Virus record (IMG/VR): IMGVR_UViG_3300042387_002391
Source: a virus
Reading direction: 5' to 3' (one strand)
Length of the DNA: 64,000 nt
Part shown: positions 1-64,000 of the stretch, in pieces
How positions within the stretch are numbered: the stretch's first letter is position 1
Layout of the letters: each line of letters starts with the position of its first letter
Program-made: the position numbers and the translations under genes
Notes under the pieces: generated by a model
What the model saw: the letters and a program-made list of their open reading frames with translations, nothing else
What the model was told of the DNA's origin: nothing
Database searches by the model: none

Positions 1-2076
1 ACAGCCATCTTTCATTGTAATGTTAGATCCGTGTTGATGAAAGAAGCTTAACGAAGAGCTATTATCCAACGGAGCTGCTAAGTTTGTTCTGTTTTGACTT
101 AAAAAACCTCCTTCAGGACCCAGCTTCATTATAGTGCCGGTTCCAATAATTCCTCCTTCGTTTGTGTATGCTTCTGCTGGACTTCCTCCTCTATAAGCAC
201 TCTTCCATTCAGCTGAACTATAGCTGGCTGCAAAATATACGGGAAATAGTGGATTACCTTCTCTGAAGAATACCCAAACCATTGCTCCTGGATTTGGATA
301 AGCAAATAGACCGCTTGCCATATCGTTTGTGTTTATAACTGGAGTTCTTCCGTTACTGTCTGTGTTGTTTACGATGTTTGTTGATCCAGCTGCAATCAGA
401 GCAGAGCCAGCAACAGATCCAGTGTAATTTCCTGTCTGTCTTTCAGAATTTGCTATATTTTCAGCTAAGAGTTGCTTTTCATTTGAGTTAGGACTTCCGT
501 TAGTAATGCGTCGAATCGGTCCGTATCCAGCAGCCAATCCCAACCATTTGCCATCAGAAGTCTTACCACCAATTACGTTTTGACCTCCGGAGCGGTAGGT
601 ATTTCCAAAATACATTTCTTCCGCATATTTTACATAAGCGCGAGTGTTATCATTAGGGTCTTGTATGTTTCCTCCTCCGTGTCGTTGAAATTGAGTCGAT
701 CCCATTTGATATAGCCCAAACGAAGTCAGTGGTCCTTTTTTGAGTCCGTTGATGTCTGCTGCTGTGTTAGGATTAAAACTACTTTCGACACTTGCATTGC
801 GCGTAAAAAAATGGGCCCATTCTTCTTTTGAACCGGTAGTAATCCCGTATGTTTGACCGTCATTAGGAATTACCGGTTTTCCAGTAGTTTGCGGATCAAA
901 TTTTGAACCTTCCATGCTCTTCAGAACTCTGTCATACTGTGCTTTAAATGCAGGACTCATGTTGGAAGTATCGACATTGCTGACAGTTCCTCCTCCACTA
1001 ATTGTTCCAGTCATTCCTGCTTCCGGATTTGCAACTAAATTTGGTTGCGGAGCAGCATCAGCCTTTCCGTCACTTCTTGCTAAATTATTTGGAGCTGCTG
1101 GAGTTGCGTCTGCTGCTTGTTGTGTATTGTTGGAAGAAGGAGGTTCTTGTCCTGTAATTTTGCCTCCTATTGCTGCTGTGTATTTTGCTAGACCTTGATC
1201 ATTTAGTCTATAAACAGTAAAATTATTATAAGATGCTGTCTTGTTTTCCGTAAAAAAATGAGTCTGAGGATTATCTGAAACCCACACAGCTTCTCCTGAT
1301 TTATCGAATCCGACGCACTTTTGAGCATGACCATGACCCTTTCCTCCACCTCCTCCGCAAAAAACCGAATCTCCTGCCTGGGGTTTATATGTCGAAGGAT
1401 CAACCGTAAAGGGTTGTTGAAAGTATTTTGCTCCTGTTCCTTGCGTATACGGATTATACCCTGTTCTATTTGTTCCTCCTGTAGCTAAATCAGAAGCTGC
1501 ATCAAATCCTGCTGAAGGTCCGTTATTGTCGATAAGACCTGCTGCTTTGTCCAAACCAGTAGTTCCTCTTGCACACATTCCCCACTGTTTATCTGGATCA
1601 TTATTATTGTATGCGCTCTCTGATTTGTTCGGATCATAATCTAATTGTGCTATGCCTTTTGCTTTGTTAATGAGACCTTGAGCGTCTCCTCCCTCAACAC
1701 TTACGGGAGTGGAAGTTGGTCCTTGATTAAAAAAGTGATTGGCTGCTCCAGCAACTGCATTATAAGCAGCTCCTGCAGCACCTTTGACAGCACTTGTAAT
1801 ATCCGAAAATAAATTTCCAGGAGCAGACGATCCAATAATAGGAGAAGCTGCTTCTGCCCATGGAAGAATTTTAACAAGCCGTGCATGAATTTCTGGTGTG
1901 AGTCCTTCAGGAATATTGCTTCCAACACATGAAATCTCAATATCTTGTCCTTCTTCATTCCAACCTTCATAAATAGCTGGCATAATATGCGGAACAAAAA
2001 CTTGCACTCTTCCTCTATATTCAGGATCTGTCGAATTCACGACTAACCCCAGGTGATTGCCAAAATATTGCTTCAT
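1..2076 (-). CDS. gp5: gp5/VgrG-like baseplate central spike with inserted CHAP-like amidase and lytic transglycosylase domains (runs off the window)
   Basis: Manual translation, 692 open codons: MKQYFGNHLGLVVNSTDPEYRGRVQVFVP...LPWAEAASP; GMCARG/GHGHAQ/WVSD; VESSFNP/FGLYQM/DPNDN; GLFAYPNPGAMVWVFFREGNPLFPVYF; HQHGSNITMKDG. Confidence 0.85.
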   Translation of the reverse strand, partial: MKQYFGNHLGLVVNSTDPEYRGRVQVFVPHIMPAIYEGWNEEGQDIEISCVGSNIPEGLTPEIHARLVKILPWAEAASPIIGSSAPGNLFSDITSAVKGAAGAAYNAVAGAANHFFNQGPTSTPVSVEGGDAQGLINKAKGIAQLDYDPNKSESAYNNNDPDKQWGMCARGTTGLDKAAGLIDNNGPSAGFDAASDLATGGTNRTGYNPYTQGTGAKYFQQPFTVDPSTYKPQAGDSVFCGGGGGKGHGHAQKCVGFDKSGEAVWVSDNPQTHFFTENKTASYNNFTVYRLNDQGLAKYTAAIGGKITGQEPPSSNNTQQAADATPAAPNNLARSDGKADAAPQPNLVANPEAGMTGTISGGGTVSNVDTSNMSPAFKAQYDRVLKSMEGSKFDPQTTGKPVIPNDGQTYGITTGSKEEWAHFFTRNASVESSFNPNTAADINGLKKGPLTSFGLYQMGSTQFQRHGGGNIQDPNDNTRAYVKYAEEMYFGNTYRSGGQNVIGGKTSDGKWLGLAAGYGPIRRITNGSPNSNEKQLLAENIANSERQTGNYTGSVAGSALIAAGSTNIVNNTDSNGRTPVINTNDMASGLFAYPNPGAMVWVFFREGNPLFPVYFAASYSSAEWKSAYRGGSPAEAYTNEGGIIGTGTIMKLGPEGGFLSQNRTNLAAPLDNSSSLSFFHQHGSNITMKDGC

Positions 2077-2094
2077 GATATTAGTTTATTAAAG

Positions 2095-3816
2095 TCAATA
2101 AGAAAAGTTAATAGGCGAAAAGCCAGATGGAGCATTTATACCTTCTGTCGGAAGCTGGTAAGTGATGCCTTGAGTAGTTTTTGTTGCAACTGGCTTTAAT
2201 TTTTTGGCATTGTCTACTGTTGGACCTACGCCAAGATTTGGATTTTGGTTTAACCAAGGCTTATCAGGTGGCGGAGCAAATCGGTTCAGAGTAGAAGATT
2301 TGTCTATTTCTTTTTGAACTGTTTCTGGTAAAATTTTTGATGTTGTTGCTGGTGCAGGAATGCCTTGAGCAGTTTGATGTGGTCCAGCTTTTGGTGGCTG
2401 ATAAACATCCGGATGATTTTCTTGAGTATCAATTGCTGGCGGTTCTGTTTGAGGTTTATTAAACGCGTCGTTAATCATAGGTATTTTGTCAGCAAATTTG
2501 TCCAAAGCTTTTACAAAGACTCCGTCAGATAAAGTATCCAAAGTATCTCCAACACTATAACCTAAGTTGCCAACAAAGCCCAAGCCTGGAATGTTCGAAA
2601 TATTTTGCATTTGTTGGCTAATCTCTGGAGGTAAAAATTGCTCTGGATTTCTTAGCGCTCCTGTAATTTGACCAACTGCATCCAAACCTTGGTTAACTAT
2701 ATCGCTTGCTCCTGGAATAAATTGTATAGCTGCTCCTAAAGGATTGTTAATAGCACCAGAAGCAATCGAAGCAAAATCACCAACTTGGCTGGCGAGGTCT
2801 GTTACTGCATCAAATCCTCCAACCATTCCTGATATATCTCCAATAAAGGAGGCAAGATCTCCAATTGCTGAAAAGAATTCCAAAAGCTCCGTTCCTCCTA
2901 AAGCTTTGTCAACAAGAGCATTTACTGCAGCCATTGCTATGTTCATTACCGTCGTAACAATTCCGTCAATTAAATCTGCAATTGCTTCTAAAATTTCCAT
3001 TAATCCGTTGTATACATCAGACATAATTTCAAAAGGAACAGATAAAATTGCATCAGCAGCTGTTGCAAGATTTCGAATACTTCCCATCATTTTGCTCGGA
3101 AGATTTGAAAGACCTTCTAAATTTAATGATTTGTATGTGCCGTCCATTTGTTCTACAAATCCTGGATTAATTTTGCCAACAAGAGAAGTTAGCGAATTGG
3201 CTAAAAACTGTGGAGCTCCTAAAGGATTTTTAGCAAGATCCGTTAAATCTCCTATAGCTGAACACAAACCAATAGGTTCTAAAGCTTTTTTAATTCCTGC
3301 TCCCCAACCTTGAATATCGTGGATTGCTTCCTGCTCGAATTGTTTAAGGCCTGCTGTTACATTGTTTATCGAACCGCTAATCCCATTTGTCGGTTGTTCC
3401 ATTCCACTTCGAATAAAATCATTGTTTGATGCAAGATTTTTCAAAATGTTTCTCGCAGGGTCATTAAGACCAGTAAAAGGATCTCCTGCAGAATTTGATG
3501 TATTGTTAAACGAACTGAGTAACTTTGAATGCCATGCTGTTGTCGTTGAGTCTGGACTGGACTCAGAAGTTTTTATACGATTTTGTATATTAGTAATTGC
3601 ATGGACAGCAGACGCATTAGAAGAACTTGCTGACCGAGCAGCTTGTTGTCTGCTAACAGCACTCTCAGAAATCCCATAAGCACTGCCGTATATTTGTTTT
3701 CCAGTTCTGTCGGTTATACTCAAAACATTTCCGGCAGAATCCTTAAGAATCTTGTTTCCAGACTTTGAATCTGTGGATTCAGTCATCCCATAAGCAGTAA
3801 CGCTAGTTTCAGCCAT
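2095..3816 (-). CDS. Hypothetical protein, probably virion/baseplate associated
   Basis: 573 aa Gly/Ala/Ile-rich helical ORF directly upstream of gp5; GGAGA RBS upstream. Confidence 0.6.
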   Translation of the reverse strand: MAETSVTAYGMTESTDSKSGNKILKDSAGNVLSITDRTGKQIYGSAYGISESAVSRQQAARSASSSNASAVHAITNIQNRIKTSESSPDSTTTAWHSKLLSSFNNTSNSAGDPFTGLNDPARNILKNLASNNDFIRSGMEQPTNGISGSINNVTAGLKQFEQEAIHDIQGWGAGIKKALEPIGLCSAIGDLTDLAKNPLGAPQFLANSLTSLVGKINPGFVEQMDGTYKSLNLEGLSNLPSKMMGSIRNLATAADAILSVPFEIMSDVYNGLMEILEAIADLIDGIVTTVMNIAMAAVNALVDKALGGTELLEFFSAIGDLASFIGDISGMVGGFDAVTDLASQVGDFASIASGAINNPLGAAIQFIPGASDIVNQGLDAVGQITGALRNPEQFLPPEISQQMQNISNIPGLGFVGNLGYSVGDTLDTLSDGVFVKALDKFADKIPMINDAFNKPQTEPPAIDTQENHPDVYQPPKAGPHQTAQGIPAPATTSKILPETVQKEIDKSSTLNRFAPPPDKPWLNQNPNLGVGPTVDNAKKLKPVATKTTQGITYQLPTEGINAPSGFSPINFSY

Positions 3817-3879
3817 TTCTTAAAATTCTCCTTTCATTACCTTTAATTATTGCTCACCAGCAATAATTGCCAGCACTTT

Positions 3880-3984
3880 ATGCGCAACGAAGCTAAAGCA
3901 ATTGCTGAGGATTTAAACAAAAATGCTATTGCAAATCTATTTTTGCAGACAACTCTTCTTCAAAAGAGCATAAAACTACTTTAA
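3880..3984 (+). pseudogene. Frameshifted copy of the 5107-5286 gene
   Basis: NEAKAIAEDLNKNAIANLF aligns to NEIEAIVEDLIENTIVELF; two extra T (ctatttttgcagac vs ctatttgcagac) shift the frame. Confidence 0.7.
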
Positions 3985-4075
3985 AATGCTACAAATCATC
4001 TTCCAAGTGCTCATCTGTTAAAGTCCATGCGAAGAAGATTAGAGAACTTTTGGAGACAATTGAATAAATAACTTT

Positions 4076-4978
4076 ATGAATTTTGTCCGACTGGTAGAAG
4101 AAATGCTGTTAACAGAAGATCCAGATAGTGCGCGCTTTTGTTATAATAATCCGATGGGAGCCTGTCCTAAAGAAGACGACAAATTAAAAATAGATGTAGA
4201 TTACGAAGACCTTTATTTCACCGATAATAACAATTCGACGTTTGAAATTATTGATATTTTATTTAAACGTCCCAAAAAATACACAAAAACAGCTTTATTC
4301 TATTCTAAATTTGGCGAAGGCGCACTAATGGATCACTATGGATTGAGAGGAATGATTCAACATTCAGAATATTTAGAATTGTGGAACTGCTTTCCGTCGG
4401 AAATGAAGCAAGAGATCATAAATTCGTTTAAGATGGTTGACAAAAGCAAAGTCGATAAGAAAGATGAAAGTTCATTGCCTTATACCTTTAGTAAAGCAGG
4501 TAATCCTAGAGGACGTTATTGGATAGCAAAGGAAAGATTTTTTGTATCAATGTGGGCAGGAGACGAAGAAATTATCAAAAAGTGGTTGAAGATTGCTAAT
4601 CCAGTTTGGAATCCAAACAACTTTCCTTTCTTCTATCAAGCTCCTGGTGAAAAATGGGATCATTGGATTGACGGGAACGATTTTATTAATTCCAAATCAA
4701 GTGCCCTTGCAATCAGAACTCCAGAAATTATTGATCTAGAAAAACAAATAAACCAACTTATTCCTCAAGTCCATACTTCATCTGGCCGAGAAAAACAAAA
4801 GATCAAAAATCAGATCACGGACCTACAAAGCAAGATCAAATCTCTAGGAGGTATTTCAAAAAGCACAGAAGATATTGTTACTGCTAAAGGTTCCTATAAA
4901 CAAGCACAAATTGCAGGGAAGATGCCCGTTGCTCAAATGAGTTCTCTTAGACAAACATCCGAATCATTTTCAGGTTAA
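4076..4978 (+). CDS. Hypothetical late protein, possibly capsid-packaged
   Basis: 300 aa ORF; AATAAATA-N5-ATG late motif; N-terminus MNFVRLVEEMLLTE. Confidence 0.65.
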   Translation: MNFVRLVEEMLLTEDPDSARFCYNNPMGACPKEDDKLKIDVDYEDLYFTDNNNSTFEIIDILFKRPKKYTKTALFYSKFGEGALMDHYGLRGMIQHSEYLELWNCFPSEMKQEIINSFKMVDKSKVDKKDESSLPYTFSKAGNPRGRYWIAKERFFVSMWAGDEEIIKKWLKIANPVWNPNNFPFFYQAPGEKWDHWIDGNDFINSKSSALAIRTPEIIDLEKQINQLIPQVHTSSGREKQKIKNQITDLQSKIKSLGGISKSTEDIVTAKGSYKQAQIAGKMPVAQMSSLRQTSESFSG

Positions 4979-5106
4979 TATTTGAACAACGCTGGTGATG
5001 AAGTTTTTTAAAAAAAAGATGGACGAGAGTATGTTCTGAAGCCATTTTTTAAAAATCTCCTCTCATAACCTTTAATTATGTTTGCTGCTAGATAATTACG
5101 AGCACC

Positions 5107-5286
5107 ATGTACTCAAAACAAAATGAAATTGAAGCAATTGTAGAAGATTTAATCGAAAATACTATCGTAGAACTATTTGCAGACAGCTTTTCTTCGAAAA
5201 AAGAGTGTGAAATTGCTTTGGAAGTATTAATTTCTAAGCTTGAAGACTTCGATATAAAGACTTTTAAGGAATTTTTTGATAATTAA
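5107..5286 (+). CDS. Small acidic hypothetical protein (59 aa)
   Basis: Manual translation MYSKQNEIEAIVEDLIENT...FKEFFDN; GATAATTA motif upstream. Confidence 0.65.
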   Translation: MYSKQNEIEAIVEDLIENTIVELFADSFSSKKECEIALEVLISKLEDFDIKTFKEFFDN

Positions 5287-5294
5287 GATTAGCA

Positions 5295-6998
5295 ATGTCT
5301 AATAGATTTCACAACAAGTTTCATAGATTTAACCATCATTCTGCTGGAAGTCCGGATCCGAAGTATCCAGATGCTGGTTATGATCCAATTGCTTCTTTTG
5401 ATTCTCCCTTTCAAGGAGAGTTTTATTCAGAAGGTGATATTATTACTACACAAAATCTTTCTGCTGGAATTGATCTGACCGTTGATAGAAACGCTTTAAT
5501 AAGAAATAACTTGGTTGTTGGTTATGATGCAAACGTCAGAAACGACTTGTTTGTTGATAATAATTTTACTGTTTCCGGAAGTTCTTCAAATATTGATACT
5601 CTAGTTTATATTACTTCCGCAGTAGACATTTATAATAGTGGCGTTGGACCCGCTTTAAGAGTAAATCAGCTAAGCAGCGAACAAATTGTACACTTCGTAA
5701 ATGACGGAGTTTCTTCATTTATCGTTGATGCAAGAATTAACTCTCCAGGCTTTGTTGGTATTAACACAGAAACTCCTAGTGAAAGACTAACCGTAGTTGG
5801 AAATATAAGCGCTGTTGGAAGCACACATATTACCGAAAATTTGTTTGTTTCTGGAAATGCTTTTATTCAGGGTAATCTAGCAGTAGATTCTAATGTATTT
5901 TTTGTAGATGTATCAGCAAATAAAGTTGGTATTAATACTCAAACTCCTAACGAAGCCCTAACAATTGTTGGAAATATAAGCGCTGTCGGAAATACAATTA
6001 CAACAGCAAATGTTTATGTTTCTGGAAATCAACAAATTGATGGAACGCTTCAAGTCGGAACAGTGCCAACAGGAGCAACTGACAACGTAATTACGCTTAG
6101 CGGAGACCTGTTTGAGACTCGTTTAATTAATTCTAGAGTTTGGGATACGACTGCAGAATTTCTTAGTGCAAGAAATCTTACTGCAAATTATCTTCCGAGG
6201 TATACCAGTTTAAATACTTTAGAAAATTCTACGATTAGAGATCAATTAACAAGCTTGATTATTGCAAATGACGTCATTATTCAAGGAACACTAAATGCCC
6301 TCGGAAGTGCTTCGTTTGTTAATACAATATTCACAACAACTTCTTCGATTAGTGTAGTAAATCTCGGCGAAGGTCCTGCTTTATATGTTTTCCAGGCATC
6401 AGGTCCGCATGACGTTGCTTCCTTTTATGACGGAGACGGCATTGAGGTATTGCACGTCGGAAATGCTCAACCAAGCGGCTTAGGCAGAATTGGCATAAAT
6501 ACAGGAGAACCAAATGTTGAGTTAACAGTAAACGGGTCAATATCTGCTACTGGAAATGTTGACATTACAGGCAGATATTTGAGTGGCGGTCAAGATATTT
6601 CTCTAATTGTTTCCAACATAGTTTTAAACAGTGATTTGTACAACATGGTTCCTCTTTCTGGCGGAAGCTTGACTGGAATCATTAAACCCAATACGGTTTT
6701 GATAAATCCTTCAGCTGTAACAGAACTACCGCTTACAGGAAACGACATTGAATTTCTCGGACAAATTTCCGATATTACGATTACATCTTTTCTAAGCGGA
6801 ACAAGAGGAGTCACTTATACGCTAACAAACAAAGAAACGTACTCCGTAACAATAAGTTCTTCTCCAACAATCTACGTAAGAGGAGGCAATAACTGGCTGA
6901 GTAATGCTTCAAATTATGTCTATTCTTCAATCGTTCTTTTGTCCGGATACTCTTGCTCGCTTAGAGCTGATTCAAGCGATGTCGTTTCAGTTTGGTAA
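5295..6998 (+). CDS. Tail fibre-like virion protein with beta-rich repeats
   Basis: Three GINTxxPxxxLTxxGxISA repeats; Ser/Thr/Asn/Gly rich. Confidence 0.65.
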   Translation: MSNRFHNKFHRFNHHSAGSPDPKYPDAGYDPIASFDSPFQGEFYSEGDIITTQNLSAGIDLTVDRNALIRNNLVVGYDANVRNDLFVDNNFTVSGSSSNIDTLVYITSAVDIYNSGVGPALRVNQLSSEQIVHFVNDGVSSFIVDARINSPGFVGINTETPSERLTVVGNISAVGSTHITENLFVSGNAFIQGNLAVDSNVFFVDVSANKVGINTQTPNEALTIVGNISAVGNTITTANVYVSGNQQIDGTLQVGTVPTGATDNVITLSGDLFETRLINSRVWDTTAEFLSARNLTANYLPRYTSLNTLENSTIRDQLTSLIIANDVIIQGTLNALGSASFVNTIFTTTSSISVVNLGEGPALYVFQASGPHDVASFYDGDGIEVLHVGNAQPSGLGRIGINTGEPNVELTVNGSISATGNVDITGRYLSGGQDISLIVSNIVLNSDLYNMVPLSGGSLTGIIKPNTVLINPSAVTELPLTGNDIEFLGQISDITITSFLSGTRGVTYTLTNKETYSVTISSSPTIYVRGGNNWLSNASNYVYSSIVLLSGYSCSLRADSSDVVSVW

Positions 6999-7025
6999 TT
7001 TCAACAAATTTAGATAAATAAAAAT

Positions 7026-7448
7026 ATGCTCAACAAAGATCTACATCTCCTCGAAGAGGCCTACCTCTCAATCAACAAAAAAATGCCTTCTCTTCCTTCT
7101 GATGAAGAGTCAGTAACTCTCGATGCTAATAAAGTAGTTAGCGCAGGAGCAATGGACGGACCAGCTCCAGGAGTTGACATGGAAATGGTCGAACCGCAAG
7201 AAACTCCTTCTACAGATTCTCCAGTCAAGATTAGCATAATGCCTTCTCCGATTGACAATGAAGAAGGGTGCTGTGAAGAATGTGATGAAGAAATTGATAT
7301 GGCAATTGATAATCTCAATTCCATTCGCGAATCCATCATGAAAATTGCTGTTCATTGCGCATCCGGAGCACAGCTCGAAACTTGGGCTCAGCAAAAGCTT
7401 GCAATTGCCATGGACAATCTTGCTGGTGTTGCAAGATCTCTTCGTTAA
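7026..7448 (+). CDS. Hypothetical acidic late protein
   Basis: GATAAATA-N5-ATG; N-terminus DLHLLEEAY. Confidence 0.65.
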   Translation: MLNKDLHLLEEAYLSINKKMPSLPSDEESVTLDANKVVSAGAMDGPAPGVDMEMVEPQETPSTDSPVKISIMPSPIDNEEGCCEECDEEIDMAIDNLNSIRESIMKIAVHCASGAQLETWAQQKLAIAMDNLAGVARSLR

Positions 7449-8206
7449 GATTTCTTATTGATTTCTGGAAAATTTTTCAGAATTCCTTCAAGCAACTTTT
7501 CAAGAGTTGAATTAATTTTTCCGTCCCAAGGCTTAGAGTAGCCAGGAAAATTATTTCCTTTTTCTAGTGTGCAGTGCCAAGAAATTTGCTCACATCCCGG
7601 AAGTTCGAAAAACATAATGTGATCAGTACTAAATTCTTTCGCGTTCTGCTTTCCGAAACACCATTTTTCGACTCCAAATAATTCAGCAAGCTCTAAAATC
7701 AAATCATGTTTTTGCTGATAAACTTTGTCTTTGTACTTTGGTGGCGTTTTCTTTGCAGTTATGTTCTTATCTTCAATCTCTAAGGCAATCCTGTAAGCTC
7801 TTGCAATCTCTGAACTTTCTGCTAATTTGTTAAGTCGTCTCTTGAGTTTATTTGTGCCAATTCCAAGACAATTGCTTCTCACGTCATCCAAAATTTCAAT
7901 CAGCTCTTCGTTCTTTTGTAGTGCTTTGAATCTTTCGAGTTCTTCTTCTAAATCATATAAATCGTCTTCTTCGTCATTTATCTTTTTAGGTTGAATGGGA
8001 GCAGATCTTTGTGCCAAAAACTTCCGTGCTTCATGATTTGGAACATGCAAAATTCCTGTAATTTTAGTTTTTCCGTCAACTCTGCAGCTAATAATTTGAT
8101 TAGCTCGCTTCGGAGTAATTTTTAATTTCTCAATAATTGCTTCTCTGCTGTTTTTCAGAACAAAGTCTTTAAATTCAGCAACTGTATTAATTTCTTTTTC
8201 TTTCAT
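7445..8206 (-). CDS. Hypothetical phage protein
   Basis: 253 aa ORF with FELPGCEQISWH and PWDG motifs. Confidence 0.7.
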   Translation of the reverse strand: MKEKEINTVAEFKDFVLKNSREAIIEKLKITPKRANQIISCRVDGKTKITGILHVPNHEARKFLAQRSAPIQPKKINDEEDDLYDLEEELERFKALQKNEELIEILDDVRSNCLGIGTNKLKRRLNKLAESSEIARAYRIALEIEDKNITAKKTPPKYKDKVYQQKHDLILELAELFGVEKWCFGKQNAKEFSTDHIMFFELPGCEQISWHCTLEKGNNFPGYSKPWDGKINSTLEKLLEGILKNFPEINKKS

Positions 8207-9461
8207 TGGTTTCTAAAAGGTTGTTTAATTCTTTAATTTTTTCTGAAAGCTCCCAATTTTTTTTAATCAATAAAGCACACTGAACTTCAAACACTTTGGC
8301 ATTCTCCAACATTTGCTGCTCTTGAATTGCTTGCAAGAGTTGTTCTCTAAGCATCATATGCTTTCTTCTCTTGACTAAAGGAATATTTCGACTGAAACCA
8401 AATTCTCTAAAGTCGCTTTCAAGTCTGTTTGTCGTTCTTGTTAATAGATAATTCTCGAAGACTTGTTTTTCTGGCAAATTACTGAAAGGCATTCTGTGTG
8501 CAACAATCCACTTTTTAAAAGCACCGAGAACAACGCCAAGCTCTTTGCCTTGCAAATGTGTCCATTCCATCACGGTCAGGCCACTAAATTTGTCTTTGAG
8601 ATGATCTTTTAAGAGCTTTTCGGACATCAATTCTTGCCAGTTTTCATACAAGTTCACATTAAAGTGCTGATTAATTTCATCAATATAAACCGTTTTATCA
8701 CGCTCTTGCTTAAAAACACTTTCTTTATTTTCGATGAATTCTAACCAAGCATGATAATCAGCACGAACTCTGTCTCTTTTGCGATTATTATGATTTAAAT
8801 TTTCAAAAGCAAAGATTTCTTTATTGAATACGTTAGCAGAAGTCAAGAACTCAAAAATATCTTTCTGTTCTTGAAATTGATGACAAAAACCTTTAAAAAA
8901 TTCTTCATGCAGATCAAAGCAATCAGGACTGTAATCAAATCCTAAAAAGTTCAGAGTTTTGATAAATGACCGCCAAGGATTGTGCGAAAGGATTGGAACG
9001 GTGCCTAATTGCTCGGAATCAGACAATTTGATTGGATATGAGAGGCCGACAATGCCCCACTTCAAACCTTTTTGCTTTAGAAGTCTTCCAAGAATATTTC
9101 CCATTGGCGAAAAACAAGAAAACAAATACAAAGCATATCGTTCATTTCTCGAAGGAACCAAAGACAAGTCAACTTGAACTCCCTTATAGTCGAAGCTGTA
9201 AACAAAAGAATTTTTAGAAATAAATTGAGGTTTAAAAAGTTCTTTGATAAGCGCTTCGTCTTGAGATCCGCTCGAAATTCCTACTAAATCTATATCTCCA
9301 AAGCTCTGTTTGTTTGCATAATGTAGAACATCAAGAAGTTTTGATCCTCCAAAAGAGTCTTGTGCAGTTCTGACTAATTCGTCAACAAGCACTGCATAAG
9401 TGTCTTTGTCGACTCTCTTTCCTTCAAAGCCAAATTGTTCTTTTAGTGCTGTGCCTCCCAT
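8187..9461 (-). CDS. Pol-beta superfamily nucleotidyltransferase
   Basis: SFGDIDLV and QVDL acidic motifs; MGGxAL start. Confidence 0.7.
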   Translation of the reverse strand: MGGTALKEQFGFEGKRVDKDTYAVLVDELVRTAQDSFGGSKLLDVLHYANKQSFGDIDLVGISSGSQDEALIKELFKPQFISKNSFVYSFDYKGVQVDLSLVPSRNERYALYLFSCFSPMGNILGRLLKQKGLKWGIVGLSYPIKLSDSEQLGTVPILSHNPWRSFIKTLNFLGFDYSPDCFDLHEEFFKGFCHQFQEQKDIFEFLTSANVFNKEIFAFENLNHNNRKRDRVRADYHAWLEFIENKESVFKQERDKTVYIDEINQHFNVNLYENWQELMSEKLLKDHLKDKFSGLTVMEWTHLQGKELGVVLGAFKKWIVAHRMPFSNLPEKQVFENYLLTRTTNRLESDFREFGFSRNIPLVKRRKHMMLREQLLQAIQEQQMLENAKVFEVQCALLIKKNWELSEKIKELNNLLETNERKRN

Positions 9462-10210
9462 AACTTTAATTCGCTTGGCGAAAAATTCGTAAATGTGAAA
9501 ATTGAATAGTGCTGACCTTGTTTGTGAAGAAATGATTCATCGATGTAGTATTTCCTATATTTCCACTCATTTGGAATTATTTCAAGTGCTGTCATATCAC
9601 TTTCTGATAATTCTTTTGAATTTGCAAGCATTTGTTTTAAAGAAGGAACATTTACTTCAGGAAAAACCGTTGCAAGTAAATAAATCCTATTTCCATCATG
9701 TCCAAAAGCCGTTTTGCTTTCTTTTGGTGTCAAGCCGATTCTGAGAATCTTTTTTGCTCTGTCTTTTTCTGTAACGTGAATTAGCGTCACTCCGCTTTTT
9801 GGCAAAACAATTTCTAAAGGAAACTTTGCTTCAAGACGGCAAAATAAAGTTTCTTGATCTCTGAACTTGAACTTGGGGTTTGTTTTGGAAGCAAAATATC
9901 CATAGGTCTTTAAAATTGGATCAAGGTTTGCGATATCAAAATTTTTGTGAAAAATAAATATAACCGAAAAGACGTCTCCGTATTTTGTTTTATTTTCTTT
10001 GAACGGACGCACGTTCTCAGAATGCAAGATATCTGCTTCAAATCTCGAATAAATTGCTTTCTTTAATTTTTCTGCTCCATAAGAGACTTCCAAACCTTCC
10101 TCGAGCAAGTCTTCTGTATGCTGATTTTTAAAATTATTCAAACCAACCATTTCAAAAGCAAATTTGAAATTCTCATTGATGATTTTTTGAAATAAATTTT
10201 CAAATTTCAT
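9443..10210 (-). CDS. ADP-ribosyltransferase/Tpt1-fold protein
   Basis: LIHVT...ILRIGLTPK...RIYL; paralog of 41756-42523. Confidence 0.55.
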   Translation of the reverse strand: MKFENLFQKIINENFKFAFEMVGLNNFKNQHTEDLLEEGLEVSYGAEKLKKAIYSRFEADILHSENVRPFKENKTKYGDVFSVIFIFHKNFDIANLDPILKTYGYFASKTNPKFKFRDQETLFCRLEAKFPLEIVLPKSGVTLIHVTEKDRAKKILRIGLTPKESKTAFGHDGNRIYLLATVFPEVNVPSLKQMLANSKELSESDMTALEIIPNEWKYRKYYIDESFLHKQGQHYSIFTFTNFSPSELKLWEAQH

Positions 10211-10611
10211 GCAAAATCCTCCAATTTGAAAAACTCTCTTTTGTTTTGCATCTGCTTAACTTTTTCTTCAGGCACGCCATGGAGATTCTGAAATTGCGTC
10301 GTAAGATGAATTATCTCCACTTCATAACCATAAGTTTTTGCAAGATCAATATAAGGACGGGCTTCTTTCTTTGTTAAAGTGGTGTTGCTGATGATTAAAT
10401 CTTGCTTGAGTCTCATAACAGATTCTGCATAGTCTTGGCACTTTTTATGACAATAATAAAGCTTTTTTGGATCAAAGTTATAATTACCTTGTTCGTCTTT
10501 CATCCACTGATCTGCTTCAAAGTTATAACGAATGCCTCGTTCCTTCATCAACTCTTGCGCTCGAGTCGATTTTCCTGCACCTGCTGGGCCTGTTATCAAA
10601 ATTAGCTTCAT
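10207..10611 (-). CDS. P-loop kinase (AAA_33/polynucleotide kinase-like)
   Basis: GPAGAGKS Walker A, FEADQW, SNT, HGVP. Confidence 0.85.
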   Translation of the reverse strand: MKLILITGPAGAGKSTRAQELMKERGIRYNFEADQWMKDEQGNYNFDPKKLYYCHKKCQDYAESVMRLKQDLIISNTTLTKKEARPYIDLAKTYGYEVEIIHLTTQFQNLHGVPEEKVKQMQNKREFFKLEDFA

Positions 10612-10970
10612 TACTCATAAGCATCCCTCAAAGACGAGAGCAAGATCAACAAATTTGTTGCTCCCATTTTTGATGTGAACTTATTTTCATTCTTAGCATC
10701 TAGGATAGCATCAATTCCGTCATTTGCATATTTTTTAGTGAATGCTTTAACGTCTGCTTCAATGCCAGCATAAATCTTGTCTGCTTGATCGTCAGCAGTA
10801 TTCGAATCTTGAACGATTAGACCACTTTCATATGCACTGCGAAACTCTTCAAAATAATAATCTTCTCTCTGCGTCGAATATTCTTCGATGTCATCATAGA
10901 TCATTTGGAAAACGTCTTGGACTGTTGCAGTCTTTGAGTTTGCAAGCTTTATTGCTTTTTTAATGTCCAT
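10611..10970 (-). CDS. Hypothetical protein
   Basis: ORF in gene string; start taken at MDIKK. Confidence 0.6.
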   Translation of the reverse strand: MDIKKAIKLANSKTATVQDVFQMIYDDIEEYSTQREDYYFEEFRSAYESGLIVQDSNTADDQADKIYAGIEADVKAFTKKYANDGIDAILDAKNENKFTSKMGATNLLILLSSLRDAYE

Positions 10971-11046
10971 TTTAATTTCCACGCAAGAGTAATTATCTGC
11001 CGCGGAAGATAACACTAGCGCAAATCAAAAATAAGTTAGCTTTTTC

Positions 11047-11601
11047 TCACCAAACCCAACCACCTTTTGGAACAAACAAATTGCCTCCTTGGTGCTCCTT
11101 CCACTGTTTAACAGGAGTCACGAGATCTTGTTTGAGTCTTTGAGAAGCAAACCGAAGAATGCGCAAATTTGGCCAAGCTTGATAACGAACTTTGATAATT
11201 TCATCCAGAGCCTCTACAGGAGACTTTCCTTGCACAACCCAAGCAATAATTCCTATTGCGGTCGATCTAGAAACACCAGCAAAGCAATTAATGCCAAGAT
11301 TATAAACAAGGCTGGAATTAACCAACGGTTCGATGAAAGAAATAATATTGTTAACATGCTGCTCTTGCGGTCCTTGTTGCTCTATGTTTTTTTGAATATA
11401 AGGTTCGTTGTCTTCATCTGACCAATCATAAAAATACTGAGCAAAATGAGCAATTCCTCTCTTTGCAAAGTTGCCTTTGATCATGCGAATTTTGTTCCGA
11501 TCTTCTTCGTCTACAGCAGAAATCCAAACATTCTCTCGCCCTTCTTTAAAAGAAGCAGAGACGGCCGTAGAAAGATCAGTTATAATGACATTATTAATCA
11601 T
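11047..11601 (-). CDS. Tyrosine/dual-specificity phosphatase-like protein
   Basis: CX5R motif INCFAGVSRSTA. Confidence 0.8.
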   Translation of the reverse strand: MINNVIITDLSTAVSASFKEGRENVWISAVDEEDRNKIRMIKGNFAKRGIAHFAQYFYDWSDEDNEPYIQKNIEQQGPQEQHVNNIISFIEPLVNSSLVYNLGINCFAGVSRSTAIGIIAWVVQGKSPVEALDEIIKVRYQAWPNLRILRFASQRLKQDLVTPVKQWKEHQGGNLFVPKGGWVW

Positions 11602-11602
11602 C

Positions 11603-11803
11603 TCAGAACTTATTCAGAAATTGATTCAGATCCCAACCGTAGACTCCGTGATCTCCACTATCGAGGATTGGACAAGTCTTTCCGCGCATGAAAGTGTCCC
11701 ATTCAGAATGGAGTTCGGAAGGCAAGGCGAGAAGAATTTCGCTTTCTTTGATTGCACTACTTTCTAAAGATAATCGTTTGAGTGTTTTAATCCAGTTGTT
11801 CAT
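11603..11803 (-). CDS. Small hypothetical phage protein
   Basis: FMRGKTCP...GVYGWD; tiles with neighbours. Confidence 0.6.
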   Translation of the reverse strand: MNNWIKTLKRLSLESSAIKESEILLALPSELHSEWDTFMRGKTCPILDSGDHGVYGWDLNQFLNKF

Positions 11804-12047
11804 TTAAAATAAAGATTGCGTTCTCCGTTTCGCTGATAAATATTTGATATTCTGCAATTTTTGCGTGCAATTCAGAAAGTTCTGCAACATAAGGTTTGTT
11901 GTGATCTGTTAGCACCAACATCTTCTTTCCTTCATTGTCTACAATATAACCGTAACCATCACCTTCCCAATTATGGTGCAGAATTGGAAATTTTAAAACA
12001 ATTTCTCCAAATTGCTCTTTAATTTTTTCTTCGAGAAAATTGTTCAT
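11787..12047 (-). CDS. Hypothetical protein
   Basis: Start MNNFLEE forms an ATGA overlap with the upstream stop. Confidence 0.6.
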   Translation of the reverse strand: MNNFLEEKIKEQFGEIVLKFPILHHNWEGDGYGYIVDNEGKKMLVLTDHNKPYVAELSELHAKIAEYQIFISETENAIFILNEQLD

Positions 12048-12688
12048 GCTTTCTTCTCGGATTTTTTCGAATTCAAAAGGCACTCAGAAGATTCTGAAAA
12101 ACTGAAATGGTTGTTTAATTCCTTGTCGTAAGTTTTACGTGCTTTGGTAATCTCTTCATAAGCTTTTTTGAAATTCGTTGAGGTCGGACTCTCTTCAAGA
12201 ACATCAAGAGGATTTTTTCCCTTTTCGCAAGATCCTTCATCCCAAGAACCTAAGATGTTCGGATAACCAGGATATTCATAATCTGAGTCATCTGGTTGCT
12301 TAACAGTAATTGTGTCAAGCGGATTCTTTTCTTGATCATCCCAGGATCCAAGAATGTTTGGATAGGGAGGATAGTATTCCGGAAGATCACAAGAATCGTA
12401 ATAATCAGAGTTAGGAACATTTTTTTCTGTAACAGAAGTCAGTTTTGAAGCTCGACGCGCAATTACTGGATGTTGCGGACAATAAACTTTTGATTCATCC
12501 CAAGGACTCGCAAAAGCAGTTTCAAGATCCGGTTCTGAAAGCATTGTGAGGCTCGGATTATACAAATAGTCAGAAGCTGTTTTCTCCCAAGGTTTTGGAG
12601 ACTCCTTCCATTCTTTTTGAAAGAGTTTAACCTTTAGTTCCTGGACTTGTTGTTCCAGATCTTCAATGCGTTGTTCAAGATACTTCAT
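12044..12688 (-). CDS. Hypothetical protein with internal YPNILGSWD repeats
   Basis: N-terminal coiled coil; two YPxYPNILGSWD..KNPLD copies; promoter at 12702-12730. Confidence 0.65.
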   Translation of the reverse strand: MKYLEQRIEDLEQQVQELKVKLFQKEWKESPKPWEKTASDYLYNPSLTMLSEPDLETAFASPWDESKVYCPQHPVIARRASKLTSVTEKNVPNSDYYDSCDLPEYYPPYPNILGSWDDQEKNPLDTITVKQPDDSDYEYPGYPNILGSWDEGSCEKGKNPLDVLEESPTSTNFKKAYEEITKARKTYDKELNNHFSFSESSECLLNSKKSEKKA

Positions 12689-12701
12689 ACGGATCTCCAA
12701 T

Positions 12702-12730
12702 ATCATAACTCAGCCAAGTGTTCTTGTCAA
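12702..12730 (-). promoter_or_regulatory. Sigma70-type early promoter
   Basis: TTGACA-N17-TATGAT. Confidence 0.65.
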
Positions 12731-12831
12731 CAAGAATTTCTGTTAGGCCTTCTTGTTCGTCTTGAACATAAAAGGAGTATCTTTTGAAAAACCAAAATCC
12801 CCAAGTTTCTTTGAAATAAATCTTCATAATT

Positions 12832-13248
12832 TTAACAAATTGTTCTAAATTTTGTAATGTTATAAAACCAGCCTCTAATCATCGTAAAAATATTTTTGTT
12901 ATCTTCCTTACCAAGTTCATATGCCATGAGAATTGCTCTAGTATAGTATTTTCTCCTGAAATTAGTATCCCATTGTTTAAACACCTCAAGTTGAGATGAA
13001 TTTACAATGTCGTCAACCAGCATCTTGCAGTCATAAGGAAGTTCGCTATAACGCCCTTTCTTAAGGACTGGGTATTTGCGATTCTCTCCCAATAGTATCC
13101 ATCTTCTGTCAACAACAAAGTCAACTTCTGGATCTTCTTCTGCTGTATAAAAGGACGGATAATCCACGAAATTTGTAGAGGTCATACATTCTGATAGCTC
13201 AGAAGTTAGCTTCTTAATTTTTTGTAAATTTTTTTGATGTACACTCAT
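12832..13248 (-). CDS. Hypothetical protein
   Basis: 138 aa ORF. Confidence 0.6.
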   Translation of the reverse strand: MSVHQKNLQKIKKLTSELSECMTSTNFVDYPSFYTAEEDPEVDFVVDRRWILLGENRKYPVLKKGRYSELPYDCKMLVDDIVNSSQLEVFKQWDTNFRRKYYTRAILMAYELGKEDNKNIFTMIRGWFYNITKFRTIC

Positions 13249-13348
13249 TTCAAGTTCAATAGATAGTCTATATGCTTTTGAAGATTAATCAAATCCTCAG
13301 CTGTTTTTAGTCCTTCTATGTTAGGTTGTGTGAGTGATATTAATTTGA

Positions 13349-13966
13349 TCATGTCCAGAAATATTCTCTACGTTTAATAAGTTCGGTTAAAATTTCTGTA
13401 TCTCGTTTTTCGATCTCTTCTTCGATTCTATTAACTTCCTTATATTTCACTTCATAAGGAATGCCGTCGTCTTTCATGTATATTCTGGTTGTTCCGTCTT
13501 CTTGTGGAATGCGCTCGAACATTTCTTCAATTGGTTTAGAAGGAGGATAAGCATTTTGTAGATCAATTTCCAATTGAGGTCTAATTTTAGTTACATATTC
13601 ATAAGCTTCTTCCAGCCATTTTGCAAATTCACTATGTTTTTCTGTTGCTTCCCAATCTACAATATCTGCTTTAAATTCGTCTTCGTAGAATGCTTTAATG
13701 AATTCAAAATTAACAGTCACTACCAATTCGGTAACATCAACCCAAGTACGAGGGATCGCTTTTCTGATCCTTTGGTTTTGTGGTTTGAAGATTGGTTTAA
13801 TTTTATCGTAATATGTCATCTTCCAACTATAAGGAAACAAATCCAAAGCATCCCAAATGCCATATTTTTCAAAAATATAACTCCTTACTTCCCCGAAAAG
13901 AGTTTTATCTTTTTTGGGAAAATCTTTTAAGCAGTGATTTTTAGCCATAAATGTTTCTTCGTTCAT
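13349..13966 (-). CDS. Hypothetical protein, paralog of 55236-55988
   Basis: Shared ELVVxxNF..FY..E...VDW and DTEILxxxIxxRExFWT C-terminus. Confidence 0.7.
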   Translation of the reverse strand: MNEETFMAKNHCLKDFPKKDKTLFGEVRSYIFEKYGIWDALDLFPYSWKMTYYDKIKPIFKPQNQRIRKAIPRTWVDVTELVVTVNFEFIKAFYEDEFKADIVDWEATEKHSEFAKWLEEAYEYVTKIRPQLEIDLQNAYPPSKPIEEMFERIPQEDGTTRIYMKDDGIPYEVKYKEVNRIEEEIEKRDTEILTELIKRREYFWT

Positions 13967-14265
13967 ATTTGTTTTAAAAATGCTTCTTCTTTTTGTTTTT
14001 GTGCTTCAGTCCAAGCTTTTTGTCTTTTTTTAGTTACTTTATCTGCTTTTGGGGTATCTAAAAGTTTCCAAAACGTACCATTAATCATTTTTTGTCTTTG
14101 ATTATCCGTAACAAATTCTCCACAACGATGAGAATAGCTCCAACTATCAGCATTCCCAACTAACTCTGCAATGCCGCTGTGATTACCAGAAATACAGCAC
14201 ATATTGATCTTGTGCAGGAACGCCTCATATTGGGCTACTTTTTGTTTAAGAGTTGGTGTTTTCAT
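13963..14265 (-). CDS. Hypothetical protein
   Basis: 100 aa ORF, NADSWSYSHR motif. Confidence 0.6.
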   Translation of the reverse strand: MKTPTLKQKVAQYEAFLHKINMCCISGNHSGIAELVGNADSWSYSHRCGEFVTDNQRQKMINGTFWKLLDTPKADKVTKKRQKAWTEAQKQKEEAFLKQI

Positions 14266-14617
14266 TTTTGATTAATTCTCCGTTTTCGTCGTATTTGTAA
14301 TCTTTTCCTATAGTACCGACAATTTCTAAAGAGTCAATTGCTATATTGGAAATTTCATAATGCCAATCTACAACCCAACAGCAAAGATCATAACTATATA
14401 TTACCTCTCCGATTATATCAATTCCTTCTAAACCATACGTACCTTTTACTATATCACCCTCATAAACCTCTTTCATGTTCTTGTCAAGGATACCAAGAAA
14501 CTGTTGAGGAACAAGAAGAGAGTCGTCAAACAGTTCGTCTACTGCTCCATTGTAATTGTAATTTGTTATAAAACCTTTTGCAGCATTGCACCAAAATCTG
14601 TATTTGTTTTTGTTCAT
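14246..14617 (-). CDS. YopX family protein
   Basis: KYRFW...QQFLGILDKNMKEVYEGDIV...EIVG. Confidence 0.85.
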   Translation of the reverse strand: MNKNKYRFWCNAAKGFITNYNYNGAVDELFDDSLLVPQQFLGILDKNMKEVYEGDIVKGTYGLEGIDIIGEVIYSYDLCCWVVDWHYEISNIAIDSLEIVGTIGKDYKYDENGELIKNENTNS

Positions 14618-14868
14618 TTATATTTTATTATTCTATAGCCAGAGTTCCTTTAAAAGTTTCAAAACAAGCCATATTCCAATGATTTTTAAAATGTAAAACC
14701 TTGTTATATTGGTTTTTTCTTAGAACGTAACCAATTCTTTTGTCTGTAAAAAGAACAACTAAGTCTTTGCTACCTTTATGATTCCCAATAAAAGGATAAA
14801 TGAATCGATTTCCTTCAATATCTGGTTCTTTGTATTTCATAATCGTATTGATTTTATTTTCGTTCATT

Positions 14869-15756
14869 TTATTTTTTTAAAGCATTTCTAGCAATGTCTT
14901 CCATCTTCTGATATGTCAAAACTGGTGTATCTTCATTAGTTTTTAGAATTTCTGAAAAGGCGTTCTTTGCACTATCTAGCTCCGATTGCAGCTTAATTAT
15001 TTTTATCGTTGCTTCTTCAAGTCGATCTGTAACTTGCTCTAAAATGGAATGTGCCTCGTCGCGTTCTTTTCGGGTATCGTTCCATAAAGCGATTGTCTCG
15101 TCTATTGTTAGCTCCTCTGCTCCCATTGCAACCATTAGTCGATCAAATTGAACTGCTTGCTCGCTACCGATTTCCACAGCTTCTTTTAATTTATCAACCA
15201 ACCCCCTGCGTTCGCGCTGTAAGGCGAGATGTTCGTTCATAAACTCAACACCACGTTGAGTTAGCTTTCCGACCATGTCTACCGCCTCGTCGTGCTGTTT
15301 GTGTAGTAGGACACAGTTATCCCTTGATAGAGCAAGGCAATCCCTCGCGGCATCAGCTTGTTTCTTCAATTTTTTAATCGCTGGTAGAATTTGCTCATGA
15401 ATGCTACTTCCTAAAACAGCACCAATCTCTTCTCCTATTTCTTGGGTTTGTATTTTATTAAATTCAACAAGAGCAGATTCTTTCCAATCTTTTAATTTGT
15501 CTTGCTCATCCAATAAATCATTATTTTCTTCGTCTAACTGCTGAGTCAAAGTTCTCAAGCCACGAAAGTTATAAATCCACTCAGCACATTTTTTCCGTAA
15601 TTCACTGCGCTCTGATTGAAGACGTTCTATTTCAGTTCGACAATCAATAATCAAATCCCTCACATTATCATGAATTGCTAATTCAGGATTCCACACACCA
15701 CCTGACAACAAGTAGTCTTTAATTCTTTCAATTACATTTGTTTTTTGTGTATTCAT
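14869..15756 (-). CDS. Coiled-coil hypothetical protein, apparently mosaic
   Basis: GGVWNPEL...RDLIIDCR N-terminus; ERDEA-type motifs in a GC-richer middle. Confidence 0.65.
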   Translation of the reverse strand: MNTQKTNVIERIKDYLLSGGVWNPELAIHDNVRDLIIDCRTEIERLQSERSELRKKCAEWIYNFRGLRTLTQQLDEENNDLLDEQDKLKDWKESALVEFNKIQTQEIGEEIGAVLGSSIHEQILPAIKKLKKQADAARDCLALSRDNCVLLHKQHDEAVDMVGKLTQRGVEFMNEHLALQRERRGLVDKLKEAVEIGSEQAVQFDRLMVAMGAEELTIDETIALWNDTRKERDEAHSILEQVTDRLEEATIKIIKLQSELDSAKNAFSEILKTNEDTPVLTYQKMEDIARNALKK

Positions 15757-16097
15757 TCATTATCCTTCCACTTTCCAATTATTTTTACAAATTCTTCTGC
15801 TCGGTGTTTTGTGGTTATTTCAATACCTTTATCACGAATCTCCAGTATTTTACATATATACTCATCATAAGAAATATCATCAACCCCTAACAACCATTTT
15901 TCTGCTTTTTTCATTGAGTACTCATCATTGCAATAATCTATTTTAGAAGGATCTAAAATATAATTTAGTTCTCTTTTAACTGGTGTGCGACATTCATAAT
16001 CTTTGTAAAAACTCTGACGAAATACTTGTAATTCCTCAGAAACAAAAATAAAATCACAAATAGCTTTATTAATTTCTTCGTCTGACATTTTATTCAT
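15753..16097 (-). CDS. Hypothetical protein, MTNEQIN family
   Basis: SDEEINKAI...DYCND...AEK...RAEEFVKIIGKW. Confidence 0.65.
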   Translation of the reverse strand: MNKMSDEEINKAICDFIFVSEELQVFRQSFYKDYECRTPVKRELNYILDPSKIDYCNDEYSMKKAEKWLLGVDDISYDEYICKILEIRDKGIEITTKHRAEEFVKIIGKWKDNE

Positions 16098-17087
16098 TAA
16101 TCTTTATTTTTAAAAGTTTCTCCAAAGAAATATCCTAAAATAAATCCCAAACCAACTAAAAGTAATTGAATAATTTCTGGTTCTCCGAATTTCATAAAAT
16201 TTTAATTTTCGTGAACAATAATTTCTTTACATAGATTATAATTCAGCCATGCTTTTGCTCTGAACAATGATTCAAATGCCATATCAGATCCATGTAAATT
16301 CTCAAAATTGCGCCACCAAAATAAAAATTTATACTGCGGAAAATATCTTCTTTTGTTTCTGCTGTCCACAACTTCAATAATGCGTGTCTTCAAGTATTTT
16401 TTCATACTTTATTAAAAACTCTAATTCTGTAATTTTGCTCGTCTTCTAAAAACGATACTTCAAGTTTTTCGATACAAGCATCTGTTAATATTTCTTTATA
16501 AGAATCTTCATCCAATTTTATTGCGGTAAAATGTCTAATTTTATAACCATATGATCTTAATTTTATTAGAATAAGCTCTTTTAAATAAAGAACGCTGGTA
16601 GTTGCTTCTAAAAAAGAAATTTTAAATTCTAAAAAAGTTTGATTGTTTTTCATGTTTTTAGGTTAAACTTTTTCTATACAATTCTTCAATTATCTCAGGA
16701 AGCAATTTTTCTACAACTATACATATCTCATCTCGAAGTTCTTGAGTGTTCTCTTTACCCACGTAAGATTCTAAAGATTCTTTTAGTTTCCTCTTATAAT
16801 AATTTGAATTATCAATTTCTTTGCTGTTCATTTCGAGTTCGATCGTTTGTCATCCTATTATATTCCAATCTTTATCATAAGTTGGATACATCGGTGCTTC
16901 CATTCCTGGTTCGTATCGTAAACTGTCAAGTCTTTCTATTTCTTTCTCCCCTAATTCATTCCAAAATTCCAATACCTTTATGAGTGATTTATAATCAACC
17001 CCGTGTATCATTCTATACCTGTTGGATAATTCATAAAATGCACAAAATACTTCATCTATTTCCGTTTGTGAAGGGATTTCATTCATA

Positions 17088-17540
17088 TTAAGGACTTGTT
17101 GTATCTGGAATTGGATTGCTAGTGCTTAGAGGTTTTTGCCACATTGGATCTCTTCTTATACCAATTTTTGCAAAATCTTCATCAAACTTAGCTTTCTTTT
17201 CTCTCCATTTTTTCTGCATTAGCCATTTTTTCTGTTCATTAATGTCTTGTTTTAAATATTCTTGAAAAGAATTCCAATCTTCTTCTGTTATTCTTGGATC
17301 AACTTCATCAAAGAAGATCATTTCATTTTCGCCTGTAGTTTTCAAAGGAACTGCTTCACTTGGATAGTTATATTTTGCAGTAACTTCAATATTATTAGAA
17401 GCAAGTGTTCTCAAAAAATCATCATATTTTTTAAGAATTAGAAATGAATTACCACCAGCATTCATAAGAGCTTCACCAAGTTGCATGAAGTTTTTTAGAT
17501 ATAGATTCACGTTTTCTTCTTTTGTTAGTATTGGTTTCAT
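17088..17540 (-). CDS. Hypothetical protein
   Basis: 150 aa; DPRITEEDW motif shared with 24931-25785 (DPRMTDEDW). Confidence 0.6.
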   Translation of the reverse strand: MKPILTKEENVNLYLKNFMQLGEALMNAGGNSFLILKKYDDFLRTLASNNIEVTAKYNYPSEAVPLKTTGENEMIFFDEVDPRITEEDWNSFQEYLKQDINEQKKWLMQKKWREKKAKFDEDFAKIGIRRDPMWQKPLSTSNPIPDTTSP

Positions 17541-17541
17541 A

Positions 17542-17856
17542 TTATTCCTCCCATTTTCCGATTGTTTTCATAAATGCTTCTGCGCGTTGTCGAGATGTTT
17601 GATGCCATATTGTACACGATGCCCAGCAACTTTCATGTGGGGAATATGCTAAAAAATCCGAGTAAACACGAACTTGTTCTTTCGTTAATGTCTTCTCCGC
17701 TTCGTGCATTGCGTTGAGGTCTTTGCAGTAGTTTGGGATTCCCTCCTTGTATTGACAAGGACCACCATTTGGTGGTTTTGCAAATGTTTCTTTGTAGGTA
17801 ACGAACTGCCACCCACACGCCTCCGCAATTGCGATGTTGATTTGTTCGTTTGTCAT
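17542..17856 (-). CDS. Hypothetical protein, MTNEQIN family
   Basis: MTNEQINIAIAEACGW...PNYCKDLNAMHEAEK...QRAEAFMKTIGKWEE; ATGA overlap fixes the start. Confidence 0.75.
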   Translation of the reverse strand: MTNEQINIAIAEACGWQFVTYKETFAKPPNGGPCQYKEGIPNYCKDLNAMHEAEKTLTKEQVRVYSDFLAYSPHESCWASCTIWHQTSRQRAEAFMKTIGKWEE

Positions 17857-18107
17857 TTCGCGCCTTCCTTGAGCTTGTCGAGTTCGGCGTCCCAATTTTC
17901 CTGCACGGAGAAAGTTAGGGTAGCGCAAACGACCTGAAGTTCTTGATAAAACTCGTTTCCAACTTTAGCCCGCAACTTACCCATTGACGCCTCGGCTTCC
18001 CACTTCGTAAGTTCGAACCCGAGAGTTATGGGTAATCCGCGAATGCGATTTTCTACTATTGCGTAACCGGCCTGAGAAAAATTCCGAGTTGATTGCCGTT
18101 CACTCAT
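17853..18107 (-). CDS. Hypothetical protein in GC-richer block
   Basis: 84 aa, ends KEGAK with ATGA coupling. Confidence 0.6.
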   Translation of the reverse strand: MSERQSTRNFSQAGYAIVENRIRGLPITLGFELTKWEAEASMGKLRAKVGNEFYQELQVVCATLTFSVQENWDAELDKLKEGAK

Positions 18108-18451
18108 TTCTCGCCCCCCTTGAGCTTGTTGATTTCTACATCTCGATAAACTTGATCAAGTTTGTCGCGGAGCTTGGCGTTCTCTTTCTCTAGTTTACCT
18201 ACATGGAATGCGGAGCAAAGTAATTGTCCGGAGATGCCTGCGATTCGCCCACGCGCCTCAACTAATTCATCTAATGTTTTGTCGAGTTCCTCCTTTTCTT
18301 TAAGATACTTCCCCCGCGCCTCGTCGCGCTCGCTCAACAATCTATTTAGTTCATCTGTAATATCTTGTAAATCTCCAACATCTCCCTTGTTGTTTGGTTT
18401 GTTAATCCATCTGTCCTTGAACTGATCATTAACTAATTCGTATTTACTCAT
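18104..18451 (-). CDS. Coiled-coil hypothetical protein
   Basis: ERDEAR motif; AAGGAGG SD upstream. Confidence 0.65.
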   Translation of the reverse strand: MSKYELVNDQFKDRWINKPNNKGDVGDLQDITDELNRLLSERDEARGKYLKEKEELDKTLDELVEARGRIAGISGQLLCSAFHVGKLEKENAKLRDKLDQVYRDVEINKLKGGEK

Positions 18452-18483
18452 TTCGCGCCCTCCTTGATTTGTTCGTTTGTCAT
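18448..18483 (-). CDS. 11-aa leaderless mini-ORF MTNEQIKEGAK
   Basis: ATG 7 nt after TAATAT; TGA overlaps the next ATG. Confidence 0.5.
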   Translation of the reverse strand: MTNEQIKEGAK

Positions 18484-18490
18484 GGTTTAG

Positions 18491-18519
18491 ATATTAGAGA
18501 TTATTTGAGGGAACGTCAA
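18491..18519 (-). promoter_or_regulatory. Sigma70-type leaderless promoter
   Basis: TTGACG-N17-TAATAT-N7-ATG. Confidence 0.75.
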
Positions 18520-19028
18520 GATTTTTCTTAGCAAAAGCCATAGTAGAACCATCAGAATGTTTTACTAAAAATTTTCCGTTCTTGCATTGCTTCTGTACAG
18601 TACAAACCTGTCCAATATATTTTCTATATTCTTTAGTCATATATAAATCATTATTTCGATTAACAATAACGTCTTGTTGTTCTGTGATAATTTTTTCCAT
18701 TTTGCTTATCTAAGCCAATCAGAAATATCCCAATAACTTTCAAAACCTATAAAATATTCTCCTCTGTTCCAAAATTGAAATCGTAAACAACCAACCATAA
18801 TAATAAAACAACATCCATTTAATTTTGGCGAAAGTATCTCAAACCCTAGTCCAAAACTTCTAACAATCTTAAATGTGAATTTATACGTCTTTATCATGTT
18901 TTCATTTTTCCTTAATAAACCAACGATACCCCCAAACAAATAACCAAAAAAGAGTCACTACATACATCCAATGATTTTGAGTTACGCTTGTAGCAATGTA
19001 ACATAAAATCATTATAGCAAAAGCAGAA

Positions 19029-19463
19029 TCAGAGTTTTTCATAGTTTTGTTGTTCATTTTTATTCAAAAACTGACAATCACTCAACCAACAATCACAAAC
19101 CAAACATTCTCCATTATGATCTGGATTACAAGGCAATTGAAAAATATTACCAACTACTTCAAAGTATTTCATGTAGTCCATCAAATCTTCAAAAGTTTCA
19201 AAAGCATTCTTACTTCTAACTCCAAATGATGCCCTGTCTTCAAGCCATATAACTTCCCCAAAGAAGTCTACATTTCCAGTATAGCCAAATCTTACTCTGT
19301 CACCTTCATAGATTGGTTTTTTGTTTTTGTCGTAGAGTTCGGTAAATTGCTGAACGATGTACTTCTCATCTTCAAACAAATCAGTATATGAACATTCTTT
19401 GACATCAATCCAATTTAATTTTGTATCGTCCCATGCTCTAAATTTTAGTTCTCTGTTATTCAT
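19029..19463 (-). CDS. YopX family protein
   Basis: RELKFRAWD...QQFTELYDKNKKPIYEGD...EVVGNIF. Confidence 0.9.
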   Translation of the reverse strand: MNNRELKFRAWDDTKLNWIDVKECSYTDLFEDEKYIVQQFTELYDKNKKPIYEGDRVRFGYTGNVDFFGEVIWLEDRASFGVRSKNAFETFEDLMDYMKYFEVVGNIFQLPCNPDHNGECLVCDCWLSDCQFLNKNEQQNYEKL

Positions 19464-19897
19464 TTTTTTAAAAGTTCACTATGTTCGAAGATGTTTCCAA
19501 TTACTTCATAACTATAAGAAAGATATCGAAAATCATCCATATCATCATAACCTTTATAAGCAATTAGAAAAGCAGCTTCCACTTCCCACCAAATTACCTG
19601 TCCTACCTCTAACCCGCCATCAATTGTTTTATAATCTATTTTCCCATCCTTAACATAAGGACGAGTAAAACTTCTTTGAACATTGACTATATCACCTTCA
19701 TATATTTCTTTTCCATTTTTATCTTTCAATCCAGTGCATTGCTGAAAAACTACATCCTCAAATTTAGCAACATCATAATAATTTGCTTCTCCTTGACAAT
19801 CATAACCAATGTTATCTAACTCAAAATCAATGCTTCTCAAATCCACAAAACGTTTTTCCATTTTGTGCCAGACTCTATAATTTGGAATTTTATTCAT
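19460..19897 (-). CDS. YopX family protein
   Basis: YRVW...QQCTGLKDKNGKEIYEGDIV...EVIGNIFEH. Confidence 0.9.
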   Translation of the reverse strand: MNKIPNYRVWHKMEKRFVDLRSIDFELDNIGYDCQGEANYYDVAKFEDVVFQQCTGLKDKNGKEIYEGDIVNVQRSFTRPYVKDGKIDYKTIDGGLEVGQVIWWEVEAAFLIAYKGYDDMDDFRYLSYSYEVIGNIFEHSELLKK

Positions 19898-20192
19898 GAG
19901 GAAATAATGTTTCTATGCCATTTTCCATAGCGTTTTTTATTTGTTGCCATTTCTTTCTATCTTCATTTATTAGGTCTTTTTGTGTTTGCTCAATTTCTTC
20001 TCGCTTTCTGTCCCACACTTTATGTTGTTCCCACCAATCTTTAATATACTCTGGTATTGGAGAATTTTCTTCTTCTAATTTGGTTAAACATTCACAAGCA
20101 AACCTCGTGGTTAGATCAAGCTCAAGTGATATATCGTGTACATCATCTTTTAATTTTAATTCTAAATCGGAATATCCACTATGGCATGGCAT
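19890..20192 (-). CDS. Hypothetical protein
   Basis: MPCHSGY...WWEQHK. Confidence 0.6.
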   Translation of the reverse strand: MPCHSGYSDLELKLKDDVHDISLELDLTTRFACECLTKLEEENSPIPEYIKDWWEQHKVWDRKREEIEQTQKDLINEDRKKWQQIKNAMENGIETLFPHE

Positions 20193-20197
20193 AAGTT

Positions 20198-20593
20198 TTA
20201 ATTTTTCTCCAGTTCATTATTTAAAAGTTCACTATTTTCGAAGATATTTCCAATTACTTTAAAGTTCGGCAAATTAGTTATCAAAGGTGTACCATATAAT
20301 CTTGCATCTTCCATCTCCCAAAAATTATTACGCCACCTTACAGTTTGAGTATAAACAATACCATCTAGCTCATATCTTACTATGTCGCCTTCATAAATAT
20401 CATTGCTTTCATAGTCTTTTAGTCCAGTAAATTGCTGGATAACATATAGTTCAGAAGGAATATCCCATTCCATTGTACTCCAAGGGGCAGCATGGACTTT
20501 CTTGCCATCCATTTGAAGATATTGACTATCTTCACATAGCCAGCGTTTCATTAAGTTGCTCCAAATGCGGAATTTTAGTTCTCTGTTTTTCAT
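20198..20593 (-). CDS. YopX family protein
   Basis: RELKFRIW...QQFTGLKD...IYEGDIV...KVIGNIFEN; start set by the leaderless promoter. Confidence 0.9.
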   Translation of the reverse strand: MKNRELKFRIWSNLMKRWLCEDSQYLQMDGKKVHAAPWSTMEWDIPSELYVIQQFTGLKDYESNDIYEGDIVRYELDGIVYTQTVRWRNNFWEMEDARLYGTPLITNLPNFKVIGNIFENSELLNNELEKN

Positions 20594-20600
20594 ATGTTTG

Positions 20601-20629
20601 ATATTATATTTTATTTCTGCAAATGTCAA
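20601..20629 (-). promoter_or_regulatory. Sigma70-type leaderless promoter
   Basis: TTGACA-N17-TAATAT-N7-ATG; the -35 contains the upstream TGA stop. Confidence 0.75.
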
Positions 20630-20961
20630 TTTTTATTGTTTAAAAGTTTACTATTTTCGAAAATATTTCCAACTATTTCTATAATGTTATCAATTTCTGA
20701 TATAGGAACAACATCTCCATAACCTTCGTCAATATAAAACATACCCATATCAAAAACAACTTCTCTAATACGATCTCCTATTATTATGATGTCTCCGTCA
20801 TAAATTTCTTTACCTTTGCGATCTGTCATACCAGAATATTGTTGCACTTCGCACCAATATAAAGGAAAAGAATATTGAGCAAAATCTTTGAATTCGACAT
20901 TGTAATCAAATTTTTTCTGATCGTAATACCAGACTCGAAATTTTAATGTTCTTTTATTCAT
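20626..20961 (-). CDS. YopX family protein
   Basis: RTLKFRVW...QQYSGMTDRKGKEIYDGDI...EIVGNIFEN. Confidence 0.9.
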   Translation of the reverse strand: MNKRTLKFRVWYYDQKKFDYNVEFKDFAQYSFPLYWCEVQQYSGMTDRKGKEIYDGDIIIIGDRIREVVFDMGMFYIDEGYGDVVPISEIDNIIEIVGNIFENSKLLNNKN

Positions 20962-21349
20962 TATCAAAAACAGTCCCGATTACTTCATCAAATACATTAA
21001 TTAGTCCAATTGGATTACCTGATTCATCAAATCTGTATGTGGTAATTGGATATGATTTACCATTAGTATCCTTTAATCTGAAAGAACCCAAATTATAATC
21101 AAAATAAACTTCTGCTATTTTTCCTTCATATATTATTCTTACTACATCACCTTCCCAAACTTCATTTCCTTTAGAATCTATGAACCCAGTAAATTGCTGA
21201 ACAATAAATCTATCTGGTTTATTCAAAATTTCATTTAAAGTATAAGGAATACCTGTAACGTCTCCGATATGATAATACGTCGATGATTGAGATAAAAAGT
21301 TCTTATTTTTAATATCCCATACTCGAAATTTTAATGTTCTTTTATTCAT
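20954..21349 (-). CDS. YopX family protein
   Basis: RTLKFRVWD...QQFTGFIDSKGNEVWEGDVV...EVIG. Confidence 0.9.
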   Translation of the reverse strand: MNKRTLKFRVWDIKNKNFLSQSSTYYHIGDVTGIPYTLNEILNKPDRFIVQQFTGFIDSKGNEVWEGDVVRIIYEGKIAEVYFDYNLGSFRLKDTNGKSYPITTYRFDESGNPIGLINVFDEVIGTVFDNE

Positions 21350-21796
21350 TTAATTTGTATCAATTTTCCGCTTTTATCGTATGCGATTGGGTCAAAGTAT
21401 ATGTTTCCTTCAGATGTCTTAGCAAAGACTTTTTTAATCTCGCTTGTAAATGGATTAATAATTTTATAAAGAGAAGCATAAAAAGATTCTTTTTTATTGC
21501 TCCAAATCCACTGAGATTCCATTTCAATAACCTTAATATAAACTTCTTCGGTAGGTTCTTTTGCAAAAATTTTCTTGTACCAAGGCAGCTTTTTGAATTT
21601 TATTTTTTCGTCTGTCATGGTTTTGTCCAAATTATCTGCCCATCTTCAACTTTCTGTACTAGACCTGCTTTTACAAATTCTAGTTGATTTTGCTGTTTTA
21701 GATAGTTGGTTACTATTGAATATGTAAAAATTATAACAATTGCTACTAAAATGTATACAAAACAAATTACATCTCTATGTGATGCGGATTGGTTAC

Positions 21797-22132
21797 TCAC
21801 AGAAGCTCCTTTGCTATAGCAAGTGCTTTATTTGCCTTTTCAACATAAGTTTCAATATAATAATTGTCCATACAAGATCCATCGCATGATGACCATGGTC
21901 CGCACGAGCCTTCATGTGCTTTAGGTGGACAATAATGTTCAGCAATTCGCACTAAATCAGGCATAGCGTCTCGTAGTTCTATAGCCACTCCTCTTGCCTC
22001 ATCACGCTGACGTTCCAAATTACTAATCCTTCGTGCAACTTCGTTAAATATCTCTTCTTGATCTGTGGTTGGACAATCTCGCAAAAGACAGATAAAGTCA
22101 GAGTTTGTCATTTCATAAAATTCTGTATTCAT
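21797..22132 (-). CDS. Hypothetical Cys-containing protein
   Basis: ERQRDEAR motif; promoter TTGACG-N17-TAATAT-N7-ATG at 22140-22168. Confidence 0.65.
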   Translation of the reverse strand: MNTEFYEMTNSDFICLLRDCPTTDQEEIFNEVARRISNLERQRDEARGVAIELRDAMPDLVRIAEHYCPPKAHEGSCGPWSSCDGSCMDNYYIETYVEKANKALAIAKELL

Positions 22133-22384
22133 ATGCTTGATATTAGAGATTGTTTGATGAAACGTCAAGAATTATTTTAAAAAGACTGCATTCGTTTTGA
22201 GTACATCGTCAGTGCCAATTTATTCGTTCAAAAACAACTGCTAATCTACCCCATAACCATACAATCTGATTCCCTGAGTAGAATTTAAACTTGTGAATTT
22301 TCAGCCACGACCAGCCATACCCTCTTGAGTGCCAGTCAATTCGTTCAAGTTTCCAGTTCATTTTCATAGGTTTAATATTATAGA

Positions 22385-22654
22385 TTATTTTGGAAACGTC
22401 AAACTTTTTACCGTATTTCTTTCCATCCTCATAATATTTCCCCAATAGTGAAATCTTCTGTCATAGTATTGAGTCTTTTCAATTACTTTAAGAGATGCTT
22501 CTGCTTGCTCTTCAGCTAAAGAAAAAGCCTCATCAACTCCGCATATTTTTGTTAGCTCTACCACTTATCTAATATAAGGTGATTCGTTTGTTAGTTTACA
22601 CAGATTAACTAGTTTATTCATCGCATCGAGATTATTGATTTCTTCGTCTGTCAT
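22385..22654 (-). pseudogene. Degenerate MTNEQIN-family gene with in-frame TAA
   Basis: MTDEEINNLDAM...YIR*VVEL...AEEQAEASLKVIEK; TAA at 22565-22567. Confidence 0.55.
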
Positions 22655-22664
22655 ATGTTATTGT

Positions 22665-23054
22665 TTACAAAGTTCCTCCTTTTAGAACAGTTTCTCCAAT
22701 AGTAAAATCAAATCCATGGCCATAATAACCATTGTGAGAATTAAAAATATGAATGTATTTTTCAGCTCCATCTTTTGTAATTTTAAAGATTGCTATTCCT
22801 CCCTCATCCAAATCTTTATGACTTTCAATGAGTAATTGAAAATTAGTATCAAAAACCCAACCATCATACCCTTCTGTTTTCTGATAGTTAGAAATATCTT
22901 CTGGTAAGCGAGTTTGCCAAGGAGTATCGTCAATAAACCAGTCTGCATATTCGCAGCAGTCTTGACTCATATCGTACCCTAGAAAAACATTGTTTTCGTC
23001 AACAAAGTTTATTTTGTTACTCCAACGGTTAGGATTTTGTAAGAATATTTTCAT
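22665..23054 (-). CDS. Hypothetical phage protein
   Basis: QDCCE and NSHNGYYGH motifs; promoter TTGACA-N17-TACTAT-N7-ATG at 23062-23090. Confidence 0.7.
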   Translation of the reverse strand: MKIFLQNPNRWSNKINFVDENNVFLGYDMSQDCCEYADWFIDDTPWQTRLPEDISNYQKTEGYDGWVFDTNFQLLIESHKDLDEGGIAIFKITKDGAEKYIHIFNSHNGYYGHGFDFTIGETVLKGGTL

Positions 23055-23093
23055 GCGTTTAATAGTATAATGTGTTTATGGATATGTCAAGTT

Positions 23094-23510
23094 TTATTCT
23101 TCCCATTTTCCGATTGTTTTCAGAAAAGCCTCGGCGCGTTGAATTGCAGTAGCGTGAATGTTTAGGAATTGGTCATTTAAATCCAAGGTTGGGCTTGTGT
23201 CTAATACTTGCGCGAGCATGAACGCAAAAAGCGTTTTTCTGTTTTCAGGTAATCCCTTCTCCGCTTCGTGCATGGCGTTGAGGTCGTTGCAGTAGTCGGG
23301 AATATGATCAATACTGATATGCCCATCTCCATGCCAACCGTATTTAGTGCATTCGTCCTCTGTCATATCAGTTGATGACGTTAAGCTCCAAATGGGAGTG
23401 TGATACCTAGCTGGGGTTCGCCCCCATGATTTAGGATAAGTGGTGAATTGCGTGAATTTAAGCCATCCACACGCCTCTGCGATTGCGATATTGATTTCTT
23501 TGTTTGTCAT
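23094..23510 (-). CDS. Hypothetical protein, MTNEQIN family
   Basis: MTNKEINIAIAEACGW...PDYCNDLNAMHEAEK...QRAEAFLKTIGKWEE. Confidence 0.75.
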   Translation of the reverse strand: MTNKEINIAIAEACGWLKFTQFTTYPKSWGRTPARYHTPIWSLTSSTDMTEDECTKYGWHGDGHISIDHIPDYCNDLNAMHEAEKGLPENRKTLFAFMLAQVLDTSPTLDLNDQFLNIHATAIQRAEAFLKTIGKWEE

Positions 23511-23517
23511 GGTTTAG

Positions 23518-23546
23518 ATATTAGAGATTGTTTGAGGAATAGTCAA
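23518..23546 (-). promoter_or_regulatory. Sigma70-type leaderless promoter
   Basis: TTGACT-N17-TAATAT-N7-ATG; near-identical to the copies at 18491, 22140 and 24906. Confidence 0.8.
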
Positions 23547-23809
23547 TCTTTTTCTATTAATTCGTAGCTTTCCCATTCATAGAATCCTTTGTTTTTGCAA
23601 CAAACTAAGCCGCCTCGTCCTAGACATATATCACAAACTTTTTTATTTTTTTGTATATTAAGTGATTTTATAATTCCATTTCCTGTACACATACTACATG
23701 AAGTTGTAGTATAATGTCCACAGAAATACTCAACTTCTCCTTGTCCTTTACATGAAGGACAAATCAAAAGATTATTTGTTTTTATCAGATTTTTAATAGC
23801 TGATGTCAT
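23543..23809 (-). CDS. DnaJ-type zinc finger protein
   Basis: Three CxxCxGxG motifs. Confidence 0.7.
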   Translation of the reverse strand: MTSAIKNLIKTNNLLICPSCKGQGEVEYFCGHYTTTSCSMCTGNGIIKSLNIQKNKKVCDICLGRGGLVCCKNKGFYEWESYELIEKD

Positions 23810-24122
23810 ATTCTTTTGTTTCTAATCTATCCTTTAACCAAGCCTTCAATGCCCAATGGTAATATGTATAATTTGGATCCCCTTCATAATGAAAGAAAGC
23901 ATGACCAAGATCAAATATAACTTCTCTATAAATCTTTTCTTTTAATCTTTTTAAATGTCTACAGGTAACACTTCCCAAACAAATCGAAGACTCCATACCA
24001 AAGTCCCATACAAAATGCACTGCTCCTGTTTTTCTATCAACATAATAAACATCAAAATAGATAGGTTCTTTGCAAGTGAAATGACCTAATTCTTGGAATG
24101 TTTCTGGAAGATAGAGTTTCAT
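23793..24122 (-). CDS. Hypothetical protein, near-identical to 38846-39181
   Basis: 6 substitutions in the first 104 aa. Confidence 0.8.
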   Translation of the reverse strand: MKLYLPETFQELGHFTCKEPIYFDVYYVDRKTGAVHFVWDFGMESSICLGSVTCRHLKRLKEKIYREVIFDLGHAFFHYEGDPNYTYYHWALKAWLKDRLETKEYDISY

Positions 24123-24417
24123 TCTTTAAATGATACTTTGACTAGTTGATGACCAGCCAATGCAAGAAATAAAATACTGATTAAAATATTCATATTAATA
24201 TCTTTACTATGAAACATTACGCTACCAATTAAACAAAAAAAGAAGTACCCAAATACTCTGGATGCAATTAATAGATGATCTCGTATTAAATCCGACATAC
24301 ATGAGTATATCGTGTCTTTCTGTCTTTTTTCAGATTCTAATTGAATTGTTTGTTGTCTACTCTGAAAACATTTAAAACACCCACATCTATAAAGATGTAC
24401 TTTTGCATTATATTCTT

Positions 24418-24681
24418 TCACTGTTGTTCAATTGTGACTGTTCCTGAAATTCTAACCAGCTTTCCATTCACCACAAAGAACCAACCATCCGAGCTTGATT
24501 CTGTATTTACAAACCCTTCAACTTTATATGTCCTTACAGCTTGTCCACCGGACCAAACTGTGACAATATATGTTCCACTAGAAAGACCATTCAAAGTTTT
24601 ATTGAGACTATTTTGAAATCCTCCACAACCTGTAAGAAGAATTGTAGACGCGATTGTTGTTATTAGTATTAGTTTTTTCAT
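24418..24681 (-). CDS. Small lipoprotein
   Basis: MKK + hydrophobic stretch + LLTGC lipobox. Confidence 0.7.
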   Translation of the reverse strand: MKKLILITTIASTILLTGCGGFQNSLNKTLNGLSSGTYIVTVWSGGQAVRTYKVEGFVNTESSSDGWFFVVNGKLVRISGTVTIEQQ

Positions 24682-24930
24682 ATTATTTCCAAGTAAAAAC
24701 TGCTTCCTTCGAAATTGGTGTAGGCAGTTTCATTTCAGCATATCCCCTTTTGATTGCCTCTTCTTGTCGAGGATTTGTTACATAATTTGAGATTAAAGAT
24801 CCCATAAAGAGACAACCTAAAAATAATCCGATAAAAAATGCTGATAGTGTTTCTTTCATATTATTCTCTGATATCTTTAAAAAAGCATTTCTTCATATAG
24901 AGATTATTGTAGAGATTGTTTGAGGAATAG

Positions 24931-25785
24931 TCAAGAATTATTTTCTTTTTTATATTTCTCGAAATAATCTGTAGTTGCTTGTGGAGGATTAAAAGTTTCT
25001 GATGACATTTTTGGATAAGGATTTAAATCTTCATTTAGTTTGGGAAGTAAATTCAAACCATCAACGATTCTTTTAAGATTATTGTAAGTGTACATACTGT
25101 ACATATCAGGTATATCGACTTTTCCTTCACCAAGAACATAAGAAGGAAGTTTACTACATATGCTAAATTTAGGAACGCTTAGAGTTTGTCTTAGATATAA
25201 CTTCCATCTATCATTTTGGAAGAATTCTAAATAATACATGCAATTATTTTCTGCATAGTTTTTAGGATAATATTCATCGGGATATAGTTGTTTGGTCAAA
25301 TCTTCCCAATCTTCATCAGTCATTCTTGGATCACAATTATCACAAACTTCAGATGGTCTAGCTACCGTAAAACCACTGATAAAAGGATCATTCGAAAAAG
25401 GAAAAGGTTTTTTTGACGCCAGATCGCTACTTGGATCATCTTTATCTTCCGTTTCTACGTTTGCTCCATAAGTCCAATAGTTTTCTTTAAATTTTTGCCA
25501 TTTAATCATGTTTTCATAATCTTGAACATCTTCTTTTGTGACAATATTTTTATTCTCATGTTCAATGTCTTCTTTTGTAAAAAAATCTGATTTAAGATTT
25601 TCAACAGTATCCACAACATATATAGAATCTATTTCGTGCCACTGAGACAAACTATTTTTATTTTTAATATTTACATATTTTTTAGAGTCTGAATAACCTA
25701 AAATTTCACCTTCATATAAGGAACCTACCTTACTAAAAAGTCTGTAGATAACAGTTGTTCCGTTGTTGTAATCTTCTGGTTTCAT
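24931..25785 (-). CDS. Hypothetical protein
   Basis: 284 aa ORF. Confidence 0.65.
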   Translation of the reverse strand: MKPEDYNNGTTVIYRLFSKVGSLYEGEILGYSDSKKYVNIKNKNSLSQWHEIDSIYVVDTVENLKSDFFTKEDIEHENKNIVTKEDVQDYENMIKWQKFKENYWTYGANVETEDKDDPSSDLASKKPFPFSNDPFISGFTVARPSEVCDNCDPRMTDEDWEDLTKQLYPDEYYPKNYAENNCMYYLEFFQNDRWKLYLRQTLSVPKFSICSKLPSYVLGEGKVDIPDMYSMYTYNNLKRIVDGLNLLPKLNEDLNPYPKMSSETFNPPQATTDYFEKYKKENNS

Positions 25786-26210
25786 TATTTGTATATTTTT
25801 CTAAAACATCCTTTTTTTACGAGTTTATTCATAATTTCCTCTGTATAAGCAAAAACAAAATATCCTTCATCTTTAAATTTTTGTATGTTTACATTATAGA
25901 AGCTGTTTGTTTTTTTGTCTTTAACGAAAATCTCCCCATCTTCAACTCTCTCGTAGTAGGTTTCTTCATTATTTGTTTTTTGAGTAGCACCAATAAAGGG
26001 AGCTTGAGAATCCTTAAAATACTTCTCCAATTCTTTTTTAGGAAGATGGTCTAGAAGAATGTCCTTACAATTTAAGATTTCTAAATCTACTTTTCTTCCC
26101 TTTAGTTCTTCAAAAGTATAATCACAAGCTGTAATTGTCGAGCAAATCTTTTCCAGATTTTCTGTCTCTCTGACAATTATTTCAAATACATATTTTTTGT
26201 CTTTATTCAT
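25785..26210 (-). CDS. Hypothetical protein; C-terminal half similar to 36126-36398
   Basis: YERVEDGEIFV vs YERIDDGELFV; KFKDxG. Confidence 0.65.
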   Translation of the reverse strand: MNKDKKYVFEIIVRETENLEKICSTITACDYTFEELKGRKVDLEILNCKDILLDHLPKKELEKYFKDSQAPFIGATQKTNNEETYYERVEDGEIFVKDKKTNSFYNVNIQKFKDEGYFVFAYTEEIMNKLVKKGCFRKIYK

Positions 26211-26270
26211 TTTAAAATATCTTTGACTTGTTCTAGTGTCTCAAATACGAAATTTTAGTTGTCTGTTCAT
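26211..26270 (-). pseudogene. YopX N-terminal remnant
   Basis: MNRQLKFRI*DTRT with TGA at the conserved Trp. Confidence 0.6.
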
Positions 26271-26680
26271 TGTTTTAAAAGTTCACTATGTTCAAAAATA
26301 TTTCCAATTACTTCAATTTTTCCACCTTGACCGTTTAAATCGTAAACCCTAAAACCAGGATGATTAACCTCACCCTCTCTAGTCCACCTAATTACGGACA
26401 TGTTATCTGGGAGATTGGGATTTTCATATCCTTTTCTACTATATCTTGGTTGTTCTGGATACTCATGCCGTATAATATCACCTTCGTAAATCTCTTTTCC
26501 GTCTCTGTCTTTTAGTCCAGTAAATTGCTGGACAATATACTCATCCCCACCAGAACCATTCTGAAGGTTTTGAAATTGTCCATTCAAAGTAAGAACATAA
26601 TGTCCTTGATATCCTTTATCTGGATAGGTGAATTGTTTTGCTAGTTTATCCCAACAGCGGAATTTAAGTTGTCTTTGCAT
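26267..26680 (-). CDS. YopX family protein
   Basis: RQLKFRCWD...QQFTGLKDRDGKEIYEGDII...EVIGNIFEH. Confidence 0.9.
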   Translation of the reverse strand: MQRQLKFRCWDKLAKQFTYPDKGYQGHYVLTLNGQFQNLQNGSGGDEYIVQQFTGLKDRDGKEIYEGDIIRHEYPEQPRYSRKGYENPNLPDNMSVIRWTREGEVNHPGFRVYDLNGQGGKIEVIGNIFEHSELLKQ

Positions 26681-27158
26681 AATAATCTAAAGCTTCTTGA
26701 TACTGCTTTTCATTATACGAACCATCTTCATAACTGTCAACATAAAAAGTTTTAGGTATAAGAGGAAATTTGACATTCATTTTGGATTTTCCGTTTGTGT
26801 AGCAATCTCCATCTGAATCTCTCCATACTACAGCTTCTATGTAATAAGATGACCCATCTGAATTTTTAAATACTGCACCATTTCTTATGTTTTGATATTT
26901 TGGATCATCTCCTAAACTAGAAATATCTCCCCATTCATTATCTTCTCCAGTGAGAGGAGTTAATGTTTCAAAATTTGCTAAAGTTTTAAACATATTTGCA
27001 ACATAAGGAGCACTGAAACCAGAATGTCCTTGTTTTGAAAATACTTCAATAAGCTCCAGAATACAATCATATGCTAATTTGTTATAACCTTCTTTTAGGT
27101 CTTCTTCTGAATAGATAAGACCAAGTTCTTTTTTTGCGTGTGTTATTAAGTTACTCAT
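26664..27158 (-). CDS. Conserved hypothetical phage protein
   Basis: FSKQGHSGFSA...LTPLTGEDNEW. Confidence 0.7.
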   Translation of the reverse strand: MSNLITHAKKELGLIYSEEDLKEGYNKLAYDCILELIEVFSKQGHSGFSAPYVANMFKTLANFETLTPLTGEDNEWGDISSLGDDPKYQNIRNGAVFKNSDGSSYYIEAVVWRDSDGDCYTNGKSKMNVKFPLIPKTFYVDSYEDGSYNEKQYQEALDYYAKTT

Positions 27159-27162
27159 ATTT

Positions 27163-27390
27163 TTAATTTGGTATATATTTTTTCCAATTTTTTATTAAAG
27201 TTATCGGAATTTCTCCGTTTGAATTCTCCCATTCTTTTTTGGTAACATAAATCCACGGACTTCGGCAACCGCATGAATCACAGGATATTGCAGACGGTAT
27301 TCCTTCTCTGTCTTCGCAATCAAACTGAACAGGAACAAAATTATGCTCGTCAGAAGTTCTGCAAAATGGGCAAGTTAAATTATATTTCAT
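27163..27390 (-). CDS. Lar-like zinc-ribbon protein
   Basis: CPFC...CDSCG; promoter TTGACT-N17-TAGTAT-N7-ATG at 27398-27426. Confidence 0.55.
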   Translation of the reverse strand: MKYNLTCPFCRTSDEHNFVPVQFDCEDREGIPSAISCDSCGCRSPWIYVTKKEWENSNGEIPITLIKNWKKYIPN

Positions 27391-27422
27391 TTTTTAAATA
27401 CTATACTTTTTCCATCTTAAAG

Positions 27423-27833
27423 TCAAGCTTCAAAATCTGCTAAAGAAAACCATTGTCTCTTGTTTCTCATTTCTTCAATCTTCCAATATGGAACTCCGTG
27501 TTCGTTTTGATATTCTCCTGTCATATGATGAATCTCTACATTATAGCCATATTTTCTTGTCAAGTCAATATAAGGTTTTGCTTCTTTTTTGGTAAGAGTA
27601 GTATTAGAGACAATAACATCTTCCCCTCTCTGCATAGACTCTTCTGTGCTTTTTTGGCACTCTGTATGACAATAACTAAGCCTTTTAGGATCAAAAAAAT
27701 AGTTACCATACAGATCAACCATCCATTGATCTGCTTCAAAATGATTTGTAATGCCTTTCTCTTTTTTAAGTTTATTGGCAAAAGTAGTTTTTCCTGAACC
27801 ACTTGGACCACAGATAAGATAAAGAGTTTTCAT
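27423..27833 (-). CDS. P-loop kinase (AAA_33), paralog of 10207-10611
   Basis: GPSGSGKT, FEADQW, SNTTLTKKEA, HGVP. Confidence 0.85.
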   Translation of the reverse strand: MKTLYLICGPSGSGKTTFANKLKKEKGITNHFEADQWMVDLYGNYFFDPKRLSYCHTECQKSTEESMQRGEDVIVSNTTLTKKEAKPYIDLTRKYGYNVEIHHMTGEYQNEHGVPYWKIEEMRNKRQWFSLADFEA

Positions 27834-28519
27834 TAAAACGGATTTAAAGTGTCTTTAGTATGGTGATCGAATGTTTTATTTTCTTTTTCTTTAAACCGCA
27901 TTCTAAGTTGAGGAAAACTTATAGGTTCACTAACTTCTTCTACTCCCACGTCTCTAATCTTACAATGTATGTATAGAGTTTTTCCAATATCACTATTCCA
28001 CAAATTACCATGACAGTGTCCATGAATCATCCAACTTCCTTTTGCCTGACCATTCCACGAAACTAATGGGTAATGAGAAAGCACAATAGGTTGACCGCAA
28101 ATCATAATTTCCAAATAATTTGGAACAAAATAAACTCTTTTATTATTAAAATCGAGATACCTAGTTCCGTTTTCTTCAGATGATTTACTTAACAATTGTT
28201 TGTAACCAGCTGAATGATTACCAGAAAAAAGATAAAGAGTCTTGAATGTCAACCTATTGAGAGTATCTGTTAATCTTTCTTCTCCTTTAGTACCAAACAT
28301 TATATCGCCTAAATGAAATATCTCAGATTCTTCTCCAATATTATCATTCCACCTTTTAATAAGAGTTTCGTCATGCTCTTCAATAGAGTTAAAACCTCTA
28401 TTTTTCCATAAAGGAGTTTCCCAGTGTTCGCACTTATGACCCAAGTGCATGTCAGACCAAAACCAAACACTAGTATGTTCGATTTTAATAGGTTCCCAAA
28501 AATAGTTAGATAGTTTCAT
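27833..28519 (-). CDS. Calcineurin-like metallophosphoesterase
   Basis: SDMHLGH, HLGD, GNH, SHYP, HGHCH. Confidence 0.85.
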   Translation of the reverse strand: MKLSNYFWEPIKIEHTSVWFWSDMHLGHKCEHWETPLWKNRGFNSIEEHDETLIKRWNDNIGEESEIFHLGDIMFGTKGEERLTDTLNRLTFKTLYLFSGNHSAGYKQLLSKSSEENGTRYLDFNNKRVYFVPNYLEIMICGQPIVLSHYPLVSWNGQAKGSWMIHGHCHGNLWNSDIGKTLYIHCKIRDVGVEEVSEPISFPQLRMRFKEKENKTFDHHTKDTLNPF

Positions 28520-29773
28520 TAATTACGCAATTCTGTAATCTCTATAGCTACAATCACATCCCACATTTCTTTGAGGTGGATAAGAAGTCAAGATCATACA
28601 ATCCAAATCATTCATTTCTTTTCCACATTTTGGGCAAGCAATTCCGTTTGGCTGTGGGTAGGTGTTAATTTCAAAGAAATTTGAAACAGCTTCTTGATTG
28701 TGTTCGTCAAGAGTTTTCATGAATTAATTTCCGTATCCAAAAAAGTTATAAATTCTAAAATAACCATCGCTAAAGTTATTTTGTTTATGATATGAATTAT
28801 AAGAAATTTTAGGTTTCCAAGAACCTCTTTCAATTTGAAAATGCCAAGCGAAAAGTCTGATGTTTATTATTGTGTTGTCCATAATTTTTTAAATTTAAAT
28901 CCAAAAATCCATTCCATCATCTTTCTGTGAAAGATATTAGGTGTTTTGGTAAGAAAGAATATTACATCATCGTTACCAAATGGTCTACATTCGCATTCAA
29001 CTTTTTTTGGTTTATTGAAAATATTGTCCTGTATATATATTAAATCTTCTTTAACGGATGTCAATAGATATTTTGAATTATCATCCATGTTTCTAATTTA
29101 GTCTTCAACCCCAATAGGTTCTCTCCAATTCACTACTCATAATTTTTACGAACTATATTTTTTGTAATCGCTAAAAGCCTGATCTAAACTATCTTTTAAA
29201 GATAGTGCTTCTTCAAAAGATAGAATTCTTCGACTTCTTTCTGTATCGCTTTCAATTGTAAATTCAAAACCAAATTCTTTGTTAAGAATCATTTTAGCTA
29301 GTTCGTTTTCGCTGTACTTTTTAGCGTATAAATTTACTGTAATTTTATTTTTCATGTTTTTCAACTTCATCCAATGGATTAAATCTACTTCCACAAAAAC
29401 TTGAAACTAATTCTATAACAGCATTTTCTCCATATGTCTGTTTTAAATTTTCTTGTGCTTCTTCCCAAGTCCAATTTTCTTCACGTGCAGCTCTTAAAAG
29501 CTCGCTATTTACTTTTGCTGTATATATTGTCATAAATTATATTTCTTTCTAGTTAATCTTTTTGAATTGCTTCTAATTTTCCGAAAACATGAACGTCATT
29601 TGGATATTTTTCCATTTCTTCGTTTAAAAATGGAGTATCTGGTATCGTATTAAAATTGCCTGCATCAACATTTTCTTTTATAAATGCACAACCCTGATCA
29701 ATACTAACATCAGGAAACCAGCGAATTACTTTGTGTTTGTAAAATAAAAATACATCATTGTCGTTCATACTTT

Positions 29774-29817
29774 ATATTTTTTCCTCTCAAGTCTAACTTC
29801 CTTTCTCTTCAAGTCAA
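29774..29817 (-). repeat. Promoter plus leader cassette repeated at about 31298-31341
   Basis: TTGACN-N16-TAGACT then tgagaggaaaaaatat in both copies. Confidence 0.7.
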
Positions 29818-30120
29818 GTTTTTTTGTTTTGAAGTATCGTATTTTACCCAAGTGCCTTTATCATAATCCCAATGTCTATTATCATAAATTTTCAATACTA
29901 ATTCCCAACCAAAAAAATCTAATGCTAAAGAGGGTCCAGCATGATCACAGCCCCGAAAGCTCAAATCAACAGAAAAAGAAAACAAGTTGTAAAACGCAAG
30001 TCTTGAAAATTGAAATTCGAATGTTTTATGTTTAGTTAAAGAAATGGTTTTATATACGTTGTATGTATCACTAATGTCTTTTGCAAAAGGGTTTTTAATT
30101 GTAAATGAAAATGTAATCAT
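29809..30120 (-). CDS. Hypothetical protein, paralog of 54947-55234
   Basis: DHAG...FGWEL...YDxRHWDY. Confidence 0.7.
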   Translation of the reverse strand: MITFSFTIKNPFAKDISDTYNVYKTISLTKHKTFEFQFSRLAFYNLFSFSVDLSFRGCDHAGPSLALDFFGWELVLKIYDNRHWDYDKGTWVKYDTSKQKNLT

Positions 30121-30153
30121 ATTTTGATATTAGAATTTTAACAACGTTTCCTT

Positions 30154-30693
30154 TCAAGCCAAGCTTGTTGATTTAAAAGCGTTCATAATCAAATTTTTTT
30201 TATTAGTAAAGAATTTGCTAATTTTCGGTTTGAATAGATGAAGTTTTAGAATAAGATTGCTATAATAGTATTCAAATTTACAGCAAAATTTTAACCCATC
30301 AAAATATCTCATTCCGTATAGTGTTTCATCTCTTCTTTTAAACATTTTATAAATAACAATTCCTTTATTGTTGTCAATAAAGCTTGTCATTTCTTCTATA
30401 GTTTTAAACCTTTGTATAGTTGCTGCATAAGGTTTCTTTTTATAAGGGAAGTTATAACCAATTGTTACAGGAAACTTGTGACTAGAAAGATATGCTTTAC
30501 CTTTTATAATTTCTTTGATCTCTTTATCTGTATAATCATAGGTAATATCTTCATAAGTTGTATTGAGAGGAACTTCATAATTTGTACAAGAATCTTCAAA
30601 TTTTTTTAAGTCATCTAAAACTTTTACGTTAATGTAATTAAATTCACGATTAAATGCTGATAAAGGAGGTGGTGTTGTATCGTTTTCGTTCAT
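30154..30693 (-). CDS. Hypothetical protein
   Basis: 179 aa ORF. Confidence 0.6.
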   Translation of the reverse strand: MNENDTTPPPLSAFNREFNYINVKVLDDLKKFEDSCTNYEVPLNTTYEDITYDYTDKEIKEIIKGKAYLSSHKFPVTIGYNFPYKKKPYAATIQRFKTIEEMTSFIDNNKGIVIYKMFKRRDETLYGMRYFDGLKFCCKFEYYYSNLILKLHLFKPKISKFFTNKKNLIMNAFKSTSLA

Positions 30694-31771
30694 AATTCAG
30701 ATTTCTTTCTTTCGCATCTATCTTCTCTTTCTTTAATAGCCTTTTCCACTACTTCTTTAAGTTGAGGATTTGTCTTCAAAAACTTTTCTTTATTAAACTC
30801 TGGATGATCCATTAGAATATCCATAGCACTTTGCACAAATTCTGGATTATAGTTTATTTTTTCTTTCATGCTCCATTGTTCTTGACCTTCCACAAGAGGC
30901 ACTTTTGTATCAGAATTATTGCTATCTAAAAGCGGTTTCCATTTTTCAAATAGTTTTTTATCTTCTTCTGTTAGTATTTTCATATTTTTTCCTCTTAATT
31001 TAGTCTTTAATAGGAGCTACATCAGTTTTCATCGGAATATCCTTTTCAATTTTCCAAGCATCTTTGAACCACTTACACATCGGGTCTAAGTCTTCTAGCA
31101 CAGGAATATCTTTTTGAAACGTTAAGGTTTGCCCATCAGGCGAATTGGCATAAAGATTTCTCTCTTCTATTTTTTTAGACACGTAATTTACAAACTTATC
31201 TCGCATATCTGGTTTGTAATGATCAAAACCGCAACTAATATCGTCTAAAATATCCCACAATCTTTTTGCTATCAATTTGTAATTAATTTCGTCCATAATA
31301 TTTTTTCCTCTCAAGTCTAACTTCTTTTCTCTGCATGTCAAATTTTTTAATCTTATCCATAATTTTTTTATTTGGATATTTTCCGAAATCAAAATATCGA
31401 ATACTGAAAGGGGTTATCATTTTATAGAGTTTTGTAATCTCTCTATCTAACTTCTGTAACTTTTTAAAGATGGTCGAAGAAGCACGACTCGAACGTGCGC
31501 CGCTCATGCGTCCATGGTTGTTCTTTCCTAATCCTAAACTATTCTTCGAAATTTTCATATAAACGTTGTTACTAATCTCACAAGTAACGATCTAACGCTT
31601 TAACCGCCTTTGTTTCATTATCGTGATAATGTGTTGTAAAACAAATACCATAAAAAGAATCATCACATCCCATCTTAACGTCAAATGATGTTAAGATGTC
31701 TTCTATGGAATTAATACATTTTTCTAATACTTCTTCAGCTTCTGATTTGCTGTTGTATATTTTCATAAATT

Positions 31772-32389
31772 TTAAAATCTTGTTAAGATTTCAATTTCCC
31801 TAAAATGATACCATTCTCCATCTATGCGGTAAAAAATATTACCATAATCATTTAATTCGACTTCTAAATTCCCTTCAATAATTTTAGAATTTGCCATTTC
31901 AAACGGCTTTCTTTTTTTCGTAAACAAAACTTTCTTTGGAAAGTCAGGAGAAAGTTTTTCGAAATGAATTTTAAATTTTTTACCATTTTCGTTAATAAAA
32001 TAAAGATTATTATCTTCTTTAGTATATACAAATTGCTCTAAAACTCCTTTTTTGTTTGATTCGCTAACAACTTGTTCTTCGTTATTTGCTTTCATAAAAT
32101 GAAGAGTTAGATCGTTAATTTTAAGCGAATTTTTAAAACCAACGTCACCGCAGGTTAGGTATTTTTTTGTTTCCATATTTGTATTTTTTGTAGTATTTTT
32201 CCAAGTTATTGTTTTTTCAATTTCTTGCATTAAAGTTTTTTCGTCAATACCTTTCAATCTTTCACCATAACGGGATCTGTCGATATCATATTTTTCACCA
32301 TTTTTAACTGCTACGAAGGTTGATTTTCGCCACAAATCACAAAATCTATAATTTGTTTCTTCTTCTTTATTTTCAAATATAATAATCAT
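31772..32389 (-). CDS. Hypothetical protein
   Basis: 205 aa; TTGACA-N16-TAGAAT-N6-ATG at 32396-32423. Confidence 0.6.
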   Translation of the reverse strand: MIIIFENKEEETNYRFCDLWRKSTFVAVKNGEKYDIDRSRYGERLKGIDEKTLMQEIEKTITWKNTTKNTNMETKKYLTCGDVGFKNSLKINDLTLHFMKANNEEQVVSESNKKGVLEQFVYTKEDNNLYFINENGKKFKIHFEKLSPDFPKKVLFTKKRKPFEMANSKIIEGNLEVELNDYGNIFYRIDGEWYHFREIEILTRF

Positions 32390-32883
32390 AGTTTAATTCT
32401 AAAATGTTTTTCGGAAATGTCAATCTTTGTAATACATTTTTCTCAAGATATCAAACAAATTCTCTTTGCTTTCTTTTAGCATATCATCAAAGAAACAAAG
32501 ATCTATTTCCTCCAATTTAAAATCTGGAAGTCCGATTGTATGGATTCTTTTTCCTCCTTTTTCTTTGAGCGATAATTCTAGAGTATAAGTTTTGTTGTTC
32601 ATTTTACTCTCAAACTACAAATTTGTTCTAAAGCTGCATCATAAAGCATATTCTTTGCTGCTAGTGCTGACAATGCTTCTTCTTTTTCCTTTTTAAGATC
32701 GTTCACGCACTTGCACAACAAATCCGCAATATCTTTAATACCCTGAAAACTACCAACAGAATTTATTTCAACTTCCGGTAAAGTGTTTTTTGTTTTTTCT
32801 TTAATGTAAACAAATGTTGAAGCTGCTTCCGCAAGAAGAGCACCAAAATTATTTTTTATTAGTTTTTCGTCGTCATTCATATT

Positions 32884-33102
32884 TCAATAAATATCAAATG
32901 CGTGTTCTGCTAAAATATCACGTAATTCACTGTCTCTTTCTCTAACATCCATTTTTACAGCCTCTATCCACTTCTTGGGAAGATTAATATCTTTTACGTT
33001 TTCATCAAGCCATAAAATATAATCTGGATCAATATCAGCAATCTCATCAAAAGTTTTGCCTTTATATTTTCCGAAAGTAATTGTGTCTTCTGGTTTATTC
33101 AC
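32884..33102 (-). CDS. FGKYKG-motif protein (exonuclease X C-terminal-like)
   Basis: ITFGKYKGKT...DPDYILWL. Confidence 0.7.
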   Translation of the reverse strand: MNKPEDTITFGKYKGKTFDEIADIDPDYILWLDENVKDINLPKKWIEAVKMDVRERDSELRDILAEHAFDIY

Positions 33103-33440
33103 ACGTCTAAGTCTTCTAACTGGATGCTGAGTCTATATTGCAGATCTTTAATATTTTCCACAGACCTATTAATTCTTTGAACGATTGCAGATTCTGGACG
33201 TTCTGATTTTGCTTTAGTGTCAAAGCATTTTTCTTGTACAGGTCTATCACAAGGATTAGAAACCCATTCCAATCTTTTGATTAGATTACTTTGTAGGTCA
33301 GAAAGTTTTTCAATTGCATATTCTAATTCTCCGAGTTGTTCATAAACTGGAATTATTTTTGCAGTTAGCTCCTCTGGATGAGGCTCTGGACAGTTGTTTT
33401 GTCTATCTTCTTTTCTTGCTTCGTAGTTGTATGTTTACAT
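33099..33440 (-). pseudogene. ORF with a nonsense codon at position 2
   Basis: ATG TAA followed by 111 open codons ending at a TGA that overlaps the next start. Confidence 0.65.
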
Positions 33441-34098
33441 AAATTATTCTGGAATTTTCACTTCACCTGTAAGAACATAATGATTGTGAACTTCTCTAGC
33501 AAATTCCATTTTGTTCATTTGATAGTGTAAATGATTAATATAATTTTGTTTATCATCTTCAAAAAAATCGGGATTAAGTTTTAGATCAGCAATCTTATCA
33601 CTAAGCATTGCTTTAATCTTTTCTATTTGTTTGTCAAAGTGTGTTTTCATGTTTTTTGTATATCGCATTGTGCAGAAAAGCAAAAGCATTTTCTGCTCTA
33701 GCTCCCCACTCATATTCTCTACCATTAGACCAATCCAAGCAATTCAAAATTGCCTCTCGATACATATCTCTTTCTTTTTTTATTTTGGAATAAATTTCAA
33801 ACCAATCAGTAGGTGATAGTTCTTTATATTTAAAATTAGAATCACCAGTAGTATCACTCATAATATTTTTCATAATGTTAATTCACTTTAATTTTCTGAT
33901 AACCAATTTCTTCAATTACTTCACCGTCTTTGAGCAAACGGTGTTTGTAGTTCTGATTATAATAACTTTTCAACATAGACCAAGCACCTTCTGCAAATGA
34001 TTTTTGCATACAATCATAAGGATATAAAAGTGACCATCGATTATGTTCGGGTGTATCTGGATATTCCCAGAATCTTTCAATTTTGTAAAGGCTTTTTT

Positions 34099-34230
34099 TC
34101 ATTTTTCTTTCTGAATTTTCTTAACCAATTTCTTCAATCCACGTTCACCAAGTTTCAAAAAATTTGGATGATTTGAAACTTTAGTTGCCAAATCTTTTCC
34201 ACCTTTTAGTTTTTTAAGTTCTCTACTCAT
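34099..34230 (-). CDS. 43-aa basic leaderless protein
   Basis: MSRELKKLKGGKDL...; TTGACA-N17-TAGTAT-N7-ATG at 34238-34266. Confidence 0.6.
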   Translation of the reverse strand: MSRELKKLKGGKDLATKVSNHPNFLKLGERGLKKLVKKIQKEK

Positions 34231-34246
34231 TCACATAATACTATTA

Positions 34247-34582
34247 TTATCCGTAGGAAATGTCAAGCCAATTTGTTTCGTCTGGCATTTTTTCTACATT
34301 TACTCCAGCTTCTTTGGATTTTTCTATAATGTTATGTAAAACACCATAACCATATGCAGTGGAACCATAACGTTTTTCGTTACAGGCATAAACAGAACCA
34401 GAATAACCTTCAAACATATAGAAATTTCCTTCTTTTGTAACTTTTGTAATACCGCTATTCAACTTCCATGAATCTCCGTCCAAATATCCACCGTGCCAAC
34501 AAGCAAATACTTTATAGGTCAAAGGATATTCTTTTCCTTCAATTTTAACAACTAACCATTTATCTGGACAATACTCACTCAC
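34247..34582 (-). CDS. Conserved hypothetical phage protein
   Basis: PDKWLVVKI...YKVFACWHGGYLDGDSWKLNSGI. Confidence 0.75.
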   Translation of the reverse strand: MSEYCPDKWLVVKIEGKEYPLTYKVFACWHGGYLDGDSWKLNSGITKVTKEGNFYMFEGYSGSVYACNEKRYGSTAYGYGVLHNIIEKSKEAGVNVEKMPDETNWLDISYG

Positions 34583-35605
34583 GATTCAATAATAAATTCA
34601 TCCTCTTTGCATTTATCTGGAGAAAGATATAAAGAAATTGTTTGTTCTTCATCAACCCATGTTCCAAAAAGAACTGGAAATTCTAAATCGTTTAGATTAT
34701 GTTCAAATTTATATTTTGAAGACATTTGAAGATATGTATAAACTTTTGGACCACAGTACAGTACACCAAATCTTTTCTTACTGGACAAAAATTCATCAAT
34801 TTTTTTAATAATTTCGATATGAGTTACTGTAGGATTATCAGCTATTACATCTTCTAGTTTATATGTTGTTTTTGTATTCATTGTTTATTAAAAAGAGTTC
34901 TCACTAAATCACAAAGGTAAGCAAGTGGAGCAGTTATTAAAATTAAAGTTCCAATCCAAATCCAAAAAGAGGAAAATATAAATTGTAGTATTTGTAGCAT
35001 AATTTTTATTTTTTAATCATTTCTGCTGCTTTTTCTACCAGATAAACTTTTGGAGCTACTTTAATTTGAATCACATCTTTAACACTACAAAAAAGATTTA
35101 CAACTAAAAATACAACAATAGGAAAAATAAAAACTAGAATTATAATCATCAACGGGTTTTCATCTTCAAAAGATTCAACAAGATTCTTTTTAAATTTAAT
35201 AAAAAGACCAAAAGTTATTACTAATAAAATTAAAATTCCTACAATGTTAATTAGTCCATTATAAAAATTCCAAATCAAAAATTCTTGAATAAACAAAGGA
35301 ACTTCTGCATTTGCCCAATTTGTTACATTACTTGCTTGATCAATTATCCAGTTTTGTATATTTTGATTCATAATTTTAATTTTCAATAATATCAAACCAA
35401 GTTAGTTCTACTTCTTCGTTTGTTTCTTCTAGTATAACTCCAGTTGAAGAAGAAGCAACACTAATTTTCTTTACTGTATAAACTTGTCCAGATACTAGCT
35501 TCTTTGCGTTCTCAATTCTATTTGTAAACCAATGCATGGTAGATTCTCTAAACATAATTTTGTCTCCAACTTTGGTGTTTAGATATGTTGCGTATTTTCT
35601 AGGTA

Positions 35606-36121
35606 TCATTCTAAAATATGTCCTCTAAATGTGTATTTTATTTCTGGAGTTCCAAACAACGGTCTTTTTGGGATTATAGTGTACATCCCATTATCAGCAG
35701 TCCCGACCATATGAGCTTTAATAGAGACAACAATCATATACAGTAGATATTTTTTATCTTTTAAAAAGTCTTTCATTTCTTGCAATGAATTAAAAATAAT
35801 AAATGTGGCAGCTTCTACTTTAGTTTTATATGTAAAGACAGGTGCTGTGATATAACCCGAAGCATTGTTAATAATTTCACAATCAAAATTATAATGATAA
35901 TTGCTTTGATTGCAAAGATCTTCAACCCTGTCTGGATTAGGTCCAGTTCCCTTTGTGTTTTTGTTTTCAATATCAATCTCTTTTATGATCTGTAACCATT
36001 CAGTTGCATCTGTTATGCAATTCAAATCGTTCTTATCAACCTCATCTTGAACCATGCTAGATTCAATTTCTTCTAGTTCTTTTGTTACTATACCTGTTAG
36101 TGTTTCTATTTCCGTATTCAT
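35606..36121 (-). CDS. Hypothetical protein
   Basis: 171 aa ORF. Confidence 0.6.
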   Translation of the reverse strand: MNTEIETLTGIVTKELEEIESSMVQDEVDKNDLNCITDATEWLQIIKEIDIENKNTKGTGPNPDRVEDLCNQSNYHYNFDCEIINNASGYITAPVFTYKTKVEAATFIIFNSLQEMKDFLKDKKYLLYMIVVSIKAHMVGTADNGMYTIIPKRPLFGTPEIKYTFRGHILE

Positions 36122-36394
36122 TTGTTCATTTTTTTAATTGTGCTATTTCTTCTTTGAGTTTTTTGTTCTCAAGAATAAGATCTGTAATGACATCATGTTG
36201 AGCTATAACAACGGGATTTTTAGTATGTTTTTTTAGCACACCTCTTTTCACATAGAAATCCAAAGTTTCTTCTGAATATTCATTAATCAAATGCCCTTTG
36301 TCTTTAAACTTTTTCATCTCTTGCAAATAGAATGTTTCGTTTTCATGATTATAAACAAACAATTCTCCATCATCAATTCTTTCGTAAAATATAT

Positions 36395-36718
36395 TCATTT
36401 AGAATAAAAAATAATTAAAATTAAAATAAAAACAATCGCAACAGACAGAATAATTGAAGTATCGATTAAATGTCTCAGAAATTTATTAGTAGCTTTTTTA
36501 AATTCTTGTAGCTCTTTTTGTAGTTTTTCTATTCGTTCCTCTGCAATTGCTTTGTTTCCGTATATTTCAGCCGAAATATAATGTAGTTCAGACTGCAATG
36601 CCTTCACACATACATCAGCATCTTCCTTCAATTTGAAAACTGTTTCTTTATTTGTGTGTATTTCAGCTTGCATTACATTTAGATCTTTGCTTGTATCGTT
36701 TGCTAATAATTGCTTATA
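36395..36718 (-). pseudogene. 3' part of the gene interrupted by the TnpB element (C-terminal TM helix)
   Basis: YKQLLANDTSKDLNVMQAEIH... joins in frame to 38274-38371 at TATAA. Confidence 0.55.
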
Positions 36719-36734
36719 ACATATAAAAATATAC

Positions 36735-38099
36735 CTAATGTATAATTTTAGTCAAGCTTTTTTCGTTTGGAGGGATTACTTGCTCCTCCATGATCACTTC
36801 GTTTTCAGTCCAGTAAAATCCTGTCCTGTTAATTTGTTGATCAAACACCCATAACGGGACCTCACAGAGGCAGAGTCTTAGATTGGCAGCAGCATTCATG
36901 TCTGCATCGGCTGTGTGACCACAGCTCCTACAGAGGAATGTCTTTCCTTTTCTATTCTTCTTGTTAACATAACCGCAACTACTACATCTCTGAGAACGAA
37001 ACTTATTAGGAACTTCAGTGAATGTAAAACCTTCACTTTCACTGAGTCTTTCTAGCTTCTCTTTTATCAGAGTGTATTTCCATCTCTTCAAATAATTTGA
37101 AGTATTCTTTCCTTTTCTTATTTGAAAAATCTTTTCTAGTCTTACTTCCTTTACGTTGTTAAAAGTAAGTTCATTTAAGCACCAGTTAACATAGTTCTTT
37201 CGTTCAGCTTGTGCTCTCTTATACCCTTTAGAATCTGGCTTTCTTCTACTGAGCGTCTTCTGAATGTCCGTTAAGTCTTTTCCGTGCTTGTTCTTTTTGG
37301 TGAATTGACCATCAGACATTGAAAGGCAAGTCGTGACGCCTTGATCACATCCGACTACTTCTCCTTCTGTTTTAACGGAGCATTCAATTTCCCATATCAA
37401 ATCCGCTTCCTTGTTGCTCAGAAGAGCTATTGCACTAATCTTTCTCTTGGCACCTTTCTTTAAAAGCTTCTTTGAGTGCTTATGATAATTTAAAGGAACT
37501 GTTAGAGTTCCATGATCTCCTGCTAAAGAAAGTCTTATGAACTCATCAAAAGAGAAGCTCTTGTTGTTTTTGTTCTGTTTAAAAACCTTTACTACGTCTG
37601 GTCTTGAAATTGTTATTTTAAAATCTTTAGGAAGAGAAGGCTTGACTAAGGAGTTCTTATTAACTTTGCTTTGCAGGATCTTTATGCTCTGTTGCTCTTT
37701 GGAAGAAGCTTCTCCTCTACTTAGTTTCTTTTGCAGCTTCTTTAGTTGATACACTCTTTTAGAGTGCTTTGTTGTAGCTCCTTTCAAGATTCCGAGAGCC
37801 TGAAGACCTGCCGTTTGTCTCAGCATTCCTCCTAAAGAGGTTTGAAATGTTTCTAAAAAAGTGCTGTCGAAAAACTTTGGTGCCTCTAAAGAGCCTTTAG
37901 AAGGATAATAATCAGCATATCCTCGATCCCAAACATGATCTATCAATTTAGAAACCAAATTTTTGTATTCAGAAATAAAGAGGTTCAGAGAGTCTTGTTT
38001 TCCTTTGTTTGGAAAGATCTTATGACGAGAAGTTCTATAAGAGACCTTGGTCTTCTGATCTAGCTCTTTTTCAGAGTTTATTTCTAAAATGTATTCCAT
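36735..38099 (-). CDS. tnpB: TnpB-family RNA-guided nuclease
   Basis: RuvC triad VVGCDQG, VRLEKI, ADADMNAAANL; zinc ribbon SQRCSSCG...CRSCG. Confidence 0.92.
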   Translation of the reverse strand: MEYILEINSEKELDQKTKVSYRTSRHKIFPNKGKQDSLNLFISEYKNLVSKLIDHVWDRGYADYYPSKGSLEAPKFFDSTFLETFQTSLGGMLRQTAGLQALGILKGATTKHSKRVYQLKKLQKKLSRGEASSKEQQSIKILQSKVNKNSLVKPSLPKDFKITISRPDVVKVFKQNKNNKSFSFDEFIRLSLAGDHGTLTVPLNYHKHSKKLLKKGAKRKISAIALLSNKEADLIWEIECSVKTEGEVVGCDQGVTTCLSMSDGQFTKKNKHGKDLTDIQKTLSRRKPDSKGYKRAQAERKNYVNWCLNELTFNNVKEVRLEKIFQIRKGKNTSNYLKRWKYTLIKEKLERLSESEGFTFTEVPNKFRSQRCSSCGYVNKKNRKGKTFLCRSCGHTADADMNAAANLRLCLCEVPLWVFDQQINRTGFYWTENEVIMEEQVIPPNEKSLTKIIH

Positions 38100-38109
38100 A
38101 AGTAATTTT

Positions 38110-38178
38110 TAGAGAGGACAGCTAGGTTTTATTCCAGCTTAGTTTCTTTAAAGTTGACGCTTTAAAGATCACTCTCTA
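38110..38178 (-). ncRNA. Predicted three-way-junction structure in the tnpB 5' leader
   Basis: P1 TAGAGAG/CTCTCTA, P2 TCTTTAAAG/CTTTAAAGA, imperfect P3 ACTAAGCTGG/CCTAGCTGT. Confidence 0.5.
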
Positions 38179-38179
38179 T

Positions 38180-38209
38180 ATTTTACTTATCTAAAATGAT
38201 CAAATTTTT
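38180..38209 (-). promoter_or_regulatory. Late promoter upstream of tnpB, 28/30 identical to the tail-tube promoter
   Basis: GATAAGTA core; matches 56993-57022. Confidence 0.7.
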
Positions 38210-38273
38210 CTTCTGTTTACAGAAAATATTTTTGCACTAAGATATTGTTACAGGACTTTAATATAATGAACTA

Positions 38274-38371
38274 TTATACCACATATATTCAAAATGATGA
38301 AAGTTAAACTTTCTGAGAGTTTCTTGAAGCTTCTCCGCTCTTTTAAAGTATTTTATTGTATTAGCATTCAT
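38274..38371 (-). pseudogene. 5' part of the gene interrupted by the TnpB element
   Basis: MNANTIKYFKRAEKLQETLRKFNFHHFEYMWY, then a stop inside the element. Confidence 0.55.
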
Positions 38372-38381
38372 ATTTAAAGTT

Positions 38382-38849
38382 TTAAGACATTCTGCTATAA
38401 GTTTTAATGTCTACTGCATTGTTTTTATATTCGTAGCAATGTTGATAACCAAAAGCTCCATTATAAATTCTTTTTATCTTACCATCATCATATTTTTCCA
38501 CTTGCAAAATTGTAAATGTTTTAAAAGCATCATCCCAAGAAACTTTTTGCTTAATAAACATCCCAATACTTTTAAACATAGTATGCCCAAATCTAATAAT
38601 TAAAGCATCATCAACATCGATTTTATAAAAATTTAATAGCCTACCATCTTGAGAATAAAGTGTTTTATTAGGCCATCCCAACGCATGATCTAAATTGTTA
38701 TAAATTTCATACAAATCATCTTTTATGACATCAAGGAAGTTTTTATTATCCAATTTTGATTTATCGATAAGAATTTTTTGTCCTTCATTATATTCATCAT
38801 AAGATAAAAACCAACAATTTTTAGTATCAATTTTATCTATGTTTCTCAT
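38382..38849 (-). CDS. Hypothetical protein
   Basis: 155 aa ORF. Confidence 0.6.
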   Translation of the reverse strand: MRNIDKIDTKNCWFLSYDEYNEGQKILIDKSKLDNKNFLDVIKDDLYEIYNNLDHALGWPNKTLYSQDGRLLNFYKIDVDDALIIRFGHTMFKSIGMFIKQKVSWDDAFKTFTILQVEKYDDGKIKRIYNGAFGYQHCYEYKNNAVDIKTYSRMS

Positions 38850-39181
38850 ACTTTTTCTTCAAACTCATATTCTTTTGTTTCTAACCTGTCCTCCAACCAA
38901 GCCTTCAATGCCCAATGATAATATGTGTAATTTGGATCTCCTTCATAATGAAAGAAAGCATGACCAAGATCAAAAATTACTTCTCTATAAATTTTTTCTT
39001 TCAATCTTTTTAAATGTTTACAAGTAAAACTTCTTAAACTAATTGAAGACTCCATGCCAAAGTCCCAAACAAAATGCACTGCTCCCGTTACTCTGTCGAC
39101 ATAATAAACATCAAAGTAGATAGGTTCTTTGCAAGTGAAATGACCTAGTTCTTGAAATGTTTCTGGAAGATAGAGTTTCAT
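38846..39181 (-). CDS. Hypothetical protein, near-identical to 23793-24122
   Basis: MKLYLPETFQELGHFTCKEP... Confidence 0.8.
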   Translation of the reverse strand: MKLYLPETFQELGHFTCKEPIYFDVYYVDRVTGAVHFVWDFGMESSISLRSFTCKHLKRLKEKIYREVIFDLGHAFFHYEGDPNYTYYHWALKAWLEDRLETKEYEFEEKV

Positions 39182-39540
39182 AATAATTCTGGATTAGCAA
39201 ACTTGTTACCAATTACCTTAACTTCACAATATTCGTTCAAGTGTGGCAACCAAAAAAAGCTAAGAGTTCCTTCATGTTTAATAAATTTTGCCAAATATGC
39301 TCCTTCAACAAATTGAATCTCTGCTCTGTGTAATCCTTCTCTATCTTTTCTTTTTAATTCAATTATATCGCCTTCCCATATTTCATTTCCAAAATCATCC
39401 TTTAATCCTGTATATTGAGAAGGAATTAAAATCCTCCATTCTCTTTCATCAAACAATTCATCTACATAGCCGTTATATTTGTATTGTTCTACAAATGATT
39501 TTCCCTGTGGACTCCAGAAACGAAACTTGATGCTTCTCAT
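39178..39540 (-). CDS. YopX family protein
   Basis: MRSIKFRFW...SQYTGLKDDFGNEIWEGDII...KVIGN. Confidence 0.88.
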   Translation of the reverse strand: MRSIKFRFWSPQGKSFVEQYKYNGYVDELFDEREWRILIPSQYTGLKDDFGNEIWEGDIIELKRKDREGLHRAEIQFVEGAYLAKFIKHEGTLSFFWLPHLNEYCEVKVIGNKFANPELL

Positions 39541-40332
39541 CTTGTTTTTAAGATTTCTTTGACTTGCTCTGGAGTCCAACCTTTTTGAATTGCTTCTTTA
39601 ATTAGATTGGCTTTGATTTCTGTTTCTTTCACATCAGTGTACGCCAAACAGCCCATAAGGACCAAACTAAGAGCAATGAAAGAAATACAAGCTGCAATGA
39701 ATGGATCAATTTGTGTTTTCATGATTCAATTGTATATGTTGTTTTTAATTTTACAACTTCAAACTCTAAAAAATTTTCATTGCCGTAGTTTGGCATACCA
39801 TTAAAAATACTGCATCTCAAAAATGTTTCCAAATAACCTTTTGTTCTTGATATAGTGCAATGTTTAAAATCTACCAAAGTTATAACAGTTACTGTTAACT
39901 CCAACTCATCATTTTCAAATTCAATCCATTTCTTCGTAGGTTTATGACGAAGAGCATAACGAATCTCTTCAAATATTTCTTTGTCTTCTTTCATAAACAA
40001 TTGTCAGTCTTTGATGATGAGATTTTTGTCATTCTCGATTTTCCAGCCCCACTTTACATCAAACCAAGCATGCTCCTTCTCCATCATTTGCTTGGTAAAT
40101 TTGAGATCCTTTCGACCTTCTGCTACAAACCATTTCTTGAACTCTTCGGATTGTTCTTCAGTCCAAGTTTTCAGACTGTACCAATTTTCTTGATCTGCAA
40201 AATCTCCATCAAATTTTTCAAAGCCAACCATCTGAAACATTTTGTCTAGTGCTTTTCTCAGGAATTTGTCATAGTTTTTCATAAGTTAATTCTAAAAGAT
40301 TTTTAATAATTGTCAAACAGTTTGTTTTGATA

Positions 40333-40722
40333 TCAATAAATATCTTGCTCAAGCCATTCTTTAAGTTCTTCTGGTCCGCCTTTGCTAACCCATTCATCAT
40401 ATGACATCCATTTTAATTGAAAATGTTCAGGATTGCGATTCATTCCTTTTTCGTCTTCATACTTTTCAATGTATTTTTTGAGAAGAGGATCGTCGTGCCC
40501 TTCGAAGTCGACGTACAGAAGGCCGGTCCAACCACAAATCATGCTCATCGAGCCCATTTCGTCGTAAAATATATTATTTTCTCGAAACCAACGAATTTGT
40601 TCAAAATCGACTTCTCCATAACATGAATCATATTCATGCTTTTTAGAATTGATGTCTAAAAGAAATATATCTCTCTTCTTTTCATCAAAATATTGGTGAC
40701 TAATTTTAACTAATTTTGGCAT
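40333..40722 (-). CDS. Hypothetical phage protein
   Basis: Start MPKLVKI; GWTGLLYVDF motif. Confidence 0.6.
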   Translation of the reverse strand: MPKLVKISHQYFDEKKRDIFLLDINSKKHEYDSCYGEVDFEQIRWFRENNIFYDEMGSMSMICGWTGLLYVDFEGHDDPLLKKYIEKYEDEKGMNRNPEHFQLKWMSYDEWVSKGGPEELKEWLEQDIY

Positions 40723-41357
40723 TTTATTTTTCTCCTTCCTCTTCATCGTATTGGAAATCTGCTTCGCAGTTAATTCCAAAGTGTTTCAAAATATCTTCAA
40801 TAACAGTCAGATCACAAAAAGCATCAGTGCCGTCTGTTACTTTTTTGCCGTCTACAAAATAATCATAACCAGTCTCGTAACAACATCCATCACCACATTC
40901 ATAAGTGTAGTGCTTAGCAGTTAGTTTATGAACTTTATCTTTGTTTGTTTTCATCAAATTTTCCAAGTCATTTTTTCCACTGTGTCATAACACGAGCTAC
41001 AAGGTTCTGGATCGCTCTCACAATCATCATATTGAAAAAGTTGCACAACATCCTGAAAAGATATTGCGTTGCCTCTGATTCCTTCTTTAATCTTGACAAA
41101 CAAGTAATCTAGAATTTCTTCTTGTTTTTCTGTAGAAATGTCAGAAAAAGGCTGATCATTAACATAAAAATTAAATGCAGTGCAGCCAGTTACTTCTTCA
41201 AATTTGTATTTAAAATTTTCCATGCTTTTCTTGTATTTCTTTTTCTACAATTTGTTCTAATTCTTCCATGTCTAATTTGCTTTGTTTGTTGATGAAGTAG
41301 CTAAAAACAAAAGCTGATAATACTAATGCAAGAATAACTAAAAAGAACAAGATTTTT

Positions 41358-41732
41358 TCAAGAATTTGATTCATATTTTTCATATGCTTTAATTGCCTCT
41401 ACTGTTTCTGAATAAAAATTTGGACCAACTACAACAACCATATGTGTTTTAGAAACTTCTTGGAGATGCAGAACAACACCATAAAGTTTTTTAGCAACAT
41501 CTTTCCATTGATCTTTTTCTACAAGAGTTTCTGCAAGTTTGCAACGAAGATCAAAAGCAGCATTGTGTTCTTCTGTTCCGTCTTCTTCGATTGCTTCAAG
41601 TTGCTCTTCGAGATTTTCTTTTTCGACTTCTGTCGCTGCTAGTTGCTGAACAAGTTTAATGTAGATTTCGTCAATTGCTTTTAGATCTTGTTTGAGCTGG
41701 TTATTTTCTTTTTTGAGAGTCTCGCAATTCAT
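41358..41732 (-). CDS. Coiled-coil hypothetical protein
   Basis: 124 aa heptad-rich ORF. Confidence 0.6.
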   Translation of the reverse strand: MNCETLKKENNQLKQDLKAIDEIYIKLVQQLAATEVEKENLEEQLEAIEEDGTEEHNAAFDLRCKLAETLVEKDQWKDVAKKLYGVVLHLQEVSKTHMVVVVGPNFYSETVEAIKAYEKYESNS

Positions 41733-41755
41733 AAAAATATTCTCTTAAATTTTCT

Positions 41756-42523
41756 TCAAAAATCAACTTCCTTGATAAATTTTGGATGAATTCCAGACAT
41801 CACAAATCCTGCATAAAAATAATTTGGTTTGTAATCAAAAGACTCATCCAAATATACATTGTGCAAATCTAACAAAGATTTATCAATTTCCAAGCAAACC
41901 ATTTTTGGAGGTTCTTTTTTGTCTTCTTCAGAAGCTTTTGGATCGCTCTTAATTTTTTCAAATTTGTTTTGTGCTAAAGATTTTTTTAATCCTCGAATAA
42001 CAATTTCTGGCTGTTTTGTAAAAAATAAATAGACCCTACTTCCAGAATGATCAAAAGTTGTCTGGCTATCTTTTGGAAATAAGCCATATTTCAAAATTTT
42101 ATCTTTCTTTTTGAGCGGTGTGACATGAAATAATCTGCAGTCCTCTAGCACGCTTTTTTCTAACAAAATTGGATATTTTGGCTCAAGTTGGTGCATCTTT
42201 GCTCCGCTGATTTCCGAACTCTGAACAATTGTATAACCGTGTGCACTTGCAATTGTTTTTAGAGCATCTAGTTCTTGAAAAGAAGATTTAAACAAAACTG
42301 TCAGCGTGTTTGGTTTTCCAAATTTGTAGTCAAGGTTGCTTTGAAACAAAGGAATGTCTTCGACTTCTAAAATTTGACCTTTAAATTTTTTGAGAAGCAA
42401 TCTCTTCAAATAATCAGACCCATAAGAAACTCCGAGTCCTTCTTCAATAAGAATTTTTTCTTCCTGGCTGCTAGCAAAGCCTTTTCCTAGAATTCTTCTG
42501 CAAGTTTCTTCAAACGCACTCAT
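41756..42523 (-). CDS. ADP-ribosyltransferase/Tpt1-fold protein, paralog of 9443-10210
   Basis: LFHVT...ILKYGLFPK...RVYL...IHPKFI. Confidence 0.55.
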   Translation of the reverse strand: MSAFEETCRRILGKGFASSQEEKILIEEGLGVSYGSDYLKRLLLKKFKGQILEVEDIPLFQSNLDYKFGKPNTLTVLFKSSFQELDALKTIASAHGYTIVQSSEISGAKMHQLEPKYPILLEKSVLEDCRLFHVTPLKKKDKILKYGLFPKDSQTTFDHSGSRVYLFFTKQPEIVIRGLKKSLAQNKFEKIKSDPKASEEDKKEPPKMVCLEIDKSLLDLHNVYLDESFDYKPNYFYAGFVMSGIHPKFIKEVDF

Positions 42524-43058
42524 TTTCTTTTGCCTCTAGAAACTTCCAGTGATCAGCAAAACTTCGGTCGTTTGGAAGATAACCTTGTTCTTTTGCTTGT
42601 TCTCTGCAAAGAACTTTTCTCCAGCCTCCTCTTTGACACAGTGTTCCTGAATTTCCAGTAATTTCACAAGTGTTCAAAGACTCTCTTTCTAGATTCCTCA
42701 AAAGAGCTCGAAAAAGTGTTTTAAAAGGCTCTTGCAAGTTATCATCTCCTTGCCAACATATCGAACCAAACTTTTCTTTAAAGATTGATGAATAAACATA
42801 AGCATCTGGTTGGACAGTGCTTCTTAGGTGAACAACAAGCTGTTGAACAGTGTTAGAAAATTCATCAACAATTTTTGACCAGCCTTGTTCAAACTCAAAA
42901 CCATATCGAAGATTTGTAAAGTTTGGATCTTTTGTCAGCTCTTCAAATCTTTCTCCTTTGTACCATTGCTGAAGCTCGATATTTGGCTCCTTGTAAATCG
43001 AAGGATACTTTTCAACAATTTCTTTTTCCCAATCTTTTAGCTTGTTTGTAAACTCCAT
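42510..43058 (-). CDS. Conserved phage protein (KEKFG family)
   Basis: GW..FKEKFGS...TCEITG; tandem paralog of 43063-43560. Confidence 0.7.
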   Translation of the reverse strand: MEFTNKLKDWEKEIVEKYPSIYKEPNIELQQWYKGERFEELTKDPNFTNLRYGFEFEQGWSKIVDEFSNTVQQLVVHLRSTVQPDAYVYSSIFKEKFGSICWQGDDNLQEPFKTLFRALLRNLERESLNTCEITGNSGTLCQRGGWRKVLCREQAKEQGYLPNDRSFADHWKFLEAKENECV

Positions 43059-43062
43059 ATTT

Positions 43063-43560
43063 TTAATCTTCTTCGTTGTTTCCTGTCGCTAGCTTTGCAT
43101 CTTTCTCTTGCCAATATTTTTCTGTCTCTTCGTCACAAGCAACATATCCAAGTTTTCTTGCTTCTTTGTAAGAAAGAGTTTTAAACCAGCCCCATTTCTT
43201 GCAAGATACTCCACTCTCTCCACTAACTTCGCAAGTGTACTCTGACTTTCTTTCTGCTTCAGAAACAATGTCGTCGATAATATCGCTTTCGATTTCATTT
43301 GCTCCTTCAACATAATGATAAAAACGCAGCGATGAAAGTTTCTCTTTAACGGTCGTTGCAACTACCTGCACTTCTCTACCGTCCTTTGAGCAGATGTCAC
43401 AAAAGTACTGGAGTTTTTCTAAACACTTCTCGATAAGTTCTAGCCAGCCATTTTCATGCTGAAAACCAAAGCACATTGAAGTGTGCATCGGATCGCCTCC
43501 ATAATCTTTAAGAATTTTTGGATATTTTTCTACAAGTTTGAGTTCCAGCTCTTTGTCCAT
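43063..43560 (-). CDS. Conserved phage protein (KEKFG family)
   Basis: ENGW..VKEKLSSLRFY...TCEVSG. Confidence 0.7.
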   Translation of the reverse strand: MDKELELKLVEKYPKILKDYGGDPMHTSMCFGFQHENGWLELIEKCLEKLQYFCDICSKDGREVQVVATTVKEKLSSLRFYHYVEGANEIESDIIDDIVSEAERKSEYTCEVSGESGVSCKKWGWFKTLSYKEARKLGYVACDEETEKYWQEKDAKLATGNNEED

Positions 43561-43590
43561 GATTCTAGAATAACCTATTTCTTTAAGGTT

Positions 43591-43899
43591 TCAAGCAAAT
43601 TTAGAAAACTTTTTTCTGCCTTTTGTTTGTTTATGGCTGACTACTGCTCCGGGATGCTTTTGTCTCCAAGCAATCCATTTTGCAATTTCTTCGTGTTCCT
43701 TTAAAGTCTCGATCGAAGCAAAGCTCTTTTCGATTTGTTTGTTTGTTAAGGTTGTGTGAATTTGTTTGTGACAATCTTCACATAACAAAACTGTTTCTGT
43801 TCCTCCTTGAGATTTTGGAAGAACATGATGTTTTGAAGTTCCTTCTGAAACCTCGCACAAAGCACAAATTACAATTTTTGGTTGATTAGTTTGATCCAT
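43591..43899 (-). CDS. Small HNH endonuclease
   Basis: CALC...HHVLPKSQGG...LCEDCHKQIH. Confidence 0.85.
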   Translation of the reverse strand: MDQTNQPKIVICALCEVSEGTSKHHVLPKSQGGTETVLLCEDCHKQIHTTLTNKQIEKSFASIETLKEHEEIAKWIAWRQKHPGAVVSHKQTKGRKKFSKFA

Positions 43900-44942
43900 T
43901 GTTCTTTTGTGATCAATTTATTATCAAGAATTGCAAATGCATACGAAGCATTTTGTCTGTAATTTTTTGTAATGTACTGGGCTTGTTCTTTTCTTGTTGC
44001 AACGCTTCTTATGTCATGAACAAAATCCAAAACATTGTTGATGAACTTCTTTGCTGCTTCTCCGTCATTGCAAATCTTTTCAATTTGTCCTTTCAGCCCT
44101 TTTGCAATTTCAAAGTCAAAGTCTGTTTCGATAATTTTATAAAAGTCTTTGAAAGAAGGCATTTCTTTATCAACATAGAGCTCGAGCAAGTTCTTTTCGT
44201 TGTTCAAGGTTGATTTAATGCGATGCAGAAGAAGATATCGGTCAGATTTAGTTTTCTTGAGAACCTGTCCGTTATTTCCGTAAATGACGATTCCTTCTCC
44301 TTTCTTCCATTGATTAACTGATTCAATCATCGAAGAAAGTGAATTAAATTGATACCGAAGAGGTCTTTCTAATTTCCAATCAGAAGCAAGGATGTCCAAA
44401 TCTTTTTGTAGCAGATAAGAATAGTCATTATGTTTTATGACTCCCGTAAGCCACAAAGTTGGCTCTTCTGCTTCTCTTTCAACAATAACATTCCTCGGCG
44501 AATACCATTCACAAACAATTGAGAATTGTTCGCTATTCAAAAGATCATTATCAAAAACTAAGGGATATTTTTGCTTCAAAAAAGGAATCTCATCACCATT
44601 GTCTAAAATAGTTGCATCGCTTGTTCCTCGTGTTCTGACAATCAGCTCTCCTTTGAATTTTGAAATAATCAAAGTAGATCCGTCTAGCTTATGAATAAAC
44701 TCAATATCAGAATCTACGTCGAGCGGTTCAAACTCTAGTTGCTCTCCGATGTTGGTGAATTTTTTCCAAGACGCGCTGATTAATTCCCCTTCATCAGACC
44801 ATATAGAAGAACGGAAAACTTTGTTCTCTTCTGTCCATTTGATTCCAATCTGATGAGGAAAAACAAGATTGCAAGGAGTATTTGCAATGGTGCAATCTCT
44901 AATGCAGAATTCTTCTTCAGACGGAAATTCTTTAACTTTCAT
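43869..44942 (-). CDS. T4 Rnl1-like RNA ligase
   Basis: KKFTN, KLDGS, RTRG, EWYSP, EGIVI, KTKS; promoter at 44949-44977. Confidence 0.85.
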   Translation of the reverse strand: MKVKEFPSEEEFCIRDCTIANTPCNLVFPHQIGIKWTEENKVFRSSIWSDEGELISASWKKFTNIGEQLEFEPLDVDSDIEFIHKLDGSTLIISKFKGELIVRTRGTSDATILDNGDEIPFLKQKYPLVFDNDLLNSEQFSIVCEWYSPRNVIVEREAEEPTLWLTGVIKHNDYSYLLQKDLDILASDWKLERPLRYQFNSLSSMIESVNQWKKGEGIVIYGNNGQVLKKTKSDRYLLLHRIKSTLNNEKNLLELYVDKEMPSFKDFYKIIETDFDFEIAKGLKGQIEKICNDGEAAKKFINNVLDFVHDIRSVATRKEQAQYITKNYRQNASYAFAILDNKLITKEQWIKLINQKL

Positions 44943-44979
44943 TTAGTCATTATCGGACCTCTTCTGCAGACAGTCAACA

Positions 44980-45696
44980 CTAAACTGATCGCTCTCGAAA
45001 CTCATGAATTTCGTCAATATTTAGAAGTCTGTGTACGCAACCATCAATTTCTTCTGACCAAGAATCGTGCATGTGGCCATAAAAATGATATTTTGGTTTA
45101 CAGAGTTCGATGATCCGGTCAATCTTTTCTCGTTCTTCTTTTAGCTCTTTAAGCAAATCAGTTCCGTATTTTTCTTTCTCTTCTTCTGCCCACTCCACAA
45201 CAATTGGAGCAAGTCTTGTTGGAAAGCAATATGTTGCTGTGCTGTGCGTAACAAGAATATCTGCTGGCTGACACAAATCTTCTCTCAGAACGACAACTTC
45301 GTCAGACCAATAAGAAATATATTCTGTTCGACCTTTTCTGTCGATTGAAATTGCTCCGCCAACAAACAAGATTTTTTTATCATTATATTGATAAATTTCA
45401 TAGTCTTCTGGCAAGTGAACGTTTGAGAGTCTATTCCGGAAGAAATTGAATCTGTCCTTGGAGTCATGATTGCCTCTAATGATGACAATGTTGTTGTTAT
45501 GCTCTTCAGCAAGATTGTTAAGTTCGTTCAAAGTTTCTGCTTCTCTATAAACATCTGCAAAGCCCAAGCCAAAATCTCCGACATGAATAATCAAAGAATT
45601 ATCAGAAGCTTCACAAGCAGATTCAATTGCTCTGTTGTTTCCGTGTGTGTCTCCAATAAAAATTAAATTTTGTTTATTAAATGTTTTCATCGCCAT
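44980..45696 (-). CDS. Calcineurin-like metallophosphoesterase
   Basis: GDTHG, VGDFG, RGNHD, GGAISID, YGHMH. Confidence 0.85.
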   Translation of the reverse strand: MAMKTFNKQNLIFIGDTHGNNRAIESACEASDNSLIIHVGDFGLGFADVYREAETLNELNNLAEEHNNNIVIIRGNHDSKDRFNFFRNRLSNVHLPEDYEIYQYNDKKILFVGGAISIDRKGRTEYISYWSDEVVVLREDLCQPADILVTHSTATYCFPTRLAPIVVEWAEEEKEKYGTDLLKELKEEREKIDRIIELCKPKYHFYGHMHDSWSEEIDGCVHRLLNIDEIHEFRERSV

Positions 45697-46200
45697 CTTC
45701 TTTAAATTGTTTTATTTCTTTTTTCAAAATTTCTTTGAGTCCATTCAAGGCCTCTTCGTAAGAATCAAACTCTTCTTCAATATCATGAAGAAGATAACCA
45801 AAATGCTGTGCAAAATATTTTGGTGGTTGTCCGTAACTCCATTTTGTTTCAATGTACCAATGGCAACATCTGTCTTTATGGTGTTCCTTCCCTATTAAAA
45901 AATACCACTCCTCTGTTAATTTTGTAATTTCTTCTACAACGCTCATTTGCAAAAATCTTCATATTTCTTGTTTCTATCTTCAAGAAACTCTGTGAACAGC
46001 ATCTTGTTGTCTTGCTCATCTCCGTTAAAAATGAAGTCAAAGAGCCATCCTTCTCCTTCTTCTGAAAGATTCAAATCTTGCAACAAGTTTTCAAAATATT
46101 GGTTTTGAATTTTTGAAAGTTCATTCAAAAAAGTTTTTGTTTCGAAGATTGCATCGTCCGGATGCTTGTTTGATTTTGTATAATTTTTTGTGTTCATATT

Positions 46201-46932
46201 TTAAAGTTCATAAGGTTCTTGGACAACGACTTGATAATGTCCTTCTTCAGATTGTTCGATTTTTGTTGTTTTTCCTTTCGGAAGTGGCTTTGTTTTGAAA
46301 GCTTTGTCGACAACACTCCAAGCTTCACTAAAGTTTTTTTGATCGAATGCTTTTTGCAAGCTGTTTTGATACTTTGAAGAAACTTTGAAAGACATTTCTG
46401 GTTTCCAGGAAAGAACTTTTGGAAGCGGAACATCCGAAAATTGCATTGCTCCATCACCGCTAACATCCATTACTTTTCTGAAGCCATTGTTCCTTTGATA
46501 ATGCATGTATTGTTCAATAGTTTTCTTGATTTCAAAAGCAACAGTGCCGTCTTTCATTTCTTTGCAGCCAACTCCAAATGAAGAGTTCGGATGATCAAGA
46601 TGAGGATGATTTTTCTTTCGTGCCCATTCTTCACTTTCTTTTACAATCGAACCGCCTTCACTATATTCGTTATCATATTGATCATAAAAGCCACCGTGGC
46701 CATCATAGTTTCGCTCCGGATTCCGAGGAAAGGCAATGTGCCTTATAGTATTCTCAATAAACTGGCTTTCTTCATAAGAAATATGACGATCTCCATAAGC
46801 TGTATCAATCGCCATTTTAATTTGGCCAGATTGAAGACGAGAATATGTCTCCAAAGCTGTTACGAGCGTTGGTAGGTGCTTTTCATCAAACTCGATAACT
46901 ACCTTTTTGGACTCTGCTTTTTTCTTTTTCAT
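46201..46932 (-). CDS. Hypothetical protein
   Basis: 243 aa; ALETYSRLQSGQ. Confidence 0.65.
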   Translation of the reverse strand: MKKKKAESKKVVIEFDEKHLPTLVTALETYSRLQSGQIKMAIDTAYGDRHISYEESQFIENTIRHIAFPRNPERNYDGHGGFYDQYDNEYSEGGSIVKESEEWARKKNHPHLDHPNSSFGVGCKEMKDGTVAFEIKKTIEQYMHYQRNNGFRKVMDVSGDGAMQFSDVPLPKVLSWKPEMSFKVSSKYQNSLQKAFDQKNFSEAWSVVDKAFKTKPLPKGKTTKIEQSEEGHYQVVVQEPYEL

Positions 46933-47435
46933 GATTTACATCAATATTCTACTCTTTTGGCTGGAACGTCAAGAAAAAAGATTTTGGACACTTGATTATT
47001 TTAGAAGGCAAGAAATGCTGTAGGCGACTGTGTAGAAAGAACCGAGAATTAGAACAGCCCAGCAAATTTTGTCAAACCAATTAGCCTTGTCATTGTTGTT
47101 CATTTCTTAGAATAATTATGCTAGCCGACATTTTTGTCATCTCATTTGGTGTTTGATAATTTCAAAACTAACCAAACTTTGTCTGCTAGCAATCTTTCTA
47201 CCTCCATTAAAATGCTTTCATCTACTTCAACGTCTTCAAAAGTATAATTTTCAATCTTTTCTTTGACAAGCTTATCAATTTTTGAAATTTCTGACAAGTC
47301 TCTCAAGTATCTTTTTTCAATTTCTTTTCCTGAATAATTGTCTAAAATTATGTCTTGTTGTTTTGAGTTGTGAGCAATTGATTCATCGCACATTCTCAAA
47401 ATTTCGTCTGCCAAAACTTTTTCGTTCTTTTTCAT

Positions 47436-48101
47436 TCAAAATGGATTTTGTGTGTCCTGACCATGGTGGTCAAAGGTTATAATGCTCTGGTCAAAGCTTT
47501 TCTTGAGTTCATTAAACGAAGGAGGATATTTATATTTTTCTATAGAAACTTCTTTGATCCTGGACTTATAGAGAAGCTTGCCAAGTTCTGACTTTTCTAG
47601 CGTTCCGTGAACATGAGCATGAAACATATAAGAGCCCTTTCCTTGGCCATTCCAAGAAACTATTGGATAGTGAGAGGCAACGACAGCATGACCGTTAATG
47701 AACATTTCTAGGTAATTCGGAGTAATATAAATCTTTTTATTTCCAAGATCAATGCAACCATTTTCGTCAGATTTTTCGAGAAATTGTTTCCAGCCAGCTG
47801 CGTGATTTCCGCTCATCCAATAACATTCTTTGAAGGGAACTCTTGCAAAGAATGAGCTCATGAATTGTTCTGCATTATGTCCAAAGCAAGAGTCACCGAG
47901 CAAGAAAATTATAGAGTCTTCATTGAGATTTTTTCTCCAGTTTTCTTCGAGCGCTTCATTGCTTTCAATAACAGACTCAAAGCCTCTCATTTTCCAAATC
48001 GGAACATCCCACTTTGGATCATGATTTAAATGCAAACATCCCCAGAAGAAAACATTGTTCTCTGGATGTTTGATTTTTAAAGGCTGCAAATAACTTTTCA
48101 C
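47436..48101 (-). CDS. Metallophosphoesterase, paralog of 27833-28519
   Basis: GCLHLNH (first Asp replaced by Cys), LLGD, GNH, SHYP, HAHVH, shared DTxNPF end. Confidence 0.8.
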   Translation of the reverse strand: MKSYLQPLKIKHPENNVFFWGCLHLNHDPKWDVPIWKMRGFESVIESNEALEENWRKNLNEDSIIFLLGDSCFGHNAEQFMSSFFARVPFKECYWMSGNHAAGWKQFLEKSDENGCIDLGNKKIYITPNYLEMFINGHAVVASHYPIVSWNGQGKGSYMFHAHVHGTLEKSELGKLLYKSRIKEVSIEKYKYPPSFNELKKSFDQSIITFDHHGQDTQNPF

Positions 48102-48124
48102 AACCTAAACTGTACGCAAAATTT

Positions 48125-48982
48125 TTAAAGAGCCAACAATTTTTCTTGCTCTTCTTCAAGATCATCATAAAGATCAACTAACCTCTGCTTAAGTTTTTTC
48201 CATTCTCTCGGATGATCTTTTAGAGTCTCGACAAAATCTTCGTGTTTCGACAAGAATTCAGGAATTGGCAACTCTTCGTATTTAAAATATGTTTCTGCTC
48301 CGGACTTGATGAAAACTTTCAGTTCAAGAAGAAATTTTTCCAGCTTTCTCTTCATGATAACTTTCGTTGCTTCTTGTTTTGATTTTTTAATGTCTTCAAC
48401 ACGGCTCCGGAAGTCTTTCTTAATTCTAAAAGCAAGTTCAGTCAAATAAGCATCAAGTTCGATTGGCTCCATATAATAAATGTTAGGATCATATTCCTCT
48501 CCTGCTGACATTTTCTCGACTTCTGCTTTATATTCTTCCGAAGAAGTCTTGTATTGTTGGGTACCATGAGTTAATTCATGAATAAATGTTGCAAGTAATT
48601 CAGTCCGACTCAAATCTTTTGCGTTGTCATCAAATAATATAATAAAATTGTTTGCTTCATCATAAAAGCCAAGAGGCCCGTCATATTCTCCAAAAGCAAC
48701 CATGAAGCTAATCTCCTTTTTCTTATTTGTTGCTAAATCCTTTACTGCAAACTTTTCAGCAAGTGAAATGTTTGTTATGGTTGGTGTCTTGAAGTATTTT
48801 TGCCAAGCAGTAACGATTGCGATTGGAACAGTAATTTTATCAATTTGCTTCTTGGTCTTATTGTGATATTTTTTTAAGTAAATATCCACGCATTTTTTGG
48901 CAACTTCTTCAATATCAGTAGATGCTTCTCGAAATTTTGCTTCTGTTAAACTTCTCTTAAAATATTCTGCAAAACAAATCAT
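48125..48982 (-). CDS. Zinc metalloprotease-like late protein
   Basis: HELTH plus EPIELDAY; GATAAGTA-N5-ATG fixes the start MICFAEYF. Confidence 0.7.
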   Translation of the reverse strand: MICFAEYFKRSLTEAKFREASTDIEEVAKKCVDIYLKKYHNKTKKQIDKITVPIAIVTAWQKYFKTPTITNISLAEKFAVKDLATNKKKEISFMVAFGEYDGPLGFYDEANNFIILFDDNAKDLSRTELLATFIHELTHGTQQYKTSSEEYKAEVEKMSAGEEYDPNIYYMEPIELDAYLTELAFRIKKDFRSRVEDIKKSKQEATKVIMKRKLEKFLLELKVFIKSGAETYFKYEELPIPEFLSKHEDFVETLKDHPREWKKLKQRLVDLYDDLEEEQEKLLAL

Positions 48983-48986
48983 GGAA

Positions 48987-49421
48987 CTACTTATCGAAAA
49001 TTTGGTAATTTCCATCATCGTCCGTGTACAAAACTTCTTTAAATTTGTGATAACGCAGCAAACTAAAGCAAGACATGCATGGTTTTGCAAGAGCAAGCTT
49101 TTTGTTTCTATCATATCGCATATTAACAAGCGTACATTTTTTTGTATCAATATTTGTTAGCCTTTTGAGCTTTATGATAGCCGTAAATTCGCTGCAAGTG
49201 TGCTTTTGATCTGAAAAGTCTTCTCCAGTCCTTACTGAAACTTTTCTGTTTTTTAAGTGTGTTGGATGAGTTTTTTGCAAATTCATTCCGATAGAAATAA
49301 TCTTTTTTTTGTTAAGAATGAACGAAAAATGATTGCATCTTTTGTCGTCCTCCCAATCAACTAACGAAAAAGCAATTTCTTCTAAGCGCTTATAACGAGA
49401 TTTGGGAACATTCGATGCCAT
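48987..49421 (-). CDS. Divergent cytidine deaminase-fold protein
   Basis: IISIGMN, HTCSE, AKPCMSC. Confidence 0.7.
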   Translation of the reverse strand: MASNVPKSRYKRLEEIAFSLVDWEDDKRCNHFSFILNKKKIISIGMNLQKTHPTHLKNRKVSVRTGEDFSDQKHTCSEFTAIIKLKRLTNIDTKKCTLVNMRYDRNKKLALAKPCMSCFSLLRYHKFKEVLYTDDDGNYQIFDK

Positions 49422-49815
49422 TAAATTTAAAGATTTCTATAGCCTTATCGTCCCTAAAATATGTGTCTTTGTAAACAACTTTTTTAATGCCATGAGCAAC
49501 AATCGAAGAGGCACAAGATGAACACGGAAGGAGTGTACAAGCAAGCAATTTGCATTCTCCTCTTTTGAACAAAGAAAGCAAATTAATTTCTGCATGTATC
49601 ATGAAAGGACGGCGAGCATCTCGATCTTTCCAAAAGCATTCATCAACTTCTTTGTTAGAAGCTAGTCCATTATAAGCAACACCAATTACTCTGTTTGAAT
49701 GATCAAGAGCACAAGCTCCAACTTTTACGAAAGGATCTGGACTTCTCAAAGAAGCGACATCAGCAAGTCTCAGAGCATATTCTTCCCAAGAAATTCTGTC
49801 AGTCTTCGTCGTCAT
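49390..49815 (-). CDS. dCMP deaminase
   Basis: RSPDP..KVGA, AYNG, HAE, PCSSC. Confidence 0.9.
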   Translation of the reverse strand: MTTKTDRISWEEYALRLADVASLRSPDPFVKVGACALDHSNRVIGVAYNGLASNKEVDECFWKDRDARRPFMIHAEINLLSLFKRGECKLLACTLLPCSSCASSIVAHGIKKVVYKDTYFRDDKAIEIFKFNGIECSQISL

Positions 49816-50066
49816 CGTCCGGAAATTTCATCACAACATCATATTGGAAGCGCTCTTGCATCAAAATCTTTAGAGCATGATTAAACTTTTCTTCGTATTC
49901 AATCTGATTCTCGTCTGGAACGGTCTTCATCACGGTTTCGAAAAGAGCTGTAACAAGAGCTGCCAATGAAGTCGGACAAATTTCAAATTCTCCAACAATC
50001 CTTATAGCCGGATCTTCATCAAATAAACCAAGCTCAAACAAGGGCTTATAACCTTCGAAAAAGTCT

Positions 50067-50354
50067 TCAGTCATTTCGCTTGTGTTGTTTTACAATTTGT
50101 TCAAGAATTTCAGAAATTATTTCGTTAACGGAAACATCTTTATCGCAAGACTCAGCAATAAGAAATTCAAGAATTTCTCTATCAAATTCTGCAAAATCGA
50201 TATCAATCGTTTCGAATTTTTTAAGAGCAATGCTATCATCTCCCTGAACTTCCCAGGTGAATTTATCACCTTCTTTAATATTCAATTGTTCCAGTTCTTC
50301 TTTGGTAAATTGAACAAAGCACTCTTCTGAACGCTGGATTGTTTTCTTGATCAT
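50067..50354 (-). CDS. AbrB/MazE-like DNA-binding protein
   Basis: FVQFTKEELEQLNIKEGDKFTW. Confidence 0.55.
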   Translation of the reverse strand: MIKKTIQRSEECFVQFTKEELEQLNIKEGDKFTWEVQGDDSIALKKFETIDIDFAEFDREILEFLIAESCDKDVSVNEIISEILEQIVKQHKRND

Positions 50355-50949
50355 TTTAGCGGCTCCAAGAAGATGGTTTGTCCTCAGAAAGAAGTTCTCT
50401 GCCTTCACAGTCATAGCCACAGCAGCTTTCTGATTCACTCTGAATGACTCCAATCGTTTCTCCGTCATTCAAACGGAAGCCGCAAGCAAGCAAAAAGTTT
50501 TCAAACGCTTGACAAGCTTCTGTAATTGTGCTTTCTCCGTCGATTGCATAATCAATCTTTGTTTCCGGATAGCTATAAAAATTAGCAGAATAGCCTTCGT
50601 GATTGTATGTGAACTTGATGTTAGTTTTTGATTTTTCGTACATATGTTTGTTATTTTGTTTTTAGATGTTCTTTTACTGTTTCCCAAAGAGATGGAATAT
50701 CATAGCATATTTCATTACCATTCTTATCGGTTGCAAGATTTACCTTATTGTTGAAGCCAATCCTCTCATAAAGATACCAATCAATCCAACCGTGACCTTC
50801 TTCATCAAAAATGCTATCCATAAGAATGTTAATAATCTTATAATATTCGTCTTCGAAGTTTATCAAATCCAACCCTAAATCATATATAGCAGATGATCTT
50901 TCTCTAACTTTTTCTGTCGTTTCTATCAGACTTTTAAATTGTTCGTAAT

Positions 50950-51543
50950 TCATTGATTGTTCCTTATGATGAAGCTATTAATGTCGCCAAAGAATCTTGA
51001 AATGTTATAGCAAATCTTGCCAACTTTATTCCAGAACCAGAACCACCCAGAATACTTTTTGAGCTTATAAGAAAAGCTTTTTTTCTTCTTTTCCTGTTCT
51101 TTCCAAAATTCGTCCATTCTAATTTTGCGGCACTCATGCTTTTCTGTCTTCACAAGCTCAATCTTATCAAGCTTTCCGTACGTAAAATAAGCTTCAAAAT
51201 CTGCCCAAATATCTTCTTCCTCAGAAAGATCGAACATTTCATAAAACTTAATTGTGCCATGAAAATTAACTTGTTTTGTATATTGCTTGGAAATTTTCTG
51301 ATCTTTTACAATATTCCAAGGTTTATGATCCTTTTGCTTCTTTTCTTCTTCTGTATAGTAGGTATACTCATACTCTATAATATCCTCTATAAGAGCACCG
51401 TCTTCAGTAATAACATAATTCTCCAGACAATTATCTAAATCTTTAGTTTGGAACTGTACTTCGTCCCAAACAACATTAAGTTTTTTGAGCTCATCGTTAA
51501 GCGGCAATTCTTTTTTGCATTTGATATATGAAAACATTCCCAT
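50950..51543 (-). CDS. Conserved hypothetical phage protein
   Basis: MGMFSYIKC...FQTKDLD...FHGTIKFY. Confidence 0.7.
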   Translation of the reverse strand: MGMFSYIKCKKELPLNDELKKLNVVWDEVQFQTKDLDNCLENYVITEDGALIEDIIEYEYTYYTEEEKKQKDHKPWNIVKDQKISKQYTKQVNFHGTIKFYEMFDLSEEEDIWADFEAYFTYGKLDKIELVKTEKHECRKIRMDEFWKEQEKKKKSFSYKLKKYSGWFWFWNKVGKICYNISRFFGDINSFIIRNNQ

Positions 51544-51999
51544 GAGTTATTTTGCCTTTCTAAGGTTTTTTATTTCTTCTTCAGACTACTTCAAAAACGA
51601 AGTTTGTCAACAAAATTAATCCTCCTCTTTGATGTCAAGAAGATTTTTCAGCAGATCAATTGATCTACCTGTTAATTCGCAAGAATCCCAGTCTCGAAAG
51701 TCACAACTTGTTTGAAACTGCTCATCATATTCTTCAAATTTCTTGCGCAAAAATGTTTTGAAAGTTTCTGATGCGTTCTTTTTTATGATGTCTAAAAAGA
51801 GTTCGATTTCTTCATCTGTCAAATGTAGCCCAATCATAGCCCCGTCATGCTTTGAGCCATAATTGAACTCAATTTTAATTTCTACGGGAGGATGCAACTC
51901 CCCAAAGCACTTCCCAGAAAAGTCTGAATAATAAGTTGCTTCCTCTCTTTCTGCTGGCTTAGTAATTTTTTTCATCGATAAGATGATCAAACAAATTTT

Positions 52000-52266
52000 T
52001 TAAAAATCTACACCGAGAGTTGTAAAAGCATTTGTTTTAAAATCATTCCCAAAATGATCATAATCGAGTGTAACCTTTCCGCCAATGTATACAATGTAGT
52101 CTTTGTACTTTGGTTCATGAATTACTACACGATACTCACCGCTTAAATTCGTTCCAAGCGCTTTGTCTTGTGATTGAGAGTAGTTTGTCTCTCCAAATAT
52201 TTTAAAAGGTTTGGTCTGCTGACAAACGGCTGTAGCAGTCATCAAAAAGAAGATTAAAAATTTCAT
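52000..52266 (-). CDS. Small exported protein with beta-strand C-terminus
   Basis: Signal-peptide-like start; ends NAFTTLGVDF. Confidence 0.55.
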   Translation of the reverse strand: MKFLIFFLMTATAVCQQTKPFKIFGETNYSQSQDKALGTNLSGEYRVVIHEPKYKDYIVYIGGKVTLDYDHFGNDFKTNAFTTLGVDF

Positions 52267-52640
52267 TTCACGAACTCAGCAAATGTTACATAACGGCCTT
52301 CTTGACGAGCATCAGTTGCTTTCTGAGCAATAGTCACTGGATCATCTTTAAAAGCACGGACTCTATAACTACCCCAAAAGTCATATGTCCAGAGTTGGTT
52401 CTTGCCTTTTGGATACATATATGCAACAATGGCATGCCCTTTCATCTTTTTGTCCTTTTTATCATACCAGTGGTAAATGACAACTTCTGACCAAACATCA
52501 TATTTTCTGAGACCTTCACGAAAGGCAATTGCTGTCGGTAGACAAGCATTCCTTTTTGTTTCCATCCAAGATTCTGGATTAGAGGGAGTTACACAAGAAG
52601 TTAAGATAGCGCAAGCGAGGAGGAGTAGTATATTTTTCAT
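52263..52640 (-). CDS. Lipoprotein with Cys-His-Asp papain/transglutaminase-like motifs
   Basis: LTSC lipobox; NACLP, GHAIV, WTYD. Confidence 0.65.
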   Translation of the reverse strand: MKNILLLLACAILTSCVTPSNPESWMETKRNACLPTAIAFREGLRKYDVWSEVVIYHWYDKKDKKMKGHAIVAYMYPKGKNQLWTYDFWGSYRVRAFKDDPVTIAQKATDARQEGRYVTFAEFVK

Positions 52641-53020
52641 TTTAAAAATTCAGCATAGGTTACAATTTTGTTAAAATAGCGAGCATCTTCTGCTTTTTGA
52701 GCAACGTCGAACGGATTTGTCGTGTCCGCACTTATTTGATAAGTTCCGAAATTATCATAAGTCCAGATTCTATTAGAGTTGGTTGGATATTCGAAAACGA
52801 CAGCAGCATGATTTAAAAATTTTTTCTCTTTCAAATCATATTTTCGATACAAAATAATTTCTGACCAGACATCATATTTTTTTAAGCTTTCCTTGAATGT
52901 TACTGCTGCAGGAAAGCAGGAGTTTTTTCTGCTCTCGAGCCAGTAATCTGGATTACTTGGCGGAAGAGCACATGATGTTAAGAACAAACAACTAACAACG
53001 GTCAGTATTTGGTTTTTCAT
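52637..53020 (-). CDS. Lipoprotein, tandem paralog of 52263-52640
   Basis: LTSC lipobox; NSCFP, NHAAV, WTYD. Confidence 0.65.
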   Translation of the reverse strand: MKNQILTVVSCLFLTSCALPPSNPDYWLESRKNSCFPAAVTFKESLKKYDVWSEIILYRKYDLKEKKFLNHAAVVFEYPTNSNRIWTYDNFGTYQISADTTNPFDVAQKAEDARYFNKIVTYAEFLK

Positions 53021-53021
53021 T

Positions 53022-53423
53022 TTAAACGAGGCTTTCTGTCCAACAGAATACTACATTTTTAAAATTTTCCAACGCTTTTACTAAATTATGTCTGACGAGC
53101 CTTTGCCAGATGAAATATTTGTTTGCAAGACCACCTCCAAGTTGCGAAACATAAAAGGTTTTATCTGGTCTTTTTTGAATAATCCTTTTGAGCTTTTCTA
53201 ACTCTTCAAAAAACACGGGCGAGTATTCTTCCGGTTTGTAGAACGATTCGTCTTTGTTATCTGGGAACTTTTTCGTAATAAATCCGATTGCATGCGGATG
53301 ATCTCGCAATTTTGCTGCTCCGCCATGTCCCCATCTTTCTAAATTGTCTCCGAAGACGAAGTAAGCATCTGGATTATGATCCAAAAATTCTTGCGTTATT
53401 TTAATGTCTTTATAAGTTGCCAT
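53022..53423 (-). CDS. Macro-domain-like phage protein
   Basis: FVFGDN...GHGGAA...LGGGLA; GATAAATA-N5-ATG. Confidence 0.55.
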   Translation of the reverse strand: MATYKDIKITQEFLDHNPDAYFVFGDNLERWGHGGAAKLRDHPHAIGFITKKFPDNKDESFYKPEEYSPVFFEELEKLKRIIQKRPDKTFYVSQLGGGLANKYFIWQRLVRHNLVKALENFKNVVFCWTESLV

Positions 53424-53434
53424 AAGAATATTTA

Positions 53435-54079
53435 TCAAAATCCAAAGGCAGCAATTGTGTGCTCAAAAGGATTTCCTTCAATGCTTTTAACTTGTTCTAA
53501 CATTTCTTCAACAACATCTCGTGTTTCCTTTTGAGCATCTGGCTTTAAGCGAAGTTCACACAAATGAAGAAAGGCAAGCATACTTCCTGTCCAAACAAAT
53601 GTTGTTTCTAAGCACAAAGGAAGAATAATTCTGCATTGTTCTTTAGAAACTCCTGCTTGCACTAGTTCCTCATACAAATCTTTTGATTTTTCGATCAGCT
53701 CCCTCATTTTAATTAAAAGCATTGTATTTCCGTATTCAGGAATATCTCCAGCACTTCCTTGTTTAGAATCTTTTGATTGATAGCGCAACTGCTTTGGAAG
53801 CTCATAGGAATCAGAAAAATCTACATAACGACCGCTTATGCTATTTGCTGACCAGCCAACTTGGTGCTTGAAGAGCTGCCTTTCAACATAAATTGGACAC
53901 TGAATGCGGAATTGCAATTGTGCATGACGAAACGGTGAAGTATGTTTGTGCTCAACAAGAAACTTTATCAGGCGAACATCCTTTTCGTCAAAATTTTCTT
54001 TAATTTTGCCATAAGAAACGCGAGCAACATCGACCGCCATCTTATCGCTCCCGAAGTAATCTAGTAATTCAACTTTCAT
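53435..54079 (-). CDS. thyX: Flavin-dependent thymidylate synthase
   Basis: ARVSY, HTSPF, RQLFKH...NSISGRY, EQCRIILP, AQKETR. Confidence 0.95.
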   Translation of the reverse strand: MKVELLDYFGSDKMAVDVARVSYGKIKENFDEKDVRLIKFLVEHKHTSPFRHAQLQFRIQCPIYVERQLFKHQVGWSANSISGRYVDFSDSYELPKQLRYQSKDSKQGSAGDIPEYGNTMLLIKMRELIEKSKDLYEELVQAGVSKEQCRIILPLCLETTFVWTGSMLAFLHLCELRLKPDAQKETRDVVEEMLEQVKSIEGNPFEHTIAAFGF

Positions 54080-54284
54080 GATTTTCTTGGTAAAAGAACA
54101 ACCGTTTCTCCTTTATTGTTAAAGTCGTCGTAATATTCCCCTTCCCAATCGCTATGAGTTGGATTTGAGACAACGTTTATCTTGTTTAAGCAATAAACTT
54201 CATCGTAACCACATTCATATCCGTCAACAACTACTTTCATTTCTTGATCCTCTTCTTGGAGAAGTTTGATTAATTCTTTAACTT

Positions 54285-54992
54285 TCATTTGTCTAGATTT
54301 TTGAGTTCAATTTTTCCTTCTTTGTCAATGATTGCATAAGTTACTGGCAAATCGCACTGAGAACCAAGATTGACACATTCAATGCCTCCAACATAAGAAT
54401 GCTTTGGAACATGAGTGTGTCCAAAGCAAATCGCATCATATTTCAAATCATAGCAGTGCTGAGCAATTCTTACCGTTAGTTCGTGAGCTGCTCCGTGCCA
54501 AGTCTTAACTTTCTTTTTAATTTCTCTAGTGAATTTTTGTTTTTTATCAAATTTTTGTAACAAATAATACATTCCGGAAGCAATTTCAGTAAGCAAAGGT
54601 TTGGATGTAATAAAGTGATCCCATTTATCTCCGTGCGTAAACAAAATCCTCTTCTTTCCAACAATCTTTGTGTGCTCTTCAACAAATTCAAAGCCGAGGA
54701 GTGCAGAAATTGTTTCGAGTGATTTGTCATGGTTTCCTTTGACGAAGACACATTCTTTCTTTTTTGAAATTTTTCTGAGAGTCGAAAGAACTTCCCATTG
54801 CTTTTTGCACAAGCGATGAATATTATAGCTGTCGAGCAAGTCACCACAAATTACAACAGCATCGTATTTTTCCTTGTTAAGAATTTTAAGAGTCAAATCT
54901 GCTTGGCAAATTGGACTGCCGAGATGAATGTCTGAAAGAACGAGAATCACGTTTGCTTCTCCTTTTCCCAGCACCAATTTTGATAATCCCAA
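54285..54992 (-). CDS. LpxH-like metallophosphoesterase
   Basis: SDIHLG, GDLLD, GNHD, HGD, GHTH. Confidence 0.75.
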   Translation of the reverse strand: MGLSKLVLGKGEANVILVLSDIHLGSPICQADLTLKILNKEKYDAVVICGDLLDSYNIHRLCKKQWEVLSTLRKISKKKECVFVKGNHDKSLETISALLGFEFVEEHTKIVGKKRILFTHGDKWDHFITSKPLLTEIASGMYYLLQKFDKKQKFTREIKKKVKTWHGAAHELTVRIAQHCYDLKYDAICFGHTHVPKHSYVGGIECVNLGSQCDLPVTYAIIDKEGKIELKNLDK

Positions 54993-55234
54993 TGACGCTT
55001 ATCATAAAAATGAATTTCTAGTTCCCATCCAAAAAGATTTATCATTAGTCTTGCACCAGCATGATCTCTTCCGTAAGGAACAGCATCGAACTCAAAGTTA
55101 AAAAAGTGATAATTGGAATAGAATGCTTCAATTTCAAGATGCTTGTTTTTTGATAGCGACTTTTGAAAAGAAAAGAGCTTTTCCCACTTATCTTTCTTTG
55201 TAAAAAAATTTATGAAGGCAATTTTAAAATACAT
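54947..55234 (-). CDS. Hypothetical protein, paralog of 29809-30120
   Basis: DHAG...FGWELEIHFYDKRHWDY. Confidence 0.7.
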   Translation of the reverse strand: MYFKIAFINFFTKKDKWEKLFSFQKSLSKNKHLEIEAFYSNYHFFNFEFDAVPYGRDHAGARLMINLFGWELEIHFYDKRHWDYQNWCWEKEKQT

Positions 55235-55235
55235 A

Positions 55236-55988
55236 TTAGGTCCAGAAGAATTCTCGGTTATCAATAAACCATTTCAAAATTTCTGTGTCTTTTTGTTTTT
55301 TGTGTTTTTCTAAGCGATCAAAGTCTGCATAAGTTGCATCATAGTCAAATCTACCATTTTTCATAACTTTGCTTTTGACAGCTTTTGACAAAGCTTCGTC
55401 AGTCATTTTTTCAACTTTTGCTCTTTCTTCTTCAATCCAATGCACAGCAGCAACAAGCTCTGTATAGAATTTTTTATGAAGATCATCCGCAGACCAATCA
55501 ACATGACCATCGACGACTTCTTCTCTGTAGAAGTCAACAATCAGAGCAAAGTTGGATTGAACAACCAGTTCAACAGTGTCTGTATATTTGTGCCTTGGAG
55601 CAACCTTCCTCCAGCGTGGAAATTGGGGATTCAGAAAGAGTTTGATTGCATATTTTGATTCGCGGAGAGGCCAACCAATAAATTTTTTAAAAGCAAATAC
55701 CAAAGGATTATCAAGACTTGGAAGCCATTTCCGAAGAAAGTATTGAACAGGATATTCGCTTTTAATTTGTTTATAAAATGCTTCCCAGCCTTTTTCTCCG
55801 TCTCCAAACCATTCTAGAGGAAGCGAAGAAGGACTTTTATACAGACCAAACCATTCACGATCGCTCTTTGGCAGCGCAAAGAACTCATCTACAGTTTTTG
55901 CATCAGAATAAGGAATCGTTGGAATCCTAAACCAGCTTTTTGAATGCTTGTTATCATCAGGTAGGTTTATTGCTTTTGAAAAGCTCAT
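55236..55988 (-). CDS. Hypothetical protein, paralog of 13349-13966
   Basis: Shared C-terminal domain; TTGACG-N16-TAAGGT-N6-ATG. Confidence 0.7.
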   Translation of the reverse strand: MSFSKAINLPDDNKHSKSWFRIPTIPYSDAKTVDEFFALPKSDREWFGLYKSPSSLPLEWFGDGEKGWEAFYKQIKSEYPVQYFLRKWLPSLDNPLVFAFKKFIGWPLRESKYAIKLFLNPQFPRWRKVAPRHKYTDTVELVVQSNFALIVDFYREEVVDGHVDWSADDLHKKFYTELVAAVHWIEEERAKVEKMTDEALSKAVKSKVMKNGRFDYDATYADFDRLEKHKKQKDTEILKWFIDNREFFWT

Positions 55989-56025
55989 TCAACTACCTTA
56001 CAGATTATTTTTAAAGCGTCAACGA

Positions 56026-56394
56026 TTATTTCAAGGTCAAAAGATACTTGAGTTGATTAAGCTCCTGAAGAATTGAATCTCTAATGTTCGAGCAATCAGT
56101 ATCTTTTGCTGGATCAACCATTCCGGCAAATTCTGCAGAAAGATAATCAGTAACTTCCGCAAGAACTTCGTCAATTGAAATCTCATCAATGTTTACAAGA
56201 TCGATCGAAAGAGGAGTGGAATACATGATTTTGCCATATTTTCCTTGATGAACCTCAACCAAGCTGTCAATAAGCCCATCAAGGCTTTCATAAGCCTTTC
56301 CAAAAGCTTTGTGTTGAGCATAGCTATCAGTCTGCCAATGAAGAACACGGAGTTGGTTTTGAAGCTTGACAAGATTAACAATTACCTTTTCCAT
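56026..56394 (-). CDS. Dps/ferritin-like four-helix protein (DUF5856-like)
   Basis: LHWQT.SYAQHKA...YE.L..LID...E; YLLTLK end. Confidence 0.8.
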   Translation of the reverse strand: MEKVIVNLVKLQNQLRVLHWQTDSYAQHKAFGKAYESLDGLIDSLVEVHQGKYGKIMYSTPLSIDLVNIDEISIDEVLAEVTDYLSAEFAGMVDPAKDTDCSNIRDSILQELNQLKYLLTLK

Positions 56395-56424
56395 GCTCTT
56401 ATTTATTCCGAGTTTTTAAAAATG

Positions 56425-56991
56425 TTAACGAGTACGACGACGAGTATTTGCGACCGTAATAGGTCTGCGAATGTTTGTTTTGCGCCAGAATTGATAAGCA
56501 AGAGTTACAGGAACTGTTACAATCGTTCCAGAATCAGCAACGCTATAAGCAGTATCAGCAACGGACACGATATAAGCACCATACATAGTGTACTCGCTGA
56601 TTGTTGTCATGTCTTTGTCAAATAATTGCATGATCAATACAGAAGAATCAGAAGGAGTGTTGTAGTCGCCTGTCGAAGTATTATCATTGAATGTCTGGAA
56701 GGTATTTTGTTCAAGAACATTGCGGATGTCATAGCGCTGATCACAGCGGAATGTTACAGAATATCCAGTAGAGCCAGGATAAGTGGCTGTGCCAGGAATG
56801 TTGAACGGAAGGCCCATATAAGGAACTGTTTGGTTTGTGATGGATCTGCCAGGCAATGAAGCAGTTTCAACATAAACAAGATCGTCTTCTGTAAATCCAG
56901 TATTTCCGAAACGGACTAGACGAAATTGAAATTGACGAGCGAAGTCGCGTGTTTGAGCTACTCTGTAGAATGATGTAATGTTTTGAGCCAT
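56425..56991 (-). CDS. gp19: Tail tube protein
   Basis: FARQFQF, ASLPG, YMG....PG, VTLAYQFW; follows the tail sheath gene. Confidence 0.85.
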   Translation of the reverse strand: MAQNITSFYRVAQTRDFARQFQFRLVRFGNTGFTEDDLVYVETASLPGRSITNQTVPYMGLPFNIPGTATYPGSTGYSVTFRCDQRYDIRNVLEQNTFQTFNDNTSTGDYNTPSDSSVLIMQLFDKDMTTISEYTMYGAYIVSVADTAYSVADSGTIVTVPVTLAYQFWRKTNIRRPITVANTRRRTR

Positions 56992-56996
56992 GATTT

Positions 56997-57004
56997 TACT
57001 TATC
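56997..57004 (-). promoter_or_regulatory. T4-like late promoter
   Basis: GATAAGTA-N5-ATG; related motif at 4063, 7013, 48988, 53429, 56400 and 61126. Confidence 0.7.
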
Positions 57005-57125
57005 TAAAATGGTTAAATTTTTAAGGTTTGAAAGGTAGTATTTCCGAATTTATTTATCTGACGTTCGATAATTTTTGTATCAAATAAATGGTTGAACGTA
57101 TTTAAAATTAAATTAATTAATTCTA

Positions 57126-58988
57126 ATGAATAATATGAATTTAGATATAGAACTAGTAAAGCAACTAAGAACAAAGCATCCAAAACATTACTGCAAAATT
57201 ATTAAAAACCATTATCAAGAAATTTATAAAGCAATTGAAGATTTTGCACAGAATGTGTATTGCGATTACCAAATGAATTTTCCACAAAAAATATATCACT
57301 GGATTCACCAGCTTCACAAAATTCCACTTTGTCCGATTAAGAATGTACTTTTAAAATTTTATAATCATAAGTTTGAATACAGAAAGTTTAGCGAAAGAGG
57401 ATTGTTCACAGAAGAGTTTGCAAAAAATAGAATGAAGGGAAGAACAAAATTTCCTAATGCCAAAGAAAGAATGGGTGATATTGATGCAAATTTTCGATAC
57501 GAAGAAAATTATAAGGAACAAGCTTTTAAGCAAGTCAGCAAAATGTTTGACGAAATACAAAACATTGGGGGAGTTTGTACCGCAATTAAAACCAAAAAGA
57601 ATGCTAAACTGTATTCTTTTGTTAAAAATTTATATCCAACAGCAGAAACGTTTTCAGAGTGTTTGTTTTTGCTTTTAAACAACATGTCTGAACCACCTTT
57701 GTGTCCATTTTCCAAGCTTCCTTTGCCTTTTGTAAATTTTAAGCAAGGTTATAAAGACACTCACCCTGCTGCTGTTTGCGATTTAAAGAGACACAAAAGG
57801 CAAGAAAAGCTTCAAAATCTCGAAATTTTGTCTAAAGAAGAAACAATTGTACAACTTCAAATGATGATAGACGAGCTCAGAAGAAACAATATTTCGATCA
57901 ATAATTTGAAGCAGTCTGCGGTTAAAAGATGTCCTAGTTTAGCAATATCGATCGAACAGCACACAAAAACATATACAACTCTTACCAAAAAATGGTCAGA
58001 AAGAGCTTATTTGCTTTTGCATGAAGGCGAATCGAGAGATTTCTCGAAATGCAGATTTTCTTCTTTTGATGAAGGCTACTATGACACATTCGTTAACCCT
58101 AACAGTTCGATTGGAGAAGAAAATCTTGCGAGTTGGATCGAAAGTCTGAGTGTCAGCAAAATAAGGAGGCACGAAAGGCTTTTAAACGGGATGGAGGCAG
58201 ACATCTATGCCGAGAATGTTAACTTAGCGATAGAATATCACGGCGAATATTATCATAATTTTGAATTTAGAGGCACAGACTATCACAAGCGAAAAGCAGA
58301 TGCTGCTTTAACCAAAAATATAAATTTGCTTCAAATTTTTGAAAGCGAATGGTATAATAAGCAAGAAATAGTAAAGTCTATTATTAAATCTGAACTGGGA
58401 ATATTCTCTTTCAAAGTTGATGCAGAATCGTGCTTAGTTAAGCAACTTGACTCTAAAACAAAAAATGAATTTTTAGTAAAAAACCATATTCAGGGAATCG
58501 ACCGTTCGATTATTGCTTTTGGCCTTTATTTCGATGACGAATTAGTCTCTTGTATGACATTCGGAAGAGGATGTAAACAAAAGGACAATCGAATTGAATT
58601 AGTTAAATTTTGCAATAAACTAGACACTGCAGTAATTGGAGGAGCAAGTAAACTGATAAATGCATTCGCAAAGCAGTTTAAGCCTGCAAAAATTTTTACA
58701 TTTTCAGACAGAAGATTTGCAAATAGTAGTAATTTTTACGAAGATTTGGGTTTTAAAAAATGTAACCAAACAATACCGAATTATTTTTACTTCAAATCTA
58801 GCATGCCTCAATACATGAAGTTAATCCACCATTGCAATTTCGCGAAACATTTGCTGCCTCGTAAATTAAAACAGTATGACGCAAATCAAACAGAGTATGA
58901 AAATATGAAGCAGAACGGTTACTTTAAAATTTATGATGCAGGAAGCTTCAGATATGAACTAACTTTTAAACAACCTACCAATGTTTAG
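57126..58988 (+). CDS. Hef-like free-standing homing endonuclease
   Basis: EADIY...AIEYHGEYYH...LLQIFESEW nuclease core; NHIQG, MTFG, GGASKL, SDRRF, YDAG C-terminal domain. Confidence 0.8.
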   Translation: MNNMNLDIELVKQLRTKHPKHYCKIIKNHYQEIYKAIEDFAQNVYCDYQMNFPQKIYHWIHQLHKIPLCPIKNVLLKFYNHKFEYRKFSERGLFTEEFAKNRMKGRTKFPNAKERMGDIDANFRYEENYKEQAFKQVSKMFDEIQNIGGVCTAIKTKKNAKLYSFVKNLYPTAETFSECLFLLLNNMSEPPLCPFSKLPLPFVNFKQGYKDTHPAAVCDLKRHKRQEKLQNLEILSKEETIVQLQMMIDELRRNNISINNLKQSAVKRCPSLAISIEQHTKTYTTLTKKWSERAYLLLHEGESRDFSKCRFSSFDEGYYDTFVNPNSSIGEENLASWIESLSVSKIRRHERLLNGMEADIYAENVNLAIEYHGEYYHNFEFRGTDYHKRKADAALTKNINLLQIFESEWYNKQEIVKSIIKSELGIFSFKVDAESCLVKQLDSKTKNEFLVKNHIQGIDRSIIAFGLYFDDELVSCMTFGRGCKQKDNRIELVKFCNKLDTAVIGGASKLINAFAKQFKPAKIFTFSDRRFANSSNFYEDLGFKKCNQTIPNYFYFKSSMPQYMKLIHHCNFAKHLLPRKLKQYDANQTEYENMKQNGYFKIYDAGSFRYELTFKQPTNV

Positions 58989-59002
58989 TTGGTAGGTTGT
59001 TT
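58968..59002. terminator. Hairpin between the converging endonuclease and tail sheath genes
   Basis: Perfect 14-bp inverted repeat aaacaacctaccaa/ttggtaggttgttt, 7-nt loop, T-rich tail on the plus strand. Confidence 0.75.
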
Positions 59003-59016
59003 TCCTTTTTGACTTT

Positions 59017-61119
59017 TTAAATAATTTCTTGGAAGTTTTGGCTCGTGCGGGTTGCAATAAAGTCAATCAAAATAAATTCCGAACTCCGTACAGCCTTCAA
59101 ATAAATGCTAACCAAAAGTTCGTTATTATCGATGACATCAGGTGTGTTAATTCTTTCGTCGCAGACAATTTCAAAGTCAAAAAGTCCTTCTGTGTTCTTT
59201 GCAAACTCAAAAATTGGAGTAATAACACTCTTCAGACGAGTCCTTGTAAATTCGGTATTTGGTTCAAACACAAAATACTTCAAGGTTCTTTGAGTTGCTC
59301 TTTCGAGAGTTAGGAACAATCTGCGAACATTGATGCGATCAAAAGCAGTTGGTTTTGTTTGAAGGGTTTTTTGACCCATTACAGCAAATCCGTCTCCACT
59401 AAAGAACACAACAGGGTTTACAGAAATTTCATAAAGTCTGTCGCGTTGTTTTTGATTTGGATTGAAAGCAATATCGAGAGCATTGAAAGTGCCTCTGTTG
59501 AGACCTGCTGGAGCAAACCATGGTTGAGAGACCGCATCATTGCGAGCAAATGTTGCAGCAGCATAACCTGAAAACGGTACCCACATTCTGCGACCTGTAA
59601 AGATATCAGAAACTTTGACCCAGTTACCATACATTGCAGCATAGTTGCTTTCAGAGCTAGCAATCTCTTTGAGGGGATTGTAAATGTCTTGGGTAAATGT
59701 TTTTCCTTCAGAATCAATTACTTTTGAGTCTCTGCCCAATACAAAAATAGGACGAAGAGGATCGATAATTGCCATGCAATCTTTGCGAGTATTTTGAGCA
59801 AAGTTGACAAGTGTGTCAGAAACTGCGCGGAAGTCATCAGTCAAGGCAGAAACATCGCTGACGAATGTTTCATCATTGAAGGAGCTAATTCCGAGCGTAT
59901 TTGTCATTGCAAATACTGTAGAAAGACCGGCATCAACAATAACATCAACAATAGTGTTTTCAATGCTTTCGAGAGGACGAAGAGCTTTGTCAAGCTTTCC
60001 TGGAACGCTTCCGATAACTTTCGAAACGTCTTGTGAGCGGCTGTCGGGAGTAAAGACGCCAAGAGGGAAGAGAGCTTTGGCTCCGTCAGTAACAGTAACG
60101 CGAGAGGTCGGAAGAGTGGAGTTAACAGCCCATTGATAGCTCTTAGAGATTGCTGGGTTGATATACATCTTAATTGTCGGAGAGGCATCGTTGATATTAT
60201 CTCCAATGAATGCGTTTGAAAGAATGCCACCAGTTGGGCTTACTTGGCGTCTGTTATAATCAAATGAGCCGAGGTACTTTTCAGTTGTTGCGAGGGTTAA
60301 CATTGTTGCGTCTGAAGTAGAACGACGAACTTTATAAACACCGAGGGAAAGATGATCTTGATATTCATCAGTTTCGAAACCGATGAAGCCAACCTTTTCG
60401 AGAGATTCAGAAATGCTATACAAGCCTCTGTTGCTGTCTGCAAGAGTTGCTGAAAGAGCAAAGTCGATGCGATCTGTCGTAATCGAACCAAATGTATCAG
60501 AAGCAGTAAGAGTCGTTAGAGCAAGAACCGATTCGAAGTTTGGTGAGCTGGTGGAAACCGCAAGGTTGTCTGCAAAGCCAACATAGTAGCCTTCTGCATA
60601 TTCATTGACAACTGTTTGGAGGTCATTAAGAATGAAGAAGCCGGCGTTAATTTCGACATCACCTGTAAGTTTAGCAGAAAGAACGGAAGAACCGGTGCCA
60701 ACCCAATCAAAGTTGCCTTCAACGAGCTTTGTGTATTGCTCTTGGCTCATGCTTGCCGCAATTGGCGCACCAATCTCCCATTCGCCAGTTGCTGAAGTCA
60801 TTGGATAGAATAGAGCTCCAAAAGAATTGGAATAAGCAGAACCAGTGTTTGCTCCGTATGGTAAACGAACAGTGTTCAGAACGCCAGGAGAATTGAGAAC
60901 TTCTTTACAGCTGTAGTAAAAGTACATTTCAGCTGGTGTCGAAGGAATGCCGTAAATTGATTCAAATTCGCTTGTTGAAGTAATCAACAAAGGCTCGCTG
61001 ACAGGACCTTGGGGAGCAAAGCCAGGAACAACGATTGTCGTGCCTGCTTGAATTTGTGTACGAAGTGAAAGATCTTTTTCAGTAATCTGAACGCCGGGTG
61101 AGTTAATGATTCTTGCCAT
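59017..61119 (-). CDS. gp18: Tail sheath protein
   Basis: SPGVQITEKDLS start; PWFAPAGLNRG, RDRLY, GQKTL, AFDRINVRRLF, FEPN. Confidence 0.95.
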   Translation of the reverse strand: MARIINSPGVQITEKDLSLRTQIQAGTTIVVPGFAPQGPVSEPLLITSTSEFESIYGIPSTPAEMYFYYSCKEVLNSPGVLNTVRLPYGANTGSAYSNSFGALFYPMTSATGEWEIGAPIAASMSQEQYTKLVEGNFDWVGTGSSVLSAKLTGDVEINAGFFILNDLQTVVNEYAEGYYVGFADNLAVSTSSPNFESVLALTTLTASDTFGSITTDRIDFALSATLADSNRGLYSISESLEKVGFIGFETDEYQDHLSLGVYKVRRSTSDATMLTLATTEKYLGSFDYNRRQVSPTGGILSNAFIGDNINDASPTIKMYINPAISKSYQWAVNSTLPTSRVTVTDGAKALFPLGVFTPDSRSQDVSKVIGSVPGKLDKALRPLESIENTIVDVIVDAGLSTVFAMTNTLGISSFNDETFVSDVSALTDDFRAVSDTLVNFAQNTRKDCMAIIDPLRPIFVLGRDSKVIDSEGKTFTQDIYNPLKEIASSESNYAAMYGNWVKVSDIFTGRRMWVPFSGYAAATFARNDAVSQPWFAPAGLNRGTFNALDIAFNPNQKQRDRLYEISVNPVVFFSGDGFAVMGQKTLQTKPTAFDRINVRRLFLTLERATQRTLKYFVFEPNTEFTRTRLKSVITPIFEFAKNTEGLFDFEIVCDERINTPDVIDNNELLVSIYLKAVRSSEFILIDFIATRTSQNFQEII

Positions 61120-61191
61120 ATATTTTATTTATCTAATTTCGGATTATTTTTTCGTTTGCGCATAAAAAACCTGTATTTTTGCGTGCAAATT

Positions 61192-61812
61192 TTATTTAAT
61201 GGCGTTCAGATTATTTTTCTTCTTTCTAATCATATTAAATTGATTAAATTGAAAATCCGCAGTAGTTTCAAGAATTTCTCCGTCTCTATAAGAATAGTTA
61301 ATTCCTCTCAAATTTGTAATAAAAGCATTGTGATAAACAAATTCGACAACAGTTTCATTATATTCATTCAGTGCAAGAATTGAAAAAGTGGTTTGATATT
61401 CATTAACCATTCCGCTTTCCATGCTTGCTGCAGCAGTCATCAAAGCTCCTGGTGTTCCATCATAAATACTCAAGCGCGGATCATTCAAAACAGCAAGCCA
61501 TCTCCACAACACATAATAATTTTTATAATCATTATCAACAACAAAGTTAACAGAAATTGGGGGATGGTTTGGACGATGGTGTGAAGAAAAGTTCAGTGTC
61601 TGACCGACCCAATCTACTTCCACGGCTGGTACAGTAATGTCTGGCACAATTGTTCCGTGAACACTAATTTGCACAGAATCAATATCTAAGTCTGGATCGG
61701 TTTTGCTCATCTCTCTTAAAATCTTCGGAAGAGTTAAGACAAGAATAAACTTATCCTTCGAAGCAACGTTCAAAGGAGACTGGAGTGTTGGATTTTGGCA
61801 AATTTCAGACAT
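61192..61812 (-). CDS. gp3-like tail completion protein (tube-like fold)
   Basis: VPDITVP, VNFVVDNDYKNY..LWRWL, ADFQF. Confidence 0.65.
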   Translation of the reverse strand: MSEICQNPTLQSPLNVASKDKFILVLTLPKILREMSKTDPDLDIDSVQISVHGTIVPDITVPAVEVDWVGQTLNFSSHHRPNHPPISVNFVVDNDYKNYYVLWRWLAVLNDPRLSIYDGTPGALMTAAASMESGMVNEYQTTFSILALNEYNETVVEFVYHNAFITNLRGINYSYRDGEILETTADFQFNQFNMIRKKKNNLNAIK

Positions 61813-63775
61813 CTTGGTTGTAATATGTGTATCCCATTTCTAGGAGCGATTCTTCATCTAAATCATACTTATCAAGAGTTTCAAGTTCTTTCTGAGTAAT
61901 TCCGAGAGCTGGATATGCAAGATTTTCTTCAGCAGCTGGTTTCGGAACAACTGAAGGATTTTTACTAAGATCTTTCAAATCATAATTTTCTGTAAAGTTT
62001 TCCCAGTAACCATTCGGAACAATTTTTAAAGGATGGTTCTGTAAGTCAAAATCTACAATCTGAAAGTATTGTTCGACTATTTCGGTTTTGAGAATGAATA
62101 AAGCCCAAGTAAGAGCCATAATTCTATCGTCGAAGAATTTATCTGTTCTTTTTTTATAAACGCCATTTGGATGTTTCACAAATGTTTCAAACTCAGAAAT
62201 TGTTTGCGGGTCGTTTATTTGTACGCATTGCAAATGATTTACCCAATATCTCATATTTCCAATTCCGTCACTTCTGATATTTGTATGAGAAAGTACTCCA
62301 AGATTTCTTGTTGTATTGTATTTGTCTGAAGTAGATATTTTTGAATATGCAACAATTTTTTCGTAATTGTGATGATAATGCAGAGCATCAATAACTTGGG
62401 CACCGCAATTGTTTCTTTCAATCAGTATTGGAGGCACACCCCAAGATTGTCCGATTGTTAGCAGTTTATTTGCAAAGTGGTATGGTTCAATAACTGCTGA
62501 ACCGTATACAGCCACTTGCTGAATGTTTTGAAGATCCGTTACATCAAGAATTTGAGCAACAGATGCTGCTCTTCCAATACCTTCTCCAACGTCTACTCCG
62601 ATTACATAAAGTTTATTCTTATCGGGATATTCAAAGACGCTGTAGTCACCTTCTTCTGAAGTCCAAATCGGAGGCTTTTTAGTTTGTTTAAATCTTTCTA
62701 TGAGAAGTGCTCCAACTGCTGAGGTGGAGTCGTCAAGGAAGCAATTATGAACTAGCACGCCGTTTGCATAGTAACAAGAACCATCAACACTTATGAGATC
62801 ATATACCCATCTTTTTTGTTTGATCTTTTTTATGTTAGTAATCTTTTGCAGTTCTCCTCGCTCTCCTTCTAAAAAATCTCCTACGCTTAGCGAATCAGCT
62901 ATCTTGAGTTCTCCTTCTACGATAAACGGATGCTTTAGTGACGCAACTATTTTTGTTCTGTCTGTTGTAAACTCTAAAACATTTTTCTTGAGTCTCTGAA
63001 CTCCTTTAAATGAACGAAGTCCCCAAGGTGTAGACACTTTTAAATTTTTGTCGTTAATAGCTACATTTTCTGAGAGCAATTCTTTAAAAAGATCGTATAA
63101 GTCTCGGATTTTATAAAATTTTGAATCTCCTTCGTTGCTTATGTAAACTTGTGACGAACCTCCTACGCAATTGTTAAATTCTTGCAAGAACTTTTCTTCT
63201 GATCCGAGAGCAGCAATCATTGTCTCTTTCCATGCTTGATCTCTTCCAGGAACTTCCCACCAATCAATTCTTTCTGCTTTCCAAGGCGGATTTAAGTTCT
63301 GTTCAGCCTGTGAATATATTTCGTAAAATTTATTTCCGACTCCCTGTGGCGTACTCACCAGTAATATTTTAGACTTTTTGCCAGACGAAATTGTAGGAAT
63401 AACCGATGACCAAAATTCTTCAAGCAAGTGTGTATTGTGATGGAGAACTCCGTTTGAGTAAAACATCCGACTAGGCACATCAACAATATCATACACAAAA
63501 TCTTTGTTTTTCAGCTTTTCTTTTGCAATAACTTTATCGAGACCACTCTTTGTTTGAATAATTCTATTCTTGCAATTTCTAACAAGCAAACTATCGCCCT
63601 TTTTGTCTATTAGTGAATGGTTTGCTGACGCTTTAAATGTTAAGCCAGATCTCGTTGTAATTTTATAAATGGACTTTGGTCGGTATTTGGCAACACCTTT
63701 AAAAACTTCCCATCCATTAGGCGTTTCTATTTTTATGCCTTTTGTATTTGGTTTAAACTCAATTAAATCCTTCAT
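61805..63775 (-). CDS. terL: Terminase large subunit, C-terminal part (IntC + ATPase C-half + mini-intein + nuclease)
   Basis: PTISSG..SKILLVSTPQG, IDWWEVPGRD, QEF, GVDVGEG, IERNN, DDRIMAL. Confidence 0.92.
   Translation of the reverse strand: MKDLIEFKPNTKGIKIETPNGWEVFKGVAKYRPKSIYKITTRSGLTFKASANHSLIDKKGDSLLVRNCKNRIIQTKSGLDKVIAKEKLKNKDFVYDIVDVPSRMFYSNGVLHHNTHLLEEFWSSVIPTISSGKKSKILLVSTPQGVGNKFYEIYSQAEQNLNPPWKAERIDWWEVPGRDQAWKETMIAALGSEEKFLQEFNNCVGGSSQVYISNEGDSKFYKIRDLYDLFKELLSENVAINDKNLKVSTPWGLRSFKGVQRLKKNVLEFTTDRTKIVASLKHPFIVEGELKIADSLSVGDFLEGERGELQKITNIKKIKQKRWVYDLISVDGSCYYANGVLVHNCFLDDSTSAVGALLIERFKQTKKPPIWTSEEGDYSVFEYPDKNKLYVIGVDVGEGIGRAASVAQILDVTDLQNIQQVAVYGSAVIEPYHFANKLLTIGQSWGVPPILIERNNCGAQVIDALHYHHNYEKIVAYSKISTSDKYNTTRNLGVLSHTNIRSDGIGNMRYWVNHLQCVQINDPQTISEFETFVKHPNGVYKKRTDKFFDDRIMALTWALFILKTEIVEQYFQIVDFDLQNHPLKIVPNGYWENFTENYDLKDLSKNPSVVPKPAAEENLAYPALGITQKELETLDKYDLDEESLLEMGYTYYNQDV
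62744..63169 (-). mobile_element. Contiguous mini-intein (142 aa, no endonuclease)
   Basis: QEFNN/CVGGSS...SLKHPF...VYDL...YYANGVLVHN/CFLD. Confidence 0.9.
63434..63775 (-). mobile_element. C-fragment (114 aa) of an atypically split intein, Thr at +1
   Basis: MKDLIEFKPNTKGIKIETPNGW...SANH...VYDIV...FYSNGVLHHN/T. Confidence 0.88.
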
Positions 63776-64000
63776 AATTGATTATATAACTCATCTATGG
63801 TTGAAGAAACAATTTGATTTTCAGAGTTCATCAGATTAATTTTTGAGTCTCCTTGGAGACACTCTATGAACGCACATTCGTCAACCATGACGCAATTATG
63901 CGCTTGCAAACCGTTTGCAAAAAAGTGATGGTGCTCTGTCTCAATTACATCAAAAACTTCTGTTAGTTTATTCTTAGAAATTTCTTCAATCGAAATTATT
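63772..64000 (-). CDS. terL: Terminase large subunit, N-terminal part (start outside the window)
   Basis: Manual translation ...FFANGLQAHN CVMVDECAFIE CLQGDSKINL...ELYNQL*; Walker B VMVDE. Confidence 0.88.
   Translation of the reverse strand, partial: IISIEEISKNKLTEVFDVIETEHHHFFANGLQAHNCVMVDECAFIECLQGDSKINLMNSENQIVSSTIDELYNQL
63775..63861 (-). mobile_element. N-fragment (29 aa) of the atypically split intein
   Basis: CLQGDSKINLMNSENQIVSSTIDELYNQL, then TGA overlapping the IntC ATG. Confidence 0.88.
63895..64000 (-). mobile_element. C-terminal end of a third intein
   Basis: IISIEEI...VFDVIETEHHHFFANGLQAHN/C. Confidence 0.85.

Follow-up and report, generated by a model that had tools for sequence, protein, structure and literature searches.

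A tnpB gene in a 64-kb stretch of viral DNA (here called the window, at its full length) is preceded by a copy of the late promoter of a tail gene, and at the position where a T4-type late transcript should start, a structured leader RNA begins, as the original prediction had proposed. We consider it somewhat probable that this tnpA-less IS607-family TnpB, with a copied resident tail promoter, a gated start codon and a conserved leader, is made late in infection. We infer the promoter, the late start, the late timing and the translational gating from folding and from examination and comparison of sequences. Cas12 descends from TnpB and, to our knowledge, the natural control of TnpB-type nucleases is barely known, with work so far dealing only with the 3′ guide RNA. 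On the reading that we favor, a TnpB element in a lytic phage and the protein-only homing endonucleases would have come by convergence to the same logic, in which a late promoter and a masked start are combined with expression at a time of abundant genomes. Since conservation of the leader exceeds that of the protein, the leader is a candidate for a new regulatory RNA, and it could be used experimentally to study TnpB dosage control.

A transposase-less IS607-family element in a T4-like phage

The phage carries T4-type sheath, tube and terminase genes, and its sheath is 27 to 41% identical to cyanophage and other T4-like sheaths; a nucleotide search of GenBank phages gave no match. We conclude, to judge from these sequences, that the host of the element is a novel T4-like myovirus. 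The tnpB gene (36735..38099, minus strand) encodes a protein of 454 amino acids with intact RuvC and zinc-ribbon motifs. The product has the Pfam Cas12f1-like TNB domain (PF07282; 8e-14), matches PHROG transposase families and aligns to the RuvC-zinc-finger region of solved Cas12f and TnpB structures. Among 24 homologues, the GxDxG, E322, ADAD and CxxC...CxxC motifs are invariant, as are the triad (D252, E322 and D398/D400) and the zinc ribbon (C372/C375/C390/C393).

We delimited the element by DNA homology among its copies and by comparison with an element-free relative, L118. It occupies 36706..38273 on the minus strand (~1.57 kb), in the order left end, promoter, leader, tnpB, guide-RNA region and right end. 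Homology to 12 other copies, which have unrelated flanks, ends at 36706 and near 38253-38273. With the IMG/VR contig L001, whose TnpB is 87% identical, DNA similarity spans 38253 to 36706 of the window and then stops. Conservation among 13 copies ends sharply at the right-end terminus, AAGCAATTAT (36706..36715, minus strand), and the shared right-end sequence ...TTTTATATGTTAAAAGCAATTAT terminates 12 further copies, all of them in unrelated flanks. The ends are thus common to copies in unrelated flanks; terminal inverted repeats are absent, and the window copy has a degenerate left end. L118 matches the window at 38371-38273 and at 36711-36398, and the last 6 nt of AAGCAATTAT are also present in this uninterrupted target, where homology starts at 36711. 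The two matches correspond to two different genes that lie 646 nt apart in L118. Together, the matches and the gap between them place the element at ~36706-38273, with the 30-nt promoter copy described below inside its left end. The comparison also indicates that the insertion is associated with loss of a 646-nt segment present in L118.

The sequences flanking the element (36398-36715 and 38263-38371, minus strand; counterpart in L118, 2371-3435) are remnants of two genes, namely, the first 33 codons of a 133-amino-acid gene and the last 105 codons of a 144-amino-acid membrane-protein gene. An in-frame open reading frame (ORF) of 138 amino acids, considered as a gene restored by removal of the element, was rejected; it is a fusion of the two gene remnants, which in L118 are separated by the 646 nt. 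In a short contig, L117, the same right flank (97% identical) is preceded at 215-240 by AAAGCAATTAT, the last 11 nt of the right end of the element; the element itself is absent, and unrelated coding sequence lies upstream. This junction may have been left by excision or recombination, or it may be an artifact of chimeric assembly. Wherever the flank of a copy could be read (L001, L109, L112, L113, L114, L115, L004 and L005), CTAT lies 2 to 5 nt outside the conserved left end, and the window has GTAT at 38276-38279 in its place. CTAT is, from its position, a candidate target-adjacent motif or target-site preference.

Members of the IS607 family combine a serine-recombinase TnpA with a TnpB that has a right-end guide RNA (ISFba1, PMC11061315; transposition, PMC6188088). 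We found a Resolvase-domain tnpA gene in 32 of the 116 loci examined. In L114 and L115 (TnpB 74% identical to that of the window) and in L004 and L005 (64%), this gene encodes 191 to 192 amino acids and lies directly upstream of tnpB, overlapping it. No tnpA-like ORF is present anywhere in the 64-kb window. Since its close TnpB relatives carry tnpA and it does not, the window copy is an IS607-family derivative that lost tnpA rather than an autonomous member. It shares with the family the RuvC and zinc-ribbon motifs of its TnpB, the Resolvase-type tnpA directly upstream of and overlapping tnpB in close relatives, the lack of terminal inverted repeats, the sharply conserved right end and the structured RNA region at the 3′ end. 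It differs in having no tnpA, a decayed left end, a larger TnpB (454 versus ~390 amino acids) and, upstream of tnpB, a structured 5′ leader behind a phage late promoter, whereas full-length relatives have no such leader.

The terminal part of the left end (38210..38273, minus strand) contains degenerate TATAAAAA(A)TAT repeats, which are the presumed TnpA-binding sites of the family. They are decayed here: the window matches its sister copies at 36 to 39 of 64 positions, whereas the sisters match one another at 55 to 58, and the window left end also has a 6-nt deletion. The decay of the repeats suggests that the window copy is no longer mobilizable.

The guide RNA of characterized IS607 TnpBs lies at the right end, 3′ of tnpB, and this 3′ RNA alone suffices (PMC11061315). 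A conserved hairpin inside the 3′ end of the window tnpB (36768..36790, minus strand) is the presumed guide (omega) RNA scaffold; it shows two compensatory pairs (UA to CG and GC to AU) across 13 copies. The flank directly 3′ of the right end (36686..36705, minus strand), which differs in sequence in every copy, is the presumed guide segment, assigned by position only, by analogy with IS607 and IS605 TnpB (PMC11061315). A search of 36000-39000 against Rfam 15 did not match RAGATH-18. By sequence and analogy, the right-end hairpin region is consistent with a guide-RNA scaffold at the 3′ location typical of such RNAs.

A probable copy of the tail-tube late promoter upstream of tnpB

The T4 late promoter is TATAAATA at -13 to -6; transcription from it starts ~6 nt further on and depends on the late sigma factor of the phage (gp55/gp33). 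Upstream of tnpB, we infer a T4-type late promoter core from GATAAGTA (38184..38191, minus strand), an 8-nt A/T-rich sequence of the form NATAAATA that would lie at about -13 to -6 and has no -35 element; the same class of motif precedes genes in the window and in related phages. The original prediction held that other window genes have their ATG where the leader begins relative to the core. Indeed, [G/A]ATAA[A/G]TA is found exactly 5 to 6 nt before the ATG of seven other window genes, which include those for the tail sheath, the tail tube and other minus-strand structural-region proteins; the cores are GATAAATA (three genes), GATAAGTA (two) and AATAAATA (two). These seven are among 22 NATAA[A/G]TA sites in the window, i.e., 7 of 22 sit 5 to 6 nt before an ORF-opening ATG. 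The 8-nt core alone is not enriched in the window (4 occurrences, with 2.2 expected), and the weight of the argument therefore rests on the fixed spacing to the ATG and on the 30-nt match described below. In 45 of 54 distinct related phage contigs, the motif, mostly AATAAATA, lies 5 to 11 nt before the tube ATG, with varying neighboring sequence, and in the related phage L116, TCATTTTAGATAAGTAAAATAT directly precedes the sheath ATG. With the T4 late promoter at -13 to -6, a 5-nt spacing would place +1 at the A of the ATG, giving leaderless late mRNAs; the same spacing at tnpB would place +1 at the first base of helix P1 of the leader. These comparisons support the use of NATAA(A/G)TA as a late promoter, at a spacing that gives leaderless mRNAs, by a large group of uncultured freshwater T4-like phages.

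The core upstream of tnpB is part of a 30-mer, AAAAATTTGATCATTTTAGATAAGTAAAAT (38180..38209, minus strand), that is a copy of the resident tail-gene late promoter region. Its twin is the region upstream of the tail-tube gene (56993..57022, minus strand; core at 56997-57004). The tube gene (PHROG tail tube; 56425-56991, with its ATG at 56991) is preceded by AAAAATTTAACCATTTTAGATAAGTAAAAT-C-ATG. The claimed match was confirmed at 28 of 30 positions, of which 19 are contiguous (CATTTTAGATAAGTAAAAT). With up to three mismatches allowed, the 30-mer occurs at just these two sites in the 64 kb, and no match was found in 100 shuffles; other late promoters of the window share only the core with it. On the minus strand, the order upstream of tnpB is the 30-mer (38209-38180), an 80-nt leader and the ATG. 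The region between the tube gene and a gene for an HNH endonuclease has a second GATAAATA core at 57051-57058 (minus strand), which precedes that of the tube promoter by 54 nt.

We compared the 30-mer with the sequences at the same position in five sister tnpA-less copies, which share GATTTTTAAGTCATTTTGATTAAGTAAAAT. The sisters match one another at 28 to 29 of 30 positions, whereas the window matches them at only 19 to 20 and its own tube promoter at 28. The differences fall within 20 nt of the 30-mer, where the window matches the sisters at 9 to 10 positions, the sisters match one another at 18 to 19 and the window matches the tube promoter at 18. A tree of the coding sequences places the window as sister to L109 (support 96/96) within an otherwise star-like set. 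Since the sisters agree with one another and not with the window, the window patch is derived, probably having been re-patched from a resident tail promoter; the clustering of ten changes in 20 nt, beside a leader that is ~97% identical, is better explained by recombination over a short tract than by point mutation. The patch thus most likely arose by short-tract recombination with a resident tail promoter, after the split from sister L109. A consideration against copying in the direction from tube to element is that the tube promoter of the window is itself non-ancestral. A 620-amino-acid HNH/homing-endonuclease gene (57126-58988, plus strand) lies on the opposite strand between the sheath (59017-61119) and tube (56425-56991) genes. 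In most of the 54 related phages, the tube gene directly follows the sheath gene and the late promoter overlaps the sheath stop codon. The non-ancestral state is deduced from this difference, i.e., from the HNH gene that splits sheath from tube here, unlike in most relatives.

Late-promoter-like sequences also precede the first ORF in relatives of the element. Full-length relatives have CCATTTAGATAAATAAAAATAT-ATG before tnpA, L114 and L115 have GATAAATA-N7-ATG before tnpA, and L084 has CAGATAAGTAATATAT-GTG before tnpB (GATAAGTA-N6-GTG). These cores indicate that the ancestor of the element family already had a late-promoter-like core immediately upstream of its first ORF. In the five sister copies, the corresponding sequence is GATTAAGTA, in which the canonical core is broken, and the leader is retained; the function of the leader therefore cannot depend wholly on the promoter.

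Two further observations concern related loci. Among ~25 IS607 loci (L004-L115), many tnpA genes have a -10-like hexamer or late-promoter-like octamer that ends 5 to 8 nt before the ATG, which suggests that leaderless tnpA mRNAs are common in this branch. In addition, a distant (35%) tnpA-less tnpB in L045 (~2340-2470) is preceded by AATAAGTA and AATAAATA motifs, then by a ~75-nt leader with a long hairpin and the ATG, and may have acquired this design independently.

The tnpB leader RNA and a predicted start-codon helix

The leader (38110..38178, minus strand) is a predicted 69-nt three-way junction, identified by its fold and by its conservation in seven copies. As originally described, its start lies 5 nt past GATAAGTA (38191-38184), and 10 nt lie between its end and the ATG (38099). 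Helix P1 pairs 38178-38172 with 38116-38110 and is extended by 38170-38168 with 38119-38117; P2 pairs 38167-38160 with 38153-38146, leaving a loop at 38159-38154; and P3 pairs 38139-38134 with 38125-38120 (all minus strand). The RNA from 38180 to 38097 (minus strand) folds at -23 kcal/mol, compared with -10.0 ± 2.6 for shuffled sequences (z = -4.95), and none of 200 shuffles folded as well. A search of 36000-39000 against Rfam 15 gave no relevant match at an E value of ≤10. The prediction of an unrecognized leader RNA is thus borne out, in that no Rfam family was matched by a leader whose fold is thermodynamically strong and whose sequence is very conserved.

We next compared the leader among the seven copies. 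The coding sequences are 83 to 87% identical and third codon positions are 68 to 76% identical. Outside the P2 loop, the leader has 0 to 4 differences in 74 positions (0 to 5%); 0 to 6 of the 7 positions of the P2 loop differ, which indicates that the copies are old enough to have diverged. We conclude from this pattern that the rest of the leader, including the unpaired junction bases and the P3 loop, is evidently under strong constraint. No other part of the element, the guide-RNA region and the protein included, is conserved as strongly as the leader. The P2 loop (38154-38159) comprises 6 to 7 nt between two invariant CTTTAAAG arms, and its divergence exceeds that of third codon positions. 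It is hypervariable, and it cannot pair with the invariant AAUAAAA loop of P3. A covariation check of the four helices found none: they are near-invariant, with three single mismatches and two wobble changes among the seven copies. The test is uninformative because the stems never vary, and the fold accordingly rests on its energy and on the pattern of a variable loop and fixed stems.

A covariance model of the leader, run over 89 sources (456 kb), detected just the 7 known copies, and exact-pattern scans of viral contigs detected only the L001 contig. Full elements with tnpA have no such leader; it is confined to the clade that lost tnpA. Its absence from tnpA-bearing elements implies that it is not needed for transposition and is not a transposition site. 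Several possible origins and identities were considered and rejected. As a diverged duplicate of the right-end guide RNA, the leader gave an alignment score of 29.5 versus a shuffle mean of 31.3; by eye, both RNAs contain AGUGAUC-hairpin-AAAC...AAGCU. As a remnant of tnpA, it gave free local alignments no better than those of shuffles; the first 19 nt align at 16 of 19 positions with the tnpA start of L114, at a homologous position, which is a hint only. As a hammerhead or other small ribozyme, it had no Rfam match, and it lacks the core motifs of the hammerhead (CUGANGA and GAAA around a three-way junction); its junction strands (UGAU, AAACUA and GUC) do not contain CUGANGA.

In longer folds, the promoter core AUAAGUAA (38190-38183) pairs with UUACUUAU (38105-38098) to form a further helix, P0. 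Only read-through RNA from upstream contains the 5′ arm (38183..38190, minus strand). The 3′ arm (38098..38105, minus strand) covers -6 to +2 of the tnpB start codon and is invariant in the seven copies; TAAGTAA and TTACTTA are invariant in all copies. P0 is just 8 A/U-rich pairs in the window and 7 in the sister copies. The computed probability that -6 to +2 is unpaired is 0.00 to 0.15 when the core is in the RNA and 0.4 to 0.97 for 5′ ends at 38177-38179. Most genes of the phage have no Shine-Dalgarno sequence and start after A/U-rich stretches, and tnpB is likewise.

The homing endonuclease genes I-TevI, I-TevII, I-TevIII, segB and Aeh1 mobE have a late promoter within an inhibitory structure (reviewed in PMC2988022). 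P0, as modeled, is such a gate, i.e., a helix over the initiation region with its 5′ arm upstream of the putative late start. In both cases, a selfish nuclease gene of a T4-like phage has a late promoter in the 5′ arm of a helix covering the translation start, and only transcripts from the late promoter are predicted to be translatable (for the window, by computation only). The two cases differ in that the window nuclease is an RNA-guided TnpB and not a GIY-YIG or HNH enzyme, in that the start codon itself is paired, with no Shine-Dalgarno involvement, and in that what the window helix closes is not a plain hairpin but a conserved three-way junction of 69 nt. The predicted pairing of the promoter core with the start-codon region would be new here. 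The analogy with T4 homing endonucleases drawn in the original prediction is therefore apt, and stronger than claimed, since in the model the promoter core itself pairs with the start codon.

We propose that early and middle read-through RNA includes the core, so that P0 would close the junction and hide the AUG, and no TnpB would be made early. Late in infection, the phage late transcription machinery would start at ~38177-38179, the first base of P1. The resulting tnpB mRNA would have a compact 5′-terminal structure and its AUG in an open A/U-rich stretch, and TnpB would be made when replicating phage genomes are available for cutting and repair. The strict conservation of the junctions and of the P3 loop suggests a further role for the leader, such as binding of a protein or stabilization of the RNA.

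Gating would need only a simple hairpin, and it leaves the invariant unpaired junction and loop bases unaccounted for. More tentatively, and with limited confidence, we suggest that the junction could do more than time expression. It would be a functional RNA of a new kind, belonging to transposase-less TnpB elements that reside in phages; TnpB or a protein of the phage may bind it, or it may act as a sense/antisense pair. In this reading it replaced tnpA as the transposon became an RNA-guided homing cassette copying the strongest late promoter of its host. Two inverted late-promoter cores flank the junction, each exactly 5 nt from its base. A reading that makes the promoter gate secondary, with the three-way junction serving the TnpB system as an auxiliary RNA or as a site of protein binding (for example, an operator for TnpB self-limitation or a second RNA part of the complex), strikes us as rather unlikely. 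It would explain why unpaired bases of the junction and of the P3 loop vary as little as the stems, why conservation is greater in the leader than in the guide-RNA region or the protein and why the leader occurs only in the clade that lost tnpA; however, similarity to the right-end RNA of the element is not above that of shuffles, no Rfam family was matched, and characterized TnpBs need just the 3′ guide RNA (PMC11061315).

Antisense, portable-promoter and plus-strand alternatives to the proposed late gating

The complement of the 3′ arm of P0 reads CATAAGTA (38097-38104, plus strand). With a 5-nt spacing, this sequence could direct antisense transcription from 38110, at the opposite base of the junction. 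Such an RNA would be fully complementary to the leader and could repress tnpB, and the leader would be conserved as a sense/antisense pair. There are parallels in RNA-OUT of IS10 and art200 of IS200. CATAAGTA is invariant in all seven copies, including the five in which the sense core is broken; the plus strand folds nearly as well as the minus strand (-23.4 kcal/mol; z = -3.9), and one gene-linked CATAAATA-N6-ATG is found in L110. However, none of the seven gene-linked cores in the window starts with C, and P0 and the start-codon context already dictate CATAAGTA, whose presence thus requires no promoter role. We regard antisense control as unlikely.

A second alternative would dispense with any special wiring: the 30-mer would be a portable strong-promoter cassette shared by tail genes and mobile elements in this group of phages, and the leader would be conserved merely because the copies are young or have been homogenized by recombination. 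T4-type phages recombine heavily, the sheath gene of L116 is preceded by a 23-nt stretch of this sequence, and L114 and L115 carry a similar stretch before tnpA. Against this, the copies differ by 13 to 17% in the coding sequence and at most positions of the P2 loop, yet by 0 to 5% in the leader. Moreover, in the patch, the sister copies match one another and not the window, and the other late promoters of the window share only the core. We therefore find this explanation improbable and retain the reading in which a copied tail promoter and a gated start codon would time TnpB to late infection.

The original prediction also described a promoter on the plus strand, TTGACG-N17-TATATT, pointing away from tnpB. 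The site is present at 38154-38182 and matches 10 of 12 consensus positions, but a promoter role is not supported: the -35 element is the hypervariable P2 loop and is absent from five of the seven copies, only the window and L001 having it. The 2 kb around the site contains nine such sites, with 5.2 ± 2.6 expected. The more speculative claim, that a plus-strand RNA consisting of the structure followed by the 30-mer is a scaffold plus guide aiming TnpB at the tail-tube promoter, is contradicted by the location of the guide-RNA region at the right end and by the different 30-mer of the sister copies. Although the plus-strand order of structure and then 30-mer is real and a plus-strand start at 38110 is possible, we consider this highly improbable, since the named sigma-70-like promoter would start inside the 30-mer, downstream of the structure, and has its -35 in the variable loop; the conserved, covarying RNA with a sharp end beside a variable flank is at the right end, the site of IS607 TnpB guides (PMC11061315); the 30-mer of the sister copies differs and has no second match in their available flanks, which are short; and cutting its own tube promoter would harm the phage.

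A further sigma-70-like site, TTGACT-N16-TATATT (10 of 12 consensus positions), lies at the right end of the element (36728-36755, minus strand) and points outward to a truncated downstream ORF of 92 amino acids. Its -10-like stretch is retained in other copies.

Follow-up and report, generated by a model that had tools for sequence, protein, structure and literature searches.

Organization of the terminase locus

At one end of the window (the whole stretch of 64,000 nucleotides that was analyzed), the minus strand encodes a large terminase (TerL) that is interrupted by inteins and is followed by a tail-tube-like gene and a tail sheath gene (Table 1). At least three inteins, designated b, c, and d, are visible in this part of the gene, as the first-pass annotation had reported, and the residues that it quoted around the first two (...QAHN/CVMVDECAFIE/CLQGD...) were all found on the minus strand. 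Its spacing was also exact, with 11 residues that include Walker B separating two inteins and the third intein beginning after 88 further extein residues. The two halves of intein c lie on separate ORFs that meet in an ATGA stop/start overlap, and thus at least one splicing event would have to occur in trans, again as had been proposed. Both of the fully visible inteins, c and d, measure 142 to 143 aa, which leaves no space for an endonuclease domain and agrees with their earlier description as lacking endonucleases.

Table 1. Features of the intein-interrupted terminase gene and its downstream neighbors, in window coordinates
Feature	Coordinates	Strand	Remarks
C-terminal end of intein b, 35 aa, final ...LQAHN	63895..63999	-	Truncated by the window edge
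Micro-extein CVMVDECAFIE, exactly 11 aa	63862..63894	-	Cys+1 of intein b, Walker B strand, catalytic Glu
IntN of split intein c, 29 aa, CLQGD...YNQL	63775..63861	-	Followed by stop codon TGA, 63772-63774
ATGA stop/start overlap, zero genes between the halves of intein c	63772..63775	-	Sequence
IntC of split intein c, 114 aa, ending ...VLHHN	63434..63775	-	ORF begins inside the ATGA overlap; block B SANH, HN, +1 Thr
Extein, exactly 88 aa, THLL...EFNN	63170..63433	-	ATPase subdomain; includes the stretch aligning to the T4 gp17 TTT C-motif
Cis mini-intein d, 142 aa, CVGG...VLVHN	62744..63169	-	Cys1, SLKH, HN, Cys+1; Pfam/PDB matches
C-terminal nuclease extein, 312 aa from CFLDD..., plus stop codon	61805..62743	-	Ends at 61808 without the stop codon; alignments
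Tail-tube-like gene, downstream neighbor	61192..61812	-	T4-type context
Tail sheath gene, after the tail-tube-like gene	59017-61119		T4-type context

Alignment placed the insertion site of intein b between A250 and M251 of T4 gp17, directly ahead of the Walker B strand, and the micro-extein was found to align to gp17 M251-I260, which spans Walker B and the catalytic Glu. The same residues match the AIDETAFIE and CLAIDEAAFIE segments of intein-free TerLs. Three Cys residues fall within 12 positions of this region: (i) Cys+1 of intein b; (ii) the Cys of DEC; and (iii) Cys1 of intein c. The site of intein d is near the hinge between the ATPase and nuclease domains, between A354 and A355 of gp17. 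The gene order of terminase, tail tube, and sheath was also observed in two intein-free loci (L003 and L012).

Terminase identity of the spliced product

When the exteins visible in the window were spliced in silico, the 411-aa product aligned continuously with intein-free terminases, at 83% identity and with 0 gaps to P0009 and at 74% identity to the TerL of L003. The latter aligns to the T4 gp17 structures 3EZK and 3CPE (E-value about 1e-52), and by way of L003 the C-terminal 312-aa extein was aligned to the gp17 nuclease domain. The outcome that the first-pass annotation had named as refuting its reading, a spliced product lacking such continuous alignment, was not obtained. Walker B with the catalytic Glu, the C-motif region, and the nuclease domain are collinear with gp17 (Walker A being seen only in relatives), and the earlier assignment of the gene as a gp17-type large terminase is upheld by this order. 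A second TerL was not found within the 64-kb window.

Evidence that the insertions are inteins

The insertions are in frame and missing from orthologues, and their flanks join into one continuous host protein. The best PDB match for both inteins c and d was CatC, of the consensus TerL intein (PDB 6DSL), which was matched by the IntC of intein c at an E-value of 1.9e-8 (residues 6-113) and by intein d at 3.5e-10; a match to the Pfam Intein_splicing family was also detected (E-value 1.3e-9). The 40-aa query of micro-extein plus IntN returned zero PDB sequence matches because it was too short. Inteins b, c, and d and a further intein, a, known from a relative (see below), were found to align over their full length. 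Every one has Cys1, a block B His, and HN at its end, and the +1 residue is Ser in a, Cys in b, Thr in c, and Cys in d. In the window these residues were identified as C1, SANH, HN, and T+1 for intein c, as C1, SLKH, HN, and C+1 for intein d, and as HN and C+1 at the visible end of intein b. An AlphaFold model of P0121, a relative of 99% identity, displayed confident HINT domains, with the micro-extein appearing as a low-confidence linker, and the best Foldseek matches of this model were all inteins (including 6VGV, 6QAZ, and 8UBS). Further inteins were not found in the other genes of the window when these were searched with an HMM of this intein family.

Comparison of the window with the related locus L002 revealed strong purifying selection on exteins and inteins. 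The dN/dS ratio was 0.06 to 0.16 for the exteins and 0.17 for intein d, while the IntC of intein c had a dN of 0.21 at saturated synonymous sites. A pseudogene was ruled out on these grounds.

The split of intein c

The split is real. Contigs of three independent sequencing runs (X2, X4, and X9) span positions 63772-63775 free of indels, and the identical start and stop codons are seen again in P0001-P0004, L002, and about 21 protein clusters. These approximately 21 clusters start with the IntC piece of intein c, while P0121, P0122, and P0123 terminate at the same IntN. The ATGA overlap is shared with L002, though the DNA around the junction is only about 70% identical. Based on the indel-free contigs and the conservation of the split, an assembly frameshift was ruled out. 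A structural model of IntC (residues 1-130) with the micro-extein-IntN piece scored 0.77 compared with 0.02 for the best control, although this may only reflect likeness to the solved complex 6DSL. Of 78 solved complexes, 51 attained the mark set for such models, as did 2 of 108 mismatched pairs. The IntN is predicted to pack onto the IntC, with the same likeness to 6DSL applying; across three runs, at least 86% of the contacts agreed and the partner pLDDT was at least 73.

An alternative is that the split is bypassed, either by ribosomal frameshifting at ATGA or through an assembly error, so that intein c would be made as one chain and spliced in cis. A one-base shift at ATGA would indeed fuse the overlapping halves, and a contiguous intein does occupy the same site in P0007, P0100, and P0120, with the IntN of intein c aligning to the N-part of the P0007 intein. 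However, no slippery heptamer of the X_XXY_YYZ type precedes the stop codon, the contiguous form has extra loop residues that are missing from the split form, and both the indel-free junction and its retention in diverged relatives count against such a bypass, which we consider extremely improbable.

Upstream part of the gene and architecture in relatives

The part of the gene upstream of intein b is beyond the window, and its architecture was deduced from protein P0121, which is 99% identical to the window over the visible 75 aa. In P0121, intein b is a contiguous mini-intein of 150 aa, and the truncated gene also has at its start the C-terminal half of another split intein (a), located at the Walker A loop. 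The architecture of P0121 therefore points to a lineage with four inteins in three genes, and TerL is predicted, on the strength of P0121, to be made from three polypeptides by two trans- and two cis-splicing reactions. The middle ORF would then have 388 aa, and the mature TerL would measure roughly 710 aa, with predicted junctions ...DSLN-CVMVDE..., ...AFIE-THLLEE..., and ...EFNN-CFLDD.... An exact 60-mer of the window end had no match in the viral contig collection, and a scan of metagenome contigs for an upstream extension returned only an unrelated 352-kb contig of 25% identity.

The same architecture was found to be retained in relatives of 76-97% identity, and at least 17 clusters have a Walker B micro-extein of 4-14 aa. 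In other relatives the intein sites are arranged differently. At site b of L002 there is a stop codon after the IntN and a domain of roughly 410 aa ahead of the IntC; this domain had no PHROG or Pfam match apart from the intein and displayed a marginal likeness (E-value 0.001) to a free-standing endonuclease encoded in the window. Site d of L006 is split, with a 340-aa HNH-like ORF between IntN and IntC.

We suggest the following scheme for the maturation of TerL. Mini-inteins of one "atypical TerL" family (GOS-TerL, AceL-TerL, and Cat) would have colonized conserved sites in the ATPase domain. The ATGA overlap may couple the translation of both intein c halves, after which the 29-aa IntN would fold onto the 114-aa IntC and complete the HINT domain, with standard class 1 splicing presumably carried out by Cys1 and Thr+1. 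Inteins b and d are expected to be removed in cis, and any order of the splicing steps is putative. The three ATPase motifs are kept apart, with an intein inside Walker A, Walker B and its Glu isolated on the 11-aa micro-extein, and the C-motif placed on the extein after it, and hence the ATPase core would form only once inteins a, b, and c have been spliced.

Distribution of the inteins and alternative explanations

Two readings had been offered in the first-pass annotation, a post-translational checkpoint on DNA packaging or an intein hotspot, and the distribution of the inteins among relatives was found to bear out the latter. All intein sites are empty in L003, L012, and P0009, only the Walker A intein is present in P0005, and intein d is missing from P0002, which is 96% identical; sites b and c are occupied singly or jointly across relatives. 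Four insertion sites have been used independently, with intein-free alleles in close relatives. Intein d is, moreover, polymorphic within the same lake samples: an allele that lacks exactly the 426 nt of intein d, with Thr at the +1 position, was detected in lake metagenome runs X3 and X4, and run X3 also contains the intein d-bearing allele. The dS of intein d (0.14) was the lowest of all segments, compared with 1.3 for the extein upstream of it, which fits a recent spread. As to the means by which an intein without an endonuclease has spread, a free-standing endonuclease or plain recombination are our guesses. The window encodes a 620-aa homing endonuclease at 57126-58988, which is one candidate for an enzyme that would cut the empty ...EFNN|TFLDD... 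site. Because the lake allele lacks intein d and close relatives lack the others, a selfish hotspot is favored over a packaging checkpoint, and the inteins are best regarded as selfish passengers that no longer have endonucleases and whose splicing competence is kept by selection on TerL, and not as a regulatory device.

According to the checkpoint reading, conditional splicing in response to redox, temperature, or stoichiometry would keep the packaging ATPase-nuclease inactive until late in infection, with the micro-extein and the cysteine cluster serving as the lock. The inteins do separate all three ATPase motifs, they flank Walker B in at least 17 diverged clusters, three Cys residues lie close together, and conditionally spliced inteins of other ATPases are treated in PMC4760082 and PMC5050341. 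Yet the inteins are dispensable in close relatives, which makes a checkpoint less likely, and their sites are filled in all combinations, as expected of independent invasions of conserved targets; we regard this reading as unlikely. Selection, and not only conserved homing sites, could nonetheless explain why Walker B is flanked by inteins in many lineages. In its most elaborate form, the bracketing of Walker B would be kept as a safety lock, in which the need for three polypeptides and four splicing steps constitutes a natural multi-input post-translational AND gate on packaging, built with two mutually orthogonal atypically split inteins, and in which the cysteines could add redox or order dependence; this proposal we likewise view with considerable doubt. 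A decaying or non-functional terminase, belonging to a defective phage or to one in which another terminase does the work, might be suspected from the fragmentation of the gene and from a genome seen only within a 64-kb window. Such decay is very hard to reconcile, however, with intein catalytic residues and terminase motifs that are all intact, with the purifying selection and the retained architecture described above, with the single TerL in 64 kb, and with the normal neighboring tail tube and sheath genes, and we judge it very improbable. The gene is quite likely a functional gp17-type TerL of an uncultured freshwater T4-like myovirus, matured by putative splicing and colonized by selfish mini-inteins.

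Comparison with known split and multiple inteins

Terminases with inteins have been described before, as have TerL inteins with an atypical split, and the latter are valued in protein semisynthesis because their short N-half can be made chemically. The inteins of the window were compared with the atypically split TerL inteins GOS-TerL (Dassa et al. 2009, PMC2677866), AceL-TerL (Thiel et al. 2014), and the consensus Cat (PDB 6DSL). In common with these, the inteins are hosted by a gp17-like large terminase of metagenomic myoviruses, the mini-inteins are split after motif N1 (IntN of 25-37 aa and IntC of 104-122 aa, compared with 29 and 114 aa in the window), and the sequences are similar, as judged by the CatC matches of IntC c and intein d. 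In contrast, intein c (i) has Thr+1 instead of the published Cys+1 (table in PMC11766414); (ii) has no endonuclease gene between its halves, which share the ATGA overlap; and (iii) follows another intein after only 11 aa. Because of its Thr+1, the split intein c appears to be a homologue at another site, and not an allele, of the published TerL inteins. Intein d, which is contiguous but has Cys+1, a better match to Cat, and a site at which L006 has a split intein with an HNH gene, looks like their closer counterpart.

The locus also resembles the "fractured genes", in which a free-standing homing endonuclease gene lies between the halves of a split intein (Dassa et al. 2009, PMC2677866). Here too a phage gene of DNA metabolism is broken by a split intein, and the classic layout is present in relatives at site d of L006 and site b of L002; the halves of intein c, however, abut by a 4-base overlap without an endonuclease, and intein c looks like a later stage, after endonuclease loss. 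Among the TerL inteins of mycobacteriophages (Kelley et al. 2016, PMC5050341), TerL is described as a preferred intein host, all sites are placed in the ATPase domain (P-loop, Walker B, and C-motif), and splicing is stated to be required before the active site and the oligomer form. The sites reported there are distributed over different phages and families of terminase, and only contiguous inteins are reported, whereas in the present lineage several occur in one protein and two are split.

Several inteins in an essential nucleotide-handling enzyme, clustered at ATPase motifs, have precedents. Four inteins in the Trichodesmium RNR and several in the split dnaE are attributed to Liu et al. (2003) in PMC2874743, and haloarchaeal MCM has four intein sites around Walker A and B (PMC10643990, PMC4760082). 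The dnaE case also combines cis and split inteins in one protein. In engineered tandem trans-splicing, or three-piece ligation with orthogonal split inteins (Shi and Muir 2005, as cited in PMC11766414), the middle fragment is flanked by an IntC and by the IntN of another intein, as is the middle ORF of this lineage; that system is man-made, whereas the present one is natural and its middle piece also has a cis intein. Within an incomplete coverage of the literature, we found no report of (i) two split inteins in one natural protein, with three polypeptides; or (ii) two inteins separated by so short an extein (11 aa here and 4 aa in relatives). Each component is of a known kind, but the combination appears to be undescribed.

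In this lineage, two different split inteins with short N-halves would join three polypeptides into one natural protein, and if inteins a and c do not cross-react, they would constitute a ready-made orthogonal split-intein pair. Intein c adds a split intein whose terminase site appears to be new, whose nucleophile is Thr+1, and whose halves have no gene between them. The locus alone does not show a regulatory role. It does provide a natural case in which only 11 residues (4 in relatives) lie between two inteins, both predicted to be active, and the intervening extein is no more than a buried catalytic beta-strand. The presence and absence of the endonuclease-less mini-intein d in the same lakes provides a population snapshot that bears on how such elements move.

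Layout of the terminase coding region

Two minus-strand ORFs were found to cover the terminase feature at the end of the window. Their translation bore out the extein lengths of 11 and 88 aa given in the first-pass annotation, as well as its claim that two of the inteins lack an endonuclease, and placed position 62741, where that annotation began, in the +1 Cys codon of the third intein (intein d). The intein assignment is supported by a Pfam match to Intein_splicing (E 1.3e-9) and by likeness to the CatC chain of PDB 6DSL, from the consensus (Cat) of the atypically split inteins GOS-TerL and AceL-TerL; this chain was the best PDB likeness for the 114-aa C-part (IntC) of intein c (E 1.9e-8) and was also matched by the 142-aa intein d (E 3.5e-10).

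Features of the terminase (TerL) locus and its surroundings in the window
Feature	Coordinates	Strand	Length	Details
Upstream ORF	63999..63772	-	75 aa visible	open at window edge; TGA stop
End of intein b	63999-63895	-	35 aa	...FFANGLQAHN; translated upstream ORF
Micro-extein	63894-63862	-	11 residues	CVMVDECAFIE; translated upstream ORF
N-part (IntN) of intein c	63861-63775	-	29 residues	CLQGD...ELYNQL, then TGA stop; translated upstream ORF
ATGA overlap	63775-63772	-		stop of first ORF, start of second; sequence
Downstream ORF	63775..61805	-	656 aa	sequence
IntC of intein c	63775-63434	-	114 aa	...SNGVLHHN; translated downstream ORF
Extein	63433-63170	-	exactly 88 aa	THLLEEF...FLQEFNN; translated downstream ORF
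Intein d	63169-62744	-	142 aa	CVGGSS...ANGVLVHN; translated downstream ORF
C-terminal (nuclease) extein	62743-61808	-	312 aa	CFLDDSTS... up to stop; translated downstream ORF
Tail-tube-like paralogue 1	61192-61812	-		phrog_45; between TerL and sheath
Free-standing homing endonuclease	57126-58988	+	620 aa	phrog_3339 E 1e-82; phrog_559 HNH E 1e-70
Tail-tube-like paralogue 2	56428-57003	-		phrog_45; past endonuclease insert
ORF of phage transposase families	36738-38108	-	457 aa	phrog_12300 E 2e-24; phrog_506 E 5e-19; within T4-like segment

When the inteins were cut out by script, the micro-extein and the 88- and 312-aa exteins gave a 411-aa product. The continuous alignment with intein-free terminases on which the first-pass annotation had staked its reading was found: the product was 83% identical to the related metagenomic protein P0009 with 0 gaps, and 74% identical to the TerL of locus L003, which has no inteins. 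The L003 TerL aligned over both domains to the T4 gp17 structures 3EZK and 3CPE (E about 1e-52). No cultured phage was found with a TerL more than 33% identical to that of the window. Counted along the L003/gp17 alignment, the four intein sites fall at K166|T167 in Walker A (a), at A250|M251 directly ahead of Walker B (b), at about I260|P261 directly past Walker B and E256 (c), and at A354|A355, a few residues N-terminal of the ATPase/nuclease hinge (d). In gp17 numbering the micro-extein covers M251-I260: the Walker B strand occupies 251-255, next comes the catalytic E256, and four residues follow. The TerLs of P0005, P0009 and L003 (5203-5400) carry N-terminal extensions of about 100-140 aa with many AT-hook-like (K/R)GRPKG repeats.

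The upstream gene part

A search for longer proteins recovered P0121 (388 aa), which contains the visible 75 aa at 99% identity; its contig measures 6,922 nt, a length also recorded for P0001. At the Walker A site P0121 has the 114-aa C-part of an intein with the end SNGILSHN|S; then come an extein of 84 aa, intein b as a contiguous 150-aa mini-intein, the CVMVDECAFIE micro-extein, and the 29-aa IntN of intein c. Comparison with P0005, whose Walker-A intein is contiguous, shows that inteins a and c are broken in the same loop. From its sequence, this lineage most likely makes TerL from three separately encoded polypeptides bearing four mini-inteins, two split and two in cis; with P0009 as a guide, splicing would leave a TerL of about 710 aa. 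P0121 was modeled with AlphaFold (mean pLDDT 77); the model has confident HINT domains, and all of its top Foldseek matches were inteins. Residues 350-363, which span the micro-extein, were modeled at pLDDT <50 and without secondary structure, which fits a Walker B strand that may not be placed before splicing.

The split of intein c

The split of intein c is real. The IntC start, MKDL..F/YKPN, also opens P0001 (97% identical), P0002 (96%), P0004 (81%) and an ORF of the related locus L002, and about 21 clusters in all, including more diverged versions, begin in this manner; the IntN is likewise the common terminus of P0121, P0122 and P0123. The ATGA overlap is kept in L002 despite only about 70% DNA identity around it. 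An assembly artefact at the split is contradicted by contigs of three independent lake or freshwater runs (X2, X4 and X9), which cross 63772-63775 with no base gained or lost. Frameshift bypass is contradicted by these same contigs and by the contiguous inteins at site c (P0007, P0100 and P0120), since the break lies in a loop past the first strand-helix unit where only the contiguous form has extra residues. A complex model of IntC (residues 1-130) with the micro-extein-IntN scored 0.77 versus 0.02 for the best control, with at least 86% contact agreement between runs and a partner pLDDT of at least 73. Of 78 solved complexes, 51 attained this mark, as did 2 of 108 mismatches; as a like complex (6DSL) is already solved, the pass shows likeness rather than binding.

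Site occupancy and recurrence of Walker-B micro-exteins

The inteins of sites a to d can be aligned end to end with 22-31% identity, and each retains Cys1, the block-B His and the terminal His-Asn; their +1 residues are Ser, Cys, Thr and Cys, respectively. Among the recovered proteins each site was both empty and filled, the latter by a mini-intein, an endonuclease-bearing intein (LAGLIDADG at site a in P0006, P0028 and P0116) or a split intein; sites b and c were filled singly or jointly. The syntenic loci L003 and L012, which share the order TerL, tube-like gene, sheath, have no intein at all. This is one intein family with four sites used independently.

Two inteins flanked Walker B in 17 or more clusters, with identities as low as about 32%, in a sample biased by queries that themselves contained inteins. 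The micro-extein measured 11 aa in P0007, P0122, P0123, P0132, P0134 and L002; 13-14 aa in P0136 (a 139-sequence cluster, longest contig 181 kb) and P0237; 8 aa in P0225, P0251, P0257 and P0331; 6 aa in P0135, P0220, P0224 and P0239; and 4 aa (CLDE) in P0248. The 6-aa versions, such as CVFVDE and CLIVDE (P0220, P0135 and others), are shorter than that of the window, and in P0248, P0220, P0135 and others the second intein immediately follows the catalytic Glu.

Other arrangements were also seen. In L002 (89% identical in its best segment) intein b is split as well, a 36-aa IntN being followed by a stop (2-406); its next ORF (439-2136, 565 aa) joins a roughly 410-aa domain of no known family to IntC-b, the 11-aa Walker B extein and IntN-c, and would give the mature terminase only 11 residues. 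In L006 (4012-7546) the Walker A site holds a cis mini-intein, and hinge site d shows the classic fractured layout of a 31-aa IntN, a 340-aa HNH-like ORF and an ORF opening with an IntC (HN|C); the same site holds the contiguous mini-intein d in the window.

Selection, mobility and relation to known systems

The window was compared with L002 by the Nei-Gojobori method. The dN/dS ratio was well below 1 for the IntC of intein c (dN 0.21, dS saturated), 0.16 for the 88-aa extein (dN 0.204, dS 1.31), 0.17 for intein d (dN 0.024, dS 0.14) and 0.06 for the nuclease extein (dN 0.017, dS 0.28). Purifying selection thus acts on the inteins, as would be expected if TerL function needs their splicing, and ratios below 1 in exteins and inteins contradict a pseudogene. 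DNA identity between the two was 69-75% ahead of intein d and rose to 94-95% over intein d and the rest of the gene, such that a recombination boundary coincides with the intein edge (window 62744 region, L002 2742). The two phages form a mosaic. Contigs lacking intein d were found in X4 (62740 joined to 63170 with TGT between) and X3 (62722 joined to 63176 with 27 letters between), each a net loss of exactly the 426 nt of intein d; the X4 contig has Thr as its +1 codon, like P0002. As X3 also holds the intein-bearing allele, intein d is a presence/absence polymorphism in natural populations. In X4, loose ends were found where intein d adjoins another extein sequence, and intein d looks to have spread recently though it has no endonuclease.

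The first-pass annotation had offered either a post-translational checkpoint on DNA packaging or an intein hotspot. Control of packaging by the inteins is weakened as an explanation, as near relatives dispense with them and site occupancy is combinatorial. The sequence evidence best supports the hotspot, with four sites variously empty or filled and intein d polymorphic in populations: a functional terminase in which splicing would be obligatory and is not evidently regulatory. In mycobacteriophages, TerL is described as a hotspot for inteins at the P-loop, Walker B and C-motif, each site being reported from different phages and all inteins being contiguous (PMC5050341). Four sites also cluster about Walker A and B in haloarchaeal MCM (PMC10643990, PMC4760082), and Trichodesmium is reported to carry one gene with four inteins and a protein that combines split with cis inteins (via PMC2874743). 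A literature search, which covered few subscription journals, turned up no account of a natural protein built via two split inteins or of an extein of few residues between two inteins.

Among terminases, Dassa et al. 2009 described a fractured gp17-like gene with an unusually placed break in its intein, the 122-aa C-part having all motifs but N1 (PMC2677866). AceL-TerL (IntN 25 aa, IntC 104 aa), GOS-TerL (37 and 115 aa) and the consensus Cat are reported as established tools, all with Cys+1 (PMC11766414). Unlike these, intein c has Thr+1, and no gene lies between its two halves. Intein d has Cys+1 and the better Cat match. Intein d, whose site in L006 is occupied by a split form with an HNH-like gene, is probably the counterpart of the published TerL inteins. 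This locus contributes the Walker-B micro-extein, evidence that such short exteins recur, and an intein d that is polymorphic in populations.

Genome neighborhood and habitat

The DNA was present in runs from lake-water and freshwater metagenomes of 17 studies. TerL is followed by a tail-tube-like gene, the tail sheath, an opposite-strand endonuclease and a second tube paralogue. The 620-aa endonuclease gene, between the tail sheath and tail tube genes about 3 kb from the terminase, is a candidate trans-acting mobilizer of the endonuclease-less inteins.

Follow-up and report, generated by a model that had tools for sequence, protein, structure and literature searches.

A predicted natural split intein beside the Walker B motif of a T4-like freshwater phage large terminase

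The large terminase (TerL) of an uncultured T4-like freshwater (lake) phage, a gp17-like protein encoded on the minus strand of the 64,000-nucleotide stretch of DNA analysed here (the window), appears to harbor a genuine, naturally split intein of class 1, with a short N-terminal part (IntN) and a long C-terminal part (IntC), that is predicted from the sequence to ligate the TerL pieces through a threonine. We assign this reading a probability of about 0.85.

From the window end, the frame on the minus strand is open through ...FFANGLQAHN/CVMVDECAFIE/CLQGDSKINLMNSENQIVSSTIDELYNQL and closes with TGA. The 29-aa IntN (CLQGDSKINLMNSENQIVSSTIDELYNQL; 63775..63861, minus strand; Cys1 codon 63859-63861) matches the natural AceL-type IntN, CLSGDT...(D/S)LY.R(L/I)-stop, in both length and pattern. 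The TGA of the IntN gene (63772-63774) overlaps the ATG of the IntC gene (63773-63775) in an ATGA stop/start junction (TTATGAAGG; 63772..63775, minus strand), and the IntC frame is -1 relative to that of IntN. The downstream gene (61805..63775, minus strand) encodes the third TerL polypeptide, 656 aa long, which comprises IntC, an extein, another intein (intein 3, below) and the remaining parts of the ATPase and nuclease domains. IntC, which shows homology to CatC, accounts for the first 114 aa of this open reading frame (ORF; 63434..63775, minus strand) and ends in VLHHN; it is followed by Thr+1, the C-extein nucleophile (63431..63433, minus strand), which opens THLLEEFWSSVIPTISSG. The preliminary description, in which DECAFIE is followed by a 29-aa IntN with a TGA overlapping the ATG of a 114-aa IntC that ends in HHN/Thr, proved correct to the base.

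The intein carries the motifs SANH53, VYD96 and HH113N114, with the block B His53 at 63617-63619, the block F Asp96 at 63488-63490 and His113-Asn114 at 63434-63439 (all minus strand). Across 25 intein-bearing protein clusters, down to about 46% identity, the block B His, the block F Asp, the His-Asn pair and Thr+1 (25/25) are invariant, whereas elsewhere the intein diverges. All seven distinct IntN sequences of the family (nine loci, of which those in the window and in contigs L143 and L144 share one sequence) have Cys1, as do the three contiguous forms; the family IntN are 28-38 aa long, with Cys1 first in all. In a phmmer search, IntC matched chain B of the consensus Cat structure (PDB 6dsl_B, CatC) with an E value of 1.9e-8 and about 35% identity, query residue 6 being aligned with chain residue 9, and further matches were to gp41-1 and VidaL; IntN together with the 11-aa extein that precedes it had no phmmer match in the PDB. 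Pfam and PHROGs searches with IntC itself gave no match, and the Pfam Intein_splicing and PT-HINT matches in the 656-aa ORF correspond to intein 3. The AlphaFold2 model obtained for a contiguous homolog (L002, a 41%-identical relative, rather than the two chains of the window) has a pLDDT of 90 and a pTM of 0.85; inteins alone make up its top Foldseek matches (lowest E 2.8e-9), the best being VidaL. On the basis of this model and the sequence similarity, the window intein would adopt the HINT fold. The split point maps to the sole low-confidence loop of the L002 model, after the helix 30-40, and the break is thus of the S2 type, directly after helix α1, as defined in PMC13014065.

The insertion position corresponds to P261|N262 of T4 gp17, five residues past the Walker B glutamate; in the alignment, T4 gp17 reads IDECAFIP, and Walker B comprises D255 and E256. 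Removal of the intein joins DECAFIE to THLLEEFW, in agreement with the intein-less DEAAFIE-SHLLEEFW and with IDECAFIPN--FHDSW of T4 gp17, which bears out the earlier proposal that a normal gp17 sequence is restored. Among the relatives, empty-site alleles have the form DEAA(F/H)IE|(S/Q/A/P)H (for example, DEAAFIE|SHLLEEFW), with S, Q, A or P at the +1 position as against Thr in every intein-bearing cluster. The upstream flank is an 11-aa micro-extein, CVMVDECAFIE (63862..63894, minus strand), which contains Walker B (VMVDE), aligns with Y253-P261 of T4 gp17 and serves both as the N-extein of the split intein and as the C-extein of another intein (intein 1). The downstream flank is an 88-aa extein segment, THLLEEFW...LQEFNN (63170..63433, minus strand), which constitutes the ATPase subdomain with the STP coupling motif and corresponds to about residues 262 to 354 of T4 gp17.

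The existence of metagenomic relatives at the same site, for which a search had been proposed, is borne out by the 25 intein-bearing clusters. About 23 of these (46-99% identity) begin at the same IntC Met, whereas L002, P0004 and P0013 carry a contiguous intein at this site. In one relative (L003), a 110-nt spacer with stops separates the halves, and in four others, there is an ORF between them, of 398 aa in L139, 183 aa in L140, 121 aa in L141 and 391 aa in L142. The ORFs of L139, L140 and L142 match PHROG 15427, annotated as 'endonuclease' (E 1e-20 to 1e-25); below the Pfam cut-offs, there are also matches to TnsA_N (23-25 bits; L140, L141 and L142) and to NUMOD3 (L139, L140 and L142). The window locus, with its 4-nt overlap, has no room for such an endonuclease gene (HEG) and, given that the gene is kept in L139-L142, represents the HEG-less state. 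A scan of metagenome contigs with junction-centred alignment yielded one weak locus only. Two groups of cultured phages with IntC-like inteins were considered as same-site relatives and rejected: the inteins of Campylobacter CP220-type phages sit at the P-loop (PRQ|C...HN|SSKS), and those of Vibrio VP-1 are located at the P-loop and at the AceL site. In the maximum likelihood (ML) tree, which is unrooted and has some open forks, the inteins sort by site, the Walker B+5 group being sister to a clade of contiguous inteins at the intein 3 site and AceL inteins (support for this clade 98/95), and contiguous forms nest among split ones.

The same terminase contains additional inteins. Only the C-terminal part of intein 1, a contiguous intein ending in ...FFANGLQAHN, lies in the window (63895..64000, minus strand), with the N-terminal part beyond the window end; in contig L143, which is 99% identical and from which the upstream parts of TerL were taken, this intein is complete (150 aa, SLN/CLTGD...QAHN/C). 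Intein 3 (142 aa, CVGGSS...VLVHN; 62744..63169, minus strand; Cys+1 at 62741-62743) is contiguous as well, matches CatC with an E value of 3.4e-11 and is located at QEFNN|CFLDD, at or adjoining the AceL-TerL site (the equivalent of EFE|CEF); in the tree, it is sister to the AceL-type inteins (support 98/95). An intein-less allele for the intein 3 site exists in the same habitat (P0002; joint 62740>63170). Two split inteins of this phage TerL, one at the P-loop (GK|S) and the other at Walker B+5 (IE|T), are about 31% identical. A broader scenario, for and against which we consider the odds to be even, can be outlined from these comparisons: TerL would be built from three polypeptides via these two split inteins, homologous and both of the S2 type, and two cis inteins, with one extein of only 11 residues; the split pair would be a naturally evolved orthogonal short-IntN pair; one and the same loop would be the place where the family switches, repeatedly and reversibly, from one state to another (contiguous, HEG-fractured or HEG-less split); and S2 would be a second natural endonuclease entry point into inteins, used at five or more TerL sites.

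Several alternatives to a functional split intein have to be weighed. Given that the halves directly adjoin each other, one base out of frame, and that three relatives are contiguous, the locus could encode a contiguous 143-aa mini-intein, the apparent split being a one-base sequencing or assembly error. However, three lake-metagenome studies, independent of one another, contributed Logan contigs that span 63772-63775 with 0 gaps (X4 record 9, X5 record 17 and X7 record 21), no insertions or deletions were reported in 62500-64000, and the TTATGAAGG junction is identical in two more assemblies, L143 (ENA) and L144 (Logan). Among the sequencing runs in which the locus occurs, none is an RNA run. 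Furthermore, L001, at 74% identity, shares the ATGA overlap, L003 has its stop-containing spacer, and four relatives have an entire gene between the halves. The error explanation, which we regard as exceedingly improbable, is effectively refuted by these observations, and the earlier claim that the split is real holds. The same relatives bear on a different possibility, namely, that programmed -1 frameshifting at TTATGA yields a contiguous, cis-splicing intein: IntC indeed lies in the -1 frame over the IntN stop, and the shift would produce ...NQL-MKDL... with no residues lost. Nevertheless, no slippery site of the X XXY YYZ type was found at the TTATGA junction, and among the 70 adjacent gene pairs of this phage, 11 are joined by ATGA, more than by any other junction, so that the overlap reflects an ordinary two-cistron organization and nothing special; the coupling that had been adduced as evidence for a split is present, but its special status is not. 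Moreover, the family works even where the halves lie 110 nt apart or are separated by a gene of 0.4-1.2 kb, and therefore, trans association must work. Because the halves overlap by ATGA, low-level -1 recoding is conceivable in the window and L001 only, and frameshifting as the explanation of the locus is very unlikely.

It could also be that the halves are splicing-dead, so that the TerL pieces associate non-covalently via intein remnants acting as a dimerization module, or that the gene is decaying. Intein-less fractured phage genes that work unspliced, with nrdA and gp43 as examples, are indeed known, as cited by Dassa et al. (PMC2677866). Against this possibility, which we consider quite unlikely, all catalytic positions are invariant to about 46% identity while the remainder diverges, and the ATPase would probably not withstand an unexcised 143-aa HINT domain at a distance of five residues from its catalytic Glu (cf. 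PMC5050341 for TerL pentamers). The difference in charge between the halves, on which the preliminary description also relied, is there, with 4 acidic and 1 basic residues in IntN and 23 K+R versus 11 D+E in IntC, but complementarity is not a family trait and fails as an argument, the IntN of L139, L140 and L142 being net positive.

For the functional split intein, the following sequence of events can be proposed. The two ATGA-joined cistrons would be translated separately into ...Walker B-IntN (29 aa) and IntC (114 aa)-Thr..., and the short IntN would dock into the near-complete IntC, finishing the HINT fold. Cys1 would then form a thioester, which the hydroxyl of Thr+1 would attack to give a branched ester; Thr is a poorer nucleophile than Cys at this position. 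Cyclization of Asn114 followed by an O-to-N shift would join DECAFIE to THLLEEFW and complete the ATPase, the predicted junction peptide of the ligated product being AFIETHLLEEFW. As to the origin of the split state, it most likely arose via insertion of a free-standing endonuclease gene (PHROG 15427, PD-(D/E)XK/TnsA_N-like, with NUMOD3) into the loop after α1. In the window lineage, this gene would have been lost later, so that the halves abut, with relatives still having the gene; the suggested order of events (HEG insertion and then loss, as opposed to the reverse) derives from the unrooted, partly resolved tree.

Split inteins with a long IntC and Thr, Ser or Cys as the +1 residue are, according to our census, a common occurrence in metagenomic terminases, and the window intein is therefore of a known kind. 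The mechanism itself is already established, and the present locus and about 25 clusters extend the known long-IntC split inteins, so that their value lies in breadth and tools, not in a new principle. For protein semisynthesis, atypically split inteins whose IntN is the size of a peptide are prized tools, and the window locus and its relatives make up an S2-split family with an IntN of 28-38 aa and a predicted product that retains Thr rather than Cys; the suggested ligation tool without Cys at +1 is accordingly there as far as Thr+1 is concerned, but it is not a cysteine-less one because Cys1 is still required. Contiguous, split and empty-site natural alleles of the family are available for comparison. 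More generally, the 'atypical' break appears to be a recurrent endonuclease-insertion point throughout the terminase intein clade, and a phage seems able to tolerate a packaging ATPase assembled through several predicted splicing events around Walker B.

Only four natural atypically split inteins appear in the literature consulted, namely, AceL-TerL, GOS-TerL, VidaL and PolB16 (PMC13014065, 2026). VidaL and PolB16 OarG (PDB 6vgv, 8cpo) resemble the window intein in being split by nature and in the very short length of their IntN, but their break follows β2 (S1; IntN 15-16 aa) and not α1, and their host proteins are different (PMC13014065). Contiguous inteins within or close to the Walker B motif have already been described in another TerL family: mycobacteriophage TerL1-e (Kelley 2016, PMC5050341) resembles the window intein in being located in or beside the terminase ATPase Walker B such that the active site requires splicing, but is a contiguous, class 3 intein of a terminase_1 protein, in contrast to the split, class 1 intein of a gp17/Terminase_6-type protein.

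The freshwater phage gp17 terminase locus from Lake Gatun, reported among the 'fractured genes' by Dassa et al. 2009 (PMC2677866), is similar in that, according to the main text, its break point is 'unusual' and its IntC, of 122 aa, holds all motifs except N1; it differs in containing an endonuclease gene, absent from the window copy. This locus probably corresponds to what later became known as GOS-TerL (Ser1/Cys+1). The HEG-less state is described in the same source for one gp41 locus. The main text gives neither the insertion site nor the +1 residue of the Lake Gatun locus, and with this proviso, the Walker B+5 site appears to have been previously uncharacterised.

The closest known systems are the atypically split AceL-TerL and GOS-TerL and the consensus Cat (PDB 6dsl; Thiel 2014, Bachmann & Mootz 2015 and Stevens 2018, as summarized in PMC11766414 and PMC13014065). 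They share with the window intein a phage large terminase host, class 1 motifs, clear sequence homology, a short IntN (25-37 aa versus 29 aa) with an IntC of more than 100 aa (114 aa in the window) and the same split position after α1 (...DLY.R(L/I)-stop in the AceL type and ...ELYNQL-stop in the window). Cat-type fragments reportedly associate mainly by hydrophobic contacts (PMC11766414, PMC11923092). Natural AceL-type loci read ...QQFKVEFE|C...stop and M(F/Y)K...SHN|CEFLGS, with LDEFAFIPNH uninterrupted, which confirms the placement of these inteins at EFE/CEF with Cys+1 and a different site for the window intein (DECAFIE|T), as had been noted; the AceL/GOS-TerL site is at about 354|355 and the one described here at 261|262, about 93 T4 gp17 residues upstream. 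Thus, the claim of a new site and chemistry stands with respect to a distinct site, whereas 'new' chemistry is an overstatement because many other metagenomic long-IntC split inteins have Thr+1 and Cys1/Thr+1 is a common class 1 pairing (PMC11766414). Many natural AceL-type loci contain a free-standing HEG between the halves, unlike the window locus, and the intervening gene is of the GIY-YIG type in AceL-type loci as opposed to PHROG 15427/TnsA_N-like in the relatives of the window intein. The window intein has Thr in place of Cys at +1 and belongs, in the unrooted ML tree, to a sister clade of the AceL clade, outside the AceL family itself.

The final 2.2 kb of the window encode, on the minus strand, the C-terminal two thirds of a large terminase (TerL) similar to T4 gp17, followed by the tail tube and tail sheath genes. 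The frame entering at the window end begins with the C-terminal end of a contiguous intein (intein 1, ...FFANGLQAHN), passes through the Walker B strand, CVMVDECAFIE (63862-63894), and closes with a 29-aa N-terminal intein fragment (IntN, 63775-63861), CLQGDSKINLMNSENQIVSSTIDELYNQL, and a TGA (63772-63774). This stop overlaps an ATG in the -1 frame (63773-63775) that opens a 656-aa ORF, the initial 114 residues of which (IntC, 63434-63775) end in VLHHN and are followed by THLLEEFWSSVIPTISSG, with Thr at position +1 (63431-63433). Farther along, a contiguous 142-aa intein (intein 3, 62744-63169) is inserted at QEFNN/CFLDD (slashes outside parentheses mark insertion points). The preliminary description of this sequence is accurate in all details. 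The Walker B extein is unusually short, with merely 11 residues separating the intein on one side from Cys1 of the split intein on the other.

The break between the two intein halves is real. In three independent freshwater studies, contigs assembled from the sequencing runs span the junction gap-free, with no insertions or deletions reported across 62500-64000, and TTATGAAGG is identical in two further assemblies at 99% identity, L143 (ENA) and L144 (Logan). A search of 5.8 billion proteins yielded about 25 clusters carrying this intein (46-99% identity), with Thr+1 throughout, of which 23 start at the IntC methionine and 2 are contiguous. Among related metagenomic loci, the ATGA overlap recurs in L001 (74% identity), a 110-nt spacer containing stops separates the halves in L003, and a distinct ORF of 398, 183, 121 or 391 aa lies between the IntN and IntC genes in L139, L140, L141 and L142, respectively. 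On this evidence a sequencing frameshift is excluded; the preliminary description had likewise argued for a real split. Recoding across the junction is an unlikely way of joining the halves where they overlap and, given the spacer and the intervening ORFs, is no option for most of the family. Two supporting arguments in that description fared less well. The ATGA overlap is present but is simply the most frequent junction of neighboring long ORFs on the minus strand of the window (11 of 70 pairs), a sign of pervasive translational coupling in the phage. The charge complementarity of the fragments (net -3 for IntN and +12 for IntC) holds in the window but is not a conserved feature, since L139, L140 and L142 have an IntN with a net positive charge; for the fragments of Cat, the consensus of the AceL-type inteins, published work favors hydrophobic docking (PMC11766414, PMC11923092).

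The best match of IntC is the consensus atypical intein CatC, the structure of which is solved (6dsl_B, E = 1.9e-8), followed by gp41-1 and VidaL. The block-B histidine, block-F aspartate, terminal His-Asn and Thr+1 are invariant in 25 clusters, and Cys is the first residue of all recovered IntN sequences. An AlphaFold model of the contiguous homolog in L002, for which the input alignment had 29 rows, has high confidence (pLDDT 90, pTM 0.85), and its best structural matches are, without exception, inteins; its sole low-confidence internal stretch is the loop after helix 30-40, the exact point at which the window intein is cut. Excision would yield DECAFIE-THLLEEFW, to be compared with DEAAFIE-SHLLEEFW in relatives with an empty site (others have Q, A or P at this position). 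Alignment to 3ezk places the insertion between P261 and N262 of T4 gp17, five residues past the catalytic Glu256 (hereafter Walker B+5). Taken as split-intein halves, as originally proposed, these fragments very probably constitute a functional trans-splicing intein (probability about 0.85).

The intervening ORFs of L139, L140 and L142, the three compared with PHROGs, match PHROG 15427, 'endonuclease' (E 1e-20 to 1e-25). Sub-threshold Pfam matches include a TnsA-like PD-(D/E)XK N-terminal domain in L140, L141 and L142 and NUMOD3 in L139, L140 and L142; the 121-aa ORF of L141 looks truncated. These relatives have the 'fractured gene' organization described by Dassa et al. 2009 (PMC2677866), and the window represents its form without an endonuclease gene. 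The simplest reading has such a gene inserting into the loop after helix α1, breaking the intein, and subsequently being lost in the lineage of the window, which is the likeliest order of events.

The whole TerL, the upstream part of which lies beyond the window end at 64000, within intein 1, can be read in the 99%-identical contig L143 (1218-6577), where it consists of three ORFs with four inteins. The first piece (254 aa) has an N-terminus with repeated GRPKG/GRP motifs and ends in RQVGK/C plus a 32-aa IntN; after a 472-aa ORF with no family hits, the second (388 aa) runs from a 114-aa IntC ending HN/S through an extein into the contiguous intein 1 (150 aa), then through the 11-aa Walker B extein to the 29-aa IntN; the third has 656 aa. 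The P-loop harbors a second split intein of the S2 type. Intein 3 (62741-63169 with its +1 codon) is present in some natural sequences and absent from others: a contig from a lake metagenome links 62740 to 63170 by TGT (ACA, Thr, on the coding strand), precisely removing the 142-aa intein and its Cys+1, and protein P0002, at 99% identity across the searched region, has QEFNN-T-FLDDS. In some relatives, namely L001 (633-2136), L004 (1-1250), P0029, P0030, P0041 and P0051, the equivalent of intein 1, before Walker B, has a break of its own in the same loop, and the IntC-like part follows in frame on a long endonuclease-like N-terminal region to which it is fused (ORFs of 802-941 aa); the JGI annotation of P0029 and P0041 is 'very-short-patch-repair endonuclease'.

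With the window IntC as query, a complete HMMER search across 1.84 billion representatives gave 312 hits. Of the best 150 of these, 100 (within P0122-P0270) carry the intein HN at residue 95-140 from the protein start, 97 of them with Met at the start. In a separate count of the 91 of the best 150 with a match starting no later than residue 30, position +1 is occupied by Thr in 33, Ser in 32, Cys in 25 and Val in 1. The sequence contexts of the junctions in the best 150 point to five or more terminase sites: P-loop GK/(S/T), before GK(S/T), C..DE before Walker B, TH..FW and CEFLG. Split inteins with a long IntC are therefore both common among metagenomic terminases and diverse, and three of the representative clusters belong to the Walker B+5 family. 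In cluster P0233, Thr+1 occurs at the AceL site (HN/TFLGSS). In the literature examined, the only natural atypically split inteins named are AceL-TerL and GOS-TerL (S2), and VidaL and PolB16 (S1), those of TerL being described as Cys-dependent at +1 (PMC13014065); Dassa et al. 2009 (PMC2677866) had already noted a gp17 locus from Lake Gatun that is broken at an unusual point and has an IntC of 122 aa. Judging by these sequences, natural short-IntN split inteins are far more diverse than the four characterized ones.

With the 78 CatC residues aligned to IntC as the query, we retrieved 80 natural AceL/GOS-TerL-type loci, which read ...QQFKVEFE/C(L/V)(S/G)GDT...(D/S)LY.R(I/L/M)-stop on the N side and M(F/Y)K...SHN/CEFLGS on the C side, which confirms the EFE/CEF site with Cys+1 stated previously for AceL-TerL and Cat. 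These loci break at EFE/CEF and are uninterrupted at LDEFAFIPNHIAEQFF, so that the intein in the window, at DECAFIE/T, occupies a different site; the AceL-equivalent or adjoining site (gp17 about 354/355) is taken in the window by intein 3. A GIY-YIG endonuclease gene (Pfam 30 bits, above cut-off) is frequent between the AceL-type halves; the usual form is a 190-aa GIY-YIG plus NUMOD3 gene (L058, 2439-3008, with equivalents in most of L060-L137), which L099 and L121 lack. A maximum-likelihood tree with 26 inteins of these terminases groups the sequences by insertion site: the Walker B+5 group is sister to a clade of site-3 contiguous and AceL-type inteins (support for that clade, 98/95), and P-loop and pre-Walker-B inteins are separated from both (97/93). 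Contiguous Walker B+5 forms are either nested among split ones (L002, P0004) or on a long branch outside the group (P0013). Cys1/Thr+1 is an ordinary class-1 combination (PMC11766414), contrary to the initial suggestion of a new chemistry, and the mechanism is not new; what is new is the site and the +1 residue for this architecture, and the associated endonuclease is a different one. The Walker B+5 intein is a real and useful addition to the known long-IntC split inteins. Its IntN equals the AceL-type IntN in length, shares its pattern and ends at the equivalent aligned position, and its break is of type S2, which the Mootz nomenclature defines as "following α1" (PMC13014065). Pairwise identity to AceL-type inteins is about 35%. 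The intein is predicted to work like AceL-TerL but lies outside that allele family.
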